From a virus: a DNA stretch of 64,000 nt. Location: the IMG/VR virus record IMGVR_UViG_3300009130_000002; one strand, 5' to 3'. Position 1 is the stretch's first letter. Every line of letters begins with the position of its first letter. Both the position numbers and the translations under genes were made by a program. Shown piece after piece: positions 1 through 64,000 of this stretch. Under the pieces are notes generated by a model. It was not told the DNA's origin, did not search any database, and was given only the letters and a program-made list of their open reading frames with translations.

Positions 1-267
1 CCCCACTTTATATAGTAAGTATCGCTAAATATAAAATCTTTTGCTGTTTCCCAAGTGTATTGCAAACTTGCAGTTTTGCTATTGTAAAGTGATAAGTAAT
101 CTCTTGAAGCTTGTTCAACTATTTTTAAAATAATAAGTCTACACTCTTCAATATTCGGAGTGTAATCTGATAGATAAAATTCTATCCCTTTATATTCATA
201 AGTTTTATCATATCTATCTTTTAAGGGGGGCACCCCTCGTTCCTTTTGAGAACGAGGAGCTATAGTT

Positions 268-726
268 TTACTCTGCTGCTACAGATTCTTCTGTCTGAGT
301 TTCCTCTGACATAACAACATCTTCTGTAGTTCCTGCTAAGCCATCTAACCTTTGTGCAATTGCAGCAACAGCTCGACCTACCTCATGGAGGAGTCGATCA
401 CCAGACATTTGCTGATCGTCATAGACTCGATTGACTTTACGACTAGCGTGTTGGTGAATACCTAGTAACTCTACTAGGCCTTTGTTTTGCCCAAAGAGTT
501 CGAATACGAATCGGTCTTCTTGTGTTAGACCTACGACGTAGCCGATCTTCAGATCTTCTAGAGCGACAGAGGTCGCGTTTCCTCCTTCGGAAGTAACACC
601 TTCTGCTGCTACTTCTACTGCTTCTGCAGCTGCTTCTACTGTCTGTGTGACAGTGTCTGTTTTGGTTGATGACTTTTTTGTACGTTTACTTTTCTTAGTA
701 GTTGACATGATTTTTCCTTTGTCCAT
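268..726 (-). CDS. hypothetical acidic protein
   Basis: 152-aa ORF, co-oriented with neighbours; no family recognised. Confidence 0.7.
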   Translation of the reverse strand: MDKGKIMSTTKKSKRTKKSSTKTDTVTQTVEAAAEAVEVAAEGVTSEGGNATSVALEDLKIGYVVGLTQEDRFVFELFGQNKGLVELLGIHQHASRKVNRVYDDQQMSGDRLLHEVGRAVAAIAQRLDGLAGTTEDVVMSEETQTEESVAAE

Positions 727-749
727 TAATTCATAATGAATGTATTGGG

Positions 750-1325
750 TTATAACATTTTTCTTGTAATATTATCAAGAAATTTCTCATTATTGAGAGA
801 TTTTAATTCTGTTGCGATATTCATGCTAGCATTTTCAATTAATTTTCTGCAAGTAGAAAGATGATCTAGTATGTCTTTCCAGAATTTGCTCTCAATATCA
901 GCAATAGTTTGAGCAGAGTCAAGGTCTTCATTATCAACTCTTGCCATTGTTTCTAGTGTTGCTGCTGCTGGTAGTTTCTTTTTCTCGCTTTTATATTGCT
1001 GAACAATAGTCCAGAACTTGTCATTGTATGCTGCAGTAGTTCCACGTTTAATAATTTGTGCTTTTGCAGTTGCAATTGCCTGGAAGAATGCAGCTTCTTG
1101 ATTGAGTTGTATTAGACGCATAGATAATTCTTTGCATAAACTAGGTGTTAAATTATCTGTAGGAATTCTAATCTTAAAGTGTTTTTCCCAGTGATCCATT
1201 GGCTCACCGTTAATTAATAACTGTTTTTTCATATTATCTGCAAAAATTTGATGAACTTGTTTTCCTGTCATCAATTTATTCAATAAAATTTGAGCTTTTT
1301 CTTGTGGATTTTCTTCTGTTGACAT
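750..1325 (-). CDS. helical protein, possibly UvsY-like recombination mediator
   Basis: 191 aa, predicted all-helical (LPAAATLETMARVD...IESKFWKDILDHL); the UvsY resemblance is weak. Confidence 0.3.
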   Translation of the reverse strand: MSTEENPQEKAQILLNKLMTGKQVHQIFADNMKKQLLINGEPMDHWEKHFKIRIPTDNLTPSLCKELSMRLIQLNQEAAFFQAIATAKAQIIKRGTTAAYNDKFWTIVQQYKSEKKKLPAAATLETMARVDNEDLDSAQTIADIESKFWKDILDHLSTCRKLIENASMNIATELKSLNNEKFLDNITRKML

Positions 1326-1786
1326 TAAATTTCCTTTAAAATTTCTTCGTACCTGTCTTCTGTAGCTTCTTGTCTTTTATTCCTTAAATTATCTAAATCT
1401 TTTAGGACTAAGCTATTTGGACCGCTAAAGCTAATGCTTCTACATAGAGATATTTCAAATGGGTTATCCCACCAGTATCCTTCTAATTCTACATCAGAAT
1501 GGTCTTCTCCAATTCTTATAAAGTAGAAATCAGAAGCAGGATCATCTCCAGGTAGATTTTCTATAAAATTCATAACAGATTGAATGGATTCATAAGAGTC
1601 ATACCATTTAATACTTGGCCAATGGAAGAAGATTCCATTTTCATCTTGAGGATCTTCAAATTCTGTAGAAATTTCACACCAATTATCAAATAGTTCTTTG
1701 GCAGGACTATTAAAAACAACCACTTCTAGGAATTTTTTTAGATGTTTTGCTTTTAAAGCAAGAAGTACTTCACTTCGGTAACCCAT
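1325..1786 (-). CDS. phage hypothetical protein
   Basis: 153 aa; MGYRSEV N-terminus and FIRIGED motif, a pattern seen in phage hypothetical proteins. Confidence 0.7.
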   Translation of the reverse strand: MGYRSEVLLALKAKHLKKFLEVVVFNSPAKELFDNWCEISTEFEDPQDENGIFFHWPSIKWYDSYESIQSVMNFIENLPGDDPASDFYFIRIGEDHSDVELEGYWWDNPFEISLCRSISFSGPNSLVLKDLDNLRNKRQEATEDRYEEILKEI

Positions 1787-1899
1787 CTGGTTTTTCCTTT
1801 TTTTGTTTTTCTCTTTCTACTTGCTGCTTTACCTTTAAGAGTTCAAATTCATAAAGGGCTTTCCATCCTGTTTCCGTAGTCGGTCTCCAATTGTCTAGT

Positions 1900-2172
1900 T
1901 TACTCATCGATAATTTCTTTCTTATCAAAAACTGGAAGCTCATCTAAGAATTTAGTTGTTGGATCACTAACGACTGAATGCCAAGTCATTAATTCTATTT
2001 CAGAATTAGGTTGTAACAAGCCTTGATCTTCTGCATGATCTACAATGTTCAGGACTGCATCTTGCATTGAATGAATTGCATCTTTGTTGTCAGAATTAGA
2101 TTCAATAATGTTATTTGGATCTATATAATAAACATCAACAAGTAATTGAACTTTATAAATTTTATCAGTCAT
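1900..2172 (-). CDS. hypothetical protein
   Basis: 90-aa ORF overlapping the upstream gene's stop by 4 nt. Confidence 0.65.
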   Translation of the reverse strand: MTDKIYKVQLLVDVYYIDPNNIIESNSDNKDAIHSMQDAVLNIVDHAEDQGLLQPNSEIELMTWHSVVSDPTTKFLDELPVFDKKEIIDE

Positions 2173-3284
2173 AATATTTCCTTAAGAATGTCTCTAGTAA
2201 TTTGTTCCGCTCTGCTTAAACGCAAAGAATCCAGGGTATCTTTTGATTTATCATAATCATCAACAAGATGACAAGGAGCATCTTCAAAATCATAACGATT
2301 TCTAGAATCCCTAATGTTTTGAATGATTGCTCCAGTTGTTAATCCAGGATGCTTGGCAATAGAAGAGTCACCATATGCACAACCAGTTACTGACCCATTA
2401 GGCCAGATTTGAAATCTAGAAATCCCAGAGGAACATCCATAGCCAGTTCGTTTAAATTTTTCTACATCTTTTAAGCAGCCATCAACATTAATTTTAGATT
2501 TGATACGAGCAGGTAATTCCTCAAACATCTCTTCTATATAAAATCTATCATTTGCCATATTGTTTTGGCTTTTAATTAAAGTATTGTTATCTCTTGCTTT
2601 TCCTACAGGATCCTTGTAGATTACGAGATAGATATGATCAACGATATCTCCAATGTCTATAAGATGTTGGACATGACGAGAGATAGTTCTTTTGGTTACA
2701 TTTCTAGGAATAAGATAGTTATAATTAACTGGAGTTTCTTTTCTGATTTCTTTAAGAAGATTTCTTGTGATGCTATTGTTAGTTAATTGACTAAAGTTGA
2801 TCATATCAAGAAGATGACCTGGAAAAGACAAGCTCTTCCAGGTATCTTCAGTATTAAAAGACTCCCGATACCAATTGCTATTGCGTTTGGCACTATCAAC
2901 ATAAGAGAGATAGGTATTAATTGTATGGAAAGTCATATGCATTTTTGGCATAACAACGTTTTTAAACTTAGCCTTATAGATCAGGTTAAAAACTTGATCA
3001 TATAATGTTAACATATGGTTTCTATATCTTCTTTCAGTAGGGAGATCGTCCATGGCTATGGTAATTTCATTAGCCCAGGCAAGTTCACCCTCACAGAACG
3101 TTTTAATTACGCCAAATTGTTCTGTGAGTGGTGTTACAAGATCTTTTAAGTGCTCTTCTCCAGTTGCACTTCTTTCTTTTACGTAACACCCTTTACATTT
3201 CCTTGCACACCATGGTGTGGGTTGTAGGAATAGTGTATGAACTTCTACTCTAGAAGAAAGTTTGTTGATAATCGGGAGTCTCAT
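2169..3284 (-). CDS. radical SAM protein with SPASM/twitch-like C-terminus
   Basis: CxxxCxxC motif (WCARKCKGC) near the N-terminus; C-terminal GCSSG...IWPNGSVTGC...C. Confidence 0.75.
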   Translation of the reverse strand: MRLPIINKLSSRVEVHTLFLQPTPWCARKCKGCYVKERSATGEEHLKDLVTPLTEQFGVIKTFCEGELAWANEITIAMDDLPTERRYRNHMLTLYDQVFNLIYKAKFKNVVMPKMHMTFHTINTYLSYVDSAKRNSNWYRESFNTEDTWKSLSFPGHLLDMINFSQLTNNSITRNLLKEIRKETPVNYNYLIPRNVTKRTISRHVQHLIDIGDIVDHIYLVIYKDPVGKARDNNTLIKSQNNMANDRFYIEEMFEELPARIKSKINVDGCLKDVEKFKRTGYGCSSGISRFQIWPNGSVTGCAYGDSSIAKHPGLTTGAIIQNIRDSRNRYDFEDAPCHLVDDYDKSKDTLDSLRLSRAEQITRDILKEIL

Positions 3285-3296
3285 TTTATCATCTCT

Positions 3297-4244
3297 CTAA
3301 ATTAAATTATGCCACCTTGAATCCTTAACTTGAATTGGAACATCTTCAGAACTGTTAAATGGATCTTCAGGTATAATGACAGCATCTTTTATGATCATTG
3401 CAACTGCTACATTCCATTTTCTATTAGCTCTTTGAACATTAAAATGAAGCTCAGGCTTTATGGTTGCTTTCATTTGTTCAACAGAAAAGACTGCAGTTTT
3501 AAAATCAGTAAAGACATCTGTATCTCTTACTCTATAGCTTGGTGATACAAGATAAGCTCCAGGAAAACCTAAGCCATCTCCGTCCCCAAAGCTGTTTAAG
3601 TAAGCTAAGTGCTGTGGGGACCCCATTATAAAAATATTTTTACCAGGAAATGTTCTTCTAATTTTTTCTACCTTTTCTTTTATTTGTCCAAAATTTAATT
3701 TTTGGACATAATTAAATTGTTCAAGGTAAGAAATAAATCTAGTTTTTTCATACTGATAGTATTGACCAACAGCATTCTTGATACAGTAACTAATATCAGA
3801 TAAGTTTTTGCATTTTTTTATTTCAAAAACTTTATGATAAATTTTAGAAGAGTGTCCGGTTTGTAATTCTTTTATAATATTCTCTGGATGATTAAGTTCT
3901 AGAGGATGCAATGTATTATTTGTTGTTCGTTCTTCTTCTAATTTATCTAGATAAGTTGAATCATTTACTGGAGGTAAATCAACAGAGCTAAGCTCAATGG
4001 AAGTTGGGACCTCTTTGAAGCCTTTAAAGATAGATGTTTTTGCTCCATCCTGACCTAAGTAAGGAAAGTTAGGAATGGTATCATATCTTTGAATAGTATA
4101 GTCATGCTTAGGAATATATTTAAAAATATTTTCTTCAAGGTTTATATTTTCTATGTTAAAGCATGAAAGATACAGTTCTAATTCTGTTTCTGTTGGTAAA
4201 AGGTTTGGTTTAAAGTTTGTTCTAGTTGGTTCAGTTAATCTCAT
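3297..4244 (-). CDS. hypothetical protein
   Basis: 315-aa ORF in the operon-like run; no motif recognised. Confidence 0.7.
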   Translation of the reverse strand: MRLTEPTRTNFKPNLLPTETELELYLSCFNIENINLEENIFKYIPKHDYTIQRYDTIPNFPYLGQDGAKTSIFKGFKEVPTSIELSSVDLPPVNDSTYLDKLEEERTTNNTLHPLELNHPENIIKELQTGHSSKIYHKVFEIKKCKNLSDISYCIKNAVGQYYQYEKTRFISYLEQFNYVQKLNFGQIKEKVEKIRRTFPGKNIFIMGSPQHLAYLNSFGDGDGLGFPGAYLVSPSYRVRDTDVFTDFKTAVFSVEQMKATIKPELHFNVQRANRKWNVAVAMIIKDAVIIPEDPFNSSEDVPIQVKDSRWHNLI

Positions 4245-4261
4245 ATTTTTACCAAAAGCTT

Positions 4262-4290
4262 AGGCCCCCCGCTAAATCTTGCGGGGGGCA
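4262..4290 (-). terminator. GC-rich hairpin, possible intrinsic terminator
   Basis: GCCCCCGC-loop-GCGGGGGGC stem in the short gap after the 4297 ORF; U-tract weak (CUAAGCUUUU). Confidence 0.45.
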
Positions 4291-4296
4291 GATAAA

Positions 4297-4575
4297 TTAA
4301 TTAGATGAATAAACCATATCTTTTACGGTCTCAATTGCATTTCGGAAATCTCTAATATTTCCCTCAAGTTTACCGTTAATATAATTCATCACTACCCCTT
4401 GAACTTCAGGGGTTTTATCAAAGTGAAAGCGCTTTACCTTACCTTGATGTCCTTCTTTAGTTACTTCTGTTACTTGAAATTCCTGAGAAATAAGCACTGC
4501 AGTTGTATAAAAATCTGTCGTGCTATATCCATTTTCAGTATTATCGAGTACGAGATCTTGAATTTCTTTTCCCAT
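4297..4575 (-). CDS. DUF5659-like small protein
   Basis: YSTTDFYTTAVLIS...FHF...YING pattern typical of DUF5659. Confidence 0.55.
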   Translation of the reverse strand: MGKEIQDLVLDNTENGYSTTDFYTTAVLISQEFQVTEVTKEGHQGKVKRFHFDKTPEVQGVVMNYINGKLEGNIRDFRNAIETVKDMVYSSN

Positions 4576-4775
4576 TACTCATCTCCTTCCATGTTATTAA
4601 TATAATCTGGCAATTCTTCTGGAACACAGTATTCTTCAGTGAACTGTGTTTCCACTTCGTCGTTATCAGCTACCAGGGCTTTTGTGATATCTGTACACTT
4701 TGTTCCCATAACACCTTCTACTTCATAGGTTACTTCTTGTGTTTCGGGATTAATTTTTACAATTACTTTTGACAT
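4575..4775 (-). CDS. DUF2997 family protein
   Basis: 66 aa, VTYEVEGVMGTKCTDITKAL motif; next to DUF1257 and the AAA ATPase as in the known cluster. Confidence 0.75.
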   Translation of the reverse strand: MSKVIVKINPETQEVTYEVEGVMGTKCTDITKALVADNDEVETQFTEEYCVPEELPDYINNMEGDE

Positions 4776-4793
4776 TGAATCTTCCTTTTAATC

Positions 4794-5201
4794 TCATGAA
4801 TAACGTTCGAAGTTGATAGTAATTAAACCATCTTCTCCAATTTTTGCTTCTTCATTATCAGTACAGAAAAAGTTCTGTTCTTCTAGATTTGTAAATGCTT
4901 CTTCAACAGCATAAGCAGTGGAAAGATCCTTTACAAATTTTTCATTACGACCATAATAGCCTTTGAGTTTTCTGTCACCTGAGTGCCAAAAATCTCCAAC
5001 CATAGCATAGGTTCCGTCTTTTTGACGAGCCAAGCCAACGGCATCATCAATTTTCAATTGAGCTGCCTCTGTTGTTCCATATTGAGTGATTGTAAAGTCA
5101 CCCTCTTGAGCTTCAAAGCCCATTCTTTTTAGTGCTTTTTTAATAACTGATTGGTTATTTAATTTTGTTTTAACTGTAGTCCAATGACTCATATCATCCA
5201 T
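4794..5201 (-). CDS. DUF1257 (Ycf35-like) protein
   Basis: MSHWTTVKTKL...ALKRMGF...GLARQKDGTYAMVGDFW. Confidence 0.8.
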   Translation of the reverse strand: MDDMSHWTTVKTKLNNQSVIKKALKRMGFEAQEGDFTITQYGTTEAAQLKIDDAVGLARQKDGTYAMVGDFWHSGDRKLKGYYGRNEKFVKDLSTAYAVEEAFTNLEEQNFFCTDNEEAKIGEDGLITINFERYS

Positions 5202-5209
5202 CCTTTACT

Positions 5210-7012
5210 TTAAAGATCTGAGAACCTATTATCTACTGCTTCTTTGGTAGTTTTAGACTCTTCTTTTTTAGTCTGTTTGAAAACACCTACGTCGTCAATA
5301 GCTTCATCAATATTTAATTTTTTTCCTGAAGTAGTTTTTACACTCTTCTTTTTGGTTTGTAATGCATTTTGCATAGCGTATGAACTAGCAAATCTAAAAG
5401 AACCTCTTGCCTTGTCTCTAAGTTTCTTAACTTTTTCTTGCATAACCTTAGAGATTGGTTTTGTATCTGTGATGGCACCAAGAAGATTTTTCAAAGTTAA
5501 ATCTTTTTTATCCTGATAGAAGGAAGCAGCAATTCCATCTTTAATTGCTTTTTCAATTTCTGCTCCTGTAAATCCCTCAGTAACAGAAATTAAAACTTTC
5601 TTATGTTGTTCAAACTTGTCAAGTTCTCTTCCTCTTTTATTGAGATGGATGGCAAAAATATCCCATCGTTCTTCAGGTCCAGGAAGATCAACAAAAAATA
5701 CCTCATTAAAACGTCGAATAAATTCAGGTGGCAGCATGGTAATATCATTTGCAGTTGCAATAATAGTAACACCTTCCATTCCATCCTGCATTGCAGTCAG
5801 GAGAGTACCGAAGACTCTTGCAAGAGTACCACCATCTGAAAAGTTGCTGGACTTAGTTCCGCTTAGAGATTTTTCAACCTCATCAATCCACAGAACACAA
5901 GGAGACATCGCCTCTGCTTGTTTGATAACATCCCTCATCTTAGATTCGGAACCACCAACAAGCCCAGTCATAACCTTACCGACATCCAATCTAAGTAAGG
6001 GCACTTGCCATAGCCGACCAATAGCCTTAGCAAGTAATGATTTTCCGGTTCCAGGAACCCCGGTCAAGAGGATTCCTTTTAACGGTTCCACTCCGAAGGC
6101 TTTAGCTTCAGGTGTATAAGCTCTAGAATATTTTCCTAAATAATCTTTAACCATATCAAGTCCACCAACATCTCCCATTGCTACGGGAGCATTGATGAAC
6201 TCTAAAATTTCAGATTTTCTAAGTAATTGTTTCTTATCCATAAGAAGCTTGTTTGCATCAAGCTTATTCATATGAGTAATTGAAGTTGAAATAGCGTTAT
6301 CAATTTCAATCAAAGTCAAGCCCTGCAAAGCCTTAACAAAAGCTTGAATATCATCTGTATCATAATCAAGCTGTGTATACTTTTTCTTCCCTTTGGTGCT
6401 CGCATTCATATGACTAACAACTTCAGTAAGATGGCCTTCAATTACATTTTTTGATGGCAGCTCATATCTAACAACTGAAGTTTGTTTTTCTAATGTAGGA
6501 GGGATTCCTGCACGATTACCCCCTGCTCCATGAGCTAGCAGAGGACTCAGGATAATTAAAGTTTTCCCTGTTCCAATCAGATGTTCATACATATCTCTGA
6601 TTTGTCTTGGGATAGGTTCTCCTAGAACTGTATGAAAATCTCTCATGATAAAACAAGTGCCTTTGCTTTCACTTGATCTATGCATTTCACAGATTCTCTT
6701 TAATGCTTTTTGAGGATTCCAAGTTCCATCATCTTCTCCAGAAGCTCTTTCTGTAGAAAGTTGTTGGTCTTGTCTGATCAGTCCTTGGTAAGCAGACCAA
6801 AGCCATACATCCCTCTTACAAGGATTTGCAATAGCTTCGATAAAATCATTAATAAATCTATTTTCTTCGTGAGTTAATACCCAGATGATGGGTGCACGGC
6901 CCCTAATTAATGCAAGAATTTCTTCCATTGCATTTTCATAGTTCGGTGATTTTTCTGGTTGGGGAAGTTCAATTTCAACAGAAGGAGATTCTGTTGTAAT
7001 AATTTCTGACAT
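5210..7012 (-). CDS. AAA+ ATPase, Ycf46-like
   Basis: Walker A GVPGTGKS, Walker B VLWIDEVEK, ATANDITMLPPEFIRRFNE; N-terminal inactive AAA-like domain; DVGGLD motif. Confidence 0.9.
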   Translation of the reverse strand: MSEIITTESPSVEIELPQPEKSPNYENAMEEILALIRGRAPIIWVLTHEENRFINDFIEAIANPCKRDVWLWSAYQGLIRQDQQLSTERASGEDDGTWNPQKALKRICEMHRSSESKGTCFIMRDFHTVLGEPIPRQIRDMYEHLIGTGKTLIILSPLLAHGAGGNRAGIPPTLEKQTSVVRYELPSKNVIEGHLTEVVSHMNASTKGKKKYTQLDYDTDDIQAFVKALQGLTLIEIDNAISTSITHMNKLDANKLLMDKKQLLRKSEILEFINAPVAMGDVGGLDMVKDYLGKYSRAYTPEAKAFGVEPLKGILLTGVPGTGKSLLAKAIGRLWQVPLLRLDVGKVMTGLVGGSESKMRDVIKQAEAMSPCVLWIDEVEKSLSGTKSSNFSDGGTLARVFGTLLTAMQDGMEGVTIIATANDITMLPPEFIRRFNEVFFVDLPGPEERWDIFAIHLNKRGRELDKFEQHKKVLISVTEGFTGAEIEKAIKDGIAASFYQDKKDLTLKNLLGAITDTKPISKVMQEKVKKLRDKARGSFRFASSYAMQNALQTKKKSVKTTSGKKLNIDEAIDDVGVFKQTKKEESKTTKEAVDNRFSDL

Positions 7013-7029
7013 ATTTCTAATCCTTGTTT

Positions 7030-7617
7030 TTATATCTTGTTTGAATAAACTATTGTAAACTCATTTATATCTAAAACATCCATGGCAAATTTTAAAGCAT
7101 AAAGTTCTTCAAAAGTTATATTAATATCAGTTTCACTTGTTTCTGGTTTAATAGATATTTGAATAGTTTTTCCATTTTTTGTTGTTGAAATCCACTTGTT
7201 GATATTTTTTTCAACAAGTGTCTGTTCTAACCTCTTAAGATCTTTTAAATTTTTGCCTGGTAAAGGGTCAATTACTTTTTCATCTTCTGAATGGTTAACT
7301 ATATTTTTATTATCTATTATGTCTTTTAGAAGCATTAATTTTTTCAATGCTTCTTGTCTGGATGATTCGTTTTCAGCTTTTTGATGTAAAGACTTTACTT
7401 CTGGAAGATTGATTACTTCTTTTGCTTTTAGATCTTTAGCTAACCTTGAACATTTAGATCCAAATAAGAATAAGATATGTTCTTTAGTGTCTTCTAAATT
7501 AATATCATAATATCTGAGATCTTTAATAACAACATGTTCTTCAGTAACAACCTTTACTATTTTTCTAATTAACTCAAAATCTCTTTCTTGAAGTCCTACG
7601 CCATAAGCTTTATACAT
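7030..7617 (-). CDS. hypothetical protein
   Basis: 195-aa ORF in the run. Confidence 0.65.
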   Translation of the reverse strand: MYKAYGVGLQERDFELIRKIVKVVTEEHVVIKDLRYYDINLEDTKEHILFLFGSKCSRLAKDLKAKEVINLPEVKSLHQKAENESSRQEALKKLMLLKDIIDNKNIVNHSEDEKVIDPLPGKNLKDLKRLEQTLVEKNINKWISTTKNGKTIQISIKPETSETDINITFEELYALKFAMDVLDINEFTIVYSNKI

Positions 7618-7618
7618 T

Positions 7619-8188
7619 TTATCCTTCTAAAATATCTGAAATCCTTTTCATATTACAGTTTTTATAGCTTTTTGTTTCTGAGGAGCCATAAGGTAATTCT
7701 ATTCTTCCAAAATAAATTTGTCGCTGGTAGTCACTATGTAAAGCAATAAGTTTTCCGTCTTCCAGCATGTGTTCATTTTTTAAAATTAACTTAGAGATTA
7801 ATTTTGGAATATATCCAATTTCTTTCCAAGTTTGTATAGAAAAACCAGGAGGAGATTTACTGCTATCTTGGAATACAATTCCAATTCTTACTGCAAATTT
7901 ATCATAAGGATTACTGGGTTCTGGTTTTAAGATTACTTTATGAGTTTTTCCTAAAGGATATTTCTTTTTCTCAGAGTTAAAAGAGATAGCTTTTTGATAC
8001 ATTGATCTGTATAAAATTGAACGGTTAACACCTTCGCTATTTCTTTGAGTATATCCTGCTGGAATTATATAAAGTTTTTGTTTTTCAGTGTCGTCAACGA
8101 TTCTGTTTCTCCAGTAAATATTGCTATCAAAGCCTGCTGGAGAAATAAATCCTTGTGAAAGTTCTTCTAATGGAGTAATTAATTTCAT
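7619..8188 (-). CDS. HIRAN domain protein
   Basis: VILKPEPSNPYDKFAVRI...EIGYIPK HIRAN signature. Confidence 0.8.
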   Translation of the reverse strand: MKLITPLEELSQGFISPAGFDSNIYWRNRIVDDTEKQKLYIIPAGYTQRNSEGVNRSILYRSMYQKAISFNSEKKKYPLGKTHKVILKPEPSNPYDKFAVRIGIVFQDSSKSPPGFSIQTWKEIGYIPKLISKLILKNEHMLEDGKLIALHSDYQRQIYFGRIELPYGSSETKSYKNCNMKRISDILEG

Positions 8189-8210
8189 CTCATCTCCTTG
8201 GTAGTTCTAT

Positions 8211-8816
8211 TTATTCATCATCTCCATCTAAAATGGAAGTTAAATCTTCTTGAGAGATTTCACCTTGTTCAACTAAATTTTCTAGAATTTCTTTTGGATC
8301 CATTCCAAGCAGAGCACCCATAGTTGCTGCAGATCCTGCTTTTGCTTTTCTTTGAATATCTTCAATTTCTTCTTCAGAAATTTCTTCTTCAAAAGTTTGA
8401 ATAACTAACTTTTTCTGTTGAACAAACTTCAATAAGAGAAAAGCCATAGACATCATATTAACTAATGCAACCCTAGAGGTCTCATTTGCTAAAAAGAATG
8501 CAGTATGTCGAATGCCAAGCATTCTTCCTAAGCCACTAACAACAGATTGTGCCATCAACGGCATGATTTGATCAACAAACTGATTTGCTTCTTTGTCTTC
8601 AAGCTTCTCTTCTATATAAGATAGAAGCTGTTCGATAACTTCTGAAAGCTCGACCTTATCTTCGTCTTCGTCATACAATTCAACATGAACTGTAGTTCCT
8701 TTGACTTTGTTAATCATAACCATTTTGAAAACTTCTTCAGGGCTCATAGCCTCTTCGTCTTCAAAAAGTTGTTCAATCTCATCTTCATCAAAATTTGTTT
8801 CATCAAATTGACTCAT
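8211..8816 (-). CDS. hypothetical acidic protein
   Basis: 201 aa, RBS-like GAGGAGAT upstream. Confidence 0.7.
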   Translation of the reverse strand: MSQFDETNFDEDEIEQLFEDEEAMSPEEVFKMVMINKVKGTTVHVELYDEDEDKVELSEVIEQLLSYIEEKLEDKEANQFVDQIMPLMAQSVVSGLGRMLGIRHTAFFLANETSRVALVNMMSMAFLLLKFVQQKKLVIQTFEEEISEEEIEDIQRKAKAGSAATMGALLGMDPKEILENLVEQGEISQEDLTSILDGDDE

Positions 8817-8864
8817 GAAAATCTCCTCACAAAAATTTTTCTAATTTTGCTCTATATAGGGTTT

Positions 8865-9212
8865 TTACGCAGTGTGCCATTGCGCTTGTTTTAAATGCAG
8901 AAAATTCTTTTCTGTTAATTTCAATTGAGGAATTGGATTATTAAATCCTTCAGGTTTAATACTTGAAAAATCAGCAGTTCTGATTAAAAAGACTTCCCCA
9001 GATTTTATTAAATTTTCCCAATGATTTTTTCTATCTTTTGGGACGAACATGTTTGCATGATAGTAGTGAATCTTGTGGAAACCTTTTCCTTTATCTTTTA
9101 TTGGCTCTTGACTTACAACATCAAAGCTCGCGAAAAATCCTTGATCATTCCAAGGTACAAATTGTAATTTGGATTGAGAAGGAATTGCTACTAAACCATT
9201 ACATTGCAACAT
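8865..9212 (-). CDS. hypothetical protein (possible OB-fold)
   Basis: 115 aa, beta-rich pattern, in the nucleic-acid metabolism cluster. Confidence 0.5.
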   Translation of the reverse strand: MLQCNGLVAIPSQSKLQFVPWNDQGFFASFDVVSQEPIKDKGKGFHKIHYYHANMFVPKDRKNHWENLIKSGEVFLIRTADFSSIKPEGFNNPIPQLKLTEKNFLHLKQAQWHTA

Positions 9213-9915
9213 CTTTATTCTCGTTAAATTTTAAGGAAAGAAGCCTATTCCACCAGAGTCGATTTTGTTGGCTAACTTCACTGTGTTCTTTTTCCCATCT
9301 AAATAGATCTGTATAGCCTTCTACTTCAATAAAGGTTTTTAATCTAATTGCTTGCATTGATTTGGTATAAATACCATATTGTCTGGGAGAACATGCTGTT
9401 TTTAAGACTTTCAGAAGTCTATAAAGATAAAGTACGTCTCCTGCAGCATATTCTAATTGTCTAGAAGATAATTTCTCTTCATCCCATTTAGAATGATCAA
9501 TTCTCTTATTAATGTGAATATCTAAGATATTTTTTAAAGAATTGCCTAAACCAGAACTATATTGAGGGAATGCGATTTTCATTAAAGTTTTGGTACAATG
9601 AATATCTGTTCCTAGTTCTGTCATTAAGCCCATTTTCAAAAAAGCTAAATCAAAAGCTGCATTATGGAAAATAAATCCAATATCGCTTCTTTCTAGTAGT
9701 TGTATTAATAACTGGCTATTTGAATCTGGTTTTTTGATAATAAAGACTTCCCCAGATATAGTAGCGATTTGAACTAAAAACAAGGAGTTGTCTCTATAGT
9801 CTAAACCCCCTGTTTCTGTATCAATAGATAAGTATCGCTCTATACTTAATCTTTCTAAGATTTCTGGTGTTAAATCTAAATCATATACTTCTAAGCTTTT
9901 GAGGCCTTTCATCAT
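9199..9915 (-). CDS. 3'-5' exonuclease, RNase D/PolA-proofreading-like (DEDDy)
   Basis: ExoI IDTETGGL, ExoII FHNAAFDL, ExoIII QLEYAAGDV. Confidence 0.9.
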   Translation of the reverse strand: MMKGLKSLEVYDLDLTPEILERLSIERYLSIDTETGGLDYRDNSLFLVQIATISGEVFIIKKPDSNSQLLIQLLERSDIGFIFHNAAFDLAFLKMGLMTELGTDIHCTKTLMKIAFPQYSSGLGNSLKNILDIHINKRIDHSKWDEEKLSSRQLEYAAGDVLYLYRLLKVLKTACSPRQYGIYTKSMQAIRLKTFIEVEGYTDLFRWEKEHSEVSQQNRLWWNRLLSLKFNENKDVAM

Positions 9916-9935
9916 TTGTTAATGTATATCCTTTT

Positions 9936-10553
9936 CTAATGATTTGAGACTCCTAATAAATTTTGAGCCATATCATTTGCTTGCTTGAGTTCAGGAGTGC
10001 TGTTTCTTGGTTTCCAATTAAAGGTAACAGAAGTCTTAGGAAGACTTTGTGCTAATTCCAGAATCAAGTCTCTTTTGTGTTTCAATTTTTCATCATTACA
10101 TTTCTTATGACCGTTTAATTGATCTACGACCAGTAAACTGTCTGAAATTACATTAATAGGAACTGTGATATTTGCTCCACCACACAAATCTATTAGTGCT
10201 GATAAAGAGAAAAATATTGCATCATATTCTGCCTGATTGTTTGTGTTAGCTTTGCAAAAACGAGCAGTACTTAAGTTGGCTTGTTCTTTTTTTGCAAAAT
10301 CAATAACGAATCCAACAGCAGATGGACCCCCAGGATTTTTAAGAATAGAGGCATCACATGAAATAGTGATACAGTTACCATACAAAGAGTTGATTTTTTG
10401 AGGAAGTGGATCTTCCTCCTCTAACCCTAATGCTATTGTTTGTATTTTTTCTAAAAAATCATATGTGCTATTTAAAATTACTTTTGTAGAATTAAAATAG
10501 TCATCAATCATTGATGCTATAGCGAATAAGCGTTTATTTTCTTCGCTTTGCAT
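9936..10553 (-). CDS. rnhA: ribonuclease HI-like protein
   Basis: CDAS..NPGGPSAVG, TNNQAEYDA, ISDSLLVVDQLNG, WKPRNS..QAN: RNase HI acidic motifs. Confidence 0.85.
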   Translation of the reverse strand: MQSEENKRLFAIASMIDDYFNSTKVILNSTYDFLEKIQTIALGLEEEDPLPQKINSLYGNCITISCDASILKNPGGPSAVGFVIDFAKKEQANLSTARFCKANTNNQAEYDAIFFSLSALIDLCGGANITVPINVISDSLLVVDQLNGHKKCNDEKLKHKRDLILELAQSLPKTSVTFNWKPRNSTPELKQANDMAQNLLGVSNH

Positions 10554-10554
10554 T

Positions 10555-11076
10555 TCAGCCCCATTTTAACATTTGAGGAACTGCTGCTTGAAGCAGTTCT
10601 TTCATCACAATTAATTCATCTCCAGAAAGTGGAACTTGATGTGATTTGGTATTTCCTGCTGCAGTATAAGAAGCTCGAACCATACACCCATTAATTGTAC
10701 CTTTGGGAGATACAAGGTTAAGGTTCTTTTTAACTAGGCCCTGAGACTCGCTCTTTGCCCCTGGATCGTGCATAATGCTGCATTCTTGACCTGTGTATAG
10801 GGAATGAAGAATCTTCCCCACATCGGTCACTGAGAGCGCTAAAACAATCTTATTTTCCCAGTCATAAACATTTCGATCTTTAGTGCTGGTAATTTCCATG
10901 AAAATTGTTCCTTCTCGGATTTTCCATCCATCACGTAAGGAGCCATTTTCCATAGCTTCATATCCGGTATAATCTTTATTTTTACCAGAATAGAAATGTG
11001 GAGGTTGTAAATTCAATTGAATTGCTCCCCATTTTCCAGCCATCCCTTTGTAAATTGCATATTGTAGAGGTCTCAT
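10555..11076 (-). CDS. Whirly-like ssDNA-binding protein
   Basis: YAIYKG, EGTIFME, YDWENKIVLALSVTDVG, IMHDP and C-terminal PQMLKW align by eye with plant Whirly motifs YSIYKG, YDWSRKQVFSLSVTEIG, FFHDP, PYLLGW. Confidence 0.75.
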   Translation of the reverse strand: MRPLQYAIYKGMAGKWGAIQLNLQPPHFYSGKNKDYTGYEAMENGSLRDGWKIREGTIFMEITSTKDRNVYDWENKIVLALSVTDVGKILHSLYTGQECSIMHDPGAKSESQGLVKKNLNLVSPKGTINGCMVRASYTAAGNTKSHQVPLSGDELIVMKELLQAAVPQMLKWG

Positions 11077-11077
11077 T

Positions 11078-11416
11078 TTATTCCCTTTCTTTTATATTGG
11101 TTTTTTCGTAATCATTAAACCAGTTTGTAACTTCAAGTCCTTGAAGCATGAGTGCAGTTCCAACTGTAGGATCTGTGTAGTATTTCTTTTTGAGGCTATC
11201 TATATCTGGTCCTGTTGTTTGATGACCCTCAATAGCAGCCCCAAGGGAATAACCTAAATTTCCATAAACTACAAGTAATTCTCCTACTGTAGGACGATAT
11301 TCTTGAAATAATCCTAATAATTTTTCTAATAATTCAGAAGATCTTTCAGGATCAAATTGTAATGTTTTTTGTGGATTTTTATCTATTTTTGACATTAAAG
11401 TTCCAGTTGTTCCCAT
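11078..11416 (-). CDS. hypothetical protein
   Basis: 112-aa ORF; probable start at the second Met. Confidence 0.6.
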   Translation of the reverse strand: MGTTGTLMSKIDKNPQKTLQFDPERSSELLEKLLGLFQEYRPTVGELLVVYGNLGYSLGAAIEGHQTTGPDIDSLKKKYYTDPTVGTALMLQGLEVTNWFNDYEKTNIKERE

Positions 11417-11850
11417 CTGGCAGATTTATGATCTAAACCTATTTTAATTGTGTTACTAGCTTCAATTGCTTGACTTGCAGTCTTAAAAACTAAACATCTG
11501 TTTGTTAAGTCTTCTGCCAAACACTCTATAGAGCGGCTTTTAAGTAAAGGATTATCTTCTTCTGCATAAACAGAAGATACTTTATCAATTTCAGCTTTAA
11601 TTCTATTTTTCATCCAAATCCTAGTGTTTCTAGTTCTTTGAATTCTAAGACTTAGATAAAAGTTGCTTTTGATAGTATAAATAGAACCAACTTGATACCA
11701 CTCACCTTTTCTTAAGGTAAAAGAGGACATTCTCGAATGAAAGTCTGGAAATTTCTTTGAAACGAATTCTAGTTTCTGATTACCTGCAGAAGATATAACG
11801 TTATCAGTTAAAACTATAAAATCGTTTTTCTTAGGAATACAAATTTGCAT
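11395..11850 (-). CDS. hypothetical protein
   Basis: 151-aa ORF. Confidence 0.6.
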   Translation of the reverse strand: MQICIPKKNDFIVLTDNVISSAGNQKLEFVSKKFPDFHSRMSSFTLRKGEWYQVGSIYTIKSNFYLSLRIQRTRNTRIWMKNRIKAEIDKVSSVYAEEDNPLLKSRSIECLAEDLTNRCLVFKTASQAIEASNTIKIGLDHKSARWEQLEL

Positions 11851-11890
11851 AATTACAAGTATATACTTTTATGCAATTTTTTTGAAGAAT

Positions 11891-12592
11891 TTATTTTGCT
11901 TTCTTTCTAGACTTTTTTCTAGTGGTTTTTTTCTTTGGTCTAACTCTAGCTTCAGTAATTTGATCACAAAGACCATGAAGTTTCATCTCATTGGGGGTAA
12001 GCCAATTATCTGTTTCTTTCAATAAATTAGTTGTGATTTGAGCTTGAGTAGAATAACGGCTATGACGTAATAAATGATCTAAATCTTTTTGATATTCAAT
12101 GTCTTCTGCCTTACGGCTTGCTACTAATTCTGAATAATTTCCAGCTGTTCCAGTGGAAAATTCATGAATCATTGCTACGGAATTTGGAGACATGATTCTT
12201 TCATCCCCTGCAATGAAAATAGAAGTAGCCATTGAAGCAATTTCACCAATTGCAACTGTTCTAATTGGATTTTTAACAAATTCCATAATATCAATAAATG
12301 CCCATCCGGCATCTGTGTAACCACCAGGACTATTGATTAAAATTTGAATTGTATCTGTAAAATTTGGATTAAAGTGTAAAGTCAAAAGCTTCTTATAAGC
12401 TCTGTCTAGGGTAGCTTTAGTAATGATGCTGTTAATAAAGATAATACCTCTATCTTCTAGCTCTAAATTATCCCTAGCTTGCATGAGCTGAAGGAGTTCC
12501 AAAGGGAATTCCATTTGTTCTTGTTCTTCTTCTTGAACAAAATCACTATTTTCATTTTTTTCTTTTAATTTGGAGCTATGAATTCTAAGCAT
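11891..12592 (-). CDS. clpP: ClpP-like serine protease (S14)
   Basis: INSPGG, catalytic Ser in IASMA, catalytic His in MIHEF; basic C-terminal tail. Confidence 0.9.
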   Translation of the reverse strand: MLRIHSSKLKEKNENSDFVQEEEQEQMEFPLELLQLMQARDNLELEDRGIIFINSIITKATLDRAYKKLLTLHFNPNFTDTIQILINSPGGYTDAGWAFIDIMEFVKNPIRTVAIGEIASMATSIFIAGDERIMSPNSVAMIHEFSTGTAGNYSELVASRKAEDIEYQKDLDHLLRHSRYSTQAQITTNLLKETDNWLTPNEMKLHGLCDQITEARVRPKKKTTRKKSRKKAK

Positions 12593-12608
12593 TGTTTTTC
12601 CTTAATAA

Positions 12609-12887
12609 CTATACATTTGCCTTTGTGGGGTATGAGTCTGAATAAATTATTTTCACTGCACCTTCTTTTCGAACGGTCTTCCAATGAAATTGTGAAATAT
12701 CTTGTTCTTTATTTACGGAATCTCCTGATTTGAAGGTAACACCTTCGCTTAATTGTACAGGAATTTCCATTTCTACCCAACCTTCTTTTTCATCAAAGGA
12801 AATTGGATATTTAACTAATTTTTCGTCTAAAAGAACAGCAATAATCTTTCTTTCAGTTTGTTGTGTTTTTGTCATCGACAACTCCAC
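12609..12887 (-). CDS. hypothetical protein
   Basis: 92-aa ORF. Confidence 0.55.
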   Translation of the reverse strand: MELSMTKTQQTERKIIAVLLDEKLVKYPISFDEKEGWVEMEIPVQLSEGVTFKSGDSVNKEQDISQFHWKTVRKEGAVKIIYSDSYPTKANV

Positions 12888-13006
12888 CTAAGTCTACAAT
12901 AAATTTGTGAAATTGGTCAACCCATGTTTGATCTTTGTGATCAACATTCACAATTGGACTAGGTCCAGAATTTTCTGAATTTTTATCTTTTTTTTCATCT
13001 GGCATA

Positions 13007-13219
13007 TTAATCTCCCATATGTTTAATTTTAAAATAATTTGCTAAATCTTTGATTTTTTGAACAAAACTATCTAATTCGATTTTTTTCTTGTTTAAGTTT
13101 TGATTTTTATAGATGTAGTTTAAATAACTACTAGCTTGCGCAATTGTAAGGCCTAATTCGTCTTTTTCAATATCTTTAATGTTATTTTCTATAATTTTTT
13201 CAAGGTTAGGATCAGTCAT
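13007..13219 (-). CDS. hypothetical protein
   Basis: 70-aa ORF overlapping the desulfurase stop. Confidence 0.55.
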   Translation of the reverse strand: MTDPNLEKIIENNIKDIEKDELGLTIAQASSYLNYIYKNQNLNKKKIELDSFVQKIKDLANYFKIKHMGD

Positions 13220-14294
13220 AAAGTAATTCCTTAATAGTATTAGTTAATATAATTACACCTTTTTCAATTTCTTCCCATGTATTCTCAGGTGACAAAGAGA
13301 TACGAATTGTTGATAAAGCATCTTCTGGTTTTATCTTCATGGCAGACAAGACATGTGAAGGAACAATTTCTTTGGAATTACATGCAGATCCAGCAGATAC
13401 AGCAAGGCCTTTATCGCTTAATTCCATTAGTAATTCTGATGCATCAATTCCTTTAAATCTTATGCTCATTATTCCGGGAAGTCGCCGAATAGTTTTAATA
13501 TTATATTTATAATCTACTTTCAATTTTTTTATATAATGTGTTAATCGTTTTTTAAAGAACTGCTCTTTAAGTATTGCATCTATTTTTCTTTGATTAAGAT
13601 TTAAAGAAGCTAATGTTTTTGCAAATGCATAAGCTAAAGGCACTTGAGGAGTTCCTAAGTAAGGAAGCTCGAATTCAACATCGTTTTTTACCCATAAACA
13701 AGCAATCCCCTTTGGGGCTCCAAATTTGTGACCTGACATAGTTAAAAAGTCACATTGCATTTTTTGGACATCTATAGGTAATTTTCCAGCAGCTTGAACT
13801 GCATCTATATGATAAAGGGCTTTTTTGAGTTTTGGTTTTATAATATCAATTGGTTGAATTACGCCAGTTTCATTATTGACATAAAGAATAGAAAATAACT
13901 TTGTCTTATAAGTTATTTTATCCTGTAATTCTTTAATACAGATTAACCCATTATTTAAAGGGTTAATCATATTGTCTTCTCTGCTATATTTGTAGATAGA
14001 TTTATGTGCTGTATTCATGCAGATAAATGAGTCTGAAGACTGGGGCGCATATCTAAGGGCATTTTTTATTACGAAATAATTAGCTAAAGAGGCACTGCTC
14101 ATCCAGAAAATTTTTCCGTTATGTCCATTTATGTGATCTTTTACTAAATTCTCTGATTCTAGTAGGATTTTTTTCGCTTCAAGGCCTGAAGCATGTATGC
14201 TATTTGGATTAGCATAAGGAGCTTTTTCAATTGCAAGTAATGCAATTGGTTTAATAGGGGTTGTTGCTGCATGATCAAAATAGATCATATTCAA
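13212..14294 (-). CDS. iscS: cysteine desulfurase, IscS/NifS-like
   Basis: YFDHAATTP, NPNSIH, VNNETG, HIDAVQ, PLP-lysine SGHKF, catalytic Cys in SAGSAC, PSHVL..M. Confidence 0.9.
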   Translation of the reverse strand: MNMIYFDHAATTPIKPIALLAIEKAPYANPNSIHASGLEAKKILLESENLVKDHINGHNGKIFWMSSASLANYFVIKNALRYAPQSSDSFICMNTAHKSIYKYSREDNMINPLNNGLICIKELQDKITYKTKLFSILYVNNETGVIQPIDIIKPKLKKALYHIDAVQAAGKLPIDVQKMQCDFLTMSGHKFGAPKGIACLWVKNDVEFELPYLGTPQVPLAYAFAKTLASLNLNQRKIDAILKEQFFKKRLTHYIKKLKVDYKYNIKTIRRLPGIMSIRFKGIDASELLMELSDKGLAVSAGSACNSKEIVPSHVLSAMKIKPEDALSTIRISLSPENTWEEIEKGVIILTNTIKELLYD

Positions 14295-14300
14295 TACCTG

Positions 14301-14888
14301 TTATAAAAAATTCTGCCAATAATCATTTTGAACTCTATCAAAAGGTGTCCCTATATGTGATTTCCATTCTGGAGCAATAGGTTTTTTTAAAAGTTCCCAT
14401 CCAAGTTGATCAAGTGTTTGACTTCCTTTCCTACCATTACAGTATTTGCAGGAAGTTACAACATTTTCCCAATTACTTTTTCCACCTTTACTCTTCGGAT
14501 GTACGTGATCTAAAGTTTTAATACTTGTTTTGCAGTTTGTTCCACAATATTGGCACTTATTATTATCTCTTTTATAAATATTGTGTCGTGAATATTTAAC
14601 TGTTTTAATGATGTCAATTCCTGCATTAGTATCTATTTTGACAACACGAGGTATATAAATGCTAATAGAAGGAGAAGAGACCTTTCCAACATATTTTGAA
14701 GCTTCAAAAGGGAAACTATCTAATATTTTCGAATGCTCTACCCATTCTGTTAAATTTCTTACAGTGTACTGTTCATCTACTACGGTAGCTTTGCCAGTAT
14801 ATAGGGCGCAAATAGCATCTTTTGCTATCCCTACTTTTACAGCTAAAAAATACTTATTTAATATTAAAACTTCGCTACAGAGACTCAT
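14301..14888 (-). CDS. HNH endonuclease (McrA-like, zinc-binding)
   Basis: RHNIYKRDNNKCQYCG, TLDHVHPKSKGG, WENVVTSCKYCNGRKG; N-terminal VLILN motif. Confidence 0.92.
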   Translation of the reverse strand: MSLCSEVLILNKYFLAVKVGIAKDAICALYTGKATVVDEQYTVRNLTEWVEHSKILDSFPFEASKYVGKVSSPSISIYIPRVVKIDTNAGIDIIKTVKYSRHNIYKRDNNKCQYCGTNCKTSIKTLDHVHPKSKGGKSNWENVVTSCKYCNGRKGSQTLDQLGWELLKKPIAPEWKSHIGTPFDRVQNDYWQNFL

Positions 14889-15708
14889 ATCTTAATTTTT
14901 TGTGAAAAAAGTAATCGCTTAATTTATGGTAAGTAACTTCATCAATAGATCTTATATAGGCTAAATATCCTCTTGTTACAGGATCTATTTCTTCTTTATT
15001 TAAGGCAAGAGTGTTTAACCTTGCTCTTATTAGTCTTTTTATTTGTCTTCTAGAAATAGAATCAAGACTTACTCCTGCTACAATTTTAGCATCGTTATTG
15101 CCTCGACCATACCATTTTGTTTTCTTTTTATTGATTGGAAAGCCTGCGCTTTGAATCATTCCTTTGATTAACTCAATTAATCTCCATTCTCTTTCATTTG
15201 CTTTTGTAGATAAGTTTAAGTCGTCCATATATCTTGTATATGTGTAACCATTTCTACTAGCTGCTTGACTTACATAATAATCTACAGAAGTTAGAACAAT
15301 ATTGCATATAATTGGACTGGTTGGAGCCCCAGTTGGAAGCATTCCTCTTCCTTGCCATTGAATAAAACAATAATCTAAATTATTTAGCATTTTTTGTTTA
15401 ATAGCCCCATCTGGGAAATTATTATCAATAGCTTGATGTGCCATAAATGGAGTAATATTTTGATAGCAATTAGAAATATCTACTTTCAATAGATATTTTG
15501 CTCCTAAATGAGGAAGGGCAGCGTCAATAGGACCACTTCCCTTTTTACAAGAGCAAGCCTCATGTAGGGGGAAATGTTCATAAAGTTCTATTAGAGATTT
15601 TTGTTTTTGTTTAAGTTCTAGAGAAGGTTGTTGAATTAATCTTTTCTTAGGAGAGTTCTTTTGACCGATGTAATAAATATCATAATTTTTTTGGATTCTT
15701 TCTTCCAT
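14875..15708 (-). CDS. reverse transcriptase, retron-type
   Basis: KRLIQQPSLELKQKQ (RT0/1), DAALPHLG (region X NAxxH-like), KVDISNCYQNI (motif A), LPTGAPTSP (motif B), YTRYMDD (motif C), IVAGV (VTG-like region Y); 277 aa, RT domain only. Confidence 0.9.
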   Translation of the reverse strand: MEERIQKNYDIYYIGQKNSPKKRLIQQPSLELKQKQKSLIELYEHFPLHEACSCKKGSGPIDAALPHLGAKYLLKVDISNCYQNITPFMAHQAIDNNFPDGAIKQKMLNNLDYCFIQWQGRGMLPTGAPTSPIICNIVLTSVDYYVSQAASRNGYTYTRYMDDLNLSTKANEREWRLIELIKGMIQSAGFPINKKKTKWYGRGNNDAKIVAGVSLDSISRRQIKRLIRARLNTLALNKEEIDPVTRGYLAYIRSIDEVTYHKLSDYFFHKKLRYESL

Positions 15709-16075
15709 TTGATGAATTTCTCTTTTGATAGTTATTATTTCCAGGTCTTTTGCCTTTTTTGAAATTTTGTTTTCTTCTTTTCTTTTTCAAAAAAGGTTTT
15801 CGTTCTTTTTTCTGCATTAATTCTTTTAATGAAGAGCCTGCTTTCGCAGCTTTTAGACCAGTAATTCTTTCGTAACAAATAGCACAAACGTTTATTTCTT
15901 TTGCTATTTCCCAACCTTCGATTTCTTCAACAATGCCTCTCTTTTTACCCTTTCTTATAATTCTCTTATAAGTTTTGGGTCTTCTTTCGACAATAATTGA
16001 ATTTCTAGGCTGTCTAAGGGGAGTATTGGGAGTCCCCCCTTTTGATTTACAATGATGGGCTTGACATTTATACAC
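15680..16075 (-). CDS. small basic Cys/His protein (possible zinc ribbon)
   Basis: GTG start; CQAHHC and CAIC pairs; Lys/Arg-rich C-terminus; overlaps the RT start by 29 nt. Confidence 0.7.
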   Translation of the reverse strand: MYKCQAHHCKSKGGTPNTPLRQPRNSIIVERRPKTYKRIIRKGKKRGIVEEIEGWEIAKEINVCAICYERITGLKAAKAGSSLKELMQKKERKPFLKKKRRKQNFKKGKRPGNNNYQKRNSSNGRKNPKKL

Positions 16076-16603
16076 AATAATGATCTTTCTAAATCTAAAT
16101 GACCCTGAGGGAGGGAAAAAGATTCAAAGTAAATTTAGTTCTAAAAGCAAAGGTGGTCAAGCTTTATTTTTAGAGTGACCCAAAATTTTCTTTGAATTTG
16201 TTCTTTTTCCGTCTGACTCAGTTTGTTTAGAATTGGCCAGGTTAGAATTAATTAATAAATTAATTAATTATTACCCTGTCCCCGGAAAATTAATTAGTTT
16301 TGAAAACAGTTTAAACTGAATTCCTCTACCGGTTAATTTCCGGGAATTAGTCCCGAAGAATTGGTTTCCCAAAATAGGATTTATATCCCAACTATGGGAA
16401 ACCAATTCGGTTCGTAAGCTTACCTAGGTACCGGTACCTCCTCCTGATTAACCCCGATGGGTCTGCAGTAACTGGTAACCATGTCCTTAGGGTCTTAAAG
16501 AACTAAACCAAACTTTACCTAGATCATGAAGTAGGTTTCTTACCTAGTTCATGATCTAGTCTTGTGATCATCAGCTTAGCGAATACGCTTAGCTATTCTT
16601 ATT
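16076..16603 (-). ncRNA. candidate structured ncRNA (possible retron msr-msd)
   Basis: 528-bp gap without an ORF in the track; hairpins at 16354-16414, 16519-16559 and 16573-16594; long-range inverted repeats; upstream of the RT operon. Confidence 0.5.
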
Positions 16604-17122
16604 TTATTTAATTTTGTTCAATCCACAGGTGCATTTTGCTTTTCCGTGCAATCTGCCTACTGCTTTTTGCAGATAAATGTCGCAATTCGATTTGTGAGTT
16701 ACAAAGGGAAGAATTCCTTGTCTATACTCTTTTTGTTCTTTGTTCTTTATTGTAATTTTTTGCTTTAAAGATTTGATATCTTTGGAAGCAATTTTAATAA
16801 CTTCTACTAATTCTTGATTTTTTAATCTTTCATTAGTTAAGAGTTCTCTTAAGCTTATTACTTTTTGTTTATATTGATCAAGCATTGCAAAAGCTGAAGG
16901 GGGTGTGCTTTTCGGTAAACCAAACTCAGCTGCTAACAAACTAGAGGTATATTCCTTGTCATCTGGACTCCATTTCCAAGAATTAACAAATTGAGTTGGA
17001 TTTCTAAATTCATTTTTTTCATAATCAAATGTTGTATAATTACTCATATTTTGGACACCATGTGGAATGTGTTGTTTTTGCTTTTTCTCCTCCGCATTCA
17101 CAGCGAGGATTAAACTTATCAT
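16604..17122 (-). CDS. hypothetical coiled-coil protein with C-terminal Cys/His motif
   Basis: 172-aa ORF (true start probably an internal Met); HKSNC...KCTCG tail. Confidence 0.6.
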   Translation of the reverse strand: MISLILAVNAEEKKQKQHIPHGVQNMSNYTTFDYEKNEFRNPTQFVNSWKWSPDDKEYTSSLLAAEFGLPKSTPPSAFAMLDQYKQKVISLRELLTNERLKNQELVEVIKIASKDIKSLKQKITIKNKEQKEYRQGILPFVTHKSNCDIYLQKAVGRLHGKAKCTCGLNKIK

Positions 17123-17402
17123 TTTTTTCTTCAGCGAACCAATCGATAATGCATTCTTGAAGAAAACCTGTTCGCTTCCATTGATGGGGACTATAGAATG
17201 TTGATTGTTTATTAGGAAATTTTACTGTTTTTAAAGTTTTATTAGGAAATAATGAATCTACCAAAAAATAATATTCTGTTACTTCGGTAATTACGCCTTC
17301 TGCCCAATCTCCTGATTGACCAAAATCCCTATTGTTGAGCCATCGAGGTTTATATCCATTAGGATCAACTTCGAATTTAACATAATCACCTTCTCTAAAC
17401 AT
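17040..17402 (-). CDS. hypothetical protein
   Basis: 120 aa, C-terminal CECG...HSTWCP motif. Confidence 0.65.
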   Translation of the reverse strand: MFREGDYVKFEVDPNGYKPRWLNNRDFGQSGDWAEGVITEVTEYYFLVDSLFPNKTLKTVKFPNKQSTFYSPHQWKRTGFLQECIIDWFAEEKNDKFNPRCECGGEKAKTTHSTWCPKYE

Positions 17403-17414
17403 TTTACTCTCTTT

Positions 17415-17711
17415 TCATATGAGCCATGAGTCCCAACTATCATCTGCTTGTTGTTGTTCATCTAGATAGTCTTGTAATAATTTATAACCATTAACATCTG
17501 GAGGTTTTAAATCATCAGAACTTTTCTTTTTTAATTTGACTGGCTTATCAGTTACCTCATTTCTGAAACATTTAACTGGATTTCCGTCATAATCATGAAC
17601 TTTAACTAAAATATAACTTTCAGTGGAAAGAATTCGACCTTCCTTTCCTCCTAAGTTTGTGTTTTTATCCCAAAATGGATCTTTTAAATATACCCTATCT
17701 CCTTTTTTCAT
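17415..17711 (-). CDS. hypothetical protein (SH3/KOW-like N-terminus)
   Basis: MKKGDRVYLK start; GGGGTAAG RBS. Confidence 0.6.
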   Translation of the reverse strand: MKKGDRVYLKDPFWDKNTNLGGKEGRILSTESYILVKVHDYDGNPVKCFRNEVTDKPVKLKKKSSDDLKPPDVNGYKLLQDYLDEQQQADDSWDSWLI

Positions 17712-17752
17712 TACTTACCCCCTGTAAGTTAATGATAAAATAAGGATTAGAG

Positions 17753-18208
17753 TTATTCAACTAGATTTTGGAATCTATTTTTCTGGTTTGTGGTCATTTT
17801 CTGTTTTGCTTTTGGAAGTTCTTGAAATAGAGCTTCAATAGGCAAGGATTCATCTATTGTCTTATTCGGAGTGCGTGTATCGGGCGCATCAAGGACGACA
17901 GTGCTTGCAAAGATCGTATCTTTGAAAGTAACATAGCCCTTCTGCAATTTTGATTCTTTTAATCTTTTTGCAGATCTTTTTGCTGCCATTTCGGTAAAGA
18001 AAATACCTTTATGAGCAATAATTGGCTTATTCGCAGTCTTTTTTCCAAAGAATGTATAGATTTGAAAACCATCTTGAGAAGCTAATTTTTCTTGCCCAAT
18101 GATAGCTTCTCCTCTTTTTAGTTTCTGAATGAATATAGTATAAAATTTATTTGAACCGTCTGTAACCTTATGAAGGTTCGCATAAGGAGCCTGGATTTTT
18201 TCTGTCAT
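17753..18208 (-). CDS. WGR domain protein
   Basis: DGSNKFYTI...IYTFFGK...KRLKESKLQKGY. Confidence 0.75.
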   Translation of the reverse strand: MTEKIQAPYANLHKVTDGSNKFYTIFIQKLKRGEAIIGQEKLASQDGFQIYTFFGKKTANKPIIAHKGIFFTEMAAKRSAKRLKESKLQKGYVTFKDTIFASTVVLDAPDTRTPNKTIDESLPIEALFQELPKAKQKMTTNQKNRFQNLVE

Positions 18209-18269
18209 TAAAACACTCCCGCGTTACCATTGTTCGAATGGATAAAAAAATAAAAAAAAATTGATTTGA

Positions 18270-18361
18270 AAATTGAGTTAGGGATGAACTAGAAGAAAAA
18301 GTTTCTAGTCCATCCCATCTCGTCCTCATTATTAAGTCTGAGGAGGACTATAACTCAATTT
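18270..18361 (-). ncRNA. candidate small structured RNA (three-way junction)
   Basis: perfect 11-bp closing stem 18270-18280/18351-18361 enclosing hairpins 18281-18316 and 18322-18348. Confidence 0.5.
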
Positions 18362-18434
18362 ATTTCCATCAAATGTTCATGATCTAAACTTGACGAAGCA
18401 TCAAGCTTTATTCGCTACCAGATACTTGAATTAA

Positions 18435-18665
18435 TTAATAATTACAAATACCTGTTACTTCCCCTTTATTCATTTGAACAAATGGAAGATAAAAGCCTCT
18501 AGTAAGATTCCCTTTTACGGTTCTTACTGTTCCGGCAGAAACCTCTAATTTCGAGGTAATGGATTCAGTATCCTTGCCCTTAATAAGCATCTTAATGATC
18601 TTACAGGAGGCTGGATATTTTTTAGTAAATTCTGTACGTGTTTGTCTTAAAGTTTTATTAGACAT
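18435..18665 (-). CDS. small helix-turn-helix-like protein
   Basis: GKDTESITSKLEVSAGTVRTV resembles an HTH. Confidence 0.5.
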   Translation of the reverse strand: MSNKTLRQTRTEFTKKYPASCKIIKMLIKGKDTESITSKLEVSAGTVRTVKGNLTRGFYLPFVQMNKGEVTGICNY

Positions 18666-18676
18666 ATAAAGTTCCT

Positions 18677-19498
18677 TTAGTTAAATAATTGTATTCTCTT
18701 GTTAATTACAAGATCTAATATTGAAGATAAGATATCTTTTGAGCAAGTATCTGGTAAGCGAGTTGTAATTGAAGCCTTATTGACTTCATCTATTAGAAAT
18801 TCCATTTCTTTTGCAGTCCCTGTAATTTCTTTTTCTGTCAATTTTGTTTTGTTATAATGAGAAGTTTTATAATTGTAAAATACCTGTTTACCAATAGGAA
18901 GTTTAGCGTATTGAGGATATTCTTCCCAAATTGAGTTAAAGTTTACAATATATTCTTCTTCTCTTAGAAAAATAATAGCCTGAAGCAATCTATAATAAGA
19001 CATGATTATTTTTCTTTGATCTGTTCTATCTTTTTGCCAATTGTTTAAAACATATGTTTTGGCAGATTTCCCAATTTTACTAGTGATTCCTTTTTGAAAA
19101 AGATCAGAGATATCTTTTAAATCAGGATCTCTATAAAATGAAGAAAGATATAAAATATCATATGCAACAATAGAACCTTTTAAATATAGAGATAAAAATT
19201 TCCAAACTTCAAAGGATGTTATGCTGAATTTTTTATTTTTATTATCTTCAGGAACTAACTTAAGATCTTTATCAAATGACATTCTTACAATGTCTTTTGT
19301 TTGTTTGAATTCTGGATGTTGTAAATAATCTTTAGTATTTTCAATATGAATTCCCGCAAATTCTTCATTGGTTTTAAATGATAAACCATAAACATTAGAA
19401 CCTGTTTTGCTAAAAGACAAAGGGGGATTTTTTTTAAAGAATGTATTTTGAGTAATAAAATCTGTAAATTCTAAATTAGAAATTGTTTTTTGTGTCAT
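18677..19498 (-). CDS. predicted nucleotidyltransferase (PF10127/RlaP-like), divergent
   Basis: GSNVYGL, FEVWKFLSLYLKGS; the expected SDxD is replaced by TNEE. Confidence 0.6.
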   Translation of the reverse strand: MTQKTISNLEFTDFITQNTFFKKNPPLSFSKTGSNVYGLSFKTNEEFAGIHIENTKDYLQHPEFKQTKDIVRMSFDKDLKLVPEDNKNKKFSITSFEVWKFLSLYLKGSIVAYDILYLSSFYRDPDLKDISDLFQKGITSKIGKSAKTYVLNNWQKDRTDQRKIIMSYYRLLQAIIFLREEEYIVNFNSIWEEYPQYAKLPIGKQVFYNYKTSHYNKTKLTEKEITGTAKEMEFLIDEVNKASITTRLPDTCSKDILSSILDLVINKRIQLFN

Positions 19499-19697
19499 GA
19501 GAGTTGTTACTTTATTATGTAATTTTAAGAGAATTCATAACTTCGATTAAGTTATTTCGTTTCTCCAGAAGAGAAGAGAGTTCTTTTTGCAAGATTTCCC
19601 TCTTCTCTTCTGTGAGAAAAAAGTCGAATTCCAACCTATGGGTTATTGAAAGTATTCTGCTTGTCAATTGCCTCAAGGTTAGTTCCACTTTTATTCC

Positions 19698-20045
19698 TTA
19701 GAAAGGAACATTTTGTTGATTAAAGTTAGATGGAGATTGTGGTTGAGTTGTATTTCCAGTCACTGAATTATATTTTTCAATTACCATTTGGGTTACTTTT
19801 GTCTGAAAATCAGCATCTTTAATTACCCAAGAAGGATAGAAAACTTGTTCGGTTCCACCTTCTTCATTTTTCTTCTCACCAAATCGTCCGTCTGCACCTA
19901 CAAACAAACCATTCTTTCCATTCCAAAGTTTACCATTTAAATGAACGCTGTCATTATAGGTAATGCGACAATTTGCCTTTAATTTAGAACCTGGTTTTGG
20001 ATTCTTAAGAGGCCAAACTTGCACTTCTGTTACTTCTAAAGTCAT
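19698..20045 (-). CDS. spoVG: SpoVG family nucleic-acid-binding protein
   Basis: MTLEVTEVQV...KANCRITYND...GKNGLFV...MVIEKY matches the SpoVG pattern. Confidence 0.75.
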   Translation of the reverse strand: MTLEVTEVQVWPLKNPKPGSKLKANCRITYNDSVHLNGKLWNGKNGLFVGADGRFGEKKNEEGGTEQVFYPSWVIKDADFQTKVTQMVIEKYNSVTGNTTQPQSPSNFNQQNVPF

Positions 20046-20056
20046 TTTTATTTCCT

Positions 20057-20833
20057 TTACTTAAAATGTGCTCTGTAATCTTCTAAATAACCGAGCACTC
20101 TTATCGCATAATCTTTTGTTTCCTCTGGATAATTACGATATTCTTTAGCTAATACTTTTGCAACATAATTTGGACCTGCATTATAAGCTCTAATGGCAAG
20201 ATCAATATTTTCATCAAATTTTGTTAGCATTTTTCTAAGATAAAATGTTCCGAATTGAACATTTGTACCAATGTGATAAATATTTGTATATCTTTTTCCG
20301 ATATCCCCAGCACATTCTCTAGCTGTTCCTGGCATTAACTGCATTAAGCCTTGGGCTCCTGCATGAGATACTGCCTTAGGATTAAAAGCTGATTCCTGTG
20401 TTGTTACTGCAAGTATAAGTGGAATTTCTACATCATATTCAGCAGAAAAATCAACAACTGCAGTTGCATATCGAGTTAAATCAACAATATTCATATATTT
20501 TTTATATTTTTTATTATTTATAAAATTCTTAGTAATAAGTCTAACTTTTTTAATTTTAGCCCATCGTTTACTTTTAGAATTTATTGCAACATCTATTGAG
20601 TTTATTTTATTATTCAAGAGATTTTGTTCTTTTTCAAAACTGTCTCTATTATTTTGAAGAAGATCAGATAATTCAGTTACTTTTAAATGAATATCTTGAA
20701 TTTCTTGTTGATTATCTATTAGAGAATTTTTTTTATATTCTTCTATTTGTTTTTGTTGAGTATTGTAAACAGCATAGAACAATATAGACATAATAGTAAT
20801 TACAACTATTAGATCGATTTTGCTTTTGATCAT
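20057..20833 (-). CDS. membrane-anchored lytic transglycosylase (SLT)
   Basis: N-terminal TM helix, coiled coil, QESAFNPKAVSHAGAQGLMQLMP, AYNAGP. Confidence 0.92.
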   Translation of the reverse strand: MIKSKIDLIVVITIMSILFYAVYNTQQKQIEEYKKNSLIDNQQEIQDIHLKVTELSDLLQNNRDSFEKEQNLLNNKINSIDVAINSKSKRWAKIKKVRLITKNFINNKKYKKYMNIVDLTRYATAVVDFSAEYDVEIPLILAVTTQESAFNPKAVSHAGAQGLMQLMPGTARECAGDIGKRYTNIYHIGTNVQFGTFYLRKMLTKFDENIDLAIRAYNAGPNYVAKVLAKEYRNYPEETKDYAIRVLGYLEDYRAHFK

Positions 20834-20847
20834 GTTGTTTCTTTATT

Positions 20848-21219
20848 TTAATGAAATGTTTTCAAAGCTTCAGGATTTGCAAGTAGAAAATTCTTTCTAT
20901 GAAAAGTTAGAACTTTAAGAAAGTGATTAACTCTATTTTCCTCTTTTTCAAAATGATCTAAAGGATCTTTTGGGATATAAGCTACATTTTTAGACCAATT
21001 AACAAAATCTGTAGGATTACATTCGCTAATAGTTTTATTTAAAAATTTACTTGCACTAGTTTTATCAGGGATAGATAAAACAATATCTCCCATTCTAGTT
21101 TGAGGTTTTTTCTTAACTTTAGGTTCTTTGGCTTTTACGCTTTTGCAACTTTTAATTTTTGCATTTGCGATATCACTAAAATCTAAATCAAGTTCAGACT
21201 TATCCTTTTTGGACATCAT
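20848..21219 (-). CDS. hypothetical protein
   Basis: 123-aa ORF. Confidence 0.6.
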   Translation of the reverse strand: MMSKKDKSELDLDFSDIANAKIKSCKSVKAKEPKVKKKPQTRMGDIVLSIPDKTSASKFLNKTISECNPTDFVNWSKNVAYIPKDPLDHFEKEENRVNHFLKVLTFHRKNFLLANPEALKTFH

Positions 21220-22624
21220 TTTGTTTCTTTCTTTCTAGCTTATTAAGCATATTGAATATTTCACCTTTACACATTCTATAGTAAAACCAAATGACTTGCC
21301 ATTCTTCTTTTAGAATTTTAGTCAAGCCTTTGATTTCAATATTTCTTAGAGTTTTTCCAAGATTTGTTAGAATATCTGAATCTAATGATTCTAATGCAGA
21401 ATGCAAGGTAGTTTCAATAAGATCAAGAACTTTTTGAGTTTGAATATTTTGAGTTAATTTCTTAGGATTTAATAAATCATTTTTACGTAATTGAGTAATA
21501 TTATCAAATGGTCTTGCAAACCAAATTTGTCTTGCTTGCTTATCTGTAATGTTTAAGTACTTTTTAAGGTCTGAAATTGAAGCTTTATTCAAATTCAAGT
21601 CTTTGAACATAATTGTTGGTGCAAATTTTCTTTTCAAGCCTTTATATCTTAACCAATGTGAAGAATCTGTTTGGTCAAGATACTTAGAATACATTAATGA
21701 ACCAAATTTCTTTATAGAAGAATAAGGCTGATTTCCTTTTTTGAATTCTTTTATCCAAGCATCTTCATTAAGATTGATTAATTTATGTATTGGATTCTTA
21801 TTTCTAGTTTTTCTTGCTTGCTCTTGATAAGTTTGACAGTAATCCTGATCTATCTTTTCTAAAGCCTCAATTATTGTCCCCTCAGGGCTCATGAGTTGCA
21901 TTCCTAGGAAGTTACGACCAGAAGCTAACTCAACTATCATATTCTGTAAACAAGAGCGTGTATAGGCAGATTTGAAAGTCATTTGATCTAATAACTCTTC
22001 TGCCCATTCTGCAAAATCTTCAGTAATAGTATCCCAATCTCTATTTATTATTTGAAGAACTTGCTCTATTTTTGATTTATCTGGATGATATTCTGGAATG
22101 TAGTCATAAAGAAAAGTTTTTGACTCCCCCATATAGATATATAGTGGTTTTGGAGTAGAAGGAACGTCCCAATGCTTATGCATTTGTGGGAACTTTTCCC
22201 AGTCATGATAAGGAATTGGAATACCAACATCAGCAATATCTTCTGATTTTTGTCTACGTTCTACTTCTTTATCAAATTCTTCTCTTAAGACTTTGATATA
22301 TTCTGGATCTATATCTTTATTTTTAAAATTATTTAAAACTTTCGCTTTAAAAGCTGCATCTAGGTTTTCTTCAGATCCTAAATTGAAGGGATCTGTGTCT
22401 CTTTGAAAAGGATTATCTTCTATTCTGAAGATTGCTCCTGTATTAGACATATGAAGCAACAAATCCCATAATTGTCTTTGTGCACTAGATAGTGATTGAA
22501 CGTGTTCTAAAACTGCATCTCCAATAGATGCCAAGTAATTATCTTCATCAGAGCCCCCCTCTTGAGCCGGTAGATTAAAAATTAAATCATTTTCATTCTC
22601 TTTTTCCTCTAATAAATTTTTCAC
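21200..22624 (-). CDS. large hypothetical protein with ComEA-like helix-hairpin-helix motif
   Basis: LNLNKASISDLKKYLNITDKQARQIWFARPFDNITQL. Confidence 0.6.
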   Translation of the reverse strand: MKNLLEEKENENDLIFNLPAQEGGSDEDNYLASIGDAVLEHVQSLSSAQRQLWDLLLHMSNTGAIFRIEDNPFQRDTDPFNLGSEENLDAAFKAKVLNNFKNKDIDPEYIKVLREEFDKEVERRQKSEDIADVGIPIPYHDWEKFPQMHKHWDVPSTPKPLYIYMGESKTFLYDYIPEYHPDKSKIEQVLQIINRDWDTITEDFAEWAEELLDQMTFKSAYTRSCLQNMIVELASGRNFLGMQLMSPEGTIIEALEKIDQDYCQTYQEQARKTRNKNPIHKLINLNEDAWIKEFKKGNQPYSSIKKFGSLMYSKYLDQTDSSHWLRYKGLKRKFAPTIMFKDLNLNKASISDLKKYLNITDKQARQIWFARPFDNITQLRKNDLLNPKKLTQNIQTQKVLDLIETTLHSALESLDSDILTNLGKTLRNIEIKGLTKILKEEWQVIWFYYRMCKGEIFNMLNKLERKKQNDVQKG

Positions 22625-22697
22625 TAAGTAATTTCCTTTAAGATTTGAACAGAAAGTTTGAAAATCAAAAATACCCTAAAAAACCAATAAAGAAGAA

Positions 22698-22727
22698 GAC
22701 CTTTAACAGATTGCTCTATTAAAGGTC
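22698..22727 (-). terminator. hairpin with GCAA tetraloop followed by U-rich tract
   Basis: minus strand GACCUUUAAUAGA-GCAA-UCUGUUAAAGGUC then UUCUUCUUU. Confidence 0.45.
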
Positions 22728-22935
22728 GAATTTCTCTTTACAAATAACTACAACTTCTAGTTCCCAATAGAAAGTTATTTGTTTTTTGATTCTCCCCCCC
22801 AACTGTTCTGAATTCATGTCAAATCATGGGGATACCATTTTATTTAACCTTATAATATTAAGGTTAATTATTATTTGAAAAATATTACTAGTTTTAATAT
22901 TGATATGGATAGAATAAAGAAAATATTGAATAAAT

Positions 22936-23397
22936 TTATTCAGAATTTTCTTTATCTTGTTCTGAAGTGTTAACTGATGTTTCATTGACAAACCCTTGAA
23001 ATAATTGCTGCATGTCAGTGAAACGATTAATTACATTTTGCAAATCAGATAATTGATCAGTAATTTTAGTTACTTGTTCTATATCCTCTATTGGAGGAAT
23101 ATCTGATTTTTGAGTCTCTGGCAAGGTAATAGCTGTTTGTAATATTCTACTTAAGCCTTGACTTGCCATGCTAGAAAGTACCGTATTTAAATCAATTGGA
23201 AAAATTTCAGTTAAAGATTCCAACAATTGAACTACTGTATTAGGCACTTTAAGTTTAATTTGATATTCAGTATATTGAATAGGTTTAGCTTCAAATGCTT
23301 CAGAAGCTAACTGAATACCTATTTCTCTTAACTTTTCTTGATCAAATAAGCTTAATAACTTATTAAAATCATAATTTTTTTCTGTTTCATTCGTCAT
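22936..23397 (-). CDS. hypothetical protein
   Basis: 153-aa ORF. Confidence 0.65.
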   Translation of the reverse strand: MTNETEKNYDFNKLLSLFDQEKLREIGIQLASEAFEAKPIQYTEYQIKLKVPNTVVQLLESLTEIFPIDLNTVLSSMASQGLSRILQTAITLPETQKSDIPPIEDIEQVTKITDQLSDLQNVINRFTDMQQLFQGFVNETSVNTSEQDKENSE

Positions 23398-23731
23398 TGT
23401 TTGCTGTATCTGGAAGTATTAATTTTAATGGGATAGGTATTCCACTCCAATCATATCGATCTTGGGCTTGACCCCTAAGAACTAAATAAGGAGTATTATC
23501 TACATCCCAAGCATTACATTCTCCATTAATTTTATTAAAATTGCAATGATAATTTACAGATAAATTCCAACCATGATCTTTAATTAGAGAAGAAAATAGC
23601 TGACAGTTTTTAACTGCATCTCCATATTCTTCTGATGTAAAAACATGTGTTTCAGATGCCTTACATTCACATGGAATCCATGTATGTTGAAACATATCTA
23701 ACTGAAAAAAGTTATTCGCTGATATCTTCAA
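23387..23731 (-). CDS. hypothetical protein
   Basis: 114-aa ORF. Confidence 0.6.
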   Translation of the reverse strand: MKISANNFFQLDMFQHTWIPCECKASETHVFTSEEYGDAVKNCQLFSSLIKDHGWNLSVNYHCNFNKINGECNAWDVDNTPYLVLRGQAQDRYDWSGIPIPLKLILPDTANNDE

Positions 23732-24815
23732 AGATCTGCTCCATTCTGCTTTGGTAATTGTCGAATAATCCGATCATCTTACCTGCAGCCTGTTCGACCT
23801 TTGTTCTTTGAAATAATGGAAGAGTTTGTGCCATATCCAAAATTGCACTTGCAACTTGTGCTTGCTTTAAATCTTCTTCATGTTCCCACTCTTCATGAAG
23901 AATTTGTGCCATTCTATTTGGAAATTCAAGAATGGTTTGCATATAAGTTAAAGCATATTTTGGATCAATTTTAGTATTAAAGGCTTCTTCTAGTTGTATA
24001 ATTCCAACTTGTGCAATTTCTGAACATGTTACTAACATTTGTAGAATACGCTCAGAATCAATATTGCCTCTATGTACAATTTTCATATCTACATTTTGTT
24101 TTGTAAGAGATGATCTATTTACAAATAATACATCATTTCTATAAACAACAGGTTCGATCCAGATAGAAGAACAACCTACTTCGCTATTTGAAATGATCAT
24201 ACCGGCAGAATAAGTTACTTCCGTATTTTCACCTTCATTATGAATAATTTGGGTATTATTAAAGCGAATATGGAGTCTAGTAATGTGATCATCATATTCA
24301 TATAAAGAATATGAGACATTATCATCTTGATCAAGTTCATTCATTAAAATCGGAAATAATTGATCATCATCAAATACAGAATAGCTTGCAGATAAGATAG
24401 CTCTTACAGGAGTATTGTAAGAGGTTTGTTCTTCTCCTTCTTCTGCTTCTTCAATTGGAGATGAAGGATTTAATCTAAATAGATAATTAGGTTCATTATT
24501 TCTTTTTTGACCAGCAATTTCATTTGCGGTAGCTTCATTACAAAAATTAAAGTTATCAACCATTAGTTGATGAGCTTCCCAGCCTTCTAGTCTACGCCAA
24601 TAATGGCTTGAAAGCTTAACTCTTGTTAAGAGCTGAGAAAAGGCATGAGTACTAAATTCTGCAGTACCTAAAGCATAATTGAAAAGAACTCTTGAATCGT
24701 CATCATTTGTTGAACATACAAGTTCATTAAATGGAACGATCACATCTAAAAAATTTTCAGATCTAGTATTAATAGCATTACGAAGTTCATCTGAATCAGG
24801 ATTCATTAATTGCAT
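23712..24815 (-). CDS. DUF932-like protein
   Basis: HAFSQL, VRAILSASY, GMIISNSEVGCSSIWIEPVVYR. Confidence 0.65.
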   Translation of the reverse strand: MQLMNPDSDELRNAINTRSENFLDVIVPFNELVCSTNDDDSRVLFNYALGTAEFSTHAFSQLLTRVKLSSHYWRRLEGWEAHQLMVDNFNFCNEATANEIAGQKRNNEPNYLFRLNPSSPIEEAEEGEEQTSYNTPVRAILSASYSVFDDDQLFPILMNELDQDDNVSYSLYEYDDHITRLHIRFNNTQIIHNEGENTEVTYSAGMIISNSEVGCSSIWIEPVVYRNDVLFVNRSSLTKQNVDMKIVHRGNIDSERILQMLVTCSEIAQVGIIQLEEAFNTKIDPKYALTYMQTILEFPNRMAQILHEEWEHEEDLKQAQVASAILDMAQTLPLFQRTKVEQAAGKMIGLFDNYQSRMEQIFEDISE

Positions 24816-25350
24816 TATTGTCTTCCTTTAATTGGCAATGTAACATGAGGAAATTATTTCCATTTCCTGCATTTTTTCTAACAATGTTAAAATCAAATTT
24901 ATTTGGATTAGATTTTATTTCTTTAACTAACATTTCCTGGCTTTCATATGTTGAAAACCAGTTATGCTCAATAAGATATTGAGCAGTTTCAATTGGGCAT
25001 GGAATATAATAAACTTTAGCAATGTAATCTTTACCATCTTTATTTACAAATTGGAAATCTTTTAAATTTCCTTGTGTTTTAAAGATTAAAACTCGCCATT
25101 GTTTATAAGTTTTTGTTGCTTTTGGAATTGAACGACCATTAATATCTTTTGATTTTAATGGAAGGCCTTGAGGTCTCAAATCCTGAGAAGAATTTTCTTT
25201 ATATTGTTTTGAAATAATTTGATAAATTAAAAGTTCTTTATTTTCTTCAGTTTCTTGGATATCCGAAGAAGCCATATCTTTTAATGTATGAAATGGTAAA
25301 GATTCTAAATGTAAAAATTTTTCAATATCTTCAGGTGATTCAAGAATCAT
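24796..25350 (-). CDS. hypothetical protein
   Basis: 184-aa ORF. Confidence 0.6.
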   Translation of the reverse strand: MILESPEDIEKFLHLESLPFHTLKDMASSDIQETEENKELLIYQIISKQYKENSSQDLRPQGLPLKSKDINGRSIPKATKTYKQWRVLIFKTQGNLKDFQFVNKDGKDYIAKVYYIPCPIETAQYLIEHNWFSTYESQEMLVKEIKSNPNKFDFNIVRKNAGNGNNFLMLHCQLKEDNNAINES

Positions 25351-25378
25351 TTCATTTTCTTTTCGGTAAGTGAGTAAT

Positions 25379-25729
25379 TTACTCGGGTTTGGGTTTGTCT
25401 TTATCTGCCTGTAAGACCTTTGTTTTTTTGGTTAATCCAAAAACTAATAATTTTTCTTCTAGAATTTTATTAAAAATATCTTCATGTTGCTTAGCAAGTT
25501 GATAACCTTGCTGAGTGGTAGTATAAATTTTTTCAAAATTATCCTGCATTAGAACAATAGTCTCATTAGTTTTTTGTACAGCTTCGCCTAATTTCATCAG
25601 ATTGTTTTCTAATTCTGCAATTTTTATTTTTAAAAATAAAATCTCTTCTGAATCAGATGAAGATTTTGTTGTTTTTTTCTTAGGAAAAAATCTTTGAAAA
25701 AATTGAGAAATTAATAATTTGAACTTCAT
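25379..25729 (-). CDS. hypothetical coiled-coil protein
   Basis: 116-aa ORF. Confidence 0.6.
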   Translation of the reverse strand: MKFKLLISQFFQRFFPKKKTTKSSSDSEEILFLKIKIAELENNLMKLGEAVQKTNETIVLMQDNFEKIYTTTQQGYQLAKQHEDIFNKILEEKLLVFGLTKKTKVLQADKDKPKPE

Positions 25730-25751
25730 ATGAATATACTAACTTGAGGTT

Positions 25752-26309
25752 TTAAAAAGGCAAGTCGTCTTCTATTTCATATTGTCTATAATAAGTATTT
25801 AAAGATAAATGCCAATTATGAGTGTTATCAATTGATTCTAAGAAGGAATTTACTTTTGAAGTTTTAACAGAATAAGTATCTGTAGAATATGAAAATATCT
25901 TTGTAATCCCATCAAATAGATTTATTTTTTCTAGAATATAATCTACTTGATTCCTAATTTTTTGTTTTTCATATTTATCTGGAGGATTCCAATTGGATAT
26001 ATATGGATGCAATCTATCTATTTCTAGATTGGTTAAGGCTTTTTTTAGAAAATACTTATATTTATATTGTATTTTTATAGGCCATCTTTGATAAATATCA
26101 CGATAAGGTGTAGTTACTATATAGGGAATATTATATTGGAAAGCTATACTTGCAGCTTCAAGTTCAGGTCCAGGAAGTAAACTAGTATAAACAACTTTAG
26201 TGTTTTTGATATCTTCTATTAGGGAATTAATATCCCAATCAACTTTAGGTTTATTGAGTCTTGGAATAATTGGATCTGCAATAACTAAAATTTGATTGTA
26301 TTTAATCAC
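25752..26309 (-). CDS. SLOG-family (YspA/DUF1273-like) protein
   Basis: PGPELEAASIAFQYNIPYIVTTPY..I..RWP. Confidence 0.55.
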   Translation of the reverse strand: MIKYNQILVIADPIIPRLNKPKVDWDINSLIEDIKNTKVVYTSLLPGPELEAASIAFQYNIPYIVTTPYRDIYQRWPIKIQYKYKYFLKKALTNLEIDRLHPYISNWNPPDKYEKQKIRNQVDYILEKINLFDGITKIFSYSTDTYSVKTSKVNSFLESIDNTHNWHLSLNTYYRQYEIEDDLPF

Positions 26310-26470
26310 TTACATTTCCTTGTAATCGTTTTTTATATTAAATTCCTTGAGTTCAAATTCTTTATAATCATCGAAATTAACATAACGATATTTGGGGGGT
26401 TTAGAAAAAATACGAAGAAGAGAACACAGAACGATAAAGAAGGTGAGAATCATAGCAATCAGAATAAATG

Positions 26471-26764
26471 TCATTTTTCTTTTTTCCGTTCAAAATAAAC
26501 TTTAAGAGTGTCATTTGTTTGATCAAGCAAATATACTACAAAAGTAGCAAATATAGCTCCGAATAAAAATGAAAACATATTTTCAGTAACTATTAGCATA
26601 TAGAGAATCAATAAAGAAGCCCATATGGTAGCAAAGAAAACAGTTAAATATTTACTACGTCTATGATGTTTTCTTGTATAAAAAAATAACTCTTGCACTT
26701 CATTAAAAGTGTAAGTTCTTTCTTTAATTTCATTTAGTCTTTGTTTGTCCATTTGATTTTTCAC
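26471..26764 (-). CDS. small membrane protein
   Basis: two hydrophobic helices. Confidence 0.65.
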   Translation of the reverse strand: MKNQMDKQRLNEIKERTYTFNEVQELFFYTRKHHRRSKYLTVFFATIWASLLILYMLIVTENMFSFLFGAIFATFVVYLLDQTNDTLKVYFERKKEK

Positions 26765-27005
26765 AATTTTTACTTGGGGTACCCGTTGTTGTTACATATT
26801 CAGTTTCATTATACATAATAAAACATCTGCAACCAGGGGGCATTTGGGCAGGAAAATAATAATCACCTTCCCTATAGAGGATCATAAGACCTTCGTCTTG
26901 CTTACAACCGAGAGTAAGGGGGGATTTTATTTCTTTTTGGATGGGGAGGCAACCAGAAAAGAGAATGCTAATTGTTAAAAGGACTCCAATTTGGAAGTTC
27001 AACAT
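26730..27005 (-). CDS. putative lipoprotein
   Basis: signal peptide with lipobox-like LFSGC. Confidence 0.55.
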   Translation of the reverse strand: MLNFQIGVLLTISILFSGCLPIQKEIKSPLTLGCKQDEGLMILYREGDYYFPAQMPPGCRCFIMYNETEYVTTTGTPSKNCEKSNGQTKTK

Positions 27006-27288
27006 CTTTAGGTTCTTCTTTCTGATTGTTAAGTATTAATATTGCTTTCTTATGACAAGAAATTAAATATTGTTTAATTTTATTAAGAGTTTCTTGTGTA
27101 AAAAGAAATTCTTTAACTAAGAGATCTTTCGAAAAATGTTTCTTTTTTGCTATAGCGTTTAGGTTTCTTTCGTCAATAGCTGACTTAGGAGTAAACCAAT
27201 AAACTTTATCAGTATCATAAACTATATAATAAGAATGTTTCTTTTTAGGCATTTTCAAATTTATTTTTAATAAGAGAAAGCTGAACAA
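26968..27288 (-). CDS. hypothetical protein
   Basis: 106-aa ORF; probable start MPKKK. Confidence 0.55.
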   Translation of the reverse strand: MFSFLLLKINLKMPKKKHSYYIVYDTDKVYWFTPKSAIDERNLNAIAKKKHFSKDLLVKEFLFTQETLNKIKQYLISCHKKAILILNNQKEEPKDVELPNWSPFNN

Positions 27289-27487
27289 TTGCTTTGTCTA
27301 TAAGATGTATTCTTTTTTTATTGAAATGAGTAATATCGTTTAAATTTTCAATGACTTCCATTAAATCTGAGAGGGTCATATCTGCTTTAAGTTTAGGATC
27401 ACAATCTGTACAAGTTAATTGATGTATAGTGATCCATTGTTGTTCGCAATAAGGACAACTAATCATATCAATGACCTCTTTGTTCAT
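27245..27487 (-). CDS. small CxxC protein
   Basis: CPYC and CTDC pairs. Confidence 0.55.
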   Translation of the reverse strand: MNKEVIDMISCPYCEQQWITIHQLTCTDCDPKLKADMTLSDLMEVIENLNDITHFNKKRIHLIDKAIVQLSLIKNKFENA

Positions 27488-27843
27488 GTATGTTGATTTA
27501 AGTCTTTAGGATCTTTTAAATATTTAAAACACCAATATGGATCTTCATATACAGGAATTCCAAGTTTTTCAGCTTCTGCAATTTCACCTTTTGTTCCTTC
27601 AGATGTTTCCCATCCAGGAACCAAGAGAACTACATCACATCTCCTCATAAGTTCAAGAGTTCCATCAATAAAGTGTTGTTCTGTATTTAATCCTTCAAAG
27701 TGAGCGCTATTTAGATGAGGGCATACAGCTGCATGACCTGCTTTCCATACTTGCATAGCAACTTCTTTTGCACAGTCAATATGATATTGAATTTGATAAG
27801 GGTGAGTATCCCTATATTTTCCAGCTACATAAACTACTTTCAT
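27484..27843 (-). CDS. DUF4406/DUF1937-like (NDT-fold) protein
   Basis: start moved to MKVVYVAG; CPH, CDVVLLVPGWETSEGTKGEIAEA..LGIPV. Confidence 0.75.
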   Translation of the reverse strand: MKVVYVAGKYRDTHPYQIQYHIDCAKEVAMQVWKAGHAAVCPHLNSAHFEGLNTEQHFIDGTLELMRRCDVVLLVPGWETSEGTKGEIAEAEKLGIPVYEDPYWCFKYLKDPKDLNQHT

Positions 27844-27844
27844 A

Positions 27845-28234
27845 TTAAGCTTTAATTCCACTTGTGATATCTTTTGATAATTCAACAATTTCTTTATATA
27901 GATTTGCAAGTTCAGTATCTAAAGCTTTTCTTGCATTTGTTACTGAATCTACATGAGCAGTTACCATCATATTTTCTAATTCTTTTTTAAAAGAATTTCC
28001 TTGAGCGATTTTAGATAAAAGTTGTTCATCTATATCTACATCCTTGATGATTCCATGATTATCAACATGTACGGTAACTAATCCTGCTCCAGCAGTACCT
28101 GTATAAGTAGAACTAGCTAATTTAACTTGGATATCTGTTACAATTTTTAAAAATCTTGCTCTATAAGGTTCTGGAATCTTAGATATTTCAGTATTAAAAA
28201 GATTAGATGTTAATGCTTCAAAGTTCATAGTCAT
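27845..28234 (-). CDS. ybaB: YbaB/EbfC nucleoid-associated protein
   Basis: YTGTAGAGLVTVHVDNHGIIKDVDID...ELENMMVTA. Confidence 0.75.
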   Translation of the reverse strand: MTMNFEALTSNLFNTEISKIPEPYRARFLKIVTDIQVKLASSTYTGTAGAGLVTVHVDNHGIIKDVDIDEQLLSKIAQGNSFKKELENMMVTAHVDSVTNARKALDTELANLYKEIVELSKDITSGIKA

Positions 28235-28289
28235 AATTACACCTCAATGTAATTTATTATTAGAGTAAATAAAAAGTCAATAGTTATAT

Positions 28290-29198
28290 TCAATTAGATT
28301 GTATAGCTTTCATTAAAACTGGTCGCATTTTCTTAATGGATTCATTTAGTTTTTTGGTATATCCAGGAGTGTTTCGGTCAGATTTTCCTTTGAGAAAATC
28401 TGTAATAGTAGCTTCTCCAAATGTTTCATGAAAATCAACGTTACCATCAATGGTAGGTAATCTGAATGTCTTAAATGAGTTACTAAGATTACGAACATTT
28501 CTTAGATTATAAGTGAAATCATCTTTATATCGATTTAATAGCTTAGTTACATACAGTTCTGTTTCTGTAGCTTGTTCATTGGTTATCAATTGTTGATGAA
28601 CCATATAATGAATAACTGCAAGTTGTCTCATAAGCTTATAAAATAAAGCAATACCAAATAAGGTTTGGCATTCTTGCATTTCTTTTTTCATAAAATGAGT
28701 ATCAAATCTTGAAAGTAAAGATTGAGTATCAATATTATCTGGAGAATAAAGATATTTAAAAACATTATCAAGATCAGCAAGATAAATAATTTGATCTAAA
28801 ATATTATCTAACTCAACAAAAATATTTTCTGCATTAAGTTGATAAGTTTGAGTTAGTGTATCTATAAAGTCTTCATAAATATCAACTTCTAAAAAAGTAG
28901 TTTCATGAAGGATTCCAGGACTTATAGTTCTATCAACTTTTCCTGTTTTTGCTAAAACATCAAAACCAAGATCTTCACGATACAATTCTGCAGTAGCAAT
29001 CATATCATATACTTTTTCTTTTTTGATATAATTTATTCCTGAAAGCTGATTTTTATGAGCATCATTTATCAATTGAATGGTATTAATTTTAGTTTGTCTT
29101 TCAAGAACATCAGCATGAAGCTCAGCTTCCATCTCAAGGATACTTCTTTTAGGAGTTCTTCCCCAAAGAGAATCTGTATTAAATACTTTACTTTGCAT
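28290..29198 (-). CDS. hypothetical protein
   Basis: 302-aa ORF. Confidence 0.7.
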   Translation of the reverse strand: MQSKVFNTDSLWGRTPKRSILEMEAELHADVLERQTKINTIQLINDAHKNQLSGINYIKKEKVYDMIATAELYREDLGFDVLAKTGKVDRTISPGILHETTFLEVDIYEDFIDTLTQTYQLNAENIFVELDNILDQIIYLADLDNVFKYLYSPDNIDTQSLLSRFDTHFMKKEMQECQTLFGIALFYKLMRQLAVIHYMVHQQLITNEQATETELYVTKLLNRYKDDFTYNLRNVRNLSNSFKTFRLPTIDGNVDFHETFGEATITDFLKGKSDRNTPGYTKKLNESIKKMRPVLMKAIQSN

Positions 29199-29208
29199 GT
29201 TTTGGCCT

Positions 29209-29454
29209 CTAAATTTTTATATAGGTAAGAATGGTATCAAGAGGAATACCAAACAAATTAACAAGAAGAAAAACCACAACACCGATAAAAATTGAAATAG
29301 AAATGAGAAAACAGGTGGATTCGAGGAAGATCCAGGCTGGATACATAAGCCAGCCAGTATGTCTATGCATACTAGTTTCCCATGATTTTCCAACAGATGA
29401 AATTATGGAAACTAACCAAACCATCATAACAATTGTTTGAAGAGAAATTTTCAT
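29209..29454 (-). CDS. small membrane protein
   Basis: 81 aa, hydrophobic; GGAAAAA RBS-like upstream. Confidence 0.55.
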   Translation of the reverse strand: MKISLQTIVMMVWLVSIISSVGKSWETSMHRHTGWLMYPAWIFLESTCFLISISIFIGVVVFLLVNLFGIPLDTILTYIKI

Positions 29455-29467
29455 ATTTTTCCTTAAT

Positions 29468-29544
29468 TGGCGCGTCCAGCAGGACTCGAACCTGCAACCC
29501 CCGGCTTAGAAGGCCGGTGCTCTATCCAGTTGAGCTATGGACGC
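29468..29544 (-). tRNA. tRNA-Arg(TCT)
   Basis: GCGTCCA acceptor, anticodon arm CCGGC-CTTCTAA-GCCGG, TTCGA loop, encoded CCA. Confidence 0.97.
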
Positions 29545-29545
29545 T

Positions 29546-29632
29546 TGGTGCTTCGGGCCGGAGTCGAACCGGCACGCTTTTCACGGCGACGGATTTTAAG
29601 TCCGTTGTGTCTACCAATTCCACCACCGAAGC
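29546..29632 (-). tRNA. tRNA-Leu(TAA)
   Basis: 87 nt with long variable arm, ACGGA-CTTAAAA-TCCGT anticodon arm, encoded CCA. Confidence 0.97.
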
Positions 29633-30573
29633 TACTCTTTAAGCTTATCTACTACTGTTTGTATTAAATAAGAATTCTCATATATATATTGAGTTGTTGC
29701 GGATACAAGAGCTTTCATATTCTTTTCGCTTGCATTATCCATTTTCCTTAAGTTTTCAGGAAGATCGAATTGCAATCTAGTATATGTTCCTCCGTCAGCT
29801 TCACATAGAGTTTTGGTTTGATGATTAATAGCATCACCAATTCCATCTAAGATGACATCGCTAACTGGAGAAGCCCATTGCATTAAGCCCCATTTTTTTG
29901 TTTGTTCATAAGGGTATAGTTCTCCATAATGCCCATTTCCAATAGAAATAATATCCACTTTAGCATTTCTATTTTTCTTTTTGGTTAAGGTATATGCAGA
30001 TAATGCTGGGTTAACAGCAAAAATTCCACCATCAATAAGATTGAACATGTTGTTTTCTGTTCTTGCTTGGACAGATGGAAAGTAAGTAGGAACACTTGAG
30101 GTTCCCATACATACTTCTACCATTTTTACATATTTGGTAGTATCTTCTTTGCTAGAAAAAACAACTGGCCAACCTGATCTTAAATCATAAGTACAAAGGA
30201 TAACTTCAATAAGGGCTTTATCTAGAGTAGTTTCTCCAAACTTCTCTGTTAGCACCTTTTGAAGTCCATCAATAGGATACTTTGGTCCAATCAATCCCCA
30301 TAATGTTTTGACTTTATGCCAAAAACTACTACTAAAGACTTCTGTTCCTAATACATTATATGTATCAATAATGTCTTGAGTGTTATATTTGGGATTACCA
30401 TTTTCATCTGGAATAGCTAAACCACACGAAATTAAACCTCCAGTTGAGGTTCCTGTTAAAACATCAACATATTCATGTATAGGTTTATCTAATCTAGACT
30501 CAATTTCTTTTAAAATAGTTGAACCTACAATTCCTTTGATTCCACCTCCATCTATACTTATGATTTTTACCAT
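29632..30573 (-). CDS. patatin-like phospholipase
   Basis: DGGGIKG, GTSTG, DGG motifs. Confidence 0.92.
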   Translation of the reverse strand: MVKIISIDGGGIKGIVGSTILKEIESRLDKPIHEYVDVLTGTSTGGLISCGLAIPDENGNPKYNTQDIIDTYNVLGTEVFSSSFWHKVKTLWGLIGPKYPIDGLQKVLTEKFGETTLDKALIEVILCTYDLRSGWPVVFSSKEDTTKYVKMVEVCMGTSSVPTYFPSVQARTENNMFNLIDGGIFAVNPALSAYTLTKKKNRNAKVDIISIGNGHYGELYPYEQTKKWGLMQWASPVSDVILDGIGDAINHQTKTLCEADGGTYTRLQFDLPENLRKMDNASEKNMKALVSATTQYIYENSYLIQTVVDKLKE

Positions 30574-30576
30574 TTA

Positions 30577-30795
30577 TTATTTTCCTTTTATATACCTATC
30601 ATGGTATCCCTCAGGATACCTTTCATGCCTTACAGAAACCCATCTTGGAGGGTTATTGCAAAGTCTTTCAAAATTTAAATCTGCTTGTCTTTTGTTGCAT
30701 CTACTACAGACTCTATATTCTTTAGAGAATATCTTATGAAAGTCATGAACGAATTCCCATTCATGGAGCCCTAATGCACATAACATTTTAAACAT
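30577..30795 (-). CDS. small Cys/His protein
   Basis: LCALGLHEW...VCSRC motif. Confidence 0.65.
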   Translation of the reverse strand: MFKMLCALGLHEWEFVHDFHKIFSKEYRVCSRCNKRQADLNFERLCNNPPRWVSVRHERYPEGYHDRYIKGK

Positions 30796-30809
30796 GATAG
30801 ACCTTTTGA

Positions 30810-31190
30810 TTAGTATACGGAAGGTGTTTGTTGAAAATAAGTATATCCGAAATCAGAATTTGATTTTTCTTCTATTGCTTGACCACAAGATGAACATTGT
30901 TTTGGATCATGCAAATTATGTTTCTTTTCATAAGCTGTAATTGCAGCCATTACTCTTGAATAAGCAACCTCATGACTAAGGCATACTTGCCAACTGCTTG
31001 TTCCATCTTTTGTGTTATTTATTTGGAGTTTGTAATGAGGTGGCAATGTTGAATATGGTTCATACCAATTCACATAATATGCGTAAACTTCATCACCTAC
31101 AGTGCATTGTGTAGCGCTCCATCGACCATTATCGAAAGGAGCTTGGAAATAAACAGTTTCCCATTTGGGTTCAACATATTCTTTTTTCAT
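30810..31190 (-). CDS. hypothetical protein
   Basis: 126 aa, GAGGGAAG RBS. Confidence 0.65.
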   Translation of the reverse strand: MKKEYVEPKWETVYFQAPFDNGRWSATQCTVGDEVYAYYVNWYEPYSTLPPHYKLQINNTKDGTSSWQVCLSHEVAYSRVMAAITAYEKKHNLHDPKQCSSCGQAIEEKSNSDFGYTYFQQTPSVY

Positions 31191-31257
31191 TTATCTTCCC
31201 TCTTGGCTAGATAATAAATTAACAAACATATCAAGGTGTATGTAAAATAGCCCCAAG

Positions 31258-31770
31258 TCATAAGGCTGGTAAAGAGTTGACTTCAGCTAGTTTTTTATTT
31301 AATTCTTTTTGAAATTTATCAATAGAAGTTTTTAACTTTTTTTGTTCTTTCAGGTCTGTTCTTAATTGTGCTTCAATTAGAACAATACCTTTTGCTGCAA
31401 GATCATCAGCATGGAATCTATTTCTGTTTCGGAATGTGTCATCAAATTGATGTTGAGCACGTTTCCAATTATTGTTTGAACAAATTTGAGAACAAGTTTC
31501 ATACCATTCTTTATCGATGGCATAAGCAATTTTTTGTAAATCTTCTTGTGCGCGAGCAAAAACTTCTGTTAAGAATTCTTCTTTTTCTCTAGCGCATTCT
31601 AGCTTGTAACCTAAAGAATCAATATCTGATAATAATTGCTGTTTTTTTTGAATTAGGTTTTGTTTTTGTTTTTTATTTAATTTAAGTGGGGATTTATTTT
31701 GGGTGGGAGTATTTTTCTTTTTTCTTATTAGTGCAAACATTGTCGTTTCTCCTGAGGAATTCCTCATCAA
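31258..31770 (-). CDS. hypothetical coiled-coil protein
   Basis: 170-aa ORF; probable start MFALI. Confidence 0.6.
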   Translation of the reverse strand: MMRNSSGETTMFALIRKKKNTPTQNKSPLKLNKKQKQNLIQKKQQLLSDIDSLGYKLECAREKEEFLTEVFARAQEDLQKIAYAIDKEWYETCSQICSNNNWKRAQHQFDDTFRNRNRFHADDLAAKGIVLIEAQLRTDLKEQKKLKTSIDKFQKELNKKLAEVNSLPAL

Positions 31771-31869
31771 CAGACATGAATTTGTCTTTTATTTTATCTT
31801 TAATACTTAAAAGAGTTAAAGCTGTGGTGAAATATAGGCCATATGTAAGAGTAATTATAGAAGAGAATC

Positions 31870-32178
31870 TCATTGTAGATTTGTGATTAGGGTTTTAAAT
31901 GGTTCAAAAATATCCATTTGCTGGTCAATTGCATCGTCATGTTCCATTTGTCTTTTAAGAATTTCCTTATCAATTGTTTTAAGAGCTTGATTTGAAATTT
32001 TAAGTGCTTTGTGAGGATCTGCAGCTAGATCCTCATAAGATTTAGCCATCTGGAGTACTGTTGGAGGTCCAAGAAGAGCAATTAAAAGTTCAGTTTCTTC
32101 TTTATTGGCAGTTGTGCTTCTAATTTGTTCAGCCAATAGACATAGTTCCAATTGTTTTTCTTCTGAAATATTCATTAT
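31870..32178 (-). CDS. hypothetical protein
   Basis: start moved to MNISEE; the track extension runs into the tRNA. Confidence 0.6.
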   Translation of the reverse strand: MMNISEEKQLELCLLAEQIRSTTANKEETELLIALLGPPTVLQMAKSYEDLAADPHKALKISNQALKTIDKEILKRQMEHDDAIDQQMDIFEPFKTLITNLQ

Positions 32179-32198
32179 AATCCTTATATTTTTAAGTT

Positions 32199-32274
32199 TG
32201 GTGGGCCCACCAGGACTCGAACCTGGGACCAAGCGGTTATGAGCCGCTGGCTCTACCAGCTGAGCTATAGGCCC
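32199..32274 (-). tRNA. tRNA with CAT anticodon, most like Ile2 (lysidine)
   Basis: GGGCCTA acceptor, G1-C72 pair, AGCGG-CTCATAA-CCGCT arm, encoded CCA; lacks the initiator GGG/CCC stem. Confidence 0.93.
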
Positions 32275-32286
32275 TTATCGGAAAAC

Positions 32287-32400
32287 GGTGCCACAGAGGG
32301 TTGTGGTGTGTAAGTTGTTTTAGGTTGGTTTTCAATGAATAACGAAGCTCTTTTTACAGCTGAGCTTTAGTTAATAATTTTAAACCCCCTCTGTGACACC
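32287..32400 (-). ncRNA. candidate small RNA with 14-bp closing stem
   Basis: 32287-32300 pairs with 32387-32400; internal hairpin 32345-32367. Confidence 0.4.
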
Positions 32401-32414
32401 AAAAATTGTTTTAA

Positions 32415-32702
32415 CTAAGTAACATTAATTAGTGGAATAAGCTTAGGATCTAGATCCATTGCAATATAGTCTTTGACTTGAGCAGCATATGAATCTTCAA
32501 GGTCAGCATATTCATTAATTATTTCAATAATTGGCCAACGACTACTACTGTCTAGATCAATTATTAACTTTTCTTCTTTTTTAATTTTTTCATAAGCAAG
32601 ATCAAATACTTGAATAAACCAACATTGCAAAGGAGGATCAATCCCTACTGCTATCTGATGATTCTGATCTTTTGGTTTTATTAGACATCGACTCATCTTC
32701 AT
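32415..32702 (-). CDS. hypothetical protein
   Basis: C-terminal part of the track ORF (start near MKMSR); VGIDPPLQCWFIQV motif. Confidence 0.55.
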   Translation of the reverse strand: MKMSRCLIKPKDQNHQIAVGIDPPLQCWFIQVFDLAYEKIKKEEKLIIDLDSSSRWPIIEIINEYADLEDSYAAQVKDYIAMDLDPKLIPLINVT

Positions 32703-32813
32703 CTTCTTTCTTTTTGGCGAATGTTTTTTCCCAATTTTTATTATATTTTCTTTTAGTAACAGAAGATCGGCGTGTTCTATCGCCTTTACCATTTTGCATT
32801 GTACACTCCATAT

Positions 32814-32889
32814 TGGCTCCAGGACCAGGGCTCGAACCTGGGACAAGGTGGTTAACAGCCACCTGCTCTACCAACTGAGCTACCCTGGA
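32814..32889 (-). tRNA. tRNA-Asn(GTT)
   Basis: TCCAGGG acceptor, GGTGG-CTGTTAA-CCACC arm, encoded CCA. Confidence 0.97.
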
Positions 32890-32909
32890 TTATACCAATT
32901 CTGGAAATC

Positions 32910-32940
32910 ATTATACCTTGGATTTATACATATATGTCAA
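32910..32940 (-). promoter_or_regulatory. sigma70-like promoter upstream of tRNA-Asn
   Basis: TTGACA (32940-32935), 19-nt spacer, TATAAT (32915-32910); perfect hexamers but long spacer. Confidence 0.45.
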
Positions 32941-33084
32941 TCTTATTTTCTTTTGGATTGATTTCTTCCCATTCGGCATCAATGATTTGGACAGAGTTAT
33001 CTATTGCTTTATCAGGCCAGTGATGTACTCCATAGTACACCACTGATAACCCAATTAATAATAGATAACAAGCCGTACACATGC

Positions 33085-33378
33085 TTAATTATCGTATCTT
33101 ACGCCATCTTTATCAGTATCAACATAACCAGCAAAAAGTATAACTTCATCTTTTTCTGTATCATAATCAAGACCTAATGCCATATTTTTTGTGGCAACCA
33201 TCATTTCTTCCATAGAAAGTCTTACTTGCCTTCCACTCATTTCAATGTTTTGTTGAGTTTCTTTATCATATCCAACAATTTTGTTTTCAACATCTAATCC
33301 ATAATTTCCAATTAAGATTCTAATAATCATTCTCAATTGTTCAGGATCTCTCAACATATTTTCTATTGTATCCGACAT
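33085..33378 (-). CDS. hypothetical protein
   Basis: 97-aa ORF. Confidence 0.65.
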   Translation of the reverse strand: MSDTIENMLRDPEQLRMIIRILIGNYGLDVENKIVGYDKETQQNIEMSGRQVRLSMEEMMVATKNMALGLDYDTEKDEVILFAGYVDTDKDGVRYDN

Positions 33379-33903
33379 CTATTGTTCCCCTAATGCTGCA
33401 GATATAGTTTCATTTAATGATTCCATTTCGTCTTCTTGAAGTTCGAGGGAATCACCAATGTCTTTTACTGCTTTACGACCTTTTGCTACACGTTTTTGTT
33501 CTTGAATTTCATCATATTTATCTGATTTTTCTTGTAAAGATCTTTTTTGCCATTCAAGATGTTGACCATAAGCTTTAAGTTGCTCTTCTCTCATTGATTG
33601 AAGATAAACTGTTTCTCCAAGACTTTGTTCTTTACCAGTAATTCTAACTAATTGAACTTTATATCCACTTCTTGGAATTTCAAATAAATCTCTTTTATAT
33701 TCAAGTGGACTTAATAAAACACCTTTAAGGGCTTCTCTTTCTAAATTTTGATTCCATGTCCATCCAAGATAGAATGGACCACCAATAATAAAAGCATATA
33801 AAGTAAATTTTAATGCAAAAATAAATTTATTTACAATACCAGTTAAGGTATCAGCACCACGGTCTAATAGTCCAGGGCCTTCATAAGAATCTTCACTCAT
33901 CAC
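33379..33903 (-). CDS. membrane-anchored coiled-coil protein
   Basis: single TM helix followed by a charged coiled coil. Confidence 0.65.
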   Translation of the reverse strand: MMSEDSYEGPGLLDRGADTLTGIVNKFIFALKFTLYAFIIGGPFYLGWTWNQNLEREALKGVLLSPLEYKRDLFEIPRSGYKVQLVRITGKEQSLGETVYLQSMREEQLKAYGQHLEWQKRSLQEKSDKYDEIQEQKRVAKGRKAVKDIGDSLELQEDEMESLNETISAALGEQ

Positions 33904-33935
33904 AGGATTTCCTCCGAATTAAGATATATTTAATT

Positions 33936-34475
33936 TCATTTAAAGGTTATTGAATAAAACCTGTCATCTAATATTCTAGATAAAGACGGTTTAACATTTT
34001 CCCAGGATAACTCTCCAGCTCCACAACCAGGACGAGGAATTATAATTTTATTATAATTCCAAGTGTTAGCTAAGATAACAAGAGCTTTGGCAGATTCTTT
34101 AATCAAATTAAGATCTGCTACTGCAGCCCATCCAGGAACATTCATTCCTGGATCAAATTTGGGTTGCATATGTTTAACAACATTTGTTTTATCCTGATTA
34201 CAAAGAACATGATCAGGCTTCACGGGGAAGGACAGAACATTATAGGGAAGTTCTGCAAGTGAAAATAGCAAGGAGGGGATATTGCCTACAGTTTTAATGT
34301 TTGTTCCTAGTTCCCTAGGAAGAGTAGGCCATTTATTTTTAGCTTGAGCAGCGCAACCACGACCCATAACGGCTTCACCATTACGTTTAACAAAACCATT
34401 TGTAGTGATAGCAATTGCGCAAGCATCAGTTTGTTCAAACAAATTACCAGTAATCTCTCTCATGATAAGCTCCAA
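33936..34475 (-). CDS. macro-domain-like (ADP-ribose binding/hydrolase) protein
   Basis: ITGNLFE, TTNG...VMGRGCA, FPVK, PRPGCGAGELSW. Confidence 0.75.
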   Translation of the reverse strand: MELIMREITGNLFEQTDACAIAITTNGFVKRNGEAVMGRGCAAQAKNKWPTLPRELGTNIKTVGNIPSLLFSLAELPYNVLSFPVKPDHVLCNQDKTNVVKHMQPKFDPGMNVPGWAAVADLNLIKESAKALVILANTWNYNKIIIPRPGCGAGELSWENVKPSLSRILDDRFYSITFK

Positions 34476-34508
34476 AATAAAGGAAAAAAGAACAAAAAAC
34501 AGTGAAAA

Positions 34509-36023
34509 TTAGATTTTGATCTGACTATATCTTTCACTATTTAAGACTTCCATGACAAGATCAATAGGAGTTACTGATCCTGTTTTAAGAAGTTGTTGCA
34601 TAATTGCAGGGCTAAAGCCACTAACAAGAGATGCACCACTCTGATGAGCTTGTACTGGAACTTGACCTTTTTGAGAATGGATATTCCAAAATACAATTTG
34701 AGGAGCAATATATCCAGCAGCGAGAAATTTTTGCTCAATCAACTGATAAGTGGTAGAAATATTATCAGTTTGACCATAATTTCCTACAGCAGAATCAAAT
34801 TGCATATCACTAAAGATCATAACCATTGTTGGCATATCTCTTTGGTGAAGTGAATTCATTTTGGCATGAGCAAGAATGATATCAAAAGTTTTTGTAAGGT
34901 TTGTAGAACCACCCCAAGAAGCTTTTGACAAATTCTTCATCTTATCAAAGATGTCATCTCCTTTAAGGAGTTGCATTTCTGGAACTTCAGAAAAGGTAAT
35001 AAAAGCATCTTTAAAAGGGCCTTCATTTCTTTCTGCAAGATATGCTCCTAGTCCAATAGAAACATCAATTGGACGTGGCTTATCATCAGCATACATAGAT
35101 CCAGAAGTATCAACAACTGGAAGAATTGAATGCTTAGAGCCTTCAGATTTAAGATAATTTGGAAGATTTGCCCATTGAAGAGAAATCATTTCTCTTTCTG
35201 TAGAATAATCTTCAGTATCATGCAATTCACAATATCCCCAACCATTAGCTTCAATTGTATTTAAAACCAATTGAGCTATTTCATGAGGGACTACTGTTCC
35301 TGCATTAATTTTAGTTTTTCCAGTTGCAACATCTTCTAGGTAAACTTCAAATTCAGCTTCGGCATTTCTGATGAAAGCATTTCGAAGACGAAGCATAGCC
35401 TTGCTTGGAACGCGTGAAAAATCAATATCTTTCCACTCTTTTGCGCACATCTTTGATTCTACAACACTATTTAGACGTGTACGAAGTTTACGATATTGAC
35501 GAGGAGTCAAATTCATATATTTGCGAACAGCTAAAGCGATTTCGTGCCCCTTGATACCAAAATAATCTCTTTTTGAAGATTCAGAGGGAAGCCACTTTGC
35601 ACAGAGCGCATTCTCTTCATCAAGAGCATTGGAAATAAGGGCACAAGCACTCGACTGAAGGGGTGTTCCGAATAGAACAAAAAGATCATCCCATCGCCCA
35701 TATTCTGGGATATAATGAATTAAAGATTCAAAAACAGGATATGCTTTTGCATCTGTAGCGAGATGCTCAAAAACAATCCTTGCGGCATTTCTTTCCCCTT
35801 GTCCACCACGAATATCGCGAGTATAGAAAAGAAGCCTTAAGGCTGCTTCTGGATTAGCATTCCAAACTTTTTCCCAGGCTTCTAGGATATCAGTTTTGGA
35901 AGCATAACGAAAAGAGCCAGAATGAAAGAACCAGTCAACTAAAGGACTGAGACTACTTTTATAAGTTGAGGCTCCATTTGTAGTAAAAGTATTGTTTTGC
36001 ATAGATTGAACTAAAGTTGTCAT
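34509..36023 (-). CDS. DUF2828 (TROVE-like plus vWA) protein
   Basis: TTNGA.TY.SS..PLVDWF, RDIRGGQGER, YGRWDDL, CAKWLP, VVDTSGSM, SDMQFD, FWN; start moved to MTTLVQ after GGAG. Confidence 0.88.
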   Translation of the reverse strand: MTTLVQSMQNNTFTTNGASTYKSSLSPLVDWFFHSGSFRYASKTDILEAWEKVWNANPEAALRLLFYTRDIRGGQGERNAARIVFEHLATDAKAYPVFESLIHYIPEYGRWDDLFVLFGTPLQSSACALISNALDEENALCAKWLPSESSKRDYFGIKGHEIALAVRKYMNLTPRQYRKLRTRLNSVVESKMCAKEWKDIDFSRVPSKAMLRLRNAFIRNAEAEFEVYLEDVATGKTKINAGTVVPHEIAQLVLNTIEANGWGYCELHDTEDYSTEREMISLQWANLPNYLKSEGSKHSILPVVDTSGSMYADDKPRPIDVSIGLGAYLAERNEGPFKDAFITFSEVPEMQLLKGDDIFDKMKNLSKASWGGSTNLTKTFDIILAHAKMNSLHQRDMPTMVMIFSDMQFDSAVGNYGQTDNISTTYQLIEQKFLAAGYIAPQIVFWNIHSQKGQVPVQAHQSGASLVSGFSPAIMQQLLKTGSVTPIDLVMEVLNSERYSQIKI

Positions 36024-36136
36024 TTCATTTCTCCGAATAAAACCTTCCCCCCCTAATGGGGGGGGAAGATACAAGATACAGTTTTTTTGATCAGTTTTTA
36101 AATTGCTGGATGTATCTTTTAAATAGCTAAGTACTT

Positions 36137-36208
36137 CAATAATAATTGGAATTGAACCAATATCTTCCTGATTAACCACAGGTGCTTTACCAATTAAGCT
36201 ATATTCAT
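36137..36208 (-). ncRNA. tRNA-like element (degenerate tRNA or Y-RNA-like)
   Basis: TAGCTTAATTGGTAAAGC D-arm, CCTG/CAGG arm with one nt missing, ATTGG-TTCAATT-CCAAT T-arm; weak acceptor stem, no CCA. Confidence 0.6.
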
Positions 36209-36542
36209 TTGATTGGTATGTTTGAAAAATTTGCTGGTTGTACTTATTTAGATAATTTTTCAATTATCAAGGTTAATTAACTGGATTCAGGGATCTTATC
36301 TTGTTTTGCTATATAAGTTAGTTTGCTGGATGAATCCAAAAATAAAACAAAAAAAACAAAAAACAATAAAGATTGTGTTTGGTTTGCTGTATGTTTTTTT
36401 AAAAACTATTTTTGTTTTATACTTGTTTATAAAGATGTTTATATTTTCTATCTAAAGTTAGTTTACTGAGGAAACTGCATATGAAAGCGAGCGACATGAA
36501 ACTGATCATAGAGTATGCAGTTAAAGTTTCGATTTCCATTAT

Positions 36543-36962
36543 TCATTCTTCTTTCGTTTTAAATTCATTTCTGGTTGTGTAATAACCAACAACCCCTTCT
36601 AGTACGGGGCCATGTTGGACCTCTGTATACCTTTTATTCAAAAGATCATTTGAATTTTTAGGCTTTCCTTCTGGAGATACACTCACTGTTACGTGAGGAT
36701 GCTGATTAGTTACAGAAAGATAATCATGAATAGGATTAACTTTTACACATTGGACAAGCGTGTCTTTTGCATATCCTGTAACTTGCAGCTGAACTGTATC
36801 TCCAAGAGGAACATCTGAGAGATCCAAACCTTTTTCAAAATGAATTGTCATATGATGAGCTAATACTCGATCATATAGTTCATCTTGATTCTTAGCGAAT
36901 TCAAGCAATTCATTATGAGATTGTTCTGTTAATTTTACACAAGAGTAAAGTGGTGTTGTCAT
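36543..36962 (-). CDS. 2H phosphoesterase (tRNA-ligase CPD-like)
   Basis: two HxT motifs: AHHMTI and HPHVTV. Confidence 0.75.
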   Translation of the reverse strand: MTTPLYSCVKLTEQSHNELLEFAKNQDELYDRVLAHHMTIHFEKGLDLSDVPLGDTVQLQVTGYAKDTLVQCVKVNPIHDYLSVTNQHPHVTVSVSPEGKPKNSNDLLNKRYTEVQHGPVLEGVVGYYTTRNEFKTKEE

Positions 36963-37126
36963 TTTGTTTCTTTCATTTTCTTGAGAAGACGTGCTTTTTC
37001 TTTATTAGAATTTCCAGGTCGTGATTTAAGAACATCAAGTTGCTCTTTATCAGTACGTGCTTTCCTTTGTTGTTCTAAATGGAAAGCTTTTTGTCGTCTT
37101 CTCTCATCGGCTTCAGTGCCTCTCAT
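36959..37126 (-). CDS. small basic protein (55 aa, not in track)
   Basis: MRGTEADERRRQKAF...; stop overlaps the next ATG (ATGA); GGATGAG upstream. Confidence 0.45.
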   Translation of the reverse strand: MRGTEADERRRQKAFHLEQQRKARTDKEQLDVLKSRPGNSNKEKARLLKKMKETK

Positions 37127-37501
37127 AATAACTCATCCTTTAAGCTAAGTTGTGGTGTTTTGATACAAAATCACCAATTTCTTTTTGTTGATGGTTAAGT
37201 GCATATACTGTTCCTGCACAACCCGTATAAATTAATAGCAATAATAGACTTATTGTTGTTTTAATCATGTTAAAATCCTCCTTTAAGCGAAGGATATAAA
37301 CATAAAACGTAGTTATTTCAATCTATTTTTGCTTTTTTCTCTAATTACTGCCAACCTAGCACCCGCAGAAACTGCAATAAATTGCAACAATTCTTCTTCA
37401 TTCAAAACTCCACCTAAATACATATCGGTTTTAGAAAAGATATCATTTAATGTTGCATCTGTGGTATTTGTTTTAAATGTGCTGTTAACCATAATATTGT
37501 C

Positions 37502-38101
37502 CTAAATATTTGAATCCATGATCGCTTCTGCGCATTTATCATGGAATTTTCTTAATGCTTTATTCATAAGAGCTAAATGCTCTTTGTTACCTAAATTAAA
37601 TACAGGGATTTTAAGGCTATTAGCCATCCTAATTGCTTGGCTTGTTCCACCAAGCTCTTTTCCATCTTCAGTCCAGCAAACTACAAAATCAACAGGCTTA
37701 TTTAGTGTTGGGCCTAAAATTTGATAAGCATTTCTAGCCATTAATTTCTTTGTTGCTGACTTTAAATCGTTCCAATTTTTATTTTTGTTTGGATGAATAT
37801 AGTATTTTCTAGCAATTGCATAAGCTTCCATGCTTACACCAATTGTAGTTGTTTGTTCTTGAATGGTTTTTTGATTAAAGTTATTCCAAGGTAAAAATAT
37901 TTCTTTGTTCAATGGAGCAATAAAGCCATGTCCAGTGGCAAATGCAGTATCTGCACCTTCTGCTCCTCCACTATGCAAAACATATCCTAGTGAAGCATAC
38001 ATTGAACCAATTTGAATCATCATTTTTTGAATGTCTTTTGGGGTTTTTCTTGAACCAATTCCTGCATATGACATTCCATTTCTTTTTTCAACACCAATCA
38101 T
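37502..38101 (-). CDS. phage SLOG/DprA-like protein
   Basis: YAGIGSRKTP, SGGAEGAD, ARNAYQILG, VVCWT, GGTSQAIRMA..LKIPVFNL. Confidence 0.85.
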   Translation of the reverse strand: MIGVEKRNGMSYAGIGSRKTPKDIQKMMIQIGSMYASLGYVLHSGGAEGADTAFATGHGFIAPLNKEIFLPWNNFNQKTIQEQTTTIGVSMEAYAIARKYYIHPNKNKNWNDLKSATKKLMARNAYQILGPTLNKPVDFVVCWTEDGKELGGTSQAIRMANSLKIPVFNLGNKEHLALMNKALRKFHDKCAEAIMDSNI

Positions 38102-38102
38102 A

Positions 38103-38285
38103 TCATTTTCTCTTTTTTTTCTGGTCAGCTAACCATTGGCATCTGGGACACCAAGGAGTACAGCTGGATGAGGGGCTAGTATTGAAATCATGTTGAAGTT
38201 TAATATTAACTTCTTTTTTATTTGATTTCTTTACTTTTAATTTTTTTTTGGAAGATAAGGGGAGGATATTCTTTCCAATTGTCAT
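38103..38285 (-). CDS. hypothetical basic protein
   Basis: 60-aa ORF, CTPWCPRC. Confidence 0.45.
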   Translation of the reverse strand: MTIGKNILPLSSKKKLKVKKSNKKEVNIKLQHDFNTSPSSSCTPWCPRCQWLADQKKKRK

Positions 38286-38367
38286 TATATATCCTTAATT
38301 ACATTAATATTAGATGCCAGGAACCCTAAAAGAGTCCAGGGAATTTAGGGCTCCTGGCAAAAGGTTA

Positions 38368-38862
38368 CTAAGTTTGGGGATTTAGCAACAATTGATACAA
38401 TTCATGTCCTGGAGTAAGTTTCATTTTGGCACAATGATCAAAACCTTGGCCATTTTCTTTATAGACTCTTGTAATGGAATAAACATAATCGTCTTTAATA
38501 AAGAAATTAAAGTTATTATCTTTATTTGTACGATTTATGAAAGCTTCAATATATTCTTCATATGTAAGATACCATGTTCTTAACATTTTATCCCAATCAG
38601 AAATATCGGGATCATGGTTGCATGGATTGTAGGATTGTGTTTCTTCACATTTTTCAAGATAAGTATAATCAGGATCATGCTGAAACTGAAATCCACACTT
38701 TGTTGTTATTTCCATGGTTAAACCAAGTCCAAGAATTTCAATTGAACTTATTTCAGGATTTCTATCAATTACATATTCATCAGAATATCCATATCCTTTT
38801 TTAAGTTCCATAGCTGAGTAATCTAAATCAATGGGAGCTTTTTCTTTAAATTCGTAATACAT
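38368..38862 (-). CDS. hypothetical protein
   Basis: 164-aa ORF. Confidence 0.65.
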   Translation of the reverse strand: MYYEFKEKAPIDLDYSAMELKKGYGYSDEYVIDRNPEISSIEILGLGLTMEITTKCGFQFQHDPDYTYLEKCEETQSYNPCNHDPDISDWDKMLRTWYLTYEEYIEAFINRTNKDNNFNFFIKDDYVYSITRVYKENGQGFDHCAKMKLTPGHELYQLLLNPQT

Positions 38863-38869
38863 AATTTTC

Positions 38870-39118
38870 CTAATAATTTTTAATAATGTTGTTGATAGCG
38901 TTTGCGTGAAGTCTTAAGCATTCGCTCATATCTTTGCTTATATAGTGTGAATCTCTAGTATATTTCATATTGATTACGCATTCTTTCCCCTCAGTATAAG
39001 AAGCGTTTTTACTAATGAAATGTTTATCTGGTATTTCGTAATTGCTAACAAAAACAATGATAGCTAGAAATACCATCGAAAATACAAAATACATTGAAAT
39101 TTCATTTAATAATGTCAT
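38870..39118 (-). CDS. small membrane-anchored protein
   Basis: N-terminal TM, C-terminal C..C; resembles 46525..46818. Confidence 0.6.
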   Translation of the reverse strand: MTLLNEISMYFVFSMVFLAIIVFVSNYEIPDKHFISKNASYTEGKECVINMKYTRDSHYISKDMSECLRLHANAINNIIKNY

Positions 39119-39288
39119 GATTAATCCTTAAAAAGATTAGGCACTGCCCAGTTCAAGAACAGAAAAAAGGGCTGGACAGCACCTAATCTTAAGAGATAAT
39201 TCCTTTGCCACTCTAGCCCAGGTATCTACCAACACCCAAAGCAAAAGAATTATCAACATGAAAACAACAACACAATGGAGAAAACGAG

Positions 39289-39882
39289 TTATTCAGTAAC
39301 TACTTCAAGGAGATTTACATCAAACTTAAATCCCTTGTGGTGATAAGTGACAACTTCAGTAGTGTCAGGATTAGTTGATTGAAGGAATGAGTCATTATCT
39401 TCATGGATATGACCATGCCAAGTACCAGTATTAACCGCTCCTGGATAAGCATCGGCAGGAATTAATTGACCTGGGAGAGTTTTAGATGGATCCCAAAAGT
39501 GTTCACTTACAGAATGCATACCTTCCCAGAAACGAATAAGGCTTGATTTATTCATGCCAGTAAACCAATACCAAGTACGATATCCATATTCTTCAGATAA
39601 TTCTACAACTACTTGTTCGTAATAACCTTGAGATTCAAGGATTTGTTGAGATGTATTAGAAAGAGCCCAAGTAAGAATATCAATGATATCTTGTTTGGAA
39701 GTAAGTTTGGCAATAATATCAGACATAGTTTTGCAATTTTCAAACTTATCCCAATCATTAATGGCATAAGCAGAAAATTCAATGTCTTTGTATTCATCGC
39801 CAAGGGTCTCTGAATACAACTCTAATGTATGGGTAAGTTGAGTAATAAGTTCAGGACTCAAAGATGTCATAACAAACTCCAA
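39289..39882 (-). CDS. hypothetical protein
   Basis: 197 aa, preceded by the T-rich motif and GGAG. Confidence 0.65.
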   Translation of the reverse strand: MEFVMTSLSPELITQLTHTLELYSETLGDEYKDIEFSAYAINDWDKFENCKTMSDIIAKLTSKQDIIDILTWALSNTSQQILESQGYYEQVVVELSEEYGYRTWYWFTGMNKSSLIRFWEGMHSVSEHFWDPSKTLPGQLIPADAYPGAVNTGTWHGHIHEDNDSFLQSTNPDTTEVVTYHHKGFKFDVNLLEVVTE

Positions 39883-39914
39883 AATAAGGAAAAAAGAACA
39901 ATAAACAATAAAAA

Positions 39915-40229
39915 TTAAATTTTGTTAAGAACGTCGATAAGACTAACGAGAACGTCGCCGTGACAGGCTTTAGGTTTGCAAAAACAACCTAACGTTTCAT
40001 TTTTTAAATTTTTAACTTTTTCTCTAAATTGAGAATCAGTATTAACACGACGTACTACATATTTTCTATAACAAAGAAGTGTTGATTCATTTGTTCTATG
40101 AATTTTACCACATTCTGGACAGGGTTTATGCATGACGATAGGACTACCAAAATATCCATCTTTTCCTTTTCCTGCACGACCAATATAAATAGAATACTTA
40201 CTTACTCTAAGATTTACACATTTTGCCAT
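39915..40229 (-). CDS. DUF4326 protein
   Basis: YIGR...YFGSP, LGCFCKPKACHGDVL. Confidence 0.88.
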   Translation of the reverse strand: MAKCVNLRVSKYSIYIGRAGKGKDGYFGSPIVMHKPCPECGKIHRTNESTLLCYRKYVVRRVNTDSQFREKVKNLKNETLGCFCKPKACHGDVLVSLIDVLNKI

Positions 40230-40299
40230 TTTTTAATCCTAAAATAAAAAGAAAAAAATATTAAAATTAAATAAAAATTAGAGTAAGCAAGCTTTAGAT

Positions 40300-40548
40300 T
40301 TAAGGATAGTCGATTAGATCACTGGTTTTAAGTGTATTTTGTGTTGCACTATCGTTAAGTGCTTTAAGTATTTGTGCTGCTATAACAGAATCACAATCTA
40401 TTTGTTTCCAGGAATCATTTGAAACATCAAAACATTTCTCTTTAATTTCCTGCTTTGGTTTTTCAGCTACCTCTGGAGGGTAGACATGATATGTACAAGC
40501 AGAGACAAAGAGAAAGATTAGAGAAAATAGACCTTTTGAGTTCATTTT
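40300..40548 (-). CDS. putative lipoprotein
   Basis: signal peptide with FVSAC lipobox. Confidence 0.55.
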   Translation of the reverse strand, partial: KMNSKGLFSLIFLFVSACTYHVYPPEVAEKPKQEIKEKCFDVSNDSWKQIDCDSVIAAQILKALNDSATQNTLKTSDLIDYP

Positions 40549-41000
40549 TATTTTCTCCAACTAGATGTGGAAAGAGCATGTTCACTCCACCATTTGAATG
40601 AGTGAGCACCTTCTTCTTCAGTTTTTATGTTCTCATCCCAAGGTTCCATTGGAGATGGAGTTTTAGATTGAGTTCCATAAATGGTAAATGCTGTCTTACC
40701 AATGATTCCAATAACACAAACATTTTTAGCTGGCCTATCAGGAAGTTCGATACAACGAGAAGGTTGATCGCGATCAGACCTTTTAAGCCATACTACTTGT
40801 TCTTCTGTAATTGGTTCATCACCAGCATCTGGACCATAAAGTGCAGAAGGAATGGTTCCTAAATATTCTGGAAGAGAAAGAACTTTACATACGAAAGTTC
40901 CTTCTTCTAGAGTAATTAGTTCTGGATGAGTTTGAATAAATTCTAATTGTTCAGGAGTTATAGGATGATCGTCATGTCCGATAAAAGGGAATACTTTCAT
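40548..41000 (-). CDS. phage hypothetical protein
   Basis: GTIPSALYGP..GDEPI...R...SR motif. Confidence 0.65.
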   Translation of the reverse strand: MKVFPFIGHDDHPITPEQLEFIQTHPELITLEEGTFVCKVLSLPEYLGTIPSALYGPDAGDEPITEEQVVWLKRSDRDQPSRCIELPDRPAKNVCVIGIIGKTAFTIYGTQSKTPSPMEPWDENIKTEEEGAHSFKWWSEHALSTSSWRK

Positions 41001-41796
41001 TACTTCTCTCTTCTCCTCTAGCTTTTGCTATAGAATCTCTTTTTCTTTGTTTCATAAAGTAAGTAAGACTAACCATATTTTTTAAATGTTCAAATGCACC
41101 ATTTCCAAATTCAGCAATGATTTCGGAAATCTGATGGTAAATTTCTCCAGGATCACATTCGAGATCCCAACCTTTAAACCACCACCAATACTGAGAACGA
41201 AAAGAAGGATACATCCATTGAAGCTTATTAACTCTTAATTCTTGTTTAACATACAAGCTTTTCCAGAGGATAGGTTCAATGGTTATTTCAAATGAAATGA
41301 GTGCTCTCTTTAAAGCTCCAGGCCAATCCCATACCTTATGTTCAGGGCCAAGCAAATAATTAAGAGCATTATATATTACCTGAAGTGAATCTCGTTCACT
41401 AAGGTGTTGAAGAAAAAGCTTCTCTATATAAACTCTTTCTTCCTGTGAATTATCACTAAGATGCATAGCATTTAAGGCATCAGCGATAATATAAACATCT
41501 TGCTGAAAAGATGCAGAATCAATACTGTTTATATAGTCATGGCATTGGATAAGAAGAAATTTCTCATCACTACATTGTTCTATATCTTTAAGAGTTAAAG
41601 GAGCAATGGCCTTTAACTTGTTAGACATGTAGAGCTGGCCAATGGCATTAAGGAAAGCAAGCCCTTCTTCATTTGTTGCAGTATCATCTTTGATTTTCCA
41701 CCAAAGTTCTTCAACAACATCTGCTTCAGCATAGAGTTCTTTGTTATTTGCGTTATAAGTGTCAGTAAATTGTTCAGAAGATAGCTTAGTTTTCAT
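40972..41796 (-). CDS. hypothetical protein
   Basis: 274-aa ORF. Confidence 0.65.
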   Translation of the reverse strand: MKTKLSSEQFTDTYNANNKELYAEADVVEELWWKIKDDTATNEEGLAFLNAIGQLYMSNKLKAIAPLTLKDIEQCSDEKFLLIQCHDYINSIDSASFQQDVYIIADALNAMHLSDNSQEERVYIEKLFLQHLSERDSLQVIYNALNYLLGPEHKVWDWPGALKRALISFEITIEPILWKSLYVKQELRVNKLQWMYPSFRSQYWWWFKGWDLECDPGEIYHQISEIIAEFGNGAFEHLKNMVSLTYFMKQRKRDSIAKARGEERSNESIPFYRT

Positions 41797-42066
41797 TTTA
41801 ACACCTTAAAGTTAAAGAAAAAAAACAAAAAACAATAAAAATTGAATTAAGGTCTGTGTTTGCCAGGATTTTCTTTTTCCCAGATACAAGCTCTGCACCA
41901 AGAAGGACAACTACCACCATATGCATCGTAATAATGTTCAATTCTTTTATTCGATTTAGTGTCAGTATCTTGTTTTAATTTTGTTTTTCTACTCATAGGC
42001 CAAACGTTTTTTCCAACAGTCATGATAATTCTTTCAGAATCTCCCCCCCTCCGGGGGGGGAGAATA

Positions 42067-42600
42067 TTAAGAAGTTTGAGCAAGGAATTGTTCACGATAT
42101 TTGTTACAAACACGCCACAAGAAAATTGCCCAACGATCAGCTGCTGGTTCAATAGCAGCATGGGGATTCTTGCAGTTAAATTCGTAAACACCACCAACTT
42201 CTAAATCGTAGTATTTTGGGTTGGATGGATTGGTATCTTTAGTCCAATGAAACTTAGGATATTGACAATCATAATACCATGATTTGACTTGACCAAGGTT
42301 GATTCCAACAGCACGGTAGTCAGCGTAAGAATCATCTCGGTGAGGAGTGATTCCAACAGAACCATATACAACAAGTCCAAGATCTGCGTCTGGCATCCAA
42401 TGCTTGCAGTAATTCCATAAGCGTTCGTCTTTGACAGCTGGTTTAAAACAGCGGTCTTTAAGGTCCCACTCATTGTTAAGCCAGTAACGTTGACGATTGA
42501 ATGCATACCTAGAGATATCATGTCCTAGGTGATGCTTGGTAGTTGAGAGATAATCAGTGATAGTAGAGAGTTGAGATGTACGACCTATAAGGGTCAGCAT
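42067..42600 (-). CDS. 2OG-Fe(II) oxygenase (AlkB-like fold)
   Basis: HxD (ITPHRDD), distal His (NPHA) and Arg (DRWAIFLW); start moved to MLTLIG. Confidence 0.65.
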   Translation of the reverse strand: MLTLIGRTSQLSTITDYLSTTKHHLGHDISRYAFNRQRYWLNNEWDLKDRCFKPAVKDERLWNYCKHWMPDADLGLVVYGSVGITPHRDDSYADYRAVGINLGQVKSWYYDCQYPKFHWTKDTNPSNPKYYDLEVGGVYEFNCKNPHAAIEPAADRWAIFLWRVCNKYREQFLAQTS

Positions 42601-42744
42601 GTAGCGAATCCTAATGTAAAAGTAAAAAATAAAAAGAACATAAAATAATAAAAATTTAGGTTTAGTGGTCCCCATTTTAGGCTAGAGGCAGGACCAATTT
42701 CCTCTTCGGTTCATCCGCCATTTGGATTTACCGATAAATTCAAT

Positions 42745-43077
42745 TTAGAAAGTTAAGCGTTCTGCTTTTAAATGTTTAATAAGCAGATAAGATTTAGATG
42801 CAGGTAATGCATCTGAAGCATGAGCAATTAACAGCTTTTTGCCTTGTTGGATCCAGTTATTGTATCGAGTTCCATCCCCGAGCCATTCTTCCCCAAAGAG
42901 CGTCTCTGCTGTTAGTCTTGCTTGAAATGGAGAGGTAATATGAAGATAAGCTAGAGCAGCTTTCAGGCCTTCTCGACTAGGTCGAGAAATACCAGGACCA
43001 ACAGTCTCTGGTTTATAACGGCCATGAATATACTCTTTTACAACTTTCATATTTTCTACAGTTCTTGCATCTAACAT
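42745..43077 (-). CDS. hypothetical protein
   Basis: 110-aa ORF. Confidence 0.6.
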   Translation of the reverse strand: MLDARTVENMKVVKEYIHGRYKPETVGPGISRPSREGLKAALAYLHITSPFQARLTAETLFGEEWLGDGTRYNNWIQQGKKLLIAHASDALPASKSYLLIKHLKAERLTF

Positions 43078-43092
43078 ATCATATAATCCTTG

Positions 43093-43443
43093 TTAATTGT
43101 GAGTAGACTTTCTAGTACGGTAAGCTTCTCCAGACCTTTTAAGAAGACCTTGGACTTTGCGACCAATAGAAGTCATAATGTCATAAAAATCAAATAAGTA
43201 TAAAAAATCTTGTTTGTGATTTGCTACATGAAGTAGCATACTAACAAACAAACCACAGATTGAAGCAGCTATAAGAGCTGTTAGTGTTCCTCCTAGTAAT
43301 ACATAGATCAGTAAGAGAGCGACCATATCTGATAAGAGTGGATGTTTTTGAATAAATCTCTTAAGACCTGGTGGAAATTTCTGATATATAATCAGAAACC
43401 CACCAGTCGTTAAGAGAGCCAGCGCAAAAGCTGTGCTAATCAT
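43093..43443 (-). CDS. membrane protein
   Basis: three hydrophobic segments. Confidence 0.65.
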   Translation of the reverse strand: MISTAFALALLTTGGFLIIYQKFPPGLKRFIQKHPLLSDMVALLLIYVLLGGTLTALIAASICGLFVSMLLHVANHKQDFLYLFDFYDIMTSIGRKVQGLLKRSGEAYRTRKSTHN

Positions 43444-44051
43444 TATGTTGTTTGAGGCTTGATAGTAACACTGGCTTTAAAGCCATTGTTCAAAGTTACA
43501 ATGTTATCAAGCTCATGAAAGAACTCAACAGCTTCTGTCTCTGTAATTTCAATCTTTTCTTCTTGTTTGAATTCAAGCAAGCGTTTTTGATTGTTTAACA
43601 AAGCTTTTACTTGTTCAAGCTTACTAAGAATTTTAGTAAATTGTTCTCCGCTTTCTTCTGAATAGCGGGTAGAGATATAAGCTGAATTCTTAAGAATTGC
43701 TTCTTGGATCTTAGTGAGCTGTTCAAGGAACTTCTCTACATGTTCTTTGCTGTGAAGTTTCTCATCTTGATCATGAACTTTCTTTAGAAACTTTTCAGCA
43801 TCTTCAAAGAGATCATGCAATTCATAAAGATCAGGATCGTTCATATAGGAAGTGACATTTTTATTAGCTGATGCAAATGGACTTGTCATAAACTTAACAG
43901 TTTTAAGCCATGCACCTTTAGTAGAGCCGTAAGGACGATCAGCTTCAATTTCTTTAATTCGAGTACGAAGAGATTCGATCATTGCTCGATGAGCTTTGAT
44001 ACGGCTTTTAAGTTGATTAATTTCTTGTTCACTTGTCATAGTTTTTCTCAT
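43443..44051 (-). CDS. coiled-coil protein
   Basis: 202 aa, heptad-rich. Confidence 0.65.
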   Translation of the reverse strand: MRKTMTSEQEINQLKSRIKAHRAMIESLRTRIKEIEADRPYGSTKGAWLKTVKFMTSPFASANKNVTSYMNDPDLYELHDLFEDAEKFLKKVHDQDEKLHSKEHVEKFLEQLTKIQEAILKNSAYISTRYSEESGEQFTKILSKLEQVKALLNNQKRLLEFKQEEKIEITETEAVEFFHELDNIVTLNNGFKASVTIKPQTT

Positions 44052-44121
44052 TTAGTTTGAATGTAATAGGGAAAAGGCTCCTTTTTTAACGGAGGGAGCC
44101 ACTCTCCGGGGGGATGGGGAA

Positions 44122-44670
44122 TTATGCACTAATTGTAGCTAATACACTTGCCTCATCAACCTTAACAGAATCATTGCTTGGAACAGGTAGATTCTGTTGA
44201 ACAGGGACAGCTGGAGTCTGAGTCTCAGAAGACTCAGTAGCAGCAACTGCTGCAGGCTGGTCCTTGCGCTTGATGATCTTAACAGGAATGACCACACCGT
44301 TTTCAACACGACGAGGCATAACCATCAAGGAATCAGATTGAGGACGAGATCGACCCTCCTTGTCAACCCAGACATCTTGAATAGAGCCAGGGTTAAGAGT
44401 AGCATGAGAAAGCTCAATGAAGTCACCTTTCTTGAGCGTCTGAGCTACGGAGATGGTCTCTCCAAAGAAGAAGACACGAGGATACCAAGTATCGTCTTCG
44501 TTCTTGTTGATATTATTGCAAGCGATAGTAGCCATGAAGTATTCACGACCTGCTTTAGAGGTAAAAGGACCAGCGGCATCTTTTACCAAGTTGCCCTTGC
44601 AAGAAGAAACAACGATAGAGTTAGTAATGTTGCTGGTGTTAGTAGTAGTAGTTGTCATAGTAATCTCCAT
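44122..44670 (-). CDS. single-stranded DNA-binding protein-like (OB-fold)
   Basis: GNLVKDA, IACNN...DTWYPRVFFFG..., LKKGDFIEL; low-complexity tail. Confidence 0.6.
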   Translation of the reverse strand: MEITMTTTTTNTSNITNSIVVSSCKGNLVKDAAGPFTSKAGREYFMATIACNNINKNEDDTWYPRVFFFGETISVAQTLKKGDFIELSHATLNPGSIQDVWVDKEGRSRPQSDSLMVMPRRVENGVVIPVKIIKRKDQPAAVAATESSETQTPAVPVQQNLPVPSNDSVKVDEASVLATISA

Positions 44671-44787
44671 AAGATAGGGAGCAACTCCCTGAGTAGTAAC
44701 TTAATCTGAGTAAAGAACTCAAATTAAAATAAAAAAAAGAACAAAAAACAATAAAAATTCTTACTGTGTTTTGAGCTAGGGGTTAGG

Positions 44788-45138
44788 TTATTGGTTAGGA
44801 TTGTGAGCAAGAGCATCTAATTCAAGTTGAATTTCTGGACTGACTTCGTCTTCAAATCCAACATGATTAACTTTATTGACATATTCTTTTATAAGCCAAT
44901 CGGGAATTCCGTTTCGCTTAAATTTGAAAATAAGCTCTTCAGTTTCACTGAATTTGAGCATTTTCCAAATACGAAATTCGTAATCACTTCTAGAGGCATA
45001 TTTCTTATCAGCTTCTCGAAGCTCTTCTACATTTCCAAAGATTTCTTTGAAATGAAACTGCATAGCCAAGATCATTACGCCAGGAGCAGCTTTGTATTCT
45101 TCAATATCTTTTTGAGTATAAGGATTATGTAACTGCAT
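44788..45138 (-). CDS. hypothetical protein
   Basis: start moved to MQLH; the track extension reads through the T-rich motif. Confidence 0.55.
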   Translation of the reverse strand: MQLHNPYTQKDIEEYKAAPGVMILAMQFHFKEIFGNVEELREADKKYASRSDYEFRIWKMLKFSETEELIFKFKRNGIPDWLIKEYVNKVNHVGFEDEVSPEIQLELDALAHNPNQ

Positions 45139-45187
45139 GTTAAACTCACTTAATATAAAAAGGAAAAATAACAAAAAACAATAAAGA

Positions 45188-45529
45188 TTATTTAATTTTA
45201 GCGTTTTGCCACTTAATGTCATGTGGCTCTATAACGGTTTCCCAACCATCATATTCTTCTATTTCATAGAATTCTTGTTCTAATATATAAATTGTTAGAG
45301 TAGCAGAATCTCCATTAGCTTCTTTACCTAGTGTTTCCACCATTTCTATAAGCAAAGGGTCATGTCTCTTGATGTTTAAATGACTAGTAAACAGTTTTGG
45401 ATATTTAGATTGGCTTGCTCGTCTCAGTTCTTGGAGGGCTTGGTCGTTGCCCCGATCAGCCATCCATTTAAGGCCTTTAAAGGAGACACCATAACCACCA
45501 TATCCAGCATTATAAACTACTTTATACAT
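45188..45529 (-). CDS. phage hypothetical protein
   Basis: KVVYNAGYGGYGVS...RHDPLLIEMVETLG...IEEYDGWE. Confidence 0.75.
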   Translation of the reverse strand: MYKVVYNAGYGGYGVSFKGLKWMADRGNDQALQELRRASQSKYPKLFTSHLNIKRHDPLLIEMVETLGKEANGDSATLTIYILEQEFYEIEEYDGWETVIEPHDIKWQNAKIK

Positions 45530-45667
45530 CTGTTTGATCCTTAGAATAAGATAAAAAAGAACAAAAAATAATAAAAATTGTATTTCTTGGGTTGGTATAG
45601 CCTGATACCTGGAATTATTGATGATTTTAGGGGTTAAATTTGGAATTTTCTTAGCGTAGCGCGGGTC

Positions 45668-45799
45668 TTACTTTTTTCTTAAAACGTAGAGTAAACATGC
45701 TCCATACAACATAAATATACCATATATACATAATACTTCAGTAGTAGAAAACATACTGTGCATAGTATCATATATATATTTTGTCGAATCGAGCGTCAT
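45668..45799 (-). CDS. 43-aa membrane peptide (not in track)
   Basis: MTLDSTKYIYDTMHSMFSTTEVLCIYGIFMLYGACLLYVLRKK. Confidence 0.4.
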   Translation of the reverse strand: MTLDSTKYIYDTMHSMFSTTEVLCIYGIFMLYGACLLYVLRKK

Positions 45800-46108
45800 T
45801 CTTCTATCTACTTAAAAATGTTAGACTTTGCAATTGAGAAAGGAAAAAGATATACACCTCATCATATATACATATATTAAACATATATCTAAATTACTAA
45901 GAATTAAGTAATAAGATATTGTGGATGTGAGTAATAAATAAATAACATAATGAAGAAGGTATTTGTAACTAACTTCTATAGACTAACAAGGATAGAATTT
46001 AGTTTTTAGATTAGTTCAACATGAACTAAAACAGTTTAAAACCGTCCAAATACCAGTCACCCTTCCTTTGCTCTATATCTATTATCTAATATAGAGTTTA
46101 GATTGGTA

Positions 46109-46137
46109 TATATACCCTTTTCACTCTCTCTTGGCAA
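46109..46137 (-). promoter_or_regulatory. sigma70-like promoter, leftward
   Basis: TTGCCA-N17-TATATA in a long AT-rich gap. Confidence 0.4.
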
Positions 46138-46524
46138 TACCTTTAAGATATAACCAAATAGCATATACATAAACCCTTCCCCCTTCGGGGGAATGGGACC
46201 AGACAGATTTTAAGGAGGAAACTTAGTAAGTTTTTTTGCTCTGTCTGATCCCTAACTTCACTTATCCTTGGCAAATAAGTAAAGTTATGACCCCCCCTAC
46301 CCCCCCAGGGGGGCGGGGAAGCCGCGCCTTCTTAATTCTTCCTCCGAGTTCCATCATGAGGCTTACCTTTATAGATCTCTTCTTTGTATTTGTGATCATA
46401 AAGGCTATTACACTTACACTTTACTTGCATAAGTGTTGCGTAAAGCTTACCACAGGAACATTCATAACGATCTTTCATATATACCTCCTATATATAAGAG
46501 AAAGATAACAAAAACTAATAAAGA

Positions 46525-46818
46525 TTACTTATTCAGCTTATCGACATACATCATGTGCCACTCTAGGCACTTTTCGAAATCACTGCGCATGTTCTGAACT
46601 GGTCTATCTAGCTGAGCATTGATGGTGCATAGCTCACCAGCAAGATAAACGGCGTTTCCATCACCAATGGTATAAATACCATTATCAGGACTATTGTTAT
46701 TATAGAATGTGACGAAGGCACCTGCTGTGCCTCCTAGAATAGCAATGATTCCAATTCCATAAACTGAGATAACAAACCATTCTTTAATTCGAGTGAGACC
46801 TTTTTGAAACTTGTTCAT
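46525..46818 (-). CDS. membrane-anchored small protein
   Basis: TM helix, C-terminal C..C. Confidence 0.6.
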   Translation of the reverse strand: MNKFQKGLTRIKEWFVISVYGIGIIAILGGTAGAFVTFYNNNSPDNGIYTIGDGNAVYLAGELCTINAQLDRPVQNMRSDFEKCLEWHMMYVDKLNK

Positions 46819-47073
46819 TTACTTCTCCTTAGTCATGTCGTTGAGGATTTGAGTGTATTGGATATGAGCGATTGCATGGTTATTATATGCAGGCTTCATT
46901 TGTTCATTGAGGATCTTACCTACCTGAGTTCTATATACTTCAGGTGTATACTTTATAGTGGTAGGATCATTGAGCGCTTCTTCTACAAGGTTGTTCCACT
47001 TGTTAGTTACAGCAAGCATGAAGCGGCTTACGGTGTGCATGATACTATGTTGCAGTGTGTCAAGGAATGTCAT
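46819..47073 (-). CDS. hypothetical protein
   Basis: 84 aa, GGAGG RBS. Confidence 0.6.
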   Translation of the reverse strand: MTFLDTLQHSIMHTVSRFMLAVTNKWNNLVEEALNDPTTIKYTPEVYRTQVGKILNEQMKPAYNNHAIAHIQYTQILNDMTKEK

Positions 47074-47215
47074 GGTGGCCTCCTATAGTAGCCAAAAGAG
47101 AAATGCAGTTACTGCTGCTATGTAGAATAGAATATCCATTCTAGTATTGAGTAAAAGATAAGCTCCCAACGTCAGTGGGAGCATTATCCAAAGAAGAAGA
47201 GTTGAACCAACCTTC

Positions 47216-47407
47216 TTACTGGTTGATTTCAAGGTATGGCTGGCCATCCTTATCCTCCAGTACGGTAATACCGTGTGTTACGTAAACATGGTCTGCCAGG
47301 ACAGACTTCTTCTCATCGCTGAGCTTCTTCCAGAGAGAAGTTACTTCAACGATTGCGGTTCTAAGAGATTTAAGTTGATCTACTGAAACAGCCATGATTA
47401 CCTCCAA
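47216..47407 (-). CDS. hypothetical protein
   Basis: 63 aa; probable start MAVSV after GGAGG. Confidence 0.6.
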   Translation of the reverse strand: MEVIMAVSVDQLKSLRTAIVEVTSLWKKLSDEKKSVLADHVYVTHGITVLEDKDGQPYLEINQ

Positions 47408-47449
47408 AATAAAGTAAAAAAATCAAAAAATAATAAAGATTATAATATA

Positions 47450-47835
47450 AGGGACGGAGGTCAGACTTCCTAGCGAGATCCCTTTCGCCGTATGCCTGAC
47501 CACATGTCCCTATCTGGGCGGGGCTCTAGCTCTATTCATTTTATGGATACTCCTATAAAGGTCGATTGGCCCTGAAAGCTAGCTTGAATAGCCAGATCTG
47601 CCAATCTGATTAAACAAGCTTAGCTCTTTTGCGTATGCACTGGCAGACACAGTGACGGTTTCATTACGTTTTTACCTGCAGGCATCCCGCCTCCAGAACG
47701 TAACGCAGGGTTTTAAGAGAGTCTTAGGTCCTATTTAATAAACCTAATGGGTCGGGGACATAGACTCTTCACTAATCACTCCTACTATATATAAAAGTAA
47801 TTAATGAAGAGCCTCGGATTAACCGAGACTCGACA
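47450..47835 (-). ncRNA. candidate structured ncRNA, about 385 nt
   Basis: no minus-strand ORF; multiple nested stems; directly downstream of a T-rich motif copy. Confidence 0.45.
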
Positions 47836-47921
47836 TGCAACAAAAACAACAAAAAGAACACAAAACAATAAAAATTCCCTACCCCCCGAAGGAGGTAGGG
47901 AAGCATGAAGAGGATAAACCT

Positions 47922-48365
47922 TTATACAGGTTGCGTGGCCCCCATCTCACTCGATTGTGCCGGTTCTCCAGCCTCTTCTGTGTACTGTTTAACGATACCT
48001 TCCCACTTAGCTGGGATGCTAGATCCTTCACATGTTAGCGAAGCGACCCAAAGTCCAAATGCTCCACCAAGTACAGGAGTTACAGCAATTTCACTCACTG
48101 CCATAAGTGGGCCAACTACTGGAGCAAGTGGTACATGAATTAGACCTTTTAGGGCTCCTTCCCCAGCTGCACGAGCCATGGACTTGTCACCATCATTGAA
48201 ATAGTTATTGGCAGAGTCAAGAAGAGCACCCAATGTAGGGTAGCTAACAGGAGCAGTTACTGTAAAGGCCATCACGCTAGTAGCTGCAATGCTTCCAGTA
48301 ATCAGTCCTACTCCAGCTCCAATAGCTGTACCAGTTACGAGCTTTACGTTGTTTACCAGTGACAT
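47922..48365 (-). CDS. Gly/Ala-rich hydrophobic protein
   Basis: start moved to MSLVN after GGAGG; glycine-zipper-like segments. Confidence 0.65.
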   Translation of the reverse strand: MSLVNNVKLVTGTAIGAGVGLITGSIAATSVMAFTVTAPVSYPTLGALLDSANNYFNDGDKSMARAAGEGALKGLIHVPLAPVVGPLMAVSEIAVTPVLGGAFGLWVASLTCEGSSIPAKWEGIVKQYTEEAGEPAQSSEMGATQPV

Positions 48366-48418
48366 GCGAACCTCCAAATAAAAAAAGAAAAAAATCAAAA
48401 AACAGTAAAGATTCTAAG

Positions 48419-48619
48419 TTATCCTTCGATGATATTATCGAGAGCAGCCATTATCTCTCTAATCTTGTTACGAGCAATAACCAAGATACGAGCTTGGTCT
48501 TGAGGCCATCCATCTCGCACCAGCCTTTCCATCTGATGCTCATCAGTTGCATACCCGTTGGTATCTATTGGTTCGAGTAATACACAGTCAATGTCGTATT
48601 GTGTCTTGTCTCCCATCAT
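48419..48619 (-). CDS. hypothetical protein
   Basis: start moved to MMGDK after GGAGAG; the track extension is non-coding repeat DNA. Confidence 0.55.
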   Translation of the reverse strand: MMGDKTQYDIDCVLLEPIDTNGYATDEHQMERLVRDGWPQDQARILVIARNKIREIMAALDNIIEG

Positions 48620-48675
48620 GCTCTCCAGAAGAAAAAAGAAAAAAAAATCAAAATACAATAAAGATTCTATCAGTA

Positions 48676-48838
48676 GCGTAGCGGTCAAGAAGAGAAAGAA
48701 AAAAAAGAAAAAGCGAGCGAAGCGAGCTTTTGGGAAAAGAATAAGGAAAGCGAGCGAAGCGAGCTTTCCGATAGTATGCTTTTCTGTTGCGTAGCGTAGC
48801 GGAGCTGGCCTCACTCAACAGCTGCAGGGTTGCGTAGC
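48676..48838 (+). repeat. cluster of GC-GNA-GC DNA mini-hairpin motifs
   Basis: GCGAAGC at 48717 and 48754 inside AAAGCGAGCGAAGCGAGCTTT repeats; GCGTAGC at 48676, 48789, 48794, 48832. Confidence 0.8.
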
Positions 48839-48893
48839 GTATAGCACTCGCAATAAAGAAAATAAGGGGGCAAAGCCCCCTATTCTCAATTTA

Positions 48894-49169
48894 TCACCAA
48901 TACTTAGAGTCTGTGATTATTTCACCCCTTAGCATTTTCTCCAGTGTCTCCTTGTCCTTACGAAGATTCTTGATCACCAGCTCGTAGTGATCCTTCTCTT
49001 CAAGGATTCGTTGGTACTTATCAAGAGCACCACAAGAAATTGATTCCTCAAACTCCAGATCACACTCTAGCTTGAGAATGCGCTTTTGTTGCTTTGCTCC
49101 ATAATACATCATCGCAAGGATGAGGCACATGAGGATATAGAGGCAGATGCTTGTAAAAGTTGTAAACAT
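48894..49169 (-). CDS. TM plus coiled-coil small protein
   Basis: 91 aa, AGGAG RBS. Confidence 0.65.
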   Translation of the reverse strand: MFTTFTSICLYILMCLILAMMYYGAKQQKRILKLECDLEFEESISCGALDKYQRILEEKDHYELVIKNLRKDKETLEKMLRGEIITDSKYW

Positions 49170-49264
49170 TTTGTTTCTCCTTGAAACGTTGTTGGATTAC
49201 ATTAAAAAAGAAAGCCCCGAAGGACTTTCTTTTAGTTAAGAAACAGCTCTAGTTATAGAACTAT

Positions 49265-49675
49265 TTAGGGATAAAATCGGAACCCTGGCTCAAGCCAGCT
49301 ACGAGTTCGGGGTTTCTGAGAAGCAGCACACTCTTCCGCTTTAACGAGAAGCTCTTTCAATGCTGCCACTTCAACAGGTGAAACATGCTGACCAGTGCCA
49401 TGTCCTGTGTAGTTGGCATGATCTTCAGGCTCGTTGGTAATCTCGCAATTCTGCCAGATGTACTCCAAGTCACGTTTGATCTTGCCTACAAAACGATGAG
49501 CAACCTGATACGGTGTGATGGGAAACCACCACTTAATCTTAGAGACCAAGGGGTTGTACTGAAACAGTTCCGGGATCTCTTCGGGTTCGTATATCTCATG
49601 CTCCAAGTCGCGCATATACTCTGCTTCTAGTCGGGCATTGATTTGTTCTGCATAGGGGTTCTTAGTTTTTGTCAT
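49265..49675 (-). CDS. hypothetical protein
   Basis: start moved to MTKTK after AGGAGG. Confidence 0.6.
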   Translation of the reverse strand: MTKTKNPYAEQINARLEAEYMRDLEHEIYEPEEIPELFQYNPLVSKIKWWFPITPYQVAHRFVGKIKRDLEYIWQNCEITNEPEDHANYTGHGTGQHVSPVEVAALKELLVKAEECAASQKPRTRSWLEPGFRFYP

Positions 49676-49737
49676 ATAAACAGCCTCCTTAAGCTGCATT
49701 AAAAAGAAAAACGGGGAGCCGAAGCTCCCCGTTAGTC

Positions 49738-51024
49738 TTATAGTGCCCCGATTGCTTGAATACGCAATTGGCGAACCCAATCAGCAATGGCAGGACCTTT
49801 CTTGTCCGGCCACTTCTTGGGATCAAACTTCACTGCCTTACAGACATGGAATACTTCTTCATAGAAGTCCAGGTCCACAGCCTTAGTCGGGAAAGGACCA
49901 GTACGATCCTCTCGACGACCCATTTGATCTGCATTAGAGCACTTCATGATAGAACGAAGAAGCTCCACGTCTTTGAAGTTGCCACTACAGATAGCAACAA
50001 GATCATGAATCTTCCCAGCTCTCTTAACTGTGTACACTTTGAGGTGATACTCAGTTACGATGAGTGCCAGCTTCTTGAAGTCCTTAGGGACATTCAACAT
50101 ATTGCAAACCTCTTCTGTCACAGGCACACCAGACTTCTCATGTCCGTGATGCTTTGGCAGCTCCTCTTTAGGAGTCAGACCCTTACCCAGATCGTGACAC
50201 AGGATGGCAAACATCTCTTTCTCAGAGCAACCCAAGGAAGCTCCAACATCAAGACACTGCATCACATGCTCAAATACATCCCCTTCTGGGTGGTATTTGT
50301 AGGGTTGAGTCTGCCCGTGGAATGCATGCACCTGAGGGAGCAGCACCTCCAAGGCACCGATTTCACTCAGCACCTCAAAGAAACGGGAAGGTTTGTCAGT
50401 CTTGAATGCCTTGCACATCTCACGGAAGAATCGATCCCGCAGTGACAATGCCACTCGTGAAGATAGATTCTCCATGGTCAAGAGCCCCTCTTTCACCATC
50501 TCCTGCATAACCTCAAGGGCTTCAGGATCTAGTGCCAGGTCATACTTGGCTGCAAATCGTGCTGCACGGATTACACGGACCGCATCCTCCTTGAAGGCAT
50601 TACGATCAATGATTCGATAGACCTTGTTATCAAGATCTTCACGACCACCGTACACATCAATGATTGTCCCATCAGACTTCTGTGCCATTGCACACATTGG
50701 GGCCTCACGTCTGCCCAAGTCTTCGATGAGAGTTACACCCTCTGCATTGACCTCAAAGCCCTTATCACCCTCACCGGTCTTAACTTCGGTACGAGCCAAT
50801 GCATACTCTTCTCCTTCACTACACAGGTAGACAGGAAACACAGCTGCTGGTACCAGGGTAAACCCGGCATCCACCATCATGTCATGAGATGCACCGACAA
50901 CGACCCAGTCAAGGTCCTTGGGTTCCAGGCCAAGATATGCATCCCGTACAGCTCCACCTACAAGGTAGACCTCTACGCCAGGATTCATTTCAAGGTTGCT
51001 GACTTCATTCTTAATTTTTCTCAT
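49738..51024 (-). CDS. cca: multifunctional CCA tRNA nucleotidyltransferase with HD domain
   Basis: YLVGGAVRD..LG...DLDWV, YALARTE, EDAVRVIRAARF, HPEGD..EH, HDLGK, HHGHE. Confidence 0.9.
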   Translation of the reverse strand: MRKIKNEVSNLEMNPGVEVYLVGGAVRDAYLGLEPKDLDWVVVGASHDMMVDAGFTLVPAAVFPVYLCSEGEEYALARTEVKTGEGDKGFEVNAEGVTLIEDLGRREAPMCAMAQKSDGTIIDVYGGREDLDNKVYRIIDRNAFKEDAVRVIRAARFAAKYDLALDPEALEVMQEMVKEGLLTMENLSSRVALSLRDRFFREMCKAFKTDKPSRFFEVLSEIGALEVLLPQVHAFHGQTQPYKYHPEGDVFEHVMQCLDVGASLGCSEKEMFAILCHDLGKGLTPKEELPKHHGHEKSGVPVTEEVCNMLNVPKDFKKLALIVTEYHLKVYTVKRAGKIHDLVAICSGNFKDVELLRSIMKCSNADQMGRREDRTGPFPTKAVDLDFYEEVFHVCKAVKFDPKKWPDKKGPAIADWVRQLRIQAIGAL

Positions 51025-51109
51025 TCTTTTCTCCAGTGTTATGAGCCAACGGCTCTGTTCATTAAAAAAGAAAAACTGGGCCATAGGCCCAGCTCTCTTT
51101 GGTTATTGG

Positions 51110-52291
51110 CTAGTAGCATCCAGGATCAAAATCACGATCCTGTTCAGCTTGTTCCCAGCCTTGGTTTTCAAGGTAACGCTCATAGCCTTCTTCGGCTAAA
51201 CGTTCACCTTCAGCTTCTTCCATTGAAGCCGTTGCTTCTTCCTTCTCACACTTGGTAGAGCAATAGTGCTCCTGCTCATGACTGAGATATGCGTGACAAT
51301 GGTCACACTTTCTACTCATGCCATACCCATCAGAACCATTAGGCATTCCTGCCTCATGATGCTCCTTCATCTTAGTGAAGACCTCAGGGTCATCACTGAA
51401 GAATACAGGAATACCAAGGAACCTTGCAGTTCGGATTCCCATGGCAGTGCCACCCGTTGGCTGCTCATGAGTGCCATTTGCCCAACAGACCAAAAACTTC
51501 ACTGGATGATCCAGATTTGGTCCAAGAAGAATCATGATGTTTCGCACCATGAGCTTCTTAACATAGGGCTTCAGCCTACTCCATGCTGGGTGCATCTTCT
51601 CTGCTAATGCCAATACGTTGGCGTCAATCCTATCAAGATTAACATGATCTGCAGTGAAGATATCCTGGTTGTACCAAGCACACCCTTCCATGAATGCTGA
51701 ATCAGCACCCTGGGCAGCACCAGACCGAAGGATCCAACCTCTGGACTCCATCACACCTGCAAACTTGGTCATCCAAGAAAGGTGTCCTTGTGGAGTTACC
51801 CGAGCCCCAACACCTGCATAGGCATTGTAGTTCCAGTACTTTTCAGGATTACTCAACAAGTGAGCAAGAGCCCGAGCCTGGTTGTTCTCCGTCTTTGCAA
51901 ACTTATCCGTTAGGACGGTAGCTTTGCAGAAACGAAGATGATCCAACAGCTCACTCATCAGGCGTCGGTTCCACCGAGCCCACTTCTGCCACAATGCCAA
52001 GTAGGTTTCCCAGTACTTGAAATTGGGGTTTTTCGCAGGCTTGCCTTTGCCAGTACCCTTCAGTTGCTGATATGCAATCTCTATTGAGATCAATACCAGT
52101 CCCTTCTGGATGAGGGCCTTGAATGCACTAAACCGGGTGCCATCCCAACGGTTCTGCTCCAGTGTTCCTTCAGGGACGTTATATCCATGAGGCTCACCTA
52201 CAGAATGGGTTGCCTGTGAATGCACAGGTACATGTGGCTCTTGATAAGCCACCCGCTTCCAAGTGTATGTGTCTTCTGTTTTCATTTCCAT
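51110..52291 (-). CDS. two-domain protein with C-terminal SLOG/DprA-like domain
   Basis: YAGVGARVTP, SGAAQGAD, VRNIMILLG, LVCWA, GGTAMGIR; start moved to MEMK after AGGAGG. Confidence 0.8.
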   Translation of the reverse strand: MEMKTEDTYTWKRVAYQEPHVPVHSQATHSVGEPHGYNVPEGTLEQNRWDGTRFSAFKALIQKGLVLISIEIAYQQLKGTGKGKPAKNPNFKYWETYLALWQKWARWNRRLMSELLDHLRFCKATVLTDKFAKTENNQARALAHLLSNPEKYWNYNAYAGVGARVTPQGHLSWMTKFAGVMESRGWILRSGAAQGADSAFMEGCAWYNQDIFTADHVNLDRIDANVLALAEKMHPAWSRLKPYVKKLMVRNIMILLGPNLDHPVKFLVCWANGTHEQPTGGTAMGIRTARFLGIPVFFSDDPEVFTKMKEHHEAGMPNGSDGYGMSRKCDHCHAYLSHEQEHYCSTKCEKEEATASMEEAEGERLAEEGYERYLENQGWEQAEQDRDFDPGCY

Positions 52292-52353
52292 AATATGCGG
52301 CCTCCTATTCCGCATTAAAAAAGAAAAACAGGGGAGCAAAGCTCCCCTATTAA

Positions 52354-52683
52354 TCAAGACATAGATGCCCCTGAAAGCCAAAGACCCTTATAGGTCTCTG
52401 CCTGTTCCTCTTTCATGCTTTGGGTTTGTTCCCAGCTCTTCCAAGCCTCATACCAGTCACAAGCTGGAGTAGCATCCCGCCATTCATCAAAGACATCCCA
52501 GCACATCTCCATGTACTCGTCTTGCTCTTGACGATCAATTTCCTCAAAAGACTTCCACAATCGCTCAGGGCATGAAGCCAAGGCGAACAAGGGAAACCCT
52601 TCTGGGGAAGTAACCTCTTCCAATCCCTCTTCAATGAAGGAATGGTTAGATGCTCCACGTACTTGTCCATACTTAATAGTCAT
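52354..52683 (-). CDS. hypothetical acidic protein
   Basis: 109 aa, AGGAGAG RBS. Confidence 0.7.
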   Translation of the reverse strand: MTIKYGQVRGASNHSFIEEGLEEVTSPEGFPLFALASCPERLWKSFEEIDRQEQDEYMEMCWDVFDEWRDATPACDWYEAWKSWEQTQSMKEEQAETYKGLWLSGASMS

Positions 52684-52936
52684 AATGACTCTCCTTTGTT
52701 AATGTTGCATATAAAAAAAGAAAGGCCCTCACTACACAGTAGTGAAGGCCCAAAGATCAATCTCCAATAAGTCGAGATTGATCTTCTTCTTCTTTTGCTA
52801 GCTCACGAATAAGCTGGGCTTTACCCAACTCAGCCTGAAGCTCAGACACAGAAACTTCTTTCTGCCCTGTCTTCTCGGCTATTTCCTTTGCTAGCCTTTT
52901 AATTGCAGACATACTCTCCCCCTTTTTTGTCTGTTA

Positions 52937-53308
52937 TTATTGTGGTGGAATACCATACTTCTTTTGGTCTTCCAGTGCTTCCTCAACTGCTTCTTCATGA
53001 GACGGCTGCTTATCACCACGAGAACGCAGTGCTGCCCAGATGCCCACGATGGTCAAAGCCATCAATTTTGGATATCTTACAATATCCTCAATTTTCTGCT
53101 TCGGGCTTGCCAGGGACAACCACCTCTCGAAATCCTCAATGGGTTGAGGAATATCTTCGTGCTCATGGAAATGCATCTCTCCCCATGCCCACCATGCTGC
53201 CTTATGTAAGGCGATGATGGGTAGGAAGATGATGGCCATTCCGTATAGAAACCAGCTGTTGTTGTGCATATTTTTCTCCGTTGTTGTTTGTTGCACGTTA
53301 CCTTTCAT
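52937..53308 (-). CDS. small membrane-associated protein
   Basis: 123 aa with hydrophobic segments. Confidence 0.6.
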   Translation of the reverse strand: MKGNVQQTTTEKNMHNNSWFLYGMAIIFLPIIALHKAAWWAWGEMHFHEHEDIPQPIEDFERWLSLASPKQKIEDIVRYPKLMALTIVGIWAALRSRGDKQPSHEEAVEEALEDQKKYGIPPQ

Positions 53309-53369
53309 AAATAAAAAAGAGCCCCGAAGGGCTCTTTCTTATCGAGGTAGACTACCTCTTAGTTAGGGT

Positions 53370-55199
53370 TTACACCATGGAGTCAACCATAGCATCCAGA
53401 GATGCCTGATTGAATTCCTGGTCTTTCACATCAAGAACCTTCTGAGCCTCAGAGTCGCTGTCACGCTTCTCCTTAGCTGCGGCCTTGATCTTTTCCCACT
53501 GGAGTGACTGCCACTCCTTCAGGATGAGGGGCTTCTCGATGAACACGACTCCATGCTCGTACATGGTGCCTGCCTCGACATTACCCCAGGTGTCTGAGGC
53601 ATAATCACGAAGATTATGCATCATGTCCTGAATTGTGGGGAACAACTGGTCAATGCCCTTGTCAGAGCATGCCTTTGCCAGAGTTCGGAACATGCCCGGT
53701 GTCCAGGCCATGGCTTCCTCGTCCTTGACGATTCGACCACGAAGATGCCGGAACTCAGAGTCCTCAGCATCTTGCCAAGACGCAGTCTGAGTCCAAACCC
53801 CGTCAGCCTCACGCGAGGTGAGAGTCAAGGGTTCGTTGTCTCGCTGCTCAAGCTGCCACACGATGACAGCTCCCTTGGGCCAGTCTTTCGGAATCTGGTC
53901 CACGATCGCCTTGCACTCACGGTACTCAGCTTCGTTTTCCTTCTTCCAATCCGACCAGTCAGCCAGACAAACGTCCAGCTGAGCCTGCAGGTTACCAGCC
54001 CGAAGCATCTGCTTTCGCAGTGTCCGCATGCCATTCAACCGGTTAAGGCTGTAAGACTTACGTTCGAGCAGGTCGATTACCTTCTCAACGCGACCCACAA
54101 GGTTGCTGTTGTTCTGGCCAAAGACCTTCCCCATTACCACTCGATGCCACGTCTGGTACCGAGTAGATTCGAGGATTCTATCGTAGTGGTCTTCTGGACG
54201 AAGACCTTTACGGATCTGGTGCTCCACTGTCTGGAGCATTGCAGGCACATCTGCCAGTGATGGCAGAAATGTTCCACGATGTAGAGCCAAAGCCAGCTCG
54301 GGCATTGTTTCCAACGGATACTTGTCGTACACCTTGCAGGTGCCGAGGTACATCGCTGCACCAAGACCAATCTGCATGTTGTACTGCTTCACCGCTTCAG
54401 CCTGACGAGCCAGGACCTGGGCCTGAGTGCACCCTTCAGCCAGCTCAATCGCTGCCTTAGCCTCACGAGCCACAGTCAGCCGTGAGTAGATGCGCCGTAC
54501 CGACACTTGGTCGTGGCACATCTCCCGCGTCAGTGGCAGTGGGGCAAGGACGATCTTGCCAGTTGTTGGATTCTTCAGATGGCCGTACTTGGCCTGATAC
54601 TCCACGAATGCCTGACGGCACTCGTCATTGAGCATTTCAGCTTCGTCACGGAGTTCCACAGCCCGATTTAATCGGAACAAGCTAGCCTCACGAGAAGGCA
54701 AGCCGTCCAACACGTCCAGGTAACCCTGGTCATGAGGGACTTTGAGCCGATCGAGCCAGGACGTTGTTGGGACCGTGATGAATTGTCCGCCAATCCCACG
54801 AACTTTACGGCTGGTGCCGCTCCATTCGTTGATTGCCTTGAACAAGTTCACCATTGGCTCCTTGACAGCCCGACGTTCCATGATCACATCCATGATCCCC
54901 AGGTTTTCCACCATTTTCATGGCGTTAAGGTACTCACGAAAGTAATCGTCAGTTACGTTGTTGGCCGACAACTTACGCTCAACGTAAGCCCCCACGATGC
55001 CCCGAAACTGAGTCATGGACAATCCTTGCGAATTGTGCATGAACTCAGATGTTGCGTCACCCTTGATGACGATTCCGTGTTGAAGCCCACCAGGGACCTC
55101 ATTACCGGATTCATCAACCGAGCAGGTCTGCTCATCCACCACGTTGCTACAAGCGAACATGGCTTCAATCTCTAACATCTTTTGTGTTTCCATAGTCAT
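53370..55199 (-). CDS. large hypothetical protein (about 609 aa)
   Basis: long ORF with GC3-rich codons; start moved to MTMETQ after AGGAG. Confidence 0.8.
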   Translation of the reverse strand: MTMETQKMLEIEAMFACSNVVDEQTCSVDESGNEVPGGLQHGIVIKGDATSEFMHNSQGLSMTQFRGIVGAYVERKLSANNVTDDYFREYLNAMKMVENLGIMDVIMERRAVKEPMVNLFKAINEWSGTSRKVRGIGGQFITVPTTSWLDRLKVPHDQGYLDVLDGLPSREASLFRLNRAVELRDEAEMLNDECRQAFVEYQAKYGHLKNPTTGKIVLAPLPLTREMCHDQVSVRRIYSRLTVAREAKAAIELAEGCTQAQVLARQAEAVKQYNMQIGLGAAMYLGTCKVYDKYPLETMPELALALHRGTFLPSLADVPAMLQTVEHQIRKGLRPEDHYDRILESTRYQTWHRVVMGKVFGQNNSNLVGRVEKVIDLLERKSYSLNRLNGMRTLRKQMLRAGNLQAQLDVCLADWSDWKKENEAEYRECKAIVDQIPKDWPKGAVIVWQLEQRDNEPLTLTSREADGVWTQTASWQDAEDSEFRHLRGRIVKDEEAMAWTPGMFRTLAKACSDKGIDQLFPTIQDMMHNLRDYASDTWGNVEAGTMYEHGVVFIEKPLILKEWQSLQWEKIKAAAKEKRDSDSEAQKVLDVKDQEFNQASLDAMVDSMV

Positions 55200-55295
55200 T
55201 CTATGACTCCTTCTGTTGTGGCCCAATTAAGGGCCTGTTTTTGTTTGCATAAAAAAGAAAAAGGGGCCAATGGCCCCTCTCTCTTATTCAAATTC

Positions 55296-55622
55296 TTATT
55301 CTCTAGGACTCAGTTCGTCTAAGTCCTTCTTGACCCGATCACGGGTCTTAGAGTCCATCATGTCCCACTCACGGTGAGACTTTGCTACCCCATGACGGGT
55401 AGACGTGAGGCCCCGATGACCCTTTCTCAGCTCAGCCCACGAGGCCGGGACCTCTAGGCCCAACTCCTTGTAAGCTTTTGCCGAATCGGCCAGCCGCCGA
55501 AGCAGACTTCCCCACACGTTCATGTCCAGGCCCCCAGAGACCCGGAAGCAGTGGATTTCAAGCAAAAGCCCTGCCCGGTTAGCGGTTACAACCTCTGTCG
55601 CTACTTCTGTATAATTCTTCAT
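55296..55622 (-). CDS. hypothetical protein
   Basis: start moved to MKNY after AGGAGAG. Confidence 0.7.
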   Translation of the reverse strand: MKNYTEVATEVVTANRAGLLLEIHCFRVSGGLDMNVWGSLLRRLADSAKAYKELGLEVPASWAELRKGHRGLTSTRHGVAKSHREWDMMDSKTRDRVKKDLDELSPRE

Positions 55623-55706
55623 GTATCTCTCCTTTGAGATGTTAATGTTGCATAAAAAAAGAAAGCCAGTGTGAGATAAACCCACACTGACTTCTTTCTT
55701 AGGCCC

Positions 55707-56018
55707 TTAAGCCTTCAGAAACTGCTTCCACAGCTTCTGAATCTGACGCACCTGCTTATAGCAGCGGATTCCCTCCGTGATGGAGATTTTCCGCCGCCCT
55801 TGCGTGCAGAGTTTCCCAGTCACCTTGGTCTTTGAGACCGTGACCTCGACCCACTGGTAAGAGTCCTCGTCCAACCAGAGCCGTACCGTTCTCGGCTTGT
55901 CCCACGTCGGGTAACCGACCTCTACAAACGATGAGCCGAGACCACTACTTGACTCCAGCTTTTCCGCCAGAGTTTCAGTGAATGAGCAAGCTGCGGTTTC
56001 GATGTCAAATGTTGCCAT
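55707..56018 (-). CDS. hypothetical protein
   Basis: start moved to MATF after AGGAG. Confidence 0.7.
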   Translation of the reverse strand: MATFDIETAACSFTETLAEKLESSSGLGSSFVEVGYPTWDKPRTVRLWLDEDSYQWVEVTVSKTKVTGKLCTQGRRKISITEGIRCYKQVRQIQKLWKQFLKA

Positions 56019-56113
56019 GATTTTAATTCTCCTGGGGATTTTATCCCCTGTTGTTGTTACGTTAAAAAAAGAAAAGACCGCCACTAATGTGACGGTCTGA
56101 GAGGTTATTACCC

Positions 56114-56404
56114 CTATTTTCTCTTTGCGAGCACCCAGACAGTTTGCCCTTTGATTGGATACATTGGGTAGACCTGGACCAGCTCTACCTTCTCCACCCG
56201 CTTATCAACCCTAACCCCTAGCTTCTGTCCTGCTAGGAACCTGGCTCTGTTCTTTACAAAGTGGGGCATGCTCTTGTTTGTGTACTTGAAGCACACATGT
56301 CCTTTAGGGGCCTTTCCGACCCCAGTCATGCAGTTTGCCGGGAATGGCTCTGCTTGAGCTAGGGTTGACATTGCCATTACCGCTACCATTACTAATGTTC
56401 TCAT
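56114..56404 (-). CDS. secreted/periplasmic small protein
   Basis: signal peptide ending AQA; two Cys. Confidence 0.7.
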   Translation of the reverse strand: MRTLVMVAVMAMSTLAQAEPFPANCMTGVGKAPKGHVCFKYTNKSMPHFVKNRARFLAGQKLGVRVDKRVEKVELVQVYPMYPIKGQTVWVLAKRK

Positions 56405-56481
56405 CTTAATCTCCTATATGTGATGAGTTGTTCATTAAAAAAAAGAAAGCCGGGATAGGACCGACTTTCTCTTTTGAAGAC

Positions 56482-56751
56482 TTACTTCTTGAAGGAGGCC
56501 TTGACTTCCTTCATCTTCCTACCACAGAGCCGCTTCATCTTCCCGCCCTGGTTCTCCAACTCCTTCACCTGCATTGGCTCTGGACTCTCGAACCAGCCCG
56601 TAATATACTGCCACACCCAGTGGGTATACACAGGACTCTTCTTGCGGCCCATAATCTCGTTGCTCTTGCCTACCAGGAACTGGAACGGCAAGGTGACAAC
56701 CCTGATTATAGTTACCAGTGTTTTCGTCATCTCATTTTGATTCTTTGTCAT
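56482..56751 (-). CDS. hypothetical protein
   Basis: 89 aa, AAGGAG RBS; first leftward gene after the non-coding block. Confidence 0.7.
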   Translation of the reverse strand: MTKNQNEMTKTLVTIIRVVTLPFQFLVGKSNEIMGRKKSPVYTHWVWQYITGWFESPEPMQVKELENQGGKMKRLCGRKMKEVKASFKK

Positions 56752-56796
56752 TTGTTTCTCCTTAGAAACTGGTTAATGTTGCATTAAAAAAAGAAA

Positions 56797-57570
56797 GCCA
56801 CAGGGACTACCCCCCCACTACGGTACAAGGACCTAGTGTGTGTAGAGGGTAGTGCCTATAGCTACGGTATACTGACTCACATTGTTAATTTCCTGTGGTA
56901 TACAGGGGTGCATACATGGCCCTTGGTATGTGATTGCTATACATGGTGTGCATACCCAGGATTAGGTATACTTACCATGCTATAGCCCTGCTAGTGCATG
57001 CATGTACCCATACAGGGTTATGCTTCGCCAGTAGCAGGCCACACCAAGGGGTGTATCAACACCCTCTTCTTATTCATGTACCCATACGTATACTATTGCT
57101 AGAACATGGGGGTACATGTATTAGGAGACTTGTGTGTAGACTTGACCTAGGGACGCTACTCCCGACTACACACCACCACATCTACCTGCTATGGATGCAC
57201 AAGTAGATGCTGTGCCCTGTGCAGCAAGACTAAGGGAGTACACACTGGGCATACTCATGGTGTACATTGCATACACCAGTCTCACTACACTCACCACTTG
57301 CATGGTGATGGGCTAGACATGTCAAGGCAGGGCATACTCATGATCGTAGTGTAGGGAGGATTAGTCCCCGTCATCATCAATGAGTACTAAGATGTGTACA
57401 CACTAGGTAATACACATAATAGTACTTGCATTGAGCACTACTGCTATCAAGAGTACGATGCCAAGGCATGTCTCTCCAGAATCGATGAATGGGCTGTCTC
57501 CTAGCAGCCTCATCCACCGATGAAGACGATTACTTGGGACAACCCCAAGCATCATCTACTCCTTCAGGGA
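56797..57570. other. non-coding block lacking A/T homopolymers, rich in CATG/GTAC and short hairpins
   Basis: no AAA and one TTT in about 775 bp; 13 CATG and 10 GTAC counted; no convincing ORF; lies at the strand switch. Confidence 0.75.
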
Positions 57571-57745
57571 GCATTAAAAAAAAAGAAAACCCACCCCGGG
57601 GTCATTGAACGTTGCAGGTACCCTAACGACTACATTAAATACTAGGCACCCTCGTAAATAATTTTGAGAATCCTCCCCTAAAACCCTTTTTTGAGTAATT
57701 CTATAATAATAATTATCTCAAAATCGCCGCATATAGTGATTTTTA

Positions 57746-58021
57746 TTGTCTTTCTCCTCTCAATATGTTAATTTCCTCAGCATGGCTGAAAATACAAACA
57801 ACCTAAATCAACTTGGCGACATAATCTCCTCCCTTTCTACTCTAGAAAAACGAGTCAAAAATTCCGGTTTCGAACGAACCGCTGGGCTCCGCGCCTCGAT
57901 GGGAGATGACTGCTCTTACTATCAAAAATCCTTAAAACTATTTTTGAAAAATGATTTAGTTGATTTAAAACATCTTCTGGTTAAACTGGTAGAAGAAATC
58001 GATGCCTTTGAGAGGTCTTAG
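57746..58021 (+). CDS. hypothetical protein
   Basis: first rightward ORF; probable start MAEN at 57782. Confidence 0.55.
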   Translation: MSFSSQYVNFLSMAENTNNLNQLGDIISSLSTLEKRVKNSGFERTAGLRASMGDDCSYYQKSLKLFLKNDLVDLKHLLVKLVEEIDAFERS

Positions 58022-58856
58022 AATGGACTCTAAGAAACGAAAAAAAATTGAAGGTGAATCTGCATTCACCTCAGAAAATCGCGAGAGAAAGGATCTGGTA
58101 ACCCTAGGGGGTACTGCACGTACCATTTCTGGCAAGGTAACTAAGTCAAACTACTTTAGGTTCCTTGAGCACGATCTCGACAACTATGAAGACATCGAAT
58201 TAGATGCAAAACAAGCTAAAAAGATCCACACCCACTTGAGTAAACTCAGCACTGGCTCTGCAGCCATGGTTCCAATTTACTGTGCAGGGTCTAAATGCCC
58301 CTTTGCACATCGTTGTCCCCTAGTTGAAATAGACAAGGCCCCAGTGGGCCGTCAGTGTATCATCGAAGTTCAGCTAATGAGAGAGTGGACAATGCGTTAT
58401 TTCGAGGAATATGATGTAGATCCTAACAATTTTACTGAAATTGGCTACATCAACGAGCTAGCAGAGATTGAAATCCTCCTCAATCGCTTAAATATGAACT
58501 TGGCTAAGCCTGAAAACGCCGAATTGGTGATAGATCAGGTAGCACATGTAACACATGACGGTACACCCATCCTCCAAAAGCAACTTTCCCCCTTTATGGA
58601 GCAGAAAGAACGACTTCAAAACCGACGTAGCAAGGTAATTAAGCTAATGGTCGGAGACAGACAAGAGAGATACAAGAAGGAATCAGCACTAAAAGTGAAA
58701 GTAGACCAAGATCCTTCATCCCAAATGGCAAACATGAGAGGAAAGCTAGAAGCTTTACAAAGAAACCTTGACGTTGCGGCGGGAGAAGCTTCTTCTATAC
58801 AAAAGGAGAGCAGAATGACTCCCCAAGATCTAATCGATGCTGCTATTGAAGAATAG
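58002..58856 (+). CDS. Cys-motif helical protein, possibly terminase small subunit-like
   Basis: YCAGSKCPFAHRCP...QCIIE motif plus C-terminal coiled coil; the terminase idea rests on position and architecture only. Confidence 0.4.
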   Translation: MPLRGLRMDSKKRKKIEGESAFTSENRERKDLVTLGGTARTISGKVTKSNYFRFLEHDLDNYEDIELDAKQAKKIHTHLSKLSTGSAAMVPIYCAGSKCPFAHRCPLVEIDKAPVGRQCIIEVQLMREWTMRYFEEYDVDPNNFTEIGYINELAEIEILLNRLNMNLAKPENAELVIDQVAHVTHDGTPILQKQLSPFMEQKERLQNRRSKVIKLMVGDRQERYKKESALKVKVDQDPSSQMANMRGKLEALQRNLDVAAGEASSIQKESRMTPQDLIDAAIEE

Positions 58857-61800
58857 TGGCAAGAAGGTCAAAGAATCCAAACCGAATATTTTGGGATACT
58901 GAAACCACTGGTGTAGGTAAAGTATCAAGAGGCTCCCACGCATTAAAGTCTGCTATCATGGAGATAGGCTTTTCTAGTGGAGGACGTACACCTGAAAGCT
59001 TACAAGCTGCTCCTGCTGAAGAGGAGATGTCCCTCTGGTCTTACAACACTGTCTGGAAGGCCCTTGAAAAGAACAGACGAGTTAAGCTCATGGATCAGGC
59101 CCTTCAAACAGAAGAGCAGATCCTAAGATCATTCCTAAAACACTTAAATGATGCCCCCACTGGTTCTGAACTTATTGGTTGGAATACAGGCTATAATCCA
59201 ATTGTAGCCCTTCCTGGCTCTAGGATGTCTGGTTATGACCTAACCATGGCAACAACCAGAGCTGCCATGTATGGAATGGACCAGGAATTCAAAGAAGCCT
59301 TTGCTAGACACGAAATTCGAGACCTTGGTGCTGAATTCGCTGTGGGCTTCGTCAGAGGCCTTTATGAGGGTCAGGGGGATCCTGCTATTGCTAGGCTCTT
59401 TCAAGCCGGTATATTGGATCCTCAGGCCGTCTATGGCCGAAAAATGGTTATTACCAACGAGTTCCTTCGTTATAAGCTCTCTGAAGGGATAGATATTGAA
59501 AAAGTTGTTAACAATCTAGACAAAGACACACTAGCTAAACTTACTCCAAGTAGTTCGATTGAAGAGGCCTTAGGTAAGATAGCTAAGCTAACGAAGAAAG
59601 AGGCGATCAAGGGGGAATCAGTATTAGATAGCAAGTTGTTGCAGCAGGCTTATGGTTATTATCAGCAGATTAAGATCTCCGAATCAATGCTGAAGACAAC
59701 TGATGAACGTGAGATAGCTAAGAATTTATCTGCAAGAAATAAACAATTTGCTGGTTGGGCTCAGGAAACTGTTATGCGGTCCTTTATGGACCACTTTAAG
59801 AAGTGGAATTACGACCCAGCAACAGGGGCTAGATCTGAAAACCTAGATCATCCCATTGTTAAAGCCTTTGCAGAGCAACAGGGTGTTTCCCCCAAGCAGG
59901 CTTGGAAAACCCTTACTGGTCCCCAGGCCCACTTAGCTGCTGAAGATATTAAGCTCATTATGGCTATGATAGATGAGGTCGAAAATATCGAATCTCTCAT
60001 GGCTGATCCTGAAGCTGGAAAACGATTTGTTTCTCAATGGGGTCATCATGCTCAGATGAGAAAGATGAAAACCAGTGCTATGACCAAGGGGATTACTGGC
60101 GATGCCTTGGCAGAGCTTAGAAGACCTTCTGATGGCTCAGAACCCTTTGCTAATCTAGTAGCTGAAGCACGCTTTATCAGGGAGCTAGCAGAAGATGCCC
60201 GTGTTAAATACGGAGATGTTCCAGGCCTGGATTATGAAGAAGAGATAAAGAGGCTTCAACCAGGAGAAAACCTTGAGGATAAATTCAATCTAAAAACTAG
60301 CAGGAGTATTGAAGAACTCGGTATTGGTCAGGAAGCTCTAAGAGACGAGATCAAAGAGAAGATTAAAGCTAGCGTAGCACAGCCAGGATTAAGTAGAGGC
60401 AAGATAGGGGGAATAGCCACAGGGGTCATTGCAGCTTCGATAACTTACAATGCAATAGACCCTCTGGGCGGTGGAAACGAGAATAGTCAAGAATTTGTAA
60501 AGAGTATGGATTCTTACTGGCAGCACACTCTGCTTGGGATACCTCGAATCGCTGGAAATGATGATCAGTACAATACCATCCAGGGCCTTCGTCATGGGCG
60601 AGCCGCAGGCGACTTAAGAAGAAGATATACCGATTTTGGTTCTGGCTGGGATCCCAATCGAGGAATCGCCGACGAACAATCAGATCCAGGTTTTTCTCTT
60701 CAGCCCGAATTGGACATTTTTGGAGTTAAGCCTCAAGGAAGAAGCAAAGATCAAATTTTGCGATTTCGACGAACGGACCAGCACGAGAAAAACACCTCTC
60801 TTGTTAGTTATCTTAGGGATTTTGTTGCCGAGGGGGTTAACCCTGTGCCGCCAGTTGACACTGCCTTTGGTGTGAATATGGATCCTCGCGTCTTAGAGTT
60901 CAGGAGAAATACTCTTCAAGATCCAGAAGCATATGCCGATTTTCAGGAAAACTATAGAGCTGCACAGCGTGAGGGTCGAGATGCTTTAGGTAAATTGTAT
61001 AGAGCAGATATGTTTGAAGAGGATCTCTCTAACTTCAAGGGTATTAGCTTGCAAGCTTCTAATTTACGAGCGATCGCCTTGAAAAACTTCACAATGGAAG
61101 TGGAGGATGCAGATACTCTCGTACTGAACAGGAAGGGCCTTTCGAATATTTTTGAAAAGCCAATTATGGTTCGTTTATCAGGAATCGATGCTCCCGAAGT
61201 TGCTGGTCACGGTCATGACCCTATGGCTCCTTGGCGTATAAATCAAGATCAGCCTTATGGCCGAGAGGCAACAGCAGTCTTACAGAATCTAGTTGATAAT
61301 CAGGAAAATCTCAGTCTTCTGATTGATCCCACACAAACAACTTATGGACGATATGTAGGTGCTATTTTTGGAGACGAAGGAGAGTCTTTAAACCTAGAGC
61401 TTATCAAGCAAGGTGCGGTTTCTGCCCTGCCTTGGGGAGATAGAACTGGGGATATTGTAGATAGATCAATTGCTGAAGAATACGAAACTCAAGCTTATGA
61501 AGAAGAACGTGGGATGTGGAAAAACACACGTTATAAAGCAACTAGGCAGATGGGTAAGGTTCTTGGAACAGACATTACACACAACACTTTCACTGACATA
61601 ACTAAGCTAGCAAAGAAACCTGCATTAGCAGAATATGCGCATTACCTAGATTCAATGCCCAGAGGCAGCTATCAAGAATTAGATAAAGCAGACAAGTACA
61701 ATATACGACAAATGTCTAAGAATCTAAACAGACAAGGCATTGGAAATAAAAGACGCCCGGTCTGGCAAAAGGGTTACAATAAACAAGGACGAACTTACAG

Positions 61801-62464
61801 ACAAAGATCAGCACAGAATCCCTATATGCCTTTGACCTCTGCAGATGCTGCCTATATGAACATTGAGGGATTAGGTCATGGGGGCATGGCTGGTGTTAAT
61901 AGATCTGAAACTGGATTTGGTTCCCCATTCAATCTCGTAAAATCTGCCGAACATGGCTTGCAGCTGTCTGAACAACTAAAACAAACCTTAGTAAAAACAG
62001 ATGGTTCTATCCCTAGGCCAGGAACTCAAGATGAATCTTTTAAACCAGTAAATACATACAAACTCCTTCAAAGTGCCAGTACCCTTCACAACCTAGGGCA
62101 GGTCATGCAGGGTACTGACAGAGAGCAAGCGAATTTCCTTTCTAGCGAGATCTCTGGCAAAGGTCAAGGGTTTTCTGCAGTGGTGAACACTTTTCAGGAA
62201 GTTCCCAGCAAACCCCTGCAAATAAATGAACAAATTCCAAATTTTTCTGGTAAAAAACAAACGAGTGGTGTAGAGTCACACTTGACCGATTTGAGAGCGG
62301 GACAACATGGGGCAAGCGAATCCCATAGGGCTAAAAAGCTAACAAATTGGTACCAGTCTCATCGCAGAGCAGTTGAGCTTGCGAGTAGACATGCTCACAA
62401 CCCAGGCAAGCGATCTCGAATGGGGAGTGGAGCAGGAGAGTTTCCGTTAGGAACTCTTTCTTGA
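58856..62464 (+). CDS. 1202-aa protein: N-terminal DEDD exonuclease-like domain plus thermonuclease (SNase) domain
   Basis: FWDTETTG...LIGWN...GYDL; EDADTL, VRLSGIDAPE, QPYGREA, TTYGRYVG, LNLELIKQG, EERGMW. Confidence 0.8.
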   Translation: MARRSKNPNRIFWDTETTGVGKVSRGSHALKSAIMEIGFSSGGRTPESLQAAPAEEEMSLWSYNTVWKALEKNRRVKLMDQALQTEEQILRSFLKHLNDAPTGSELIGWNTGYNPIVALPGSRMSGYDLTMATTRAAMYGMDQEFKEAFARHEIRDLGAEFAVGFVRGLYEGQGDPAIARLFQAGILDPQAVYGRKMVITNEFLRYKLSEGIDIEKVVNNLDKDTLAKLTPSSSIEEALGKIAKLTKKEAIKGESVLDSKLLQQAYGYYQQIKISESMLKTTDEREIAKNLSARNKQFAGWAQETVMRSFMDHFKKWNYDPATGARSENLDHPIVKAFAEQQGVSPKQAWKTLTGPQAHLAAEDIKLIMAMIDEVENIESLMADPEAGKRFVSQWGHHAQMRKMKTSAMTKGITGDALAELRRPSDGSEPFANLVAEARFIRELAEDARVKYGDVPGLDYEEEIKRLQPGENLEDKFNLKTSRSIEELGIGQEALRDEIKEKIKASVAQPGLSRGKIGGIATGVIAASITYNAIDPLGGGNENSQEFVKSMDSYWQHTLLGIPRIAGNDDQYNTIQGLRHGRAAGDLRRRYTDFGSGWDPNRGIADEQSDPGFSLQPELDIFGVKPQGRSKDQILRFRRTDQHEKNTSLVSYLRDFVAEGVNPVPPVDTAFGVNMDPRVLEFRRNTLQDPEAYADFQENYRAAQREGRDALGKLYRADMFEEDLSNFKGISLQASNLRAIALKNFTMEVEDADTLVLNRKGLSNIFEKPIMVRLSGIDAPEVAGHGHDPMAPWRINQDQPYGREATAVLQNLVDNQENLSLLIDPTQTTYGRYVGAIFGDEGESLNLELIKQGAVSALPWGDRTGDIVDRSIAEEYETQAYEEERGMWKNTRYKATRQMGKVLGTDITHNTFTDITKLAKKPALAEYAHYLDSMPRGSYQELDKADKYNIRQMSKNLNRQGIGNKRRPVWQKGYNKQGRTYRQRSAQNPYMPLTSADAAYMNIEGLGHGGMAGVNRSETGFGSPFNLVKSAEHGLQLSEQLKQTLVKTDGSIPRPGTQDESFKPVNTYKLLQSASTLHNLGQVMQGTDREQANFLSSEISGKGQGFSAVVNTFQEVPSKPLQINEQIPNFSGKKQTSGVESHLTDLRAGQHGASESHRAKKLTNWYQSHRRAVELASRHAHNPGKRSRMGSGAGEFPLGTLS

Positions 62465-62625
62465 TTTATTTTATATATAAATAATAATATTAATTAGTAT
62501 TATTATAACTAACTTAAACTAATATATATAATTAAAATAAATATTTTATTAATTACTAAATTAGTTACTAATTAGATTTATAAATAAAAACTAACTATAT
62601 ACTAATATATTTTATATAAAGGAGA
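62465..62625. promoter_or_regulatory. extremely AT-rich spacer
   Basis: about 160 bp with only a handful of G/C, ending just before an AAGGAGAG RBS. Confidence 0.6.
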
Positions 62626-62635
62626 GTTAGTAAAT

Positions 62636-63526
62636 ATGAGTTTTGTTACAGCATTAGGTAAGTTAAAGAGTTCTGCTTGGCAAGCAACTCTTAGAGGAGC
62701 TTCTAGAAGTAATACTGGAGCAATTATTGGTGATGTAATTCACACTGCTAGAAATTACAGTGCTAATGAATTTGCTGCTAAGTTAACTCCAGAAAATGTA
62801 CAAGACTGGTTTGCTACTAGAATTTTTGGTAATAGGGTAGGAATTCCTCCTATACAAAAAGCAGGACAAGCAGCAACTCCTTCTCCTTCACCACGTATTG
62901 CAAGTAATGATCCGGCCCAACTTCAAGGTAGAGCCCCAATAACAAATCCAGCAAGACTCCTTGGAACAGGCTCAATGCCTCCCCTACCTCCCACTCCTAC
63001 TACTACACAATCTATGGTTCGAGGAAGTTCCAGAGGTCCATTGGCCCGAAGGGGAGAGGGTGGACTTGTGAGGGCTTCCCCTGCTGGAGGAGGAAGAGGC
63101 CCAGGTTCTGCTCCTGGTCCTGGAGAGTTTAATGACGGTTGGACACGAAACTCAAATATGCTTTATAAAACAGGCAAGTGGGTAGCTGACAACCCCAAAA
63201 AAACATTAGGAGCCGTAGCAGCAGCTGCATTGGCAGGACCTATGGATTCAGCGGCTGGTTATCTTTATGGTGGTCCTGGATATGGTGGGTATATTGGATT
63301 TGGGGAAGGCCCACAAAGAGGAAGAAGCGCCCTTCAGGGTGCGAGAACTAATACAAATTATCAAGCTCAACAAATGGGACTTGCTGAACTTCGTGGGAAT
63401 CAAGTGTCTCCACAATACTCGCTTAGCGTCCCTCAGAGTCAACAGAGACGTTCAAGCTCAAGTCTTAGAGCCAGTACCCAGGGTCTGACTCTTGGTCTTC
63501 ACCAGGGTAGGCATGGAGGTTACTGA
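62636..63526 (+). CDS. Gly/Pro-rich protein, probably virion-associated
   Basis: 296 aa, low complexity, C-terminal QGLTLGLHQGRHGGY. Confidence 0.7.
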   Translation: MSFVTALGKLKSSAWQATLRGASRSNTGAIIGDVIHTARNYSANEFAAKLTPENVQDWFATRIFGNRVGIPPIQKAGQAATPSPSPRIASNDPAQLQGRAPITNPARLLGTGSMPPLPPTPTTTQSMVRGSSRGPLARRGEGGLVRASPAGGGRGPGSAPGPGEFNDGWTRNSNMLYKTGKWVADNPKKTLGAVAAAALAGPMDSAAGYLYGGPGYGGYIGFGEGPQRGRSALQGARTNTNYQAQQMGLAELRGNQVSPQYSLSVPQSQQRRSSSSLRASTQGLTLGLHQGRHGGY

Positions 63527-64000
63527 TGGAAGGTCCTAGCCCCTTTAGGATGCGAGTCGGGGATGTTCTCGCAAACACAGAGAATTATCTTCCTGGAGGA
63601 GTTAAGGATTGGTTCGGCCAAAATGGTGTTCGTTCTCAAGCAGGAAAACATTTCGCTGCAGCCTTTGGCTGGGATTTTGATTTTAAACCAGGAACTATGC
63701 AGCTCGGTAAAGGCACTGGCTGGATGGGTTCAAAAATCGTACAAAAACATGGATGGGCAAAGGCTCTCTCTTGGAAAGGTGGAACTGGATTTAAGAGGGC
63801 AGCATTCAGTGGTGCGGCTAGCTTGTTCTTTACTGCTTCTGATGCCTATATGGGCTACCAAGAAGAAGGAGTTTGGGGTGCAGTTAAGGGTGCTGGAACA
63901 GGTATGCTTATTGGTGCGGCTTTTAATAAGGCAGTCCCAGCTGTCTTTGGTCCAGGCTGGCAAGGAGCAAAAGCGGGATTTGGCTTAGGTAAAGCTGTGG
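63526..64000 (+). CDS. Gly/Ala-rich protein, truncated by the window end
   Basis: ATG overlaps the previous TGA; open to the end (MEGPSPFRMRVGDVLAN...GAVKGAGTGMLIGAAF...); missed by the track because it has no stop. Confidence 0.75.
   Translation, partial: MEGPSPFRMRVGDVLANTENYLPGGVKDWFGQNGVRSQAGKHFAAAFGWDFDFKPGTMQLGKGTGWMGSKIVQKHGWAKALSWKGGTGFKRAAFSGAASLFFTASDAYMGYQEEGVWGAVKGAGTGMLIGAAFNKAVPAVFGPGWQGAKAGFGLGKAV

What the first reader, a model, noticed from the sequence alone, without database searches (positions are those of the whole stretch)
16354..16594. Three hairpins upstream of the RT, the longest favouring a minus-strand RNA
Hairpin 1 (16354-16414) has a perfect 14-bp stem GAATTGGTTTCCCA/TGGGAAACCAATTC; on the minus strand its inner part continues through G-U pairs to a 4-nt loop, whereas on the plus strand it needs bulges. 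Hairpin 2 (16519-16559) has a 12-bp perfect stem, one mismatch and 5 more bp. Hairpin 3 spans 16573-16594. Long-range complements could act as a1/a2: 16134-16142 with 16499-16507 (9 bp, flanked by AAAGT/ACTTT), and 16101-16110 with 16485-16494 (9/10). A long near-perfect hairpin is the hallmark of msd. Which stem is msd, and where the branch G is, cannot be fixed by eye.
Basis: partly seen in the sequence, partly recalled or inferred. Interest (0 to 1): 0.75.

Follow-up and report, generated by a model that had tools for sequence, protein, structure and literature searches.

The report
Phage retron-like RNA with hypervariable cassette
The three hairpins are real and belong to a roughly 520-base folded RNA, conserved in uncultured marine phages next to a retron-type reverse transcriptase, in which two conserved RNA modules flank a fast-evolving block of perfect hairpins; it resembles a retron RNA but is much larger and laid out differently.

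Summary
All three hairpins and both long-range complements are in the sequence as described. Ten homologous elements (368-669 nt) from uncultured phage contigs show the hairpins are parts of one RNA, window 16594-16076 on the minus strand. It lies directly upstream of a Zn-ribbon basic protein, a 277-aa retron-type RT and an HNH nuclease.

Hairpin 3 is the conserved 5' motif. Hairpin 2 is a covarying long helix (P2). Hairpin 1 lies in a hypervariable cassette of Watson-Crick-only hairpins. The most conserved part, a 119-nt 3' stem-loop at 16104-16222, lies outside the flagged span.

A long-range helix (CUGAUGA/UCAUCAG type) joins the two ends and covaries. G.U versus A.C counts (39 to 3) fix minus-strand polarity for the 3' domain and the end helix. 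The cassette folds equally well on both strands.

My best reading (0.58) is the cognate template/primer RNA of a phage-borne retron-like RT. Which part is copied, and where the priming G lies, remain unresolved. It is a new variant of a known kind. This scan has noted phage-borne retron-type RTs with unusual upstream RNAs before, in Staphylococcus jumbo phages.

The parts
16573..16594 (-).
   Evidence: Nearly invariant in 10 elements. There is one double change, G-C to A-U, in L027. A related AGCG..CUAAG motif occurs in the distant clade.
16566..16572 (-). 5' strand of the long-range end helix P1 (GAUGAUC; family consensus CUGAUGA). It includes the invariant G at 16569.
   Evidence: It pairs with 16079-16085 in the MFE fold. 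The helix covaries across relatives, with G.U but no A.C cells.
16519..16559 (-).
   Evidence: It is present at the same place in all 10 elements with different sequences. Ten pairs carry double changes (helices 3 and 4).
16233..16511 (-). Hypervariable cassette: a multi-branch domain of Watson-Crick-rich hairpins closed by its own helix in the MFE fold.
   Evidence: MFE tree and analogous closed domains in relatives. Identity drops to 18-64% here while flanks stay at 86-100%. Both strands fold equally well. GC-rich palindromic hexamers are enriched.
16104..16222 (-). Conserved 3' domain: a 119-nt long stem-loop, ACUGAG-UCAGAC-GGR...CCC-UCC-CUCAGG, with an apical hairpin and the invariant GGUCA / UUGACC motifs.
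   Evidence: About 80% DNA identity to L001 and L013 and about 70% to more distant relatives. Helices covary. There are 32 G.U and 3 A.C cells in this domain and its apical hairpin. z = -5.0.
16079..16085 (-). 3' strand of the end helix P1 (GAUCAUU), between the SD-like GAAAG (16085-16089) and the GTG start at 16075. An alternative register is UCAUUUAG at 16095-16102.
   Evidence: In the other clade members the partner UCAUCAG sits directly before AAAGG.
15680..16075 (-). 131-aa basic protein: a four-Cys zinc ribbon with a Lys/Arg-rich tail, overlapping the RT gene by 29 nt.
   Evidence: It is conserved with the RT in both clades; C4, C9, C64 and C67 are invariant. There is no Pfam, PADLOC, NCBIfam or PHROG hit and no PDB fold match.
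14875..15708 (-). 277-aa retron-type reverse transcriptase (YMDD).
   Evidence: RVT_1 2.3e-20, PADLOC RT_II-A 4.9e-45 and RT_I-A 5.7e-40, NCBIfam retron_St85_RT 9.9e-48.
14301..14888 (-). 195-aa HNH nuclease, overlapping the RT gene by 14 nt. It is optional in the family.
   Evidence: HNH 1e-13 and PtuB-like 5.9e-10. It is present in both clades but absent in L096, L098 and the P0016 contig.

Best explanation
The three hairpins are pieces of one about 520-nt structured RNA (window 16594-16076, minus strand). It is the cognate non-coding RNA of a phage-borne retron-type reverse transcriptase module: RNA, Zn-ribbon basic protein, RT, and usually an HNH nuclease.

The RNA has two kinds of parts.
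- Scaffold. This comprises the 5' hairpin H3, the end-joining helix P1 and the 119-nt 3' stem-loop domain. It is conserved in sequence, covaries, and tolerates G.U but not A.C. It therefore works as RNA on the RT-sense strand. I infer that it docks the RT and positions a priming guanosine.
- Cassette. It folds equally well as either strand and diverges far faster than its flanks. I infer that it is, or contains, the reverse-transcribed template, so that both the RNA and its cDNA form hairpins, as in a retron msd.

Shown here: the structure, its conservation, its polarity, the cassette hypervariability and the linkage to the RT. Inferred: reverse transcription of the RNA, the site of priming, and the role of the product. 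Two priming sites are possible. One is the invariant G at 16569 at the inner end of P1 (canonical order). The other is the G at 16104 just 3' of the CUCAG strand of the 3' domain (permuted order). P1 also abuts the ribosome-binding site and start codon of the basic protein gene, so the fold may in addition gate translation.
For: - The gap folds with z = -10.4.
- The same plan is seen in 10 elements upstream of RT homologues of 60-77% identity.
- On alignment A5, 91.9% of cells pair. Twenty-five pairs carry double changes against 12.1 +/- 2.1 in shuffles (0 of 500), and slid controls reach at most 11.
- The 3' domain, apical hairpin and P1 hold 39 G.U and 3 A.C cells.
- The middle region folds equally on both strands.
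- Cassette identity is 18-64% between relatives whose flanks are 86-100% identical. The same pattern holds in a second clade with RT about 43% identical.
- The RT is retron-type and the family is found only in uncultured phage-like contigs.
- There is a precedent for a large retron RNA coupled to a small-protein gene: the roughly 470-nt hyRNA of type VI retrons (bioRxiv 10.1101/2025.10.22.683967).
Against: - There are no transcript or cDNA data.
- Size (368-669 nt) and hairpin number exceed any canonical msr-msd (PMC7736814).
- No Rfam family, including msr, matches even at E up to 10.
- No unpaired conserved G sits next to P1. The candidate G at 16569 is paired in most relatives.
- The RT scores below NCBIfam's retron St85 cutoff and carries AAxPH and VAG in place of NAxxH and VTG.
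- In L289 (RT 32% identical, syntenic phage) the basic-RT-HNH genes have only a 31-nt gap upstream. The nearest structured region there lies 1.1 kb away, behind two genes.
- A strand-symmetric, palindrome-rich cassette would also fit a DNA-level element.
Confidence: 0.58

Rival explanations
1. The element is only a cis-acting leader or riboregulator of the basic-protein/RT operon. It would control translation, processing or stability and would not be reverse transcribed.
For: The 3' strand of P1 sits directly at the SD-like AAAGG/GAAAG. In the window and L001 it lies between the SD and the start codon. The RNA-specific G.U signature is strongest near the 3' end. L289 keeps the protein genes without an adjacent large RNA.
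Against: A leader does not explain a 250-530-nt hypervariable block of Watson-Crick-only hairpins that folds equally as the complement. Nor does it explain conservation of this architecture next to a retron-type RT in two clades. In most members the SD is left unpaired by P1.
Confidence: 0.15
2. The middle cassette is a DNA-level element, for example a replication origin, a recombination or homing hot spot, or a set of protein-binding palindromes. In this reading only the flanks are RNA.
For: Both strands fold with the same energy, and G.U pairs are about half the shuffled expectation. GC-rich palindromic hexamers are enriched, with z of 3-6 in 7 of 10 elements. An AT-rich TTAATTAA tract is present. 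Cassette replacement between near-identical phages resembles recombination. HNH and HNH_3-AP2 homing-type nucleases lie nearby.
Against: The cassette is bracketed by RNA helices that covary across it (P1). It always travels with the RT. The hexamers present in the window's cassette are not avoided elsewhere in the window, which argues against a restriction-related role. No replication genes are adjacent.
Confidence: 0.1
3. The element is an independent phage non-coding RNA, or a run of processing and terminator hairpins, unrelated to the RT. It could be a trailer of an upstream transcription unit. The conserved TTGACC-N17-TAAGTW inside the 3' domain would then be the real promoter of the RT operon.
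For: A sigma-70-like match lies at 16160-16132 on the minus strand, with invariant TTGACC and 17-nt spacing in all 10 elements, including L027 whose local fold differs. In the distant clade tRNA genes lie directly upstream of the structured region.
Against: No intrinsic terminator is found. The putative -10 lies in a helix with double changes, so RNA spanning both arms is under selection. The promoter scan found no more sites than shuffles give (6 against 5.1). Every contig of the RT's own clade and of the L020-L026/L029 clade that reaches upstream has the element next to the RT module; L289, a more remote relative, does not.
Confidence: 0.08
4. One reading: a canonical retron with a1/a2 = 16134-16142 / 16499-16507 (or 16101-16110 / 16485-16494) and one of the three flagged hairpins as msd.
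For: Both complements exist in the window.
Against: No equivalent of the first pair exists in any of nine relatives. The 3' arms of both pairs lie inside the conserved 3' domain, and the second overlaps the D1 helix, which pairs in all ten sequences. These pairings would also leave H3, P2 and the conserved end helix outside the RNA.
Confidence: 0.03

Closest known systems
Retrons of RT clade 1 (types I-A and II-A1; Ec78/Eco7, St85/Sen2; Mestre et al. 2020, PMC7736814; PMC12475279)
   Same: The best HMM matches of the RT are to these types. The non-coding RNA lies upstream on the same strand and its ends are joined by an inverted-repeat helix. A gene sits between the RNA and the RT, as in type II-A. 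An HNH nuclease is adjacent, as in type I-A. A variable hairpin region is flanked by conserved RT-proximal RNA.
   Different: The RNA is 368-669 nt with six or more hairpins, not about 150-250 nt with 1-3 msr hairpins and one msd stem. The conserved module is at the 3' end and the variable module 5' of it. A conserved hairpin lies outside the end helix. There is no PtuA ATPase or NDT effector; a Zn-ribbon basic protein takes that place. The RT has YMDD, AAxPH and VAG variants and scores below family cutoffs. It is carried by large uncultured phages, not bacteria or temperate satellites.
Type VI retron hybrid RNA (Retron-Vpa2 hyRNA, bioRxiv 10.1101/2025.10.22.683967)
   Same: It is a large (about 470 nt) multi-arm structured RNA closed by inverted repeats. 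[quoted passage not shown]
   Different: In type VI the small ORF lies inside the RNA and an HTH partner is essential. Here no conserved small ORF lies inside the element, the protein is a 131-aa Zn-ribbon basic protein downstream of the RNA, there is no HTH, and the RT is closer to II-A/I-A (152 and 135 bits) than to type VI (115 bits).
Diversity-generating retroelements (RT with small basic Avd and a template repeat)
   Same: They are phage-borne, pair a small basic accessory protein with the RT, and have a variable sequence linked to an RT.
   Different: No TR/VR-type repeat of the element occurs in the 64-kb window. The RT carries LPTGAPTSP and matches retron models. The variation is between phages, inside the non-coding element, not in a target gene.
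Retron-type RTs with tandem upstream RNA units in Staphylococcus jumbo phages
   Same: It is a phage-borne retron-type RT preceded by an oversized structured non-coding block. A Staphylococcus phage RT is a 29% tblastn match.
   Different: Those notes describe repeated, complete retron-like units. This element has no internal direct repeats of units and is a single RNA closed by one end helix.

Membership tests
Retron (msr-msd RNA + retron RT) | The RT belongs to the retron clade. | tested here: met
   PADLOC RT_II-A 4.9e-45 over nearly the full length. NCBIfam retron_St85_RT 9.9e-48 at 163 bits, but below the curated cutoff of 235. Group II, DRT and Abi models score far lower.
Retron (msr-msd RNA + retron RT) | Retron-specific RT motifs NAxxH and VTG, with a YxDD active site. 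| tested here: inconclusive
   YMDD is present. Variants AAxPH (A63, A64, P66, H67 invariant in 18 homologues) and IVAG take the places of NAxxH and VTG.
Retron (msr-msd RNA + retron RT) | A structured ncRNA lies next to the RT on the same strand. | tested here: met
   z = -10.4, covariation and RT-sense polarity. It is present in every contig of the RT's own clade and of the L020-L026/L029 clade that reaches upstream. Exception: L289.
Retron (msr-msd RNA + retron RT) | Terminal inverted repeats (a1/a2) pair and enclose the msr and msd structures. | tested here: met
   P1 (CUGAUGA/UCAUCAG type) joins the ends and varies with compensation: L095 CUGACG/CGUUAG, L027 UUAUUG/UAAUAA, and G.U in L099. 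Caveat: hairpin H3 lies 5' of it, outside the helix.
Retron (msr-msd RNA + retron RT) | A conserved branching G lies at the inner end of a1. | tested here: inconclusive
   An invariant G (alignment column 26 = window 16569) sits at the inner end of P1 but pairs with C or U in 8 of 10 sequences. A second candidate is the invariant G at 16104, just 3' of CUCAG.
Retron (msr-msd RNA + retron RT) | One to three short msr hairpins followed by a single long msd stem-loop, about 150-250 nt in all. | tested here: not met
   The elements are 368-669 nt with six or more hairpins. A long stem-loop does lie next to the 3' end strand (16104-16222), but it is the most conserved, G.U-rich part.
Retron (msr-msd RNA + retron RT) | Production of msDNA with a 2'-5' branch. 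| not testable with these tools
   No expression data are available. The phage is uncultured.
Retron type I-A | A PtuA-type ATPase together with a PtuB-type HNH effector. | tested here: not met
   The HNH is present with PtuB-like matches (5.9e-10). No ATPase gene lies in the module. The HNH is missing in three relatives.
Retron type VI (hyRNA) | A small toxin ORF lies inside the RNA, with an HTH partner. | tested here: not met
   There is no conserved small ORF in the element and no HTH gene.
Diversity-generating retroelement | A template repeat with a near-identical variable repeat in a target gene. | tested here: not met
   There is no second copy of any part of the element in the window. 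Only 64 kb of about 192 kb could be searched.
Hammerhead ribozyme (considered because of the conserved CUGAUGA) | An unpaired CUGAUGA / GAAA catalytic core. | tested here: not met
   There is no Rfam hit at E up to 10. CUGAUGA is a helix strand that changes with its partner.

The most novel reading that the evidence does not exclude
This is a circularly permuted, giant retron carried by virulent-type marine phages. The conserved 3' stem-loop is the RT handle, enclosed by its own a1/a2-like helix (CUGAG/CUCAG). The priming G (16104) lies just outside that helix. The RT copies the upstream hypervariable cassette into a 250-530-nt multi-hairpin single-stranded DNA. The rapid diversification of that DNA between near-identical phages reflects an arms race, for example as a decoy or sensor in phage-host or phage-phage conflict.
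Probability: 0.15. Interest if true: 0.88.

Novelty: new variant of a known kind. Interest (0 to 1): 0.66.

Why it matters
Retrons are known as bacterial (and prophage or satellite) anti-phage systems with compact RNAs of about 150-250 nt. Here a retron-type RT is a stable, syntenic component of large uncultured marine phages.

It is paired with an RNA two to three times larger, and that RNA separates cleanly into two parts. One is a conserved, RNA-only scaffold. The other is a hypervariable cassette that is able to fold as either strand.

If the cassette is reverse transcribed, this would be the longest and most modular natural retron template known. It would be a natural example of exchanging the template while keeping the RT-docking parts, which bears on retron-based genome editing. 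It would also show phages using reverse-transcribed DNA for their own ends.

The Zn-ribbon basic partner protein has no known relatives and would define a new accessory or effector class.

Tried and rejected
- Rfam at gathering and at E up to 10 gave no family for the region: no msr, hammerhead, group I/II, HEARO, GOLLD or ROOL.
- blastn of the gap against 50,697 phage records gave no match.
- Exact-pattern scans of IMG/VR with conserved motifs returned only the one known relative plus chance hits.
- DGR: no repeat of the element elsewhere in the window.
- Hammerhead: rejected, because CUGAUGA covaries as a helix strand.
- Hidden small ORF as in type VI: none conserved.
- Tandem array of retron units, a lead from earlier notes: no internal direct repeats.
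- Restriction-site decoy: GC-rich palindromes are enriched in the cassette. But the ones present in the window are not depleted genome-wide, and the two hexamers that are avoided (GAGCTC, CTCGAG) are absent from the window's cassette.
- Thermodynamic strand choice: whole-element energies do not differ between strands.
- Basic protein: AF2 model at pLDDT 70, no PDB fold match.
- Search for RT-less relatives, to test linkage. The upstream 172-aa protein found no homologues by the word-indexed search. Cysteine-desulfurase relatives of 53% identity or more on contigs that extend upstream carry the RT or could not be judged. An alignment scan of IMG/VR gave only unrelated desulfurases.
- No whole genome was available for the window.
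- A full H-type pseudoknot (GGUCA/UGACC plus the apical hairpin) looks sterically impossible with 1-2-nt linkers, so I left it as two alternative pairings.
- No complex prediction was run.

Full report
**Setting**

Genes around the finding run on the minus strand. A 172-aa ORF lies at 16604-17122, followed by a 528-nt ORF-free gap at 16076-16603. Then come a 131-aa basic Cys-containing ORF (15680-16075), a 277-aa RT (14875-15708) and a 195-aa HNH protein (14301-14888). A class-V aminotransferase and ClpP follow.

The RT matches retron models best. PADLOC gives RT_II-A 4.9e-45 and RT_I-A 5.7e-40. NCBIfam gives retron St85 at 163 bits, below its cutoff of 235. Group II, DRT and Abi models score far lower.

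The window looks like part of a large uncultured phage. It holds four tRNA genes by ARAGORN (Rfam finds a fifth tRNA match), gives PHROG hits, and has a relative in IMG/VR. The identical RT protein occurs on a 192-kb contig.

**The observation**

All three hairpins are present as described.
- Hairpin 1 has the perfect 14-bp stem. On the minus strand an inner stem with one G.U closes a 4-nt loop. Energy is -30.1 on minus against -26.4 kcal/mol on plus.
- Hairpin 2 is 12 bp, a mismatch, then 5 bp. It is slightly more stable on the plus strand.
- Hairpin 3 is a weak 4+4-bp hairpin.

The whole gap folds with z = -10.4 on either strand. Both long-range complements exist.

**Relatives**

RT-based searches recovered the same module (basic ORF, RT, usually HNH) in marine metagenome and virus contigs.
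- A close clade has RT 60-77% identical: L001/L013, L016, L018, L030, L027, L015, L093, L095, L098-L101.
- A second clade has RT 35-44% identical: L020-L026 and L029.

Among 185,579 species genomes the only close hit is the same 61.9-kb contig, which is filed under a Pacearchaeota MAG. All other hits are 40% or less in their best segment and are ordinary bacterial retron-like RTs. The HNH is missing in three members.

**Anatomy from comparison**

Ten full-length elements (368-669 nt) share one plan.
1. A nearly invariant 5' hairpin, AGCU-R-AGCG-UWUK-CGCY-A-AGCU.
2. A strand CUGAUGA that pairs with UCAUCAG just upstream of the SD-like AAAGG of the basic ORF (helix P1).
3. A 17-19-bp near-perfect hairpin P2.
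4. A variable multi-branch block of hairpins, closed by its own helix in each MFE fold.
5. A conserved 3' long stem-loop, window 16104-16222. It reads ACUGAG-UCAGAC-GGR...CCC-UCC-CUCAGG, with the invariant GGUCA and GCUUGACC.

With a structure written for these helices, 91.9% of 703 cells pair. Twenty-five pairs carry changes on both sides, against 12.1 +/- 2.1 in shuffles (0 of 500) and at most 11 in slid controls. P1 changes with compensation: CUGACG/CGUUAG in L095, UUAUUG/UAAUAA in L027, and wobble pairs in L099, L093 and L030. In the window and L001 the P1 partner has moved next to the start codon (GAUGAUC/GAUCAUU).

The 3' arms of both candidates lie inside the conserved 3' domain, and the second overlaps its basal helix, which pairs in all ten sequences.

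**Polarity**

Whole-element energies do not distinguish the strands. The mean difference is 0.3 kcal/mol and 6 of 10 favour the RT-sense strand.

In the curated helices of the 3' domain, its apical hairpin and P1 there are 39 G.U cells and only 3 A.C cells. That fits only an RNA of the RT-sense (window minus) strand.

P2 and H3 show 4 G.U against 11 A.C. The middle block folds equally well as its complement, with about 5% G.U pairs either way. But it rests on parts other than hairpin 1.

**Hypervariable cassette**

Between near-identical phages the flanks and the 3' domain stay at 86-100% identity while the middle block falls sharply.
- L016 against L018: 38-64%.
- L093 against L099: 20-64%.
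- Window against L001: 18-42%.

The second clade shows the same order: a conserved 5' hairpin with compensating changes, a 30-50% identical cassette, then an 86-88% identical core next to the SD. There the structured region starts right after tRNA genes.

The cassette is enriched in GC-rich palindromic hexamers, with z of 3-6 in 7 of 10 elements. In this window those hexamers are not avoided elsewhere, so I do not read them as restriction decoys.

**Interpretation**

The RNA structure, its strand and its linkage to a retron-type RT are shown. That it is the RT's template/primer RNA is inferred, from three things:
- the family of the RT;
- the end-joining helix;
- a variable segment whose complement is equally able to fold, as expected for a sequence that must form hairpins both as RNA and as cDNA.

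Retron literature describes terminal inverted repeats, 1-3 msr hairpins and one long msd stem (PMC7736814). It also describes a priming G preceded by A in type I-A (PMC12475279). Type VI retrons show that an RNA of about 470 nt coupled to a small-protein gene exists in the family.

Two priming geometries fit the invariants.
- Canonical: P1 is a1/a2 and the G at 16569 primes. The conserved 3' stem-loop is copied first.
- Permuted: the CUGAG/CUCAG helix plays a1/a2 and the G at 16104, 3' of CUCA, primes. The cassette is then the template.

The G.U-rich, conserved nature of the 3' domain and the hypervariable, strand-neutral nature of the cassette lean towards the second. Nothing here decides between them.

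**Cautions**

- The element fails the compact msr-msd layout.
- It matches no Rfam family.
- It has no clearly unpaired conserved G at P1.
- One remote syntenic relative (L289, RT 32% identical) has the protein genes with only a 31-nt upstream gap. Its nearest structured region lies 1.1 kb upstream.
- A sigma-70-like TTGACC-N17-TAAGTW with invariant spacing lies inside the 3' domain. It could be an internal promoter, although it overlaps helices that covary.

**Literature and earlier notes**

Five searches found no description of this phage family or its RNA. Earlier notes of this scan report retron-type RTs with oversized upstream RNAs in Staphylococcus jumbo phages. I tested their array idea here and found no repeated units.

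**Verdict**

The object is a new, much enlarged and rearranged variant of the retron RNA-RT partnership, carried by uncultured marine phages.

Noticed in passing
window 16132-16160 (minus strand): A sigma-70-like TTGACC-N17-TAAATT lies inside the conserved 3' domain. TTGACC and the 17-nt spacing to TAARTW are invariant in all 10 elements, including L027 whose local fold differs. It could be an internal promoter for the basic-protein/RT operon.
   Followed up: partly
whole window: GAGCTC occurs 0 times against 13.5 expected, and CTCGAG 0 times against 5.1 expected, under a third-order Markov model. This looks like restriction-site avoidance. Some relatives carry exactly these sites inside their cassettes (L027, L098).
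   Followed up: partly
window 15680-16075 (-): The 131-aa protein has four invariant Cys (C4, C9, C64, C67), a long beta-hairpin in the AF2 model and a Lys/Arg-rich tail. It has no family or fold match. The second clade ends in a conserved APVVEVVN-like peptide.
   Followed up: partly
L022 1807-2101; L024 1646-2111; L021 540-613: In the second clade, tRNA genes (Cys, Ile and Ser; Gly in L021) lie directly upstream of the structured region. Its 5' end may therefore be made by tRNA processing.
   Followed up: partly
L289 1165-4672: A remote syntenic phage has basic-RT-HNH preceded by NT5C and a 177-aa membrane-like gene, with only a 31-nt gap. A 250-nt structured gap (z = -5.1) lies 1.1 kb upstream, after an SNase-like gene.
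   Followed up: partly
L182 / L001 (contig NZCX01000010.1): The closest relative, a 61.9-kb phage-like contig, is deposited as part of a Candidatus Pacearchaeota MAG. This is probably a binning artefact, but the host is unknown.
   Followed up: no
L093 3902-4369; L099 2341-2808: An extra HNH_3-AP2 homing-endonuclease-like gene is inserted between the HNH gene and the aminotransferase gene in some relatives.
   Followed up: no
cassettes of the window, L001, L093, L099, L016, L018, L030: A hairpin whose stem contains GGGAAAC:GUUUCCC recurs in these seven of the 10 elements (L095 has a shorter GGGAA:UUCCC version), but in either orientation. This suggests it is recognised as a duplex. A GUGCGCAU...AUGCGCAC hairpin recurs in five relatives but not in the window.
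   Followed up: partly
window 10555-14294 and L289, L290: The RT module sits in a conserved block with a cysteine desulfurase, ClpP, a Whirly-like ssDNA-binding protein and RNase H. Elsewhere the window has a CCA-adding enzyme and a DprA-like protein. RtcB is seen next to the module in L026.
   Followed up: no
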